Shown: positions 1-11,559 of the stretch, piece after piece | Position numbering within the stretch: position 1 is the stretch's first letter | How the letters are laid out: every line of letters starts with the position of its first letter | DNA from: a virus | Taxonomy: Duplodnaviria; Heunggongvirae; Uroviricota; Caudoviricetes | Strand: one strand, 5' to 3' | IMG/VR virus record: IMGVR_UViG_2877958089_000001 | Length of the DNA stretch: 11,559 nt | Translations under genes and position numbers: made by a program | Notes under the pieces: generated by a model | Databases searched by the model: none | Told to the model about the DNA's origin: nothing | Seen by the model: the letters and a program-made list of their open reading frames with translations, nothing else

Positions 1-1164
1 TTACGCCTTCTTTATATCCTCCATAATTCCACAGTGGGACATATTTGGGACATTATCACCAAAAATGTCGTCTATTTTCCTTGCATGCTCTGTCAAATGA
101 TTAGGCGCAAGGTGAGCATACCTACGAACCATTTCTATGGACTCCCATCCGCCCATTTCCTGAAGCACAGATAATGGGACGCCTGACTGGATCAGCCAGC
201 TTGCCCAGGTGTGTCTGAGGTCATGGAAACGGAAATCTTCAATTCCTGCACGACGACAAGCTGATAGCCATGATGTCTTGCTGTCGATGCGCATCTTCCT
301 GACCGCAGGCGTTGATGTTCCATCTGCTCGCTTAGCCGCCTTGGTATGTACAAACACCCATTTGTGATGCTTGCCTATTTGATCACGCAACACTTTACAG
401 GCGGTATCGTTCAGCGCCACACCAATGGCGCGGTTTGATTTGCTCTCTTCTGGATTCACCCAGGCAACTCGTCGCTGCATGTCGATTTGTTGCCATTCCA
501 GATTTATGATGTTCGACTTTCTCAGACCAGTTGCCAGCGCAAACTTGACGACAGATTTCAGTGGTTCGGGGCACTCATCAATAAGGCGTTTTGCTTCCTC
601 CTTTTCCAGCCATCTGACTCGCTTGTTTCTGACCGCTGGTATCTTGATGACAGGCGCTTTTTCCAGCCACTTCCAGTCGCGTTCTGCAGCACGGAGAATG
701 GCCTTTATCATGGCAAGATGCTTTGCCTTTGTCTGAGTTGATACTGGCTTTGGTTCATAAACAGGCGGTTCTTTACCTTTCCTGATGGCGGCCTGAACTT
801 TCTGTTTCCATATTTCTTTCGTCTTTCTGTTATGCATTCTGCTTACAGCAGAGTAAATCTTTGCCTCCGAGATATCTTTAAGCCTTATACCCTCAAAATG
901 TTCAAGCCAGAACTCAATCCGGCTTTTATCTGAATCGAGAGATTTTTTATCAGCTTTTTCCTCAAGCCATCTTAGGCAGGCCTCTTCAAAAGTGACATCA
1001 GGTAAATCCCCTAGCTTTTCTACTCGCCAGAGTTCTGCTTTTCGCTTGTCGTGCAACTCCTGAGCTTGCCGCTTGTCCTTTGTGCCAAGAGATTCCTTAA
1101 TTCGTTTCCCGCCCGGGAGCGAATACGAGGCATACCATATTTCATTTCTGCGGAAGAGTGACAT
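1..1164 (-). CDS. intD: Phage integrase, tyrosine recombinase family (DLP12 IntD-like), 387 aa
   Basis: Full-length minus-strand ORF. C-terminal catalytic region with the tyrosine-recombinase signatures ([10 protein letters not shown] box and MVRRYAHL with the catalytic Tyr). ATG at 1164 is preceded on the coding strand by a GAGGAAAG Shine-Dalgarno. Sequence recognised from memory as the DLP12-type integrase. Confidence 0.93.
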
Positions 1165-1391
1165 TTTCTTTCCTCTGTTATGCCATCACCCGCGCTCACC
1201 TGGACAGTATGCAGCGGAGACTGAAGCGCCGCAATGCAAGCTTGCCGTGTTGTGAGGTAAGGAGATTTTGGCTTGGTTGGATCTTTACGTGTTGCCTGTA
1301 GGCGGCCTGTTCGTATCCAGTTGGTGGCGGTTGGTCTGGATATCTTAAGAAACTGACAGGCCTCATCGAGTGTGAGGCTGTATGGCTCCAT
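1020..1391 (-). CDS. xisD: Excisionase / AlpA-family helix-turn-helix protein (Xis-like); ORF is unusually long and overlaps int by about 145 nt
   Basis: ATG at 1391 preceded by GAGGTGA; its start overlaps the stop of the upstream ORF as TAATG. N-terminal segment [28 protein letters not shown] is a typical AlpA/Xis HTH. The ORF continues to 1020 in a different frame from int. Confidence 0.6.
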
Positions 1392-1696
1392 TATTTCACC
1401 TCTTGCTGTGTCATTGTTGAAAAATGGATACCAGCTCGTTGCTGCCAGACGATCCAACCGAGAGTCATATCCCATGCCATGTATTCGTTATCGCCGTTTT
1501 TTACTCTCCGACGATCTACTAAGTCACCGAAACGCTTTTCCATGAATAATTCATAGGCTTCGCGTTCATCTGGCTCTACTTCCAGAGATACGAGTGCGAT
1601 TTCATAAGCACGGCGCTCAATATCGTCTCGAACCTCTAGGCTGCTGATTCGTTCTTTGATTTCTTTAATCAGTTCTTTATTGGTAAATGTGGTCAT
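1391..1696 (-). CDS. Hypothetical small acidic protein (101 aa), early-left accessory region
   Basis: Minus-strand ORF whose start (rc ATG at 1694-1696) overlaps the stop of the upstream gene as TAATG and whose stop overlaps the xis start as TAATG. Glu/Asp-rich, predicted helical. No family recognised. Confidence 0.45.
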   Translation of the reverse strand: MTTFTNKELIKEIKERISSLEVRDDIERRAYEIALVSLEVEPDEREAYELFMEKRFGDLVDRRRVKNGDNEYMAWDMTLGWIVWQQRAGIHFSTMTQQEVK

Positions 1697-1815
1697 TATG
1701 CTCCAGCCTCCGGTGCTTTTGGCATTACTGCCCAGTGAGTGATATTGACGTTTTCAAGGTCCCCGACCTGAAATGTCCACTGCCATTCTCCGGTTTCTTT
1801 TTGTCCCCAGGTGTA
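1696..1815 (-). CDS. 3' end (about 39 codons) of an unidentified minus-strand gene whose body lies in the N-run
   Basis: Open minus-strand frame ending ...YTWGQKETGEWQWTFQVGDLENVNITHWAVMPKAPEAGA with stop at 1696-1698, coupled by TAATG to the next ORF. Upstream part is masked by Ns. Confidence 0.3.
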   Translation of the reverse strand, partial: YTWGQKETGEWQWTFQVGDLENVNITHWAVMPKAPEAGA

Positions 1816-1915
1816 NNNNNNNNNNNNNNNNNNNNNNNNNNNNNNNNNNNNNNNNNNNNNNNNNNNNNNNNNNNNNNNNNNNNNNNNNNNNNNNNNNNNN
1901 NNNNNNNNNNNNNNN
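1816..1915. other. Run of 100 N (assembly gap or masked segment of unknown true length)
   Basis: Directly visible in the sequence. Confidence 0.99.
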
Positions 1916-2109
1916 GGGTGCCTCCCGGTGCCTGGCGAAGGTTGCACACCAGGCGGGTGGGTATCCACAGAAGGTCGACTGTCAGCCTCAACCTTAACCC
2001 GCGTGCGCTGAGCCGCATTCACCACAACGCTAAGGATTCTCTCTGGTTGAAAATACTTAGCTGTTATGTGCCTGCTTTTAGCCACATCAGGCGAGGTGGA
2101 CCTGGTTAT

Positions 2110-2155
2110 TCCCCAACAACAAGGATTCGGTTAATCTGGATATCCCCAACAACAA
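2110..2155 (+). repeat. Two exact 13-bp direct repeats TCCCCAACAACAA (2110-2122 and 2143-2155), 33 bp centre to centre
   Basis: Read directly from the sequence; sits 15-60 bp upstream of the GTG start of the coiled-coil/zinc-ribbon ORF. Confidence 0.8.
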
Positions 2156-2169
2156 TAAGAGTATTCAAT

Positions 2170-2685
2170 GTGATCGCTGAATTAACGGCAGCAATGACGG
2201 CTATTCGTGAAACAGCCCAGATTGCAAAACTAATGAACGAGGCAAAAACTCAAGCTGAAGTAAATGCGGCTATTGGTGAGCTGAACTCAAAGCTTGCGTC
2301 TATTCAGCGCGAATGCGTGTCTCTCGTTGAACTGGTGGGCTCTTATCAAGAAATAAATGCTTCTCTCAAAGCTAAAATTGCAGAATTCGAAAACTTTGAG
2401 GCTCAGACGGAAGGCTATATCCTTAACCAACTTGAGTCGGGTACTTTTGTATACTCGAAGGAGGTAATCGTGAACGGTGGCAGCATAACCATGCATCTTT
2501 GCCCAAAATGTTTTGGACAAAAGATAGTATCGATACTTCAACCATTCCCGGTTAGCGAAGATGAGCTTTTTCATAAAAGCAGGTGCCTCCACTGTGAAAA
2601 TAAGTTTCTGATGAATAAAAATCCGGATTACGTATCGCCTCCATCCATTGAGGAGTTGTCCAGAAAACTTAACGGCAATCTGTAG
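2170..2685 (+). CDS. Hypothetical protein, N-terminal coiled coil plus C-terminal CxxC...CxxC zinc ribbon (about 171 aa from GTG 2170; alternative ATG at 2194)
   Basis: Long open frame with AGAG purine tract upstream of GTG 2170. Heptad-like helical N-terminus (AELTAAMTAIRETAQIAKLMNEAKTQAEVNAAIGELNSKLASIQ...), then CPKC, about 24 residues, CLHC. GC content is visibly lower than the flanking phage genes. The frame is also open upstream into the N-run, so the true start is uncertain. Confidence 0.55.
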   Translation: MIAELTAAMTAIRETAQIAKLMNEAKTQAEVNAAIGELNSKLASIQRECVSLVELVGSYQEINASLKAKIAEFENFEAQTEGYILNQLESGTFVYSKEVIVNGGSITMHLCPKCFGQKIVSILQPFPVSEDELFHKSRCLHCENKFLMNKNPDYVSPPSIEELSRKLNGNL

Positions 2686-2810
2686 ATTACTACTGTTGTG
2701 GATACCGTGGCATTTGAAGAGAAGTATGGCTCCCAGCTGGAGCTGATATTTCGTTTTATCGATCGCGCACTGGCGATTGGTGTGCTGGCCTGATTTTGTG
2801 GAGAAAGTTA

Positions 2811-3194
2811 ATGCGTGATATTCAGATGGTTCTTGAACGTTGGGGAGCGTGGGCGGCTAATAATCATGAAGATGTGACCTGGTCGTCCATTGCCGCCGGT
2901 TTTAAGGGATTAATTCCTTCAAAAGTAAAATCTCGCCCGCAATGTTGTGACGATGACGCGATGATCATTTGCGGGTGCATGGCCCGTCTGAAAAAGAACA
3001 ACAGCGATTTGCACGATTTATTAGTAGATTATTATGTAGTCGGTATGACATTCATGTCACTGGCAGGTAAGCATTGCTGCTCTGATGGTTATATCGGGAA
3101 AAGGTTACAGAAGGCTGAGGGCATAATTGAAGGGATGTTAATGGCATTAGATATCCGGTTAGAGATGGATATCGTTGTTAATAACTCTAATTAA
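2811..3194 (+). CDS. quuD: Late-gene antiterminator Q (short Q of the phage 82 / DLP12 QuuD type), 127 aa
   Basis: ATG 2811 preceded by GGAGAAAG. Cys-rich segments ([24 protein letters not shown]) typical of zinc-binding Q proteins. Position immediately upstream of terminator hairpins and the lysis cassette. Recognised from memory as the DLP12 Q-like protein. Confidence 0.8.
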
Positions 3195-3227
3195 TATGCC
3201 AATTGTTTACTGAAAGTTATTAAAAAT

Positions 3228-3245
3228 GGGGCGTTGCAACGCCCC
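3228..3245 (-). terminator. GC-rich perfect palindrome GGGGCGTTGCAACGCCCC followed by a T-run on the minus strand; probable intrinsic terminator of the porin gene
   Basis: Palindrome read from the sequence; on the minus strand it is followed by ATTTTTAAT. Lies about 140 nt downstream of the porin stop codon in the minus-strand direction. Confidence 0.5.
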
Positions 3246-3333
3246 CAAAAATAAAGGGTAATATATAACAGAAGGTTTATATAGTTAGAAGCAAGGTTGT
3301 GCTCCTAAAGGAAGTGGCTTGAGGGAGCCACTT

Positions 3334-3373
3334 ATATGTTGGGGAGGCAACGCCTCCCGCAACATATCTTTTT
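3334..3373 (+). terminator. tR'-like intrinsic terminator downstream of Q (long hairpin plus CTTTTT)
   Basis: ATATGTTG-GGGAGGC-AAC-GCCTCCC-G-CAACATAT forms an approximately 15-bp stem with one bulge, immediately followed by CTTTTT (3368-3373). Location 140-180 nt downstream of the Q stop matches the lambdoid pR'/tR' arrangement. Confidence 0.55.
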
Positions 3374-3383
3374 CGTAATCAGA

Positions 3384-4481
3384 TTAGAACTGGTAAACCA
3401 GACCTACAGCAACGATGTCATCAGTGCTTACACCGAGTGCTTTAGTGAAGTCATTTTTGTCAAGCAGGTTGATTTTGTAATCAACGAAAGTAGACATATT
3501 TTTGTTGAAGTAATAGGTTGCACCTACATCAACATATTTGACTAAGTCCTGATCGCCCCATACTCCAAGATCCTTACCTTTAGATTGCAGGTAAGCAACG
3601 GACGGACGCAGACCGAAATCGAACTGATATTGTGCAACAGCTTCGAAGTTTTGAGCTTTATTAGCAACGAAGTGATCAGCAAATACAGTCATATTCTGGG
3701 TTTCAGAATAGGTAGTGGCCAGGTAAATGTTGTTAGCGTCATATTTCAGACCTGCGGCCCAAACTTCTGCATTTTTACCGGAAGCAAATACTTCAGGAAG
3801 AACTTTCCCTGCATTAACTTGAGTGTCGGTACGATCAGATTTCGCATAAGTTGCACCGATACCGAATCCTTCGTATTCATAGGTAGCAGAGAAACCGAAG
3901 CCATCACCGTTACCTTCGGTGTAGTTATCGAAATCGCTACGATCGTTTTTGCCTTGGTACTGAGCAGCAAAGTTCAGACCATCAACCAGACCAAAGAAGT
4001 CGTTGTTACGATAGGTTGCAACACCAGTGGTGCGACCAGTCATGAACACATCTGTTTGGGTCCAGGTATCGCCACCGAATTCTGGCAGAACGTCAGTCCA
4101 CGCACCGATGTCGTATGCTACACCGTAGTTACGGCCGTAATCGATTGAGCCGTAGTCACCGAATTTCAGGCCTGCAAATGCAAGACGGGTTTTGTCTTTG
4201 GAGGAACCTTGAGATTCAGCGCGGTTGCCTTTGAATTCATATTCCCACTGACCGAAACCAGTCAGCTGATCGTTGATTTGGGTTTCGCCTTTGAAGCCCA
4301 GACGAACATAAGTAGTATCACCATCATCTGCATCGTTAGAGGAAAAGTAGTGCTTGGCATTAACTTTCCCGTACAGATCCAGCTTGTTACTGTCTTTATT
4401 ATAAATTTCAGCTGCCTGAGCAGACATCGCCATCAGTACTGATGCAGCTACAGCAGAAATTGCCACTGTTAATTTTTTCAT
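3384..4481 (-). CDS. nmpC: Outer-membrane general porin, OmpC/OmpF family (prophage-encoded NmpC / Lc-like), intact 365 aa
   Basis: Signal peptide [23 protein letters not shown] followed by AEIYNKD; porin-like Gly/Tyr/Asp-rich beta-strand pattern; C-terminal ...GLVYQF with terminal Phe. Recognised from memory as the DLP12 / PA-2 phage porin. Confidence 0.93.
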
Positions 4482-4959
4482 CGTGAGCCCTTTTTTTTGA
4501 ACTATTATTAAAAAATGATGTCACTGCGCGATAAATATTCATCTAATCAATGTGATTATTTCAAGATGTAAGTTTTAGTTTCTCATTTAATTTGTGAAGT
4601 AGATCTCTATTTTTATCTGAACTTTTTCTATCGAAACCTATTTATGGCTCTTATTTGAACAAAAATAAATCTATTAGCTAATTTATATTAATGGCTGTTA
4701 TTTATGGTGGTTCTATAATTCGTCTGTTTAATTTAAACCGGCTAAAAATAACACTGGAAATTATTTATTGGTTATTTGTTGAGGTTTTCTTATGTATTTG
4801 TGGTGATGTTTTGAACACTCGGTAGCATTCTCATAAATATCATTCAGTGGTTTACGTACGTAAAAAATTGGTTATGCTGTTAAGAGTGGTTACTTCGTCA
4901 CACAGCTTAAACCCGCCGTCGAGCTGGTTTTTCCATTTTTTGAGTCTCGATATTAGCTG

Positions 4960-5016
4960 ATAACTCAATACCTGAGTTATTCACTGACTCGGAGTCAGTT
5001 ACGTTTCTGCTTTTTT
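4960..5016 (+). promoter_or_regulatory. Two adjacent palindromes (ATAACTCA-n5-TGAGTTAT at 4960-4980; ACTGACTC-G-GAGTCAGT at 4983-4999) followed by a T-rich tract, about 70 bp upstream of the holin
   Basis: Read directly from the sequence; function (terminator-like structure in the late leader or operator) is inferred. Confidence 0.35.
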
Positions 5017-5069
5017 GCGATACGTTGTATTCCCTCAATTTACACCCGCTTTGTCTGCGAGGTGGGGTT

Positions 5070-5285
5070 ATGAAATTCATGGATAAGTTAACAACTGGAG
5101 TCGCCTATGGCACCTCAGCAGGTAGTGCCGGTTACTGGTTTTTACAGCTGCTCGATAAAGTCACTCCCTCACAGTGGGCAGCAATAGGTGTGCTGGGTAG
5201 CCTGGTATTTGGCCTGCTGACGTACCTGACAAACCTTTATTTCAAGATTAAAGAAGATAAGCGCAAGGCTGCGAGAGGTGAATAA
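5070..5285 (+). CDS. essD: Class II holin / pinholin, phage 21 S-like, 71 aa, dual-start motif MKFM
   Basis: GGTGGGG Shine-Dalgarno before ATG 5070. Met1-Lys2-Phe3-Met4 dual start, two hydrophobic segments, charged C-terminus [13 protein letters not shown]. Stop overlaps the next ATG as TAATG. The ORF-track start at 5025 is an upstream in-frame extension. Confidence 0.88.
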
Positions 5286-5292
5286 TGCCTCC
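5285..5292 (+). CDS. rrrD: First 8 nt (ATGCCTCC, Met-Pro-) of the endolysin gene; remainder lost in the N-run
   Basis: ATG overlapping the holin stop, reading M-P-(P/S), as in the phage 21 / DLP12 endolysin that follows this holin type. Call rests on gene order and three codons only. Confidence 0.4.
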
Positions 5293-5392
5293 NNNNNNNN
5301 NNNNNNNNNNNNNNNNNNNNNNNNNNNNNNNNNNNNNNNNNNNNNNNNNNNNNNNNNNNNNNNNNNNNNNNNNNNNNNNNNNNNNNNNNNNN
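5293..5392. other. Run of 100 N; must stand for at least about 0.6 kb (most of the endolysin plus the 5' part of Rz)
   Basis: Holin and Rz C-terminus flank the gap; an endolysin (about 165 aa) and about 64 codons of Rz cannot fit in 100 nt. Confidence 0.95.
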
Positions 5393-5661
5393 ATGCAAAA
5401 TACACGAAGGAGTTAGCTGATGCGAAAGCTGAAAATGATGCTCTGCGTGATGATGTTGCCGCTGGTCGTCGTCGGTTGCACATCAAAGCAGTCTGTCAGT
5501 CAGTGCGTGAAGCCACCACGGCCTCCGGCGTGGATAATGCAGCCTCCCCCCGACTGGCAGACACCGCTGAACGGGATTATTTCACCCTCAGAGAGAGGCT
5601 GATCACTATGCAAAAACAACTGGAAGGAACCCAGAAGTATATTAATGAGCAGTGCAGATAG
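5393..5661 (+). CDS. rzpD: Spanin inner-membrane subunit Rz, C-terminal 89 aa (5' part in gap)
   Basis: Frame ends ...RDYFTLRERLITMQKQLEGTQKYINEQCR, recognised as the lambda Rz C-terminus. Confidence 0.85.
5420..5602 (+). CDS. rzoD: Spanin outer-membrane lipoprotein Rz1, 60 aa, embedded in the +1 frame of Rz
   Basis: Lipobox LVVVGC, Pro-rich mature part (KPPRPPAWIMQPPPDWQTP); entirely nested inside Rz, the classic gene-within-gene arrangement. Confidence 0.85.
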   Translation: MRKLKMMLCVMMLPLVVVGCTSKQSVSQCVKPPRPPAWIMQPPPDWQTPLNGIISPSERG

Positions 5662-5692
5662 AGCTGACCATATCGATGGGCAACTCATGCAA

Positions 5693-5986
5693 TTATTTTG
5701 AGCAATACACACGCGCTTCCAGCGGAGTATAAATGCCTAAAGTAATAAAACCGAGCAATCCATTTACGAATGTTTGCTGGGTTTCTGTTTTAACAACATT
5801 TTCTGCGCCGCCACAAATTTTGGCTGCATCGACAGTTTTCTTCTGCCCAATTCCAGAAACGAAGAAATGATGGGTGATGGTTTCCTTTGGTGCTACTGCT
5901 GTCTGTTTGTTTTGAACAGTAAACGTCTGTTGAGCACATCCTGTAATAAGCAGGGCCAGCGCAGTAGCGAGTAGCATTTTTTTCAT
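5693..5986 (-). CDS. bor: Bor lipoprotein (serum-resistance lipoprotein of lambda), 97 aa
   Basis: Signal peptide with lipobox LLITGC; sequence recognised as lambda Bor; position just after Rz on the opposite strand as in lambda. Confidence 0.9.
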   Translation of the reverse strand: MKKMLLATALALLITGCAQQTFTVQNKQTAVAPKETITHHFFVSGIGQKKTVDAAKICGGAENVVKTETQQTFVNGLLGFITLGIYTPLEARVYCSK

Positions 5987-6276
5987 GGTGTTATTCCCGA
6001 TGCTTTTTGAAGTTCGCAGAATCGTATGTGTAGAAAATTAAACAAACCCTAAACAATGAGTTGAAATTTCATATTGTTAATATTTATTAATGTATGTCAG
6101 GTGCGATGAATCGTCATTGTATTCCCGGATTAACTATGTCCACAGCCCTGACGGGGAACTTCTCTGCGGGAGTGTCCGGGAATAATTAAAAACGATGCAC
6201 ACAGGGTTTAGCGCGTACACGTATTGCATTATGCCAACGCCCCGGTGCTGACACGGAAGAAACCGGACGTTATGAT

Positions 6277-6687
6277 TTAGCGTGGAAAGATTTGTGTAGT
6301 GTTCTGAATGCTCTCAGTAAATAGTAATGAATTATCAAAGGTATAGTAATATCTTTTATGTTCGTGGATATTTGTAACCCATCGGAAAACTCCTGCTTTA
6401 GCAAGATTTTCCCTGTATTGCTGAAATGTGATTTCTCTTGATTTCAACCTATCAAAGGACGTTTCTATAAGATGCGTATTTCTTGAGAATTTAACATTTA
6501 CAACCTTTTTAAGTCCTTTTATTAACACAGTGTTATCGTTTTCTAACACAATGTGAATATTATCTGTGGCTAGATAGTAAATATAATGTGAGACATTGTG
6601 ACGTTTTAGTTCAGAATAAAACAATTCACAGTTTAAATCTTTTCGCACTTGATCGAATATTTCTTTAAAAATGGCAACCTGAGCCAT
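6277..6687 (-). CDS. ybcV: DUF1398-family protein (YbcV / lambda p79-like); ATG start at 6687 gives 136 aa, a TTG at 6810 would give 177 aa
   Basis: Same position and size as the ORF between bor and cos in lambda; GGAAGG upstream of ATG 6687. Start choice uncertain. Confidence 0.6.
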
Positions 6688-6972
6688 TGGTAAAACCTTC
6701 CATGTGATACGAGGGCGCGTAGTTTGCATTATCGTTTTTATCGTTTCAATCTGGTCTGACCTCTTTGTGTTTTGTTGATGATTTATGTCAAATATTAGGA
6801 ATGTTTTCAATTAATAGTATTGGTTGTGTAACAAAGTGCGGTCCTGCTGGCATTCTGGAGGGAAATACAACCGACAGATGTATGTAAGGCCAACGTGCTC
6901 AAATCTTCATACAGAAAGATTTGAAGTAATATTTTAACCGCTAGATGAAGAGCAAGCGCATGGAGCGACAAA

Positions 6973-7179
6973 ATGAATAAAGAACAATCTGCTGATGATC
7001 CCTCCGTGGATCTGATTCGTGTAAAAAATATGCTTAATAGCACCATTTCTATGAGTTACCCTGATGTTGTAATTGCATGTATAGAACATAAGGTGTCTCT
7101 GGAAGCATTCAGGGCAATTGAGGCAGCGTTGGTGAAGCACGATAATAATATGAAGGATTATTCCCTGGTGGTTGACTGA
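6973..7179 (+). CDS. ybcW: Small hypothetical protein (YbcW / lambda p80-like), 68 aa
   Basis: GGAG Shine-Dalgarno 8 nt before ATG 6973; divergent from ybcV; same size and position as the lambda ORF. Confidence 0.55.
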
Positions 7180-7343
7180 TCACCATAACTGCTAATCATT
7201 CAAACTACTTAACCTGTGACAGAGCCAACACGCAGTCTGTCACTGTCAGGAAAGTGGTAAAACTGCAACTCAATTACTGCAATGCCCTCGTAATTAAGTG
7301 AATTTACAATATCGTCCTGTTCGGAGGGAAGAACGCGGGATGT

Positions 7344-7538
7344 TCATTCTTCATCACTTTTAATTGATGTATATGCTCTCTTTTCTGACGTTAGCCTCCG
7401 ACGGCAGGCTTCAATGACCCAGGCTGAGAAATTCCCGGACCCTTTTTGATCAAGAGCGATGTTAATTTGTTCAATCATTTGGTTAGGAAAGCGGATGTTG
7501 CGGGTTGTTGTTCTGCGGGTTCTGTTCTTCGTTGACAT
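7344..7538 (-). CDS. ylcI: Small basic protein, DUF3950-like (YlcI-like), 64 aa
   Basis: Complete ORF convergent with ybcW; Arg-rich N-terminus (TRRTTTRNIRFPN). Recognised from memory as the DLP12 ylcI product. Confidence 0.5.
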   Translation of the reverse strand: MSTKNRTRRTTTRNIRFPNQMIEQINIALDQKGSGNFSAWVIEACRRRLTSEKRAYTSIKSDEE

Positions 7539-7699
7539 GAGGTTGCCCCGTATTCAGTGTCGCTGATTTGTATTGTCTGAAGTTGTTTTTACGTTAAGTT
7601 GATGCGGATCAATTAATACGATACCTGCGTCATAATTGATTATTTGACGTGGTTTGATGGCGTAGATGCACGTTGTGACATGTAGATGATAATTATTAT

Positions 7700-7926
7700 C
7701 ATTTTGCGGGTCCTTTCCGGCGATCCGACAGGTTACGGGGCGGCGACCTCGCGGGTTTTCGCTATTTATGAAAATTTTCCGGTTTAAGGCGTTTCCGTTC
7801 TTCTTCGTCATAACTTAATGTTTTTATTTAAAATACCCTCTGAAAAGAAAGGAAACGACAGGTGCTGAAAACGGGCTTTTTGGCCACTGTCGTTTCCTTT
7901 CTCTGTTTTTGTCCGTGGAATGAACA
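7700..7926 (+). other. Lambda-type cos packaging site: cosN 12-nt cohesive-end sequence GGGCGGCGACCT at 7738-7749, cosB region downstream to the Nu1 start, cosQ region upstream
   Basis: ...GATCCGACAGGTTACG/GGGCGGCGACCTCGCGGGTTTTCGCTATTTATGAAAATTTTCCGG... matches the lambda right-end/left-end junction as I recall it; includes the inverted repeat GAAAGGAAACGACAG...CTGTCGTTTCCTTTC just before Nu1. Confidence 0.85.
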
Positions 7927-8446
7927 ATGGAAGTCAACAAAAAGCAGCTGGCTGAAATTTTCGGCGCGAGTATCCGTACCATTCAGAACTGGCAGGAGCA
8001 GGGAATGCCCGTTCTGCGAGGCGGTGGGAAGGGTAATGAGGTGCTTTATGACTCTGCCGCCGTCATAAAATGGTATGCCGAAAGGGATGCTGAAATTGAG
8101 AACGAAAAGCTGCGCCGGGAGGTTGAAGAACTGCGACAGGCCAGCGAGACAGATCTCCAGCCAGGGACTATTGAGTACGAACGCCATCGACTTACGCGTG
8201 CGCAGGCCGACGCACAGGAGCTGAAAAATGCCAGAGACTCCGCTGAAGTGGTGGAAACCGCATTCTGTACTTTCGTGCTGTCGCGGATCGCAGGTGAAAT
8301 TGCCAGTATTCTCGACGGGATCCCCCTGTCGGTGCAGCGGCGTTTTCCGGAACTGGAAAACCGACATGTTGATTTCCTGAAACGGGATATCATCAAAGCC
8401 ATGAACAAAGCAGCCGCGCTGGATGAACTGATACCGGGGTTGCTGA

Positions 8447-8472
<26 letters not shown>
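7927..8472 (+). CDS. nohD: Terminase small subunit (lambda Nu1 homologue), 181 aa
   Basis: Full-length ORF immediately after cosB; N-terminal winged-HTH region MEVNKKQLAEIFGASIRTIQNWQEQGMPV; recognised as lambda Nu1. Confidence 0.95.
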
Positions 8473-10931
<2,459 letters not shown>

Positions 10932-11025
10932 AAACAGCCTATGACAATGCCGAGAAACGTCTGCAGAAAGATCAGAACGGTGCGGATATCCCTGGCAAAG
11001 ACACCTTTACGAAAAATATTGGTGC

Positions 11026-11559
11026 CTGGCCGGAACTAATGAATTTATTGGTGAAGGTGATGCATATATTCCGCCTCATACAGGTCTGCCAGCAAACAGT
11101 ACCGATATTGCACCACCAGATATTCCTGCTGGCTTTGTGGCTGTTTTCAACAGTGATGAGGCATCGTGGCATCTCGTTGAAGATCATCGGGGTAAAACGG
11201 TTTATGACGTGGCTTCCGGCGACGCGTTATTTATTTCTGAACTCGGCTCATTACCGGAAAATGTCACCTGGTTATCCCCGGAAGGGGAGTTTCAGAAGTG
11301 GAACGGCACAGCTTGGGTGAAGGATACGGAAGCAGAAAAACTGTTCCGGATCCGTGAGGCGGAAGAAACAAAAAACAGCCTGATGCAGGTAGCCAGTGAG
11401 CATATAGCGCCGCTTCAGGATGCTGTGGATCTGGAGATCGCAACGGAGGAAGAAACCTTGTTGCTGGAAGCCTGGAAAAAGTATCGGGTGTTGCTGAACC
11501 GTGTTGATACATCAACTGCACCTGATATTGAGTGGCCTACGAACCCTGTCAGGGAGTAA
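11026..11559 (+). pseudogene. tfaD: Tail fibre assembly protein (Tfa) lacking its own N-terminus and start codon; C-terminus complete (stop at 11557-11559)
   Basis: Frame-1 translation [50 protein letters not shown] ... [21 protein letters not shown] matches lambdoid Tfa; no ATG/GTG/TTG in frame between the upstream stop (10942) and GTG 11137. Confidence 0.75.

Follow-up and report, generated by a model that had tools for sequence, protein, structure and literature searches.

Which genes lie directly upstream of xis and int in this prophage, how are they organized, and what might they do? The question arises from a window of 11,559 nucleotides (IMG/VR record IMGVR_UViG_2877958089_000001), the whole stretch of DNA analyzed here, whose minus strand carries int (1..1164), xis (1391 down to 1020), a 101-aa open reading frame (ORF, 1391..1696) and, beyond it, an ORF that ends at 1696-1698 on one side and enters a run of N on the other. 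An earlier note, made from the sequence alone, had placed both of these ORFs where they are found, linked them to xis and int in a chain of TAATG junctions, and recognized neither. Both turn out to be named genes of Escherichia coli K-12, yfdT and yfdS, by comparison with K-12, by their RefSeq names and by their counterparts orf28 and orf29 in phage SfV. The comparisons reported here establish the identity of the genes, their operon organization and overlaps, and the mosaic architecture of YfdT; the earlier observation holds for the most part, but one of its junctions does not exist. The features are collected in Table 1.

Table 1. Features of the region upstream of int in the window.
Feature	Coordinates	Strand	Description
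int	1..1164	-	intD-type tyrosine integrase, 387 aa, intact; PF00589, E = 5.5e-47; annotated intD beside tRNA-Arg in S88 and AMSCJX02
xis	1020..1391	-	P22-type excisionase, 123 aa; HTH_17 (PF12728), E = 1.2e-8; best start ATG 1391-1389
TAATG, yfdT/xis	1389-1393	-	yfdT stop overlapping xis start; same in 80 of 86 related loci
Shine-Dalgarno of xis	1404-1396	-	AAGAGGTGA; junction sequence AAGAGGTGAAATAATG
yfdT	1391..1696	-	complete, 101 aa; 98/101 aa identical to K-12 YfdT (b2363); phrog_660, E = 1e-30
YfdT core	1427..1573	-	residues 42-90; PDER.AYE.F..RFG..VDRRR.KNGD.EYMAWDM..GW..WQ.RA; predicted helix, beta-hairpin, helix
YfdT N-terminal module	1574..1696	-	residues 1-41, MTTFTNKELIKEIKERISSLEVRDDIERRAYEIALVSLEVE; two predicted helices, 6-19 and 25-39
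TAATG, yfdS/yfdT	1694-1698	-	yfdS stop overlapping yfdT start; same in 82 of 86 related loci
yfdS 3' end	1696..1815	-	39 codons and stop, cut by the N run; phrog_583, E = 2e-21
Shine-Dalgarno of yfdT	1701..1711	-	GGAGG/GGAG, within the end of yfdS; junction sequence CCGGAGGCTGGAGCATAATG
N run	1816-1915	.	100 N standing for 2366 bp: rest of yfdS, yfdR, yfdQ, yfdP and part of a frameshifted ORF

Prophage Context and Gene Order

The flanks of the N run are 100% identical to the complete genome AMSCJX02 (NZ_CP031105.1), in which window position 1815 corresponds to 3664451 and position 1916 to 3666818, so that the 100 N correspond to 2366 bp there. This interval begins with the remaining 243 nt of yfdS, which bears out the earlier suggestion that the upstream gene is hidden in the gap, the gap content being read from this closest complete genome. 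A second N run occupies positions 5293-5392 of the window. Beyond the interval, AMSCJX02 carries a hypothetical protein, a DUF968 remnant and then quuD, and its annotation shows that the cI/pL region of the prophage is deleted; most morphogenesis genes of the prophage are gone as well. Since no cI, cro, O or P follows the gap, the window is from a deleted, defective E. coli lambdoid prophage of the DLP12-like kind, located at the argU tRNA site and adjoining tRNA-Arg.

In all complete relatives the order is int-xis-yfdT-yfdS-yfdR-yfdQ-yfdP, continued by cI in the functional phages; by the annotation of these relatives, yfdR encodes an HD-domain 5'-deoxynucleotidase and yfdQ a DUF2303 protein. 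The shared order indicates that the region lies at the distal end of the leftward early operon, in which yfdT and yfdS are the two most distal accessory genes (yfdP-yfdQ-yfdR-yfdS-yfdT-xis-int), in agreement with their earlier assignment to the non-essential accessory genes of the early-left niche upstream of xis-int in a lambdoid prophage. The module is of the SfV or CPS-53 (KplE1) type, carried here on a deleted DLP12-like prophage. Its expression in this prophage is uncertain, as the cI/pL region is deleted and a scan of 5.4 kb found no sigma-70-like promoter on the coding strand; that scan, which returned fewer sites in total than the shuffled expectation, is uninformative and not a negative proof. 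Rfam and tRNA scans of the window detected nothing in or near the region.

The int and xis calls of the earlier note stand, int by its PF00589 match and xis by HTH_17 together with the excisionase family phrog_2907 (E = 1.1e-45, profile positions 2-117 of 117). The xis product is 75% identical to P22 Xis over 122 aa, and this identity, along with the end-to-end phrog_2907 match, indicates that its length of 123 aa is genuine. The TIGR01764 score of 27.7 bits lies slightly below the cut-off of 28.8. A longer start at 1475, used in the annotation of SfV and of K-12 ypdJ, was rejected: it has no Shine-Dalgarno sequence and falls within the yfdT coding sequence, and the helix-turn-helix begins at the 1391 ATG. 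RefSeq labels this xis a pseudogene fragment.

Identity and Conservation of yfdT and yfdS

The predicted YfdT differs from the MG1655 protein at 3 of its 101 residues, is 100% identical to WP_000206813.1 (RefSeq "protein YfdT", present in S88 and AMSCJX02) and to YfdT of phage PhiR49_1, and shares 95% identity with SfV orf28. In relatives the gene is flanked by yfdS on its upstream side and by an excisionase frame downstream. What the window shows of the neighboring upstream ORF, 39 residues, agrees at every position with the C-terminus of K-12 YfdS (b2362, 120 aa), of S88 YfdS and of SfV orf29, and covers profile positions 82-120 of 120 in phrog_583. Full-length YfdS of the closest complete genome reaches 22.1 bits against the DUF551 model (PF04448; cut-off 22), while the 39-aa fragment of the window has no Pfam match.

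The module is widespread. A megablast search with window positions 1100-1815 against 5426 complete E. coli genomes gave matches in 3182 of them, 1125 covering at least 80% of the query, and many matches were 100% identical and annotated as yfdT, YfdS family phage-associated protein, helix-turn-helix protein and intD. Scans of genome contigs and viral contigs yielded 5 and 80 loci, respectively. Of the 86 fetched loci, 48 show the order YfdP-Q-R-S-T-Xis-Int and a further 23 show YfdR-S-T-Xis-Int. Because every one of the viral-contig loci is 98-100% identical, these loci display a kept arrangement and do not constitute independent evidence for it.

Several observations nevertheless mark yfdT, as judged by coding pattern, as a real gene. 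Its ORF is whole at 101 codons in nearly all of the 86 loci; the comparison with SfV gives 8 synonymous and 5 non-synonymous codon changes, with 10 of 14 substitutions at third positions; and residues of the core domain described below are conserved. A remnant of exo, bet or another recombination or replication gene was considered and set aside, as no such match was found in Pfam, PHROGs or NCBIfam or among 669 homologues, and the 101-aa ORF is thus a genuine independent gene.

Gene Junctions and Translational Coupling

At each of the two TAATG junctions, the upstream ORF ends with the TAA and the following one begins with the ATG. The earlier note had extended this chain over at least four genes; the yfdS/yfdT and yfdT/xis junctions hold, but the xis/int junction does not. 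There, the xis stop lies at 1020-1022 and the int ATG at 1164, giving a 145-nt overlap in a different frame, and the int start reads GAAAATG. Since the xis frame ends 145 nt past the int ATG, the TAATG chain comprises three genes (yfdS, yfdT and xis), not four. The xis gene overlaps int in P22 records too. Enrichment of the pentamer was tried as a signal and discarded, for TAATG occurs in the window at the chance rate (27 found against 26.9 expected); the motif is meaningful only by its placement at two consecutive ORF boundaries. Its recurrence in about 80 of the 86 loci is not independent evidence, because the loci are nearly identical in sequence.

The packing of the genes runs from an ATGA-type junction at yfdR/yfdS, through TAATG at yfdS/yfdT and yfdT/xis, to the 145-nt overlap of xis and int. 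Such stop/start overlaps are ordinary phage gene packing, which allows translational coupling without requiring or proving it. A published plasmid experiment bears on the matter: a yfdS frameshift made by BstBI fill-in still gave suppression, which was lost only when yfdT was also removed (PMC4776307). A single BstBI site lies at yfdS codons 6-7, and if the fill-in added 2 nt, translation would, by our computation, stop 21 codons in, some 300 nt short of the start of yfdT. The yfdT-dependence of suppression by the frameshift plasmid implies that yfdT is translatable without coupling, from its own ribosome binding site, and coupling would then at most modulate stoichiometry. Together with the separate Shine-Dalgarno sequences of yfdT and xis, the published plasmid and the frameshift computation speak indirectly against a strict dependence of downstream on upstream translation.

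Mosaic Architecture of YfdT

Comparison of homologues showed YfdT to have the build of a two-module mosaic, described here for the first time, in which a swappable N-terminal helical module precedes a core of 49 residues. Many other early-left prophage proteins share the N-terminal module: a match confined to residues 1-42 links YfdT to proteins of 125-162 aa whose C-termini are unrelated to its own, among them 933W L0065, an HK022 ORF and EaA/DUF551 proteins of Stx phages, and the families phrog_5117, phrog_60 and phrog_3323 match YfdT within residues 1-50 only. Conversely, the core was found behind at least five different N-terminal sequences. A profile of the core searched against a library of 1.84 billion proteins recovered 229 representative clusters at E ≤ 1e-3, in proteins of 46-448 aa with the core at any position. 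Seventeen core columns are invariant among 19 closer homologues (D43, E44, R45, E49, F51, F56, D61, R63, N67, G68, D69 and E71-D76), and three residues, E49, Y72 and W84, never vary among the 119 divergent core-bearing proteins. A scan of these 119 found no Pfam model over the core; the domains beside it were DUF551 in 17 proteins, Ead_Ea22 in three and dATP/dGTP pyrophosphohydrolase in two.

The repeated presence of the core and DUF551 in one polypeptide suggests that they act in the same process, and would help to explain why the two genes proved redundant in the published work. Fusion of the neighboring genes as the origin of such proteins was rejected. All 14 proteins in which motif patterns detect both domains have the core ahead of DUF551, whereas yfdS comes before yfdT in the operon. 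In addition, P0031 (173 aa), the fusion examined, is encoded downstream of replication genes in a nin-like region. A core homologue from Entomohabitans likewise lies upstream of ORFs read as ninB-, ninG- and Q-like. The occurrence of the core in nin-like regions indicates a free-moving module of accessory proteins in temperate phages of enterobacteria, tied neither to xis-int nor to yfdQ and yfdR, and its presence away from the latter two genes argues against a dedicated partner of YfdR.

Searches with YfdT itself were largely silent. Pfam, NCBIfam and PADLOC gave nothing useful (at most a 13-bit chance match to CdsZ, and none in Pfam at E ≤ 1), PHROGs returned only families annotated as of unknown function, and a sequence search of the PDB found no relative. 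The structure model is moderately confident (pLDDT 71, pTM 0.40), with no significant match to folds of known function and nothing named in BFVD. The earlier description of the 101-aa protein as acidic and helical is accurate in a mild form: it is predicted to be mostly helical, with a pI of 4.96 and 21 acidic (D+E) against 16 basic (K+R) residues, for a net charge of -5.

Proposed Role and Alternative Explanations

One functional study of the K-12 orthologues points to the most likely role of the region. In multicopy, yfdQ and yfdR together with either yfdS or yfdT inhibit DnaA-dependent initiation at oriC; extra gene copies also inhibit initiation in wild-type, dnaAcos and seqA cells, and YfdQRST extracts inhibit oriC replication in vitro (PMC4776307). 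The DnaA binder is YfdR only, through domain I and Phe46, in moderate competition with DiaA and DnaB, and YfdS, YfdT and YfdQ were absent from pull-downs with DnaA or YfdR (PMC4776307). K-12 cells deleted for yfdQRST showed no phenotype in replication or under hydroxyurea, and the authors allow that the inhibition could be an artefact of overexpression, or else a remnant of the takeover of the host by the ancestral phage (PMC4776307). By analogy with this single experiment, YfdT would most likely assist YfdQ and the DnaA-binding HD-domain protein YfdR as an auxiliary factor, a part that the DUF551 protein YfdS could equally take. Under strong operon expression, for example after prophage induction, YfdQ and YfdR with auxiliary YfdT may damp DnaA-dependent initiation at oriC. 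To the explanation as a whole, in which yfdT and the tail of yfdS are distal operon genes, YfdT is a mosaic and its role is an auxiliary one in damping initiation, we assign a probability of roughly 0.6.

Other functions of the two genes would be served by some of the same observations. The earlier note had seen here a slot for host-takeover or anti-defense functions, with the 101-aa protein as a candidate DNA mimic, and a product that blocks restriction enzymes or other host immunity would suit a small protein of acidic pI, encoded in an accessory hotspot between the recombination/early genes and xis-int and built in the mosaic, quickly shuffled manner of phage counter-defense and moron genes. 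Yet a dense acidic surface is expected of Ocr/ArdA-type DNA mimics, and the net charge of YfdT is just -5 over 101 residues, 16 of them basic; neither sequence nor fold searches matched it to a known mimic. Profile searches and structure prediction brought out no anti-defense likeness, be it in PADLOC, Pfam, NCBIfam, the sequences of the PDB or the fold searches, and the sole experimental phenotype concerns replication initiation (PMC4776307), so that the idea of a mimic has no support and an anti-defense role appears very improbable, whereas host takeover retains one published basis in DnaA-dependent initiation. A role for YfdT, with YfdS, in the lysis-lysogeny decision or in excision, as an Ea22-like modulator or a helper of the co-translated Xis and Int, has the following in its favor: the stop/start overlap of yfdT and xis recurs in about 80 related loci, the N-terminal module is common to proteins of Stx and P22-like phages annotated as EaA, EaE or Ea22, an Ead_Ea22 domain accompanies the core in 3 of 119 proteins, and Ea22, variants of which carry DUF551, is reported to be pro-lysogenic (PMC10834534). 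The same paper, on the Ea22 structure, puts DUF551 and YfdS among the same mosaics as Ea22 (PMC10834534). However, the core also resides in nin-like regions distant from xis-int, and YfdT itself has no Ead_Ea22 (PF13935) match, which leaves this role unlikely.

The two genes may also be inert passengers of a defective prophage, kept by recent descent or recombination and not by selection. The prophage has lost cI, cro, O, P and most morphogenesis genes, the coding strand offers no promoter-like site, the K-12 deletion has no phenotype in normal growth (PMC4776307), and the window is 100% identical to many other genomes, which leaves little divergence time in which to judge constraint. Against this, the ORF has stayed whole in nearly all loci, the substitutions relative to SfV favor third positions, residues of the core stay unchanged even between very divergent proteins, and a yfdS deletion is sensitive to H2O2, as papers citing Wang 2010 relate it. 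For this locus the passenger state is plausible, if on balance doubtful, and it leaves the domain-wide conservation unexplained. A bolder extension of the auxiliary role of YfdT would make the YfdT core, which has no Pfam, NCBIfam or PDB relative, and DUF551 interchangeable host-targeting modules that temperate enterobacterial phages set on varied N-terminal handles to tune DnaA/DiaA/DnaB-dependent initiation of host replication during induction. We regard this extension as speculative and improbable; if it were true, the target of the core would account for many "ea/nin" mosaic proteins together.

Significance

As catalogued, named K-12 genes that are present in most E. coli genomes and have been the subject of one functional study, yfdT and yfdS are of small value as a discovery. 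The practical gain lies in annotation, by which the two unrecognized ORFs become YfdT and YfdS, the N run hides yfdR, yfdQ and yfdP, and xis becomes a P22-type gene overlapping int. A modest novelty is the recognition of an exchangeable N-terminal module and of a conserved core, covered by no family model, that recurs in fusions with DUF551; this division of YfdT provides a handle for the study of mosaic proteins of the ea and nin regions. The question of what the core and DUF551 target is itself modest, and the window adds no special leverage on it.

Comparison with Known Systems

The proposed damping of initiation resembles that of lambda P, acting on DnaA, and of Bacillus subtilis SirA, acting on DnaA domain I, a likeness drawn in the published study (PMC4776307). 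The Yfd system differs in that its DnaA binder is YfdR, while the contribution of YfdT comes from genetics only, where YfdS can replace it; sequence and fold searches linked YfdT to neither P nor SirA. In genomic position, yfdT occupies the same niche as lambda Ea22 and P22 Ead-EaA-EaE, between the recombination genes and xis, and its product is built alike, with a short helical N-terminus ahead of exchangeable C-terminal domains of acidic character. The YfdT core is fused to Ead_Ea22 or DUF551 in other phages, although YfdT itself matches neither, and the tetrameric coiled coil and pro-lysogenic activity belong to the Ea22 side of this comparison.

Close parallels are found in SfV, and also in SfII and SfIV, and in the inducible E. 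coli phages PhiR49_1, PhiR29 and Kati, which carry the same gene pair within an early-left operon of the same order, orf32-orf28-xis-int. These phages are complete and functional, with cI/cro and pL, the region that the prophage of the window has lost. The cryptic CPS-53 (KplE1) prophage of K-12 has 98 of 101 aa of YfdT and the C-terminal 39 aa of YfdS in common with the window, together with the succession yfdR-yfdS-yfdT, an excisionase frame and both TAATG junctions. In K-12, however, only the ypdJ remnant is left of the P22-type xis, followed by torI, and intS lies at the other end of the prophage, whereas in the window an intact P22-type xis, and intD at the argU site, adjoin the module.

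The xis gene and its annotation

The leftward early operon (yfdP-yfdQ-yfdR-yfdS-yfdT-xis-int) carries an excisionase gene of the P22 type that is poorly represented in existing records. In the complete genome S88 and in AMSCJX02 (NZ_CP031105.1), the closest complete genome, RefSeq/PGAP gives only a 63-66-nt pseudogene, "HTH domain-containing protein, incomplete", and in the record of phage PhiR49_1 xis is left without annotation. Across these three, xis appears to have been missed systematically in annotation.

The position of the xis start can be read in two ways. The annotated xis of phage SfV begins at the ATG equivalent to window position 1475, and in K-12 a xis remnant from that same ATG is annotated as ypdJ. 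Upstream of ATG 1475, no Shine-Dalgarno sequence was found, which favours 1391 as the more likely start.

Coordinates of the features in the window
Feature	Position (nt)	Strand	Remarks
intD	1-1164		complete, 387 aa
xis, P22-type	1020-1391	-	123 aa; 75% identical to P22 Xis; 145-nt overlap with int
Alternative xis ATG	1475 (region 1392-1475)	-	in frame; adds 28 codons over the yfdT 3' end
N run 1	1816-1915		2366 bp in AMSCJX02: rest of yfdS, yfdR, yfdQ, yfdP
ORF of 171 aa	2170-2685	+	GTG start; WP_000559922.1, "hypothetical protein"
N run 2	5293-5392		flanked by essD holin ORF (end 5285) and rzpD C-terminal part
Lambda-type portal gene, truncated	10572-10931	+	Phage_portal_2 positions 2-75 only
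Tail-fibre assembly gene	11137-11559	+	Caudo_TAP
Rfam IS009 (RF02111) match	11318-11516	+	221.6 bits, full model

Masked regions and operon organization

Both N runs are exactly 100 N long. The second separates the essD holin from the C-terminal part of rzpD, and therefore hides rrrD and the rzpD start. The first masks the interval from the yfdQ stop to the yfdR start, which in L005, the locus taken from AMSCJX02, spans 2822-2950, with a 127-nt spacer upstream of yfdR. Directly 3' of yfdQ, this interval holds a GC-rich hairpin, GCCCCTGCGGGGGC, and after it a short tract that contains T residues. The hairpin may act as a terminator or attenuator dividing the operon into yfdPQ and yfdRST-xis-int; it was absent from the output of the terminator scan. 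YfdR-YfdS-YfdT-Xis-Int occurs without YfdQ or YfdP within 6 kb upstream in 23 of the 86 related loci (IMG/VR, L012-L091), and the yfdRST block thus also moves with another upstream gene set.

The AMSCJX02 intD (L005 238-1401) has an internal stop in its annotation, the surrounding sequence being otherwise 100% identical to the window.

Deleted regions

The 171-aa ORF occupies the exact site of the lost immunity and replication genes. Its N-terminal half is a predicted coiled-coil, it carries two CxxC pairs (CPKC...CLHC), and Pfam returned no real match. The entire 1916-3300 stretch was found in only 11 complete genomes.

At the right end, the IS009 match lies within the tail-fibre assembly gene. 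This gene follows about 200 nt after a portal gene cut after 119 codons, which implies that a large deletion removed head and tail genes, a loss comparable to that of DLP12.

What the first reader, a model, noticed from the sequence alone, without database searches (positions are those of the whole stretch)
2110..2155. Pair of exact 13-bp direct repeats spaced three helical turns apart upstream of the zinc-ribbon ORF
TCCCCAACAACAA occurs twice (2110-2122, 2143-2155), 33 bp apart, ending 15 bp before the GTG of the ORF. Exact direct repeats with helical-phase spacing directly upstream of a start codon are typical of cooperative regulator-binding sites (iteron-like or operator-like), suggesting that this accessory gene is under specific control rather than simply read through from the early operon.
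Basis: seen in the sequence. Interest (0 to 1): 0.4.

Follow-up and report, generated by a model that had tools for sequence, protein, structure and literature searches.

The report
Conserved leader block before swappable prophage gene
The two 13-base repeats are real and non-coding, but they are two copies of a motif inside a ~90-base block, conserved in prophages of many enterobacteria, that marks the left edge of a slot holding different accessory genes antisense to the phage's early-left operon and probably works as folded RNA rather than as a repressor-binding site.

Summary
TCCCCAACAACAA occurs exactly twice (2110-2122, 2143-2155), 33 bp apart, and such a repeat is rare by chance (0.7% of simulated windows). 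It is non-coding: homologues have in-frame stops, and unrelated genes follow the same block.

The repeats are not a free-standing operator pair. They are the cores of a ~21-bp unit inside a ~90-bp block (about 2064-2155). This block stays ~90% identical in lambdoid prophages of at least 13 enterobacterial genera, while both flanks and the downstream gene are swapped.

In intact relatives (PhiR29_1, SfIV) the rightward cargo gene lies antisense inside the predicted pL transcription unit.
- Copy 1 is one strand plus the loop of a covariation-supported hairpin. Its pairs read 98.9% standard on the minus strand against 91.0% on the plus strand.
- Copy 2 belongs to the left arm of an inverted repeat. 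The right arm follows an rrn-type boxA, so the two arms bracket the cargo.

My best reading (confidence about 0.4) is RNA architecture of the leftward leader and of the cargo mRNA 5' end. A DNA operator role is not excluded, but no promoter, partner protein or further sites were found. In this window the right arm, boxA and pL have been deleted, so the element is partly orphaned.

The parts
2110..2122 (+). Repeat copy 1 (R1), TCCCCAACAACAA. On the minus-strand RNA it reads UUGUUGUUGGGGA, forming the 5' arm plus GGGG loop of hairpin P3.
2143..2155 (+). Repeat copy 2 (R2), TCCCCAACAACAA. It is the inner part of the left arm of the cargo-bracketing inverted repeat and lies 14 nt upstream of the GTG. 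Conservation across cargo types ends at 2153.
2064..2155 (.). Conserved ~90-bp non-coding block: P1, P2, the P3/R1 hairpin, a spacer with invariant TAAT, the left inverted-repeat arm and R2. The covariance model matches 2064-2137 on the - strand at 96.8 bits; this is by construction, since the model's seed includes the identical L001 copy. It is the only copy in the window.
2070..2092 (.). Helix P1: GCCTG (2070-2074) pairs with CAGGC (2088-2092). A compensatory GCCUU/AAGGC change occurs in L041.
2082..2099 (.). Helix P2: CCAC (2082-2085) pairs with GTGG (2096-2099). It is interleaved with P1 (pseudoknot topology). A compensatory CCGC/GCGG change occurs in L041.
2101..2124 (-). Hairpin P3. On the + strand it reads CCTGGTTATT-CCCC-AACAACAAGG; on the - strand 5'-CCUUGUUGUU-GGGG-AAUAACCAGG-3'. 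In most genera the lower stem extends to about 2097-2128.
2130..2135 (+). -10-like hexamer GTTAAT between the repeats. TAAT is invariant; some relatives have TATAAT or TATTAT. There is no -35, and its status as a promoter is unproven.
2133..2145 (+). Left arm core of the inverted repeat, AATCTGGATATCC. In intact relatives its exact inverted copy lies just after the cargo stop codon, next to boxA.
2693..2704 (+). Remnant of the right inverted-repeat arm (CTGTTGTGGATA). Homology to intact phages breaks at 2704/2705, where a deletion joins the cargo to a DUF968 remnant and quuD. boxA, the terminator, pL and cI are missing from this window.
2157..2161 (+). Shine-Dalgarno-like AAGAG of the zinc-ribbon ORF. 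The GAG and the GTG start are conserved in diverged homologues.
2170..2685 (+). Cargo gene: a coiled-coil plus zinc-ribbon protein of 171 aa (WP_000559922.1; phrog_1244). Its function is unknown.
1916..2058 (-). 5' part of an STnc100-like sRNA gene, divergent from the cargo and cut by the N run at 1816-1915. The full-length match is in L002 4363-4140.

Best explanation
What is there (shown). The two 13-mers are the cores of a duplicated ~21-bp unit inside a ~90-bp non-coding block. In lambdoid prophages of Escherichia, Shigella, Enterobacter, Citrobacter, Kosakonia, Kluyvera, Buttiauxella, Serratia, Sodalis, Rahnella and others, this block always lies immediately upstream of a rightward accessory ('cargo') gene that differs from phage to phage. 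It also lies immediately 'downstream', in the leftward sense, of that cargo.

In intact relatives the order is: cI(-), cI terminator, predicted pL/oL pointing left, a hairpin that terminates the + strand cargo mRNA, an rrn-type boxA on the - strand, the right arm of an inverted repeat, the cargo gene(+), the left arm of the inverted repeat including R2, a spacer, the R1 hairpin, two interleaved helices, and then an STnc100-like sRNA or the first leftward gene. The cargo is therefore embedded antisense in the pL unit.

How it most likely works (inferred). The block acts as RNA in the leftward (pL) transcript.
- R1, read as UUGUUGUUGGGGA, forms a local hairpin with AAUA(A/G)C(C)AGG.
- R2 and the sequence just 3' of it on that RNA (...UUGUUGUUGGGGAUAUCCAGAUU) pair with the segment that directly follows boxA (AAUCUGGAUAUCCACAACAG...).
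- This gives a 13-25-bp long-range helix that closes off the untranslated antisense-cargo RNA.
- By analogy with rrn leaders, the boxA/Nus complex would let RNA polymerase cross this untranslated stretch. The helix would fold it out, perhaps for RNase III processing, so that the downstream leader and genes are expressed.

On the other strand, geometry places R2 in or at the start of the cargo mRNA's 5' UTR, because the start codon is only 12-22 nt downstream in every cassette. The same inverted repeat can pair the cargo mRNA's 5' and 3' ends.

In this particular window pL, boxA and most of the right arm have been deleted, so only the cargo-proximal functions can still operate.
For: Non-coding status:
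- Zn-ribbon homologues carry an in-frame TGA between R2 and the GTG (L031/L107/L112, L058 and others).
- PGAP starts the gene at 2170.
- The PHROG profile aligns from residue 5 of the short form.
- At least four unrelated cargo families, each with its own SD and start codon, follow the same block.

Conservation:
- The block is present in 20 species representatives of about 13 genera while both flanks differ.
- It stays about 90% identical where the adjacent CDS is only 59-65% identical.
- 78 of 79 protein-anchored loci carry the full block.

Structure:
- For the three helices (20 pairs), 4-6 pairs show double changes, 0 of 500 shuffles reach the observed values, and slid controls pair at 47% or less.
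- The same pairs are 91.0% standard on the + strand but 98.9% (892 of 902 cells) on the - strand.
- Mean hairpin energy is -9.75 kcal/mol on the - strand against -5.8 on the + strand.

Inverted repeat:
- The exact 13-bp core occurs only at the two cargo ends in a 46-kb genome.
- The arms change together in three cassette types: GTAACCCTC, GGATGACT and AATCTT.
- A closing helix appears in the MFE and centroid of the 686-nt minus-strand RNA, and in the MFE of 14 of 14 cassette types on the - strand and 12 of 14 on the + strand.

Context:
- pL is predicted as TTGACA-16-CATAAT pointing left, and no minus-strand terminator is predicted before the block.
- GCTCTTTAACAA occurs once in the genome, in the pL leader, and equals the rrn boxA-spacer ugcucuuuaacaau (PMC2724277).
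Against: - No transcript ends were measured. pL read-through across the cargo, the helices and any RNase III or Nus involvement are all predictions.
- The block on its own is not more stable than shuffled sequence (z = +1.6 and +0.6).
- The structure was derived from these same sequences, and most covariation comes from a few lineages (L041/L230/L206, the L091 type, Trabulsiella).
- Beyond the 13-bp core, the inverted-repeat extension shows no excess of wobble-preserving transitions (ts:tv 69:93).
- R1 and R2 are almost invariant while their pairing partners vary. This suggests sequence-specific recognition, by a protein or another RNA, that a plain helix model does not explain.
- A plus-strand G.U that is conserved near the base of P3 is an A.C mismatch on the minus strand.
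- The strand asymmetry rests mainly on two columns.
- The block also exists where a translated leftward gene starts only about 20 nt away, so looping out the cargo cannot be its only role.
Confidence: 0.4

Rival explanations
1. DNA operator pair. A host or phage DNA-binding protein binds the two direct repeats on the same face of the helix. It represses or activates a weak, -35-less cargo promoter whose -10 is the GTTAAT/TATAAT hexamer lying between them.
For: - R1 and R2 are nearly invariant even where their putative RNA partners vary.
- TAAT between the repeats is invariant, and the hexamer is a perfect TATAAT or TATTAT in several independent variants.
- With that -10, the repeats would cover about -32 to -20 and +1 to +13, a repressor-like layout (read from the sequence).
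- Spacing is 33 bp in most loci. In two lineages a +1 insertion is accompanied by a -1 deletion that restores 33 bp.
Against: - No consensus sigma-70 promoter is found in any variant, including those with TATAAT. Most sequences have T at the critical -11 position.
- There is no other copy of the motif in a 46-kb phage genome or in the window, so nothing resembles a regulon.
- No conserved regulator travels with the block, and the immunity repressors differ between carriers.
- Variants with 34 bp (L016 type) and 35 bp (D' type) spacing exist.
- R2 is absent in L158-type cassettes, and R1 is absent before the second gene of L367.
- The A.C to G.U asymmetry points to RNA.
Confidence: 0.2
2. Plus-strand mRNA leader element. 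The C/A-rich, unstructured motif (CCCC-AAC-AAC-AAN...) is a 5'-UTR module of the cargo mRNA. It would act as a translational enhancer or ribosome standby site, or as a binding site for Hfq ((ARN)n triplets) or an sRNA, present once before the SD (R2) and once in a hairpin loop (R1).
For: - R2 always ends 12-22 nt before the start codon of at least 10 different cassette variants (at least four unrelated cargo families), with the SD in between.
- In SfIV-type cassettes the inverted copy (TCCCCATCAACAAG) precedes the SD and ATG of a minus-strand gene at a similar distance.
- In the tandem locus L367 the second gene copy keeps the ...TAATCTGAATGTCCCCAACAC unit.
- R2 in the window reads as five consecutive A-R-N triplets overlapping the SD (read from the sequence; the Hfq distal-face preference is established knowledge, not tested here).
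- An Hfq-class sRNA gene (STnc100-like) is the divergent neighbour, and a partial copy of the motif at 2022-2039 is complementary to it.
Against: - The transcription start site is unknown, and no promoter upstream of the block is conserved.
- R1 is not followed by an ORF.
- The wobble asymmetry favours the opposite strand for the R1 hairpin.
- No binding data exist.
- The block is present in genomes that lack the STnc100-like neighbour.
Confidence: 0.2
3. Module-boundary ('linker') sequence or recombination scar. The motif is simply the short conserved homology at which cargo cassettes are exchanged. The tandem copy arose by unequal exchange and has no function of its own.
For: - Mosaic junctions fall exactly at the motif. 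Window and SfIV-type sequences diverge after CCCCAACAAC (about 2153), and the SfV type diverges just before R1 (about 2099).
- The window's own deletion endpoint lies inside the right arm.
- The unit is duplicated with an indel.
- Tandem cassettes exist.
Against: - Neutral scars would not remain about 90% identical across genera while the neighbouring CDS falls to about 60%.
- Nor would they show compensatory changes in three helices, or coordinated variants of the two inverted-repeat arms.
- This explanation is compatible with the others. It accounts for the repeats' origin, not their maintenance.
Confidence: 0.12
4. Coding repeat. The repeats lie in a longer ORF that starts at GTG 1957 (as annotated in PhiR29_1) and encode a repeated SPTT peptide.
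For: The frame is open in the window (ORF 1687-2685). The depositors of PV340556 annotated the long form, 4262-4990.
Against: - In-frame TGA stops lie between R2 and the GTG in many homologues.
- PGAP uses the start at 2170.
- phrog_1244 begins at the short form.
- The same upstream block precedes unrelated genes.
- The upstream part overlaps an STnc100-like sRNA on the other strand.
Confidence: 0.01

Closest known systems
rrn operon leaders (boxA antitermination complex plus long-range RNase III processing stems flanking 16S rRNA)
   Same: In intact relatives the minus strand carries GCUCUUUAACAAU, identical to the rrn boxA-spacer (PMC2724277). It is preceded by a hairpin and followed directly by the 5' strand of a predicted helix whose 3' strand lies 0.5-0.9 kb downstream. 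The enclosed RNA is untranslated.
   Different: The enclosed RNA is the antisense of a protein gene, not a structural RNA. Nus dependence and RNase III cleavage are untested. The helix core is only 13 bp. In the window itself, boxA and most of the right arm are deleted.
Lambda nutL / N-leader (boxA-boxB followed by an RNase III-sensitive stem before the first pL gene)
   Same: The position matches: just downstream of pL and before the first leftward gene. There is a boxA and structured leader RNA.
   Different: The hairpin precedes boxA, which is the rrn order. No boxB-like GNRA hairpin or N homologue was identified. There is no second boxA in the pR operon. A whole antisense gene is inserted in the leader.
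Variable accessory/defence slot next to the lambdoid repressor (rexAB, bstA; 'hotspot of mosaic diversity' between cI and N)
   Same: It is the same genomic position, and the cargo is swappable with its own terminator (PMC8585504).
   Different: Here the cargo faces the opposite way to cI and pL. It is bracketed by an inverted repeat and preceded by a deeply conserved block. The cargo functions are unknown, with no PADLOC or Pfam assignment.
aba element of BstA (63-bp DNA element with terminal direct repeats spanning the start of the accessory gene)
   Same: Short direct repeats flank the translation-initiation region of a repressor-adjacent accessory gene, and function resides in non-coding nucleic acid (PMC8585504).
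   Different: aba is specific to its cognate BstA and overlaps the coding sequence. The present block is constant across unrelated cargo genes and ends before the SD. There is no sequence similarity in the repeats.
Operators / iterons (direct-repeat protein-binding sites)
   Same: Two identical direct repeats about three helical turns apart, next to a gene start.
   Different: No promoter, partner protein or further copies were found. Spacing variants exist, and the substitution pattern is RNA-like.
HK022 put-type cis-acting antiterminator RNAs
   Same: A conserved structured RNA downstream of pL, upstream of a strong terminator (that of the STnc100-like sRNA), in phages with no obvious N.
   Different: There is no second (putR-like) copy in the genome by covariance-model search. 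Similarity to put was recalled from memory and could not be tested.

Membership tests
Direct-repeat operator / iteron | Two or more same-orientation copies with helical phasing | tested here: met
   Two exact copies 33 bp apart. However, 34-bp and 35-bp variants occur in relatives.
Direct-repeat operator / iteron | Overlap with a recognisable promoter or origin | tested here: inconclusive
   No sigma-70 consensus match in the window or in the TATAAT variants. Only an invariant TAAT lies between the copies.
Direct-repeat operator / iteron | Cognate binding protein encoded with the sites, or further sites elsewhere in the replicon | tested here: not met
   The motif occurs only at R1 and R2 in a 46-kb phage. 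Carriers have unrelated repressors. Binding itself is not testable here.
Coding tandem repeat | Reading frame through the repeats conserved in homologues | tested here: not met
   In-frame stops in homologues, PGAP and PHROG starts at 2170, and unrelated downstream genes.
Structured cis-acting RNA (leader) | Helices supported by compensatory changes and exceeding controls | tested here: met
   20 pairs, of which 4-6 show double changes. None of 500 shuffles reach the observed values, and slid controls pair at 47% or less. 98.9% of cells are standard pairs on the - strand. Caveat: the structure was derived from the same sequences.
Structured cis-acting RNA (leader) | Thermodynamic stability above background | tested here: not met
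   Block alone gives z = +1.63 (- strand) and +0.62 (+ strand).
Structured cis-acting RNA (leader) | The element is transcribed on the proposed strand | not testable with these tools
   Only a predicted pL and the absence of a predicted minus-strand terminator before the block.
rrn-type antitermination leader with long-range stem | boxA matching the rrn consensus | tested here: met
   GCTCTTTAACAA at L002/L290 5016-5027(-) against ugcucuuuaacaau. It is absent from the window because of the deletion at 2704/2705.
rrn-type antitermination leader with long-range stem | Complementary strands flanking the enclosed RNA, with the 5' strand next to boxA | tested here: met
   The 13-bp exact inverted repeat is unique in the genome. 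A helix is predicted in 14 of 14 cassette types. The arms vary in a coordinated way.
rrn-type antitermination leader with long-range stem | Nus-factor dependence and RNase III cleavage | not testable with these tools
   Needs genetics or biochemistry.
Lambda-type nut site | boxB hairpin downstream of boxA, an N protein, and a second nut in the pR operon | tested here: not met
   The hairpin lies upstream of boxA. There is a single boxA in the genome. No N is annotated, although N homology was not searched exhaustively.
Known Rfam family | Covariance-model match to the block | tested here: not met
   There is no hit on the block at gathering threshold or at E <= 5. Only STnc100 next to it and IS009 elsewhere were found.
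TIR-bounded mobile element (IS/MITE) | Terminal inverted repeats plus target-site duplication, a transposase, or multiple genomic copies | tested here: not met
   Inverted repeats are present. There is no consistent flanking duplication (by inspection), no extra copies, and always the same genomic slot.
Invertible DNA segment | Both orientations of the segment observed; recombinase nearby | tested here: not met
   All matches of the 33 cargo proteins tested were in + orientation relative to boxA across 164 loci, none inverted.
STnc100 sRNA (neighbouring element, not the repeats) | Full-length match to RF02076 with a terminator | tested here: inconclusive
   42.4 bits against a gathering score of 47, E = 6e-8, model positions 1-206, with a 3' hairpin and U run.

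The most novel reading that the evidence does not exclude
The block, the inverted repeat and the rrn-type boxA together form a 'cassette port'. This would be a conserved RNA device that lets lambdoid phages carry interchangeable accessory or defence genes antisense inside their early-left operon. A boxA-nucleated Nus complex would carry RNA polymerase across the untranslated antisense stretch. It would also hand the boxA-proximal strand to the R2 strand, folding out the cassette RNA (and perhaps excising it by RNase III), as happens for 16S rRNA. The R1 hairpin and pseudoknot would then restore a standard leader for the downstream sRNA or genes.
Probability: 0.2. Interest if true: 0.7.

Novelty: new variant of a known kind. 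Interest (0 to 1): 0.45.

Why it matters
The slot next to the prophage repressor is where lambdoid phages keep exclusion and defence genes such as rexAB and bstA. How such genes are exchanged and expressed without disturbing the early operon is poorly understood.

This block is about 90 nt of un-annotated sequence that is better conserved than any neighbouring gene, across at least 13 genera, with covariation-supported helices and a cargo-bracketing inverted repeat next to an rrn-type boxA. If it works as proposed, it would be a concrete and testable mechanism for that plug-and-play behaviour. It would also be a useful marker for finding new accessory genes.

For this window alone the result is more modest. 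The repeats are a partly orphaned piece of that element in a defective prophage.

Tried and rejected
- **Empty-site hypothesis** (cargo inserted into a perfect palindrome AATCTGGATATCCAGATT). Only 4 unrelated hits in IMG/VR. Rejected.
- **DNA inversion switch.** No cargo was found in the opposite orientation in 164 loci. No support.
- **Transposon-like cassette.** No consistent target duplication and no extra copies. Rejected.
- **Sigma-70 promoter in the block.** None found in the window, L134, L091 or L002.
- **Second, put/nut-like copy of the block or of boxA in the pR operon.** None found by pattern or by covariance model.
- **Wobble-selection test on the inverted-repeat extension.** ts:tv was 69:93, so there is no signal beyond the 13-bp core. 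The lower duplex energy on the minus strand is partly a composition effect.
- **Strict 33-bp phasing.** Weakened by the 34-bp and 35-bp variants.
- **Rfam.** Nothing matches the block.
- **E. coli K-12 as a source of experimental data.** Its CPS-53 prophage lacks the region.
- **Literature searches** for the motif, the protein accession and the phage names found nothing relevant.
- **Cargo function.** No significant Pfam or PADLOC assignment.
- **RNAalifold on the MAFFT alignment** recovered only P1, because of gap placement. The other helices were specified by hand and then counted.
Full report
**1. Observation**

The 13-mer TCCCCAACAACAA occurs exactly at 2110-2122 and 2143-2155 on the + strand, 33 bp apart. 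No other copy exists in the window even with two mismatches. It is the only exact direct repeat of at least 13 bp with short spacing in the window, and only 14 of 2000 Markov-simulated windows contain one.

The similarity extends upstream with one indel to a ~21-bp unit, CTGGTTATTCCCCAACAACAA and CTGGATA-TCCCCAACAACAA.

**2. Genomic context**

The window is a defective lambdoid prophage of E. coli:
- intD at 1-1164(-)
- yfdT at 1391-1696(-)
- a run of 100 N (1816-1915) standing for about 2.37 kb present in NZ_CP031105
- the zinc-ribbon ORF at 2170-2685(+), which is WP_000559922.1
- a DUF968 remnant, quuD, a porin gene, and the lysis genes

Intact phages carry the same 789 bp (PhiR29_1, PV340556). 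In them the zinc-ribbon gene lies on the + strand between yfdP(-) and cI(-).

In PhiR29_1 the sequence to the right of the gene contains, in order:
- a + strand terminator at 5029-5048
- GCTCTTTAACAA on the minus strand at 5016-5027
- a strong leftward promoter-like site, TTGACA-16-CATAAT, at 5165-5138, flanked by GTAC-type inverted repeats like those between cI and cro
- the cI terminator

No minus-strand terminator is predicted between this pL and the repeats. The cargo gene is therefore embedded antisense in the predicted early-left transcription unit. It cannot be 'read through from the early operon'.

The window loses homology to these phages at 2704/2705. A deletion has removed boxA, pL, cI and the replication region.

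**3. The repeats are not coding**

The upstream frame is open in the window, and the PhiR29_1 depositors annotated a long form starting at the equivalent of 1957. Four lines of evidence argue against that long form:
- Many homologues have an in-frame TGA between copy 2 and the conserved GTG, for example ...CCCCAACAAC TAG CTG AGT... read as TCC CCA ACA ACT AGC TGA.
- PGAP starts the gene at 2170.
- The phrog_1244 profile aligns from residue 5 of the short form.
- The same upstream sequence, including both copies, precedes unrelated genes, each with its own SD and start codon 12-22 nt after copy 2.

**4. A conserved block, not just two repeats**

I sampled related loci in five ways:
- a pattern holding both copies
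- an anchor 40 nt upstream that does not include them
- the right-hand boundary
- the cargo protein
- species-representative genomes

About 90 bp are conserved, with the consensus GCCTG-N-CCAC-N-CAGGC-N-GGTGG-ATCCTGCTATTCCCCAACAACAAGGATTCGGTTAATCTGGATATCCCCAACAAC. The block is found in Escherichia/Shigella, Enterobacter, Scandinavium, Trabulsiella, Buttiauxella, Atlantibacter, Kluyvera, Sodalis, Kosakonia, Serratia symbiotica, Pseudescherichia, Citrobacter and Rahnella. The sequences on both sides of it differ between these genera.

Where the adjacent zinc-ribbon CDS is only 59-65% identical, the block is still about 90% identical. Part of that figure is ascertainment, because my patterns fixed roughly 25 positions. 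In the protein-anchored sample, 78 of 79 loci have the complete block.

The block is independent of immunity type. E. coli phages carrying it have a 224-aa S24-type cI, while an Enterobacter prophage has a 143-aa XRE-type repressor.

Alternative arrangements exist after the upstream helices:
- the SfV type has no CCCCAACAAC at all
- L158-type cassettes have copy 1 only
- D' cassettes have a different spacer and 35-bp spacing
- L016-type loci have 34-bp spacing

These are documented.

**5. Structure around copy 1**

Three helices fit the alignment of 46 distinct sequences:
- P1: GCCUG/CAGGC
- P2: CCAC/GUGG, interleaved with P1 in a pseudoknot topology
- P3: a hairpin whose loop is CCCC on the + strand (GGGG on the - strand) and whose arms are ...CCTG(G/C)TTATT and AACAACAAGG...

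Copy 1 therefore forms the loop and one arm of P3.

| Measure | + strand | - strand alignment |
|---|---|---|
| Cells forming standard pairs | 91.0% | 96.4% |
| Pairs with changes on both sides | 4 | 6 |
| Shuffles reaching observed values | 0 of 500 | 0 of 500 |
| Best slid control | 43% or less | 47% or less |

Reading the same column pairs of the + strand alignment on the minus strand gives 98.9% standard pairs, 892 of 902 cells. The A.C and C.A oppositions of the + strand become G.U on the minus strand. Examples are column pair 54:63 in 45 of 46 sequences, pair 52:65 in 20 of 46, and others.

RNAfold gives a mean of -9.75 kcal/mol for the minus-strand hairpin against -5.8 for the plus strand.

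Several caveats apply:
- I derived the structure from these same sequences.
- Most double changes come from a few lineages.
- The asymmetry rests largely on two columns.
- The block alone is not more stable than shuffled sequence.
- No Rfam family matches the block.
- A covariance model built from it finds no second copy in a whole phage genome.

**6. Copy 2 and the inverted repeat**

AATCTGGATATCC (2133-2145), immediately before and overlapping copy 2, recurs as an exact inverted copy right after the cargo stop codon in intact phages. These are its only two exact occurrences in 46 kb. The right copy abuts the boxA sequence.

In cassette types where the left arm differs, the right arm differs in the same way:
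- GTAACCCTC in D' cassettes
- GGATGACT in L158-type cassettes
- AATCTT in L181

The right arm often continues as a degenerate inverted copy of CCCCAACAAC, but beyond the 13-bp core there is no excess of pair-preserving transitions (ts:tv 69:93).

Folding the 686-nt leftward RNA of PhiR29_1 gives a 25-bp helix between the boxA-proximal arm and the copy-2 arm, in both the MFE and the centroid structure. The + strand mRNA gives a 14-bp helix. A closing helix appears in 14 of 14 cassette types on the minus strand and 12 of 14 on the plus strand, although truncating the RNA near the arms favours this outcome.

The minus-strand GCUCUUUAACAAU equals the rrn boxA-spacer listed in PMC2724277 and occurs once in the phage. 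The same boxA plus AAUCUGG occurs in other phages directly upstream of translated leftward genes. It is therefore the generic pL leader of this phage group, and the cargo lies just after it.

**7. Interpretation**

The best-supported reading is that both 13-mers are strands of RNA helices in the leftward transcript. Copy 1 pairs locally. Copy 2 pairs at long range, closing off the untranslated antisense-cargo RNA behind an rrn-type boxA. This geometry resembles rrn leaders.

In addition, copy 2 must lie in or at the start of the cargo mRNA 5' UTR. This follows from geometry alone.

I give this reading about 0.4. The near-invariance of CCCCAACAAC, whatever its pairing partner looks like, is not explained by pairing alone. 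It leaves room for three other readings:
- a sequence-specific ligand on the + strand RNA, such as Hfq-type A-R-N triplets, an sRNA or ribosomal standby (about 0.2)
- a recombination-linker origin (about 0.12), which is compatible with all of the above

Coding is excluded for practical purposes.

**8. Comparison with known systems**

The position corresponds to the known mosaic or defence hotspot between cI and the first pL gene, which holds rexAB and bstA (PMC8585504). The aba element of BstA is a precedent for direct repeats around the start of such a gene. However, aba is cargo-specific and DNA-based, whereas this block is cargo-independent.

No GenBank phage record annotates the region, and literature searches for the motif found nothing.

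**9. Relevance to this window**

Only the left part of the system survives here: the block, the cargo gene, and 12 nt of the right arm at 2693-2704. This deleted form is common. 333 complete E. coli genomes cover at least 80% of the 885-bp query that spans the junction.

Noticed in passing
window 1916-2058 (-), continuing into the N run; L002 4363-4140 (-): An STnc100-like sRNA gene (RF02076; 42.4 bits against a gathering score of 47; E = 6e-8; full model length; own 3' hairpin and U run) lies divergent from the cargo, about 50 nt left of repeat 1. The STnc100 family is a multi-copy prophage sRNA. EDL933 expresses 11 copies during normal growth (PMC5331693), and the family is related to PasD (bioRxiv 10.64898/2026.05.13.724894).
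   Followed up: partly
window 1816-1915: A run of exactly 100 N replaces about 2.37 kb (part of the EaE-like gene, yfdR, yfdQ, yfdP and the 3' part of the sRNA region) that is present in the otherwise identical NZ_CP031105 locus. It is probably a scaffold gap or a mask.
   Followed up: partly
window 2704/2705: Deletion junction inside the right inverted-repeat arm. It fuses the cargo gene to a DUF968 remnant and quuD, and removes boxA, pL, cI, cro and the replication genes found in PhiR29_1. The same junction is present in 333 complete E. coli genomes.
   Followed up: partly
window 2022-2039: A third, partial copy of the motif (CCACAACGCTAAGGATTC, 78% identical to 2111-2128) lies inside the STnc100-like gene. 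The sRNA would therefore be partly complementary to the repeat-1 region of a + strand leader. This may be chance.
   Followed up: no
window 2067-2085 (- strand GTGGCTAAAAGCAGGCACA): A GG-N10-GC arrangement resembling a sigma-54 -24/-12 element is placed so that transcription would start at the first base of the STnc100 model. A Salmonella ChIP-exo paper reports RpoD and RpoN binding at STnc100 copies (PMC10794520). The spacing is one base longer in many relatives, which argues against it.
   Followed up: no
L367 about 1060-1520: Tandem cassettes: a degenerate block (TTCTCCAACTATC) precedes a truncated 78-aa coiled-coil homologue. A second, full-length zinc-ribbon gene follows, preceded only by ...GATTCGGCTAATCTGAATGTCCCCAACAC.
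   Followed up: partly
L040, L041, L104, L117, L034, L030, L166, L279, L288 (first ORF after the block): A third cargo type begins with a 26-37-codon ORF encoding a proline-rich peptide (for example MSYDYEERHMPPFKRPEPPPKPDDSD). The longer cassette behind it ends in PKPKPK-like tails. This may be a leader peptide or a frameshifted gene.
   Followed up: no
L002 4262-4990 (PV340556 annotation): The deposited CDS for the zinc-ribbon gene uses an upstream GTG and includes the non-coding block. It is probably mis-annotated by 71 codons relative to PGAP and the PHROG family.
   Followed up: yes
window 11318-11516 (+): Full-length match to Rfam IS009 (RF02111; 221.6 bits), a prophage-associated RNA family.
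   Followed up: no
L002 4030-4135: A long inverted repeat (ACAAAACAGAGAAGA ... TCTTCTCTGTTTTGT, about 50 nt apart) lies between the STnc100-like terminator and the yfdP start. This is another large predicted hairpin in the early-left leader. The corresponding window sequence is hidden by the N run.
   Followed up: no
L290 whole genome: The phage has a single boxA (pL side only) and no annotated N homologue. How early-left transcription passes the strong STnc100-like terminator is unexplained.
   Followed up: partly

Follow-up and report, generated by a model that had tools for sequence, protein, structure and literature searches.

The window, that is, the whole stretch of 11,559 nucleotides analysed here, carries an outer membrane porin gene on the minus strand between two plus-strand phage genes: quuD (2811–3194), encoding a 127-aa late antiterminator Q (PF06530, Phage_antitermQ, 8.7e-54), and essD (5070–5285), encoding an S21-type class II pinholin that has a dual start (MKFM; PF04971, P21 holin S, 2e-35), is homologous to phage 21 S and constitutes the first late gene. 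The porin gene is convergent with Q, and the arrangement raises the question of whether late transcription, once antiterminated by Q, runs antisense through the porin and switches it off upon induction. The initial annotation held that it does, locating the late promoter and its terminator tR' between Q and the porin and equating the position of the porin with the slot in which Stx phages carry their toxin genes. Its description of the gene order, with the porin in antisense between Q and the holin, was confirmed, but the late-promoter homologue was found on the other side of the porin, and the evidence points to a different organization of the locus.

The porin gene (3384–4481, minus strand) is an intact 365-aa open reading frame, uninterrupted by frameshift, stop codon or insertion sequence. 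A signal peptide of 23 aa (coding at 4413–4481, minus strand) precedes a mature OmpC-family protein (coding at 3387–4412, minus strand), the N-terminus of which, AEIYNK, coincides with the PA-2 annotation and with the mature OmpC chains in the PDB, and the C-terminus of which, ...GLVYQF, ends in the expected Phe. The protein matches the Pfam Porin_1 profile (PF00267) over its full length (positions 1–337 of 337, E 1.8e-156), corresponding to a complete Gram-negative porin domain of the 16-strand OmpC/OmpF class, and it aligns over its whole length with the structures of OmpC, OmpK36 and PhoE (E about 1e-136). The complete OmpC-family gene with signal peptide and C-terminal Phe proposed at the outset is hence borne out. 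The protein is identical in 362 of its 365 residues to PA-2 Lc, the differences being V59A, R99H and V154F, and likewise in 362 of 365 to K-12 NmpC with IS5 taken out; at least 1000 contigs encode precisely this protein, under the name "outer membrane porin protein LC." By sequence, it is an Lc/NmpC-type general porin of lambdoid prophages. The gene is real and intact, and lc/nmpC biology is already known, the porin having been on record since the 1980s.

Two known copies frame the present one. The lc gene of PA-2 (protein 2; GenBank J02580; Blasband et al., 1986) is 97.8% identical in DNA over 1875 bp and shares its orientation, 3'UTR, upstream region and downstream promoter block with the present copy, but PA-2 is an inducible phage, whereas the present copy resides in a DLP12-type remnant. 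The nmpC gene of K-12, in the cryptic prophage DLP12 (qsr'), occupies the same quuD–essD locus and is 95.2% identical in DNA with IS5 removed. In K-12, IS5 stands after codon 346 and takes the place of both the last beta-strand and the C-terminal Phe. Alignment to K-12 nmpC corroborated the initial statement that IS5 disrupts that gene, placing the insertion at a TTAG target equivalent to 3442–3445, which is unoccupied and continuous in the intact gene of the window.

The gene order matches that of the annotated prophage intD...quuD–porin–essD–rrrD–rzpD–bor, and the host element is a DLP12-type defective prophage at argU. Although the scaffold that makes up the window is broken by two 100-N gaps, the stretch spanning Q, porin and holin (1916–5292) is gap-free and 100% identical to one complete genome. 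Many E. coli chromosomes match the 1875-bp block at 100% identity, and 2466 of 5426 complete genomes carry it colinearly. Of the 1069 complete genomes having the 3' end of the present allele, 770 are intact at the IS5 site. With an intact copy in a large fraction of E. coli genomes, the presence of the porin here is ordinary. The same Q–porin–holin arrangement is also seen in 36 phage records and 23 IMG/VR loci.

Q acts solely on RNA polymerase coming from its cognate promoter, which combines a Q-binding element with a sigma-dependent pause element (bioRxiv 10.1101/651190). The most likely PR' cognate to QuuD, an assignment that rests on homology and linkage, maps to 4851–4893 on the plus strand, past the porin and 185 nt ahead of essD, and is the only stretch of the window with homology to the mapped PR' of Stx phages. 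This promoter is of the QuuD/933W type and homologous to the PR' of Sp5 and H-19B. Its −35 element is embedded in the palindrome TTTACGTACGTAAA (4851–4864), followed by a −10 element, TATGCT (4873–4878), an invariant motif, TGnTAAGAGTGGTTAC (4878–4893), and a predicted transcription start site at A4885, transferred from Sp5, all on the plus strand. In Sp5, dRNA-seq and Term-seq data (PMC7547250) put the PR' start 257 nt ahead of the Term-seq 3' end, at a position 7 nt past the −10 element TATCAT and inside TAAGAG. Beyond the predicted start lies a promoter-proximal terminator, a hairpin with a T-run (4909–4941, plus strand), that is conserved in the promoter family and weakened in the present allele by a G-to-T change at 4925. 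A further hairpin, ACTGACTC/GAGTCAGT, with a U-rich tract after it (4983–5019, plus strand; fold, z = −1.3), is a possible additional tR' in the 185-nt leader. The invariant motif, which occurs once in the window, and the ensuing hairpin and T-run are shared without change by the window, K-12, PA-2, Sp5, H-19B and phiP27, and the motif is present in SfIV too. Homology to H-19B and Stx2 phages extends through Q up to 3143 and is then found again only at 4850–4932, leaving about 1.7 kb between the end of the QuuD core and PR'. In the present strain, this promoter would be expected to be active and to respond to QuuD.

Linkage across viral genomes is consistent with this assignment. In IMG/VR, 106 viral loci carry the PR' motif in a QuuD-family context, and in 88 of these a PF06530 Q core (42–100% identical) precedes the motif on the same strand, with no locus showing any other arrangement. 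Q abuts the motif in 31 of the 88 Q-linked loci and is separated from it by other DNA in the remaining 57, including 23 in which a reverse-oriented porin lies in between. The palindrome over the −35 element varies with the Q clade while remaining palindromic throughout, and because it changes with the clade of Q it is a candidate Q-binding element, although part of the correlation could reflect shared descent, since Q and PR' are co-inherited. At the PR' of the window, this palindrome and the TAAGAGTGGTTAC block are candidate Q-binding and pause elements, respectively. No description of a clade-tracking −35 palindrome was found in the literature surveyed, and the feature may be of interest to specialists in phage transcription. 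Phage ev087, with a Q that is 86% identical to QuuD but no invariant motif, was considered as a counter-example and rejected, for it carries the clade palindrome and the −10 element about 1.9 kb downstream of Q, past a reverse-oriented blc gene. It fits the Q-linked promoter pattern, the transcribed part of its promoter having diverged.

Comparison with characterized late promoters clarifies where the porin stands. The Q proteins of the Stx phages 933W, Sp5 and H-19B are about 80% identical to QuuD (81% for H-19B), with a core (QuuD residues 1–121) that QuuD shares with the H-19B and 933W proteins and a C-terminal tail that differs. The −35, −10, start-site context and promoter-proximal hairpin of the PR'/tR' region of these phages (StxS locus; PMC7547250) are homologous to those of the window. 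In the Stx phages, however, the end of Q and the promoter overlap, and the cargo, consisting of tRNAs and stx, lies downstream on the late strand, with the tRNAs located 3' of tR', whereas in the window a reverse-oriented porin cassette of 1.7 kb lies upstream of the promoter and the holin follows after the 185-nt leader only. Cargo of a late unit sits downstream of PR' and qut, with tR' between PR' and the cargo; here both PR' and the terminator at 4909–4941 lie past the porin. The equation with the stx slot must therefore be corrected: stx is downstream of PR'/tR' on the late strand, and the porin is upstream of the late promoter, with terminators on either side. A closer parallel in layout is the pR' of phage 21 (OL657228), which displays the same order of promoter, pause element just past +1, immediate terminator (annotated at +3 to +50, a layout matched by the hairpin at 4909–4941) and S21-type holin, but lacks a porin. 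Its Q (structures 6P18 and 6JNX) belongs to the same Pfam family as QuuD and is a distant match, at 29% identity; Q21 binds a direct repeat located in the spacer, while the candidate element of the QuuD family is the palindrome over the −35.

On the other side of the porin, the 189-bp Q–porin spacer carries terminators on both strands and is the structured porin 3'UTR, known as the ipeX region. The porin stop codon is followed by an untranslated segment (3383–3221) of about 163 nt with five hairpins on the minus strand, folding at −65.1 kcal/mol (z = −7.7), which ends in a Rho-independent terminator; this terminator of the porin transcript, GGGGCGTTGCAACGCCCC then ATTTTTAAT, maps to 3219–3245 on the same strand by terminator scan and fold. 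On the plus strand, a 15-bp hairpin followed by CTTTTTCG (3334–3375; fold z = −4.6, and sequence) adjoins the porin stop codon; it is the likely terminator for transcripts leaving Q, and it is probably what the initial annotation took for tR'. Variants of the spacer hairpin among 17 alleles yield G.U pairs on the minus strand and A.C mismatches on the plus strand, and are therefore compatible with pairing on the minus strand only, the hairpin being part of the porin 3'UTR array. Upstream of it, a promoter-like string (TTGCAA, 19 nt, TAATAT; 3238–3264) is a weak candidate for a minor plus-strand promoter. The ipeX RNA is described, in a later summary, as a product of about 167 nt from the nmpC/lc 3'UTR that lowers OmpC/OmpF expression (Castillo-Keller et al., 2006, summarised in PMC12197685). 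The 260-bp segment containing ipeX in K-12 and PA-2 is 98% identical to the present copy, the effect of which on OmpC/OmpF is putative; ipeX has no Rfam family.

The porin also has an upstream region of its own. The initial proposal of an AT-rich stretch agrees with the GC profile, which drops to 25–34% across about 4350–4950, and together with the annotated CRP site delimits a porin regulatory region at 4482–4850 (minus strand). The CRP site annotated in PA-2 maps to 4590–4610 with 0 mismatches, and a candidate −35, TTGAAA (4559–4564), a candidate −10 (near 4536–4541) and a predicted start site (near 4527–4529) can be read by eye on the minus strand. In K-12, the nmpC promoter is located no more than 199 bp from the ATG, initiates at a G, is active and CRP-activated with detectable transcripts, and is regulated by CRP, OmpR, IHF and MprA (PMC11677980). 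A consensus promoter scan of both strands over 3195–5069 yielded no promoter, but it also missed the known nmpC promoter and the PR' homologue, and is too strict to decide promoter placement in this interval.

Taken together, these elements make it likely that the locus harbors a self-contained, moron-type porin cassette, inserted between the Q gene and its cognate PR', and that the late transcript does not cross the porin. In this model, the cassette would be a reverse-oriented cargo gene comprising an AT-rich promoter region of its own, dependent on sigma-70 and CRP (4482 to about 4850), the porin gene and an ipeX 3'UTR with its terminator, and it would have been inserted upstream of the cognate promoter (4851–4885) instead of 3' of PR'/tR'. 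Late transcription would start at about 4885, meet one or two short terminators and reach essD 185 nt on, while ordinary transcripts leaving Q would be halted by the plus-strand hairpin and T-run at 3334–3375, short of the porin. With the late start downstream of the porin on the plus strand, the Q-antiterminated transcript should not cross the gene, contrary to the initial claim, and antisense shut-off of the porin by late transcription is unlikely. Since the porin is upstream of PR' and bracketed by terminators, prophage induction or Q expression alone should not silence it through antisense late transcription. The phenotype of the strain would instead hinge on the porin's own CRP/OmpR-type regulation and on the ipeX tail acting on OmpC/OmpF. 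Lowering of OmpC/OmpF by the ipeX tail would alter the phage-receptor profile.

An intact gene does not guarantee expression, and it is conceivable, though we hold it somewhat doubtful, that the porin is quiescent in the present host and has little phenotype, for instance through H-NS acting on the AT-rich upstream region, or through OmpR, IHF or MprA. The low GC content of that region (25–34%) and the repressors on record for the K-12 nmpC promoter (PMC11677980) are consistent with silencing, as is the quiescence of an intact nmpC in E. coli B announced in the title of an earlier report (Prilipov et al., 1998, via PMC3333887). Against it stand the detectable transcripts of the K-12 promoter (PMC11677980) and the contribution of NmpC to the heat resistance of strain AW1.7, as cited in later work (Ruan et al., 2011, via PMC4563881). 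Porin expression during lysogeny, as initially proposed, with effects on phage reception and permeability, accords with established Lc/NmpC biology, but for the present strain such expression is something that we infer. PA-2 lysogens, for their part, produce Lc, which also speaks against silencing.

Two further proposals, both unlikely, concern the source of transcription opposing the porin. In the first, the lysis genes would be transcribed mainly from a sigma-E-type promoter, essDp, abutting the porin start codon, with a +1 near 4530 on the plus strand and QuuD acting there. Rueggeberg and colleagues are said to have defined such an essD promoter in DLP12 in 2015. Running antisense, such a transcript would cover the porin promoter and 5'UTR but not the coding sequence, and could hinder initiation at the porin promoter. 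A +1 near 4530 derives from primers that map to window positions 4409 and about 5193 (PMC7918800) and a regulatory fragment given there as −121 to +650 (Rueggeberg, 2015, cited in PMC7918800), and both a GAACT-N17-TCACT string at 4499–4525 and an RNA polymerase sigma-S SELEX peak between insH and essD in K-12 (PMC5493296) lend it some weight. However, this +1 is deduced from the primer positions in the citing paper, it almost coincides with the porin start site on the opposite strand, and the string at 4499–4525 does not fit the strict sigma-E pattern, a search for which returned no match over 4400–5100. Nor is the 4530 site conserved with the Q-linked promoter family, as 4851–4893 is. A start near 4530 conflicts with one at 4885, yet it too lies between the porin coding sequence and the holin.

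In the second proposal, antisense transcription across the porin upon induction would come, in intact relatives such as PA-2 and PhiR29_1, from N-modified early pR transcripts that traverse the nin region and Q and ignore the terminator at 3334–3375. The convergence of porin and Q and the carriage of the same block by intact phages are compatible with it, and in lambda N-modified complexes do pass terminators downstream of Q. The complete genome matching the window, however, has a prophage that lacks N, cI, O and P genes between int and Q, so that the early-transcript route is unavailable here, and the flux of early transcripts would be far below that of late transcription. An elaboration for PA-2-type relatives, which we judge quite improbable, is that N-modified early antisense transcription silences both porin and ipeX on induction, as a timed hand-back to the host porins before lysis, while the defective copy is insulated and behaves like a host gene; if true, early and not late transcription would silence the porin cassette in PA-2-type phages. 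As for a PR'/tR' directly after Q (3195–3383), with a late transcript running antisense through the porin and its promoter and shutting it off on induction, this is very improbable, because, even though PR' lies right behind Q in many lambdoid phages (31 of the 88 loci, and phage 21) and the spacer offers the plus-strand hairpin and T-run at 3334–3375 and a weak −10-like TAATAT (3259–3264), the spacer shows neither homology to any PR' of the QuuD-type Q family, nor the invariant motif, the clade palindrome or, by the overly strict scan, a consensus promoter, its variants keep pairing on the minus strand only, a complete PR' homologue is present at 4851–4893 and Q and promoter are split by other DNA in 57 of the 88 loci.

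Minor features of the locus complete its description. A 69-aa open reading frame on the plus strand (3336–3545), antisense within the porin gene, corresponds to "ORF1" of the PA-2 record and is unsupported as a gene, as is a 57-aa minus-strand frame (4907–5080) without Pfam match. A search of the window for tRNA genes gave none, and an Rfam search at E <= 1 over 3195–5069 returned no match, including none to an ipeX or StxS family. The sole strong Rfam match in the window is to IS009, at 11318–11516.

The porin gene (3384-4481, reverse strand) is complete, as the initial annotation had described. Its 365-aa reading frame runs without interruption and covers the Pfam Porin_1 profile in full (E 1.8e-156), solved OmpC, OmpK36 and PhoE chains align end to end with the protein from residue 24 on, the 23-aa signal peptide is that annotated for the Lc porin of phage PA-2, and the C-terminus reads YQF. 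The protein differs at three residues from PA-2 Lc, and likewise at three from K-12 NmpC rebuilt without IS5. Alignment to K-12 nmpC, where IS5 lies at a duplicated TTAG (window 3442-3445) and replaces the last 18 residues, finds the same site unoccupied here. The upstream region is AT-rich as stated, with GC falling to 25%, and this descriptive part of the initial annotation is correct far beyond chance. This is an intact copy of the lc/nmpC porin cassette, already known for lysogenic conversion, and the DLP12-type remnant that carries it is common.

Copies of the 1875-bp porin region that are 100% identical occur in many E. coli chromosomes. The region is colinear (at least 80% of its length covered) in 2466 of 5426 complete genomes and is found in 36 phage records, PA-2 lc among them at 97.8% identity. 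At least 1000 contigs encode a protein identical in sequence, annotated for example as 'outer membrane porin protein LC'. A 120-bp probe over the IS5 site matched 1069 genomes and was uninterrupted in 770 of them; the split copies sampled came from laboratory or K-12-type strains. An intact copy is hence the normal state outside K-12, and published accounts of intact nmpC copies give both expressed and quiescent examples.

The initial annotation proposed further that a Q-antiterminated late transcript runs antisense across the porin and shuts it off on induction. Only RNA polymerase starting at the cognate promoter, which carries Q-binding and sigma-dependent pause elements, is modified by Q (bioRxiv 10.1101/651190), and the proposal therefore hinges on the position of the late promoter. 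The core of the antiterminator QuuD (residues 1-121; gene at 2811-3194, Pfam Phage_antitermQ) is 81% identical to H-19B Q, itself also close to 933W-type Q. DNA homology to H-19B/933W-type phages extends through Q to 3143, is then lost, and returns only at 4850-4932, whereas in Stx phages the segment homologous to 4850-4932 begins at the Q end. Transcript-end mapping by dRNA-seq and Term-seq in the Stx2a phage Sp5 gives 257 nt as the distance from the PR' start to the tR' 3' end downstream (PMC7547250). Stepping back this far from the T-tract that follows the tR' hairpin in Sakai leads to TAAG[A]G, 7 nt past the -10 TATCAT. Alignment to Sp5 PR' locates a -35 TTTACG at 4851-4856, a -10 TATGCT at 4873-4878, a predicted start at A4885, the invariant TGnTAAGAGTGGTTAC at 4878-4893 and a hairpin with T-run at 4909-4941. 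Phage 21 shows the same succession of parts in its annotated pR', with a start site, a pause element (+2 to +8) and a terminator (+3 to +50). Position 4925, on the 3' side of the stem of the promoter-proximal terminator, is T here and in PA-2 and several other loci, and G in K-12. With T4925 this allele loses the canonical hairpin in folding predictions (-8.4 vs -13.9 kcal/mol), so that more basal transcription might pass into the lysis genes.

An exact-pattern scan of IMG/VR for the PR' motif returned 120 loci, 106 of them with family context. In 88 of these 106, a Q core of family PF06530 with 42-100% identity to QuuD lies upstream on the same strand, and no other arrangement of Q and motif was found among the 106; 16 of the 18 loci lacking a Q match have less than 1.4 kb of upstream sequence. 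Q abuts the motif (< 150 bp) in 31 loci and is separated from it by an insert of 0.15-4 kb in 57, the insert being a reverse-oriented porin in 23. Other occupants of the gap are a GIY-YIG nuclease gene in phiP27 (1144-2509 of its locus) and, in Lambda_ev087 (4381-6300), a reverse blc lipocalin gene together with a ybgA-like gene in forward orientation, past which lie the clade palindrome and a -10. Accessory genes seem to use the Q-to-promoter gap as a general site of insertion. The -35 of these promoters is overlaid by a palindrome (4851-4864 in the window), which lies roughly 34 to 21 nt ahead of the predicted late start, is followed by A5, and takes the forms ACGTACGT, ACGATCGT, GCGGTCCGC, GCGTACGC, TGTTATAACA, GGAATTCC and TGTCATGACA across the surveyed loci. 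Its letters vary with Q clade while its symmetry is kept: TTTACGTACGTAAA accompanies QuuD-type Q, TTTACGATCGTAAA accompanies 933W/H-19B-type Q, and TGTTATAACA, GCGGTCCGC and GCGTACGC accompany more distant Qs. Shared descent may explain part of this correlation, but retention of symmetry across Q clades points to a binding site, and the palindrome is a candidate Q-binding element, different in kind from the direct repeat annotated as the Q element of phage 21. Motif and clade-specific palindrome each occur once in the window and, with the locus survey, support 4851-4893 as the probable target of QuuD.

The initial annotation had placed the late promoter between Q and the porin, and the porin itself in the slot that holds toxin genes in Stx phages. 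The PR' homologue instead lies on the holin side, and a promoter scan of the 189-bp spacer between Q and the porin stop codon found no consensus promoter; stx genes are downstream of PR'/tR' on the late strand, whereas the porin is upstream of PR' on the opposite strand. Judged by this layout, antisense shut-off by a Q-modified late transcript is unlikely. A different lysis promoter has also been described, the regulatory region of the DLP12 lysis operon having been cloned as -121 to +650 (PMC7918800, citing Rueggeberg et al. 2015). The primers of that study map to window 4409 and ~5193, which with this numbering puts the published +1 near 4530. Rueggeberg et al. reportedly proposed a sigma-E promoter there, cooperating with QuuD. 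If that is right, the lysis transcript would lie antisense to the 5'UTR and promoter of the porin but would not overlap its coding sequence; relative to the porin gene, both candidate lysis promoters are on the side of the holin. A weaker version of the antisense proposal, in which N-modified early transcripts leave Q and cross the porin, is possible in intact relatives; it does not apply to the prophage of the window, because the interval from int to Q is free of early control genes in its complete-genome equivalent.

The porin appears to be governed from its own side. The CRP site annotated in PA-2 is present at 4590-4610 with no mismatches. In K-12, the nmpC promoter is found no more than 199 bp from the start codon, and its transcript begins with G; its activity suffices to drive the IS5 transposase, and its listed regulators are CRP as activator and OmpR, IHF and MprA as repressors (PMC11677980). 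We infer a -35 TTGAAA at 4564-4559 and a start near 4527-4529. The published lysis +1 (~4499-4530, forward strand), as derived from primers and numbering, falls within a few bases of this predicted reverse-strand start; should both be real, the two starts would constitute a divergent pair, overlapping or face to face, in which mutual interference is possible. The second 'CRP site' of the 1986 PA-2 record (J02580 1067-1087) corresponds to 4885-4905, exactly the invariant start of the late transcript, and was probably misassigned, being better explained as part of PR'.

At the other end, the spacer read as porin-strand RNA has a predicted fold of five hairpins (-65.1 kcal/mol, z = -7.7), ending in GGGGCGUUGCAACGCCCC followed by AUUUUU; at ~163 nt, ipeX, the structured 3'UTR RNA of the nmpC/lc transcript, fits in length and position. 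Where the main hairpins vary among 17 distinct alleles, the porin strand has G.U pairs and the Q strand A.C mismatches, a pattern of few events, all in the same direction, that indicates selection on the porin-strand RNA. A forward-strand hairpin at 3334-3367, followed by CTTTTTCG, should terminate transcripts leaving Q, so that convergent terminators would bracket this side of the cassette; the other side is its own promoter region.

The window matches a DLP12-like defective prophage at tRNA-Arg of E. coli AMSCJX02 at 99.9-100% identity, two runs of exactly 100 N excepted, and shares its annotated order (intD, quuD, porin, essD, rrrD, rzpD, bor). The run at 1816-1915 stands for 2366 bp of the NZ_CP031105.1 prophage, with yfdR/yfdQ/yfdP-like genes, and that at 5293-5392 for 679 bp, comprising most of the lysozyme gene rrrD and the 5' end of rzpD. 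By this comparison the runs are assembly gaps rather than deletions, and the missing endolysin gene is likewise attributable to assembly, not biology, because the second run covers most of rrrD. Everything bearing on the porin lies in the gap-free 1916-5292. The P21-type holin gene (5070-5285) is followed by Rz/Rz1, bor, ybcV and ybcW, then by terminase and by a shortened portal gene joined to tail-fibre assembly genes. Between 8447 and 10931, the genes for the 641-aa large terminase subunit and for head-tail joining are both intact, and the portal gene breaks off early and enters tail-fibre assembly sequence, which confirms the prophage as defective and unable to form particles. The integrase gene (1-1164, 387 aa) is intact here and an annotated pseudogene with an internal stop in NZ_CP031105.1, one base differing over the first 1815 bp. 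A full-length match to Rfam IS009 (RF02111; 221.6 bits, E 7e-55) lies at 11318-11516 on the forward strand, in the tail-fibre assembly (tfa) gene region.
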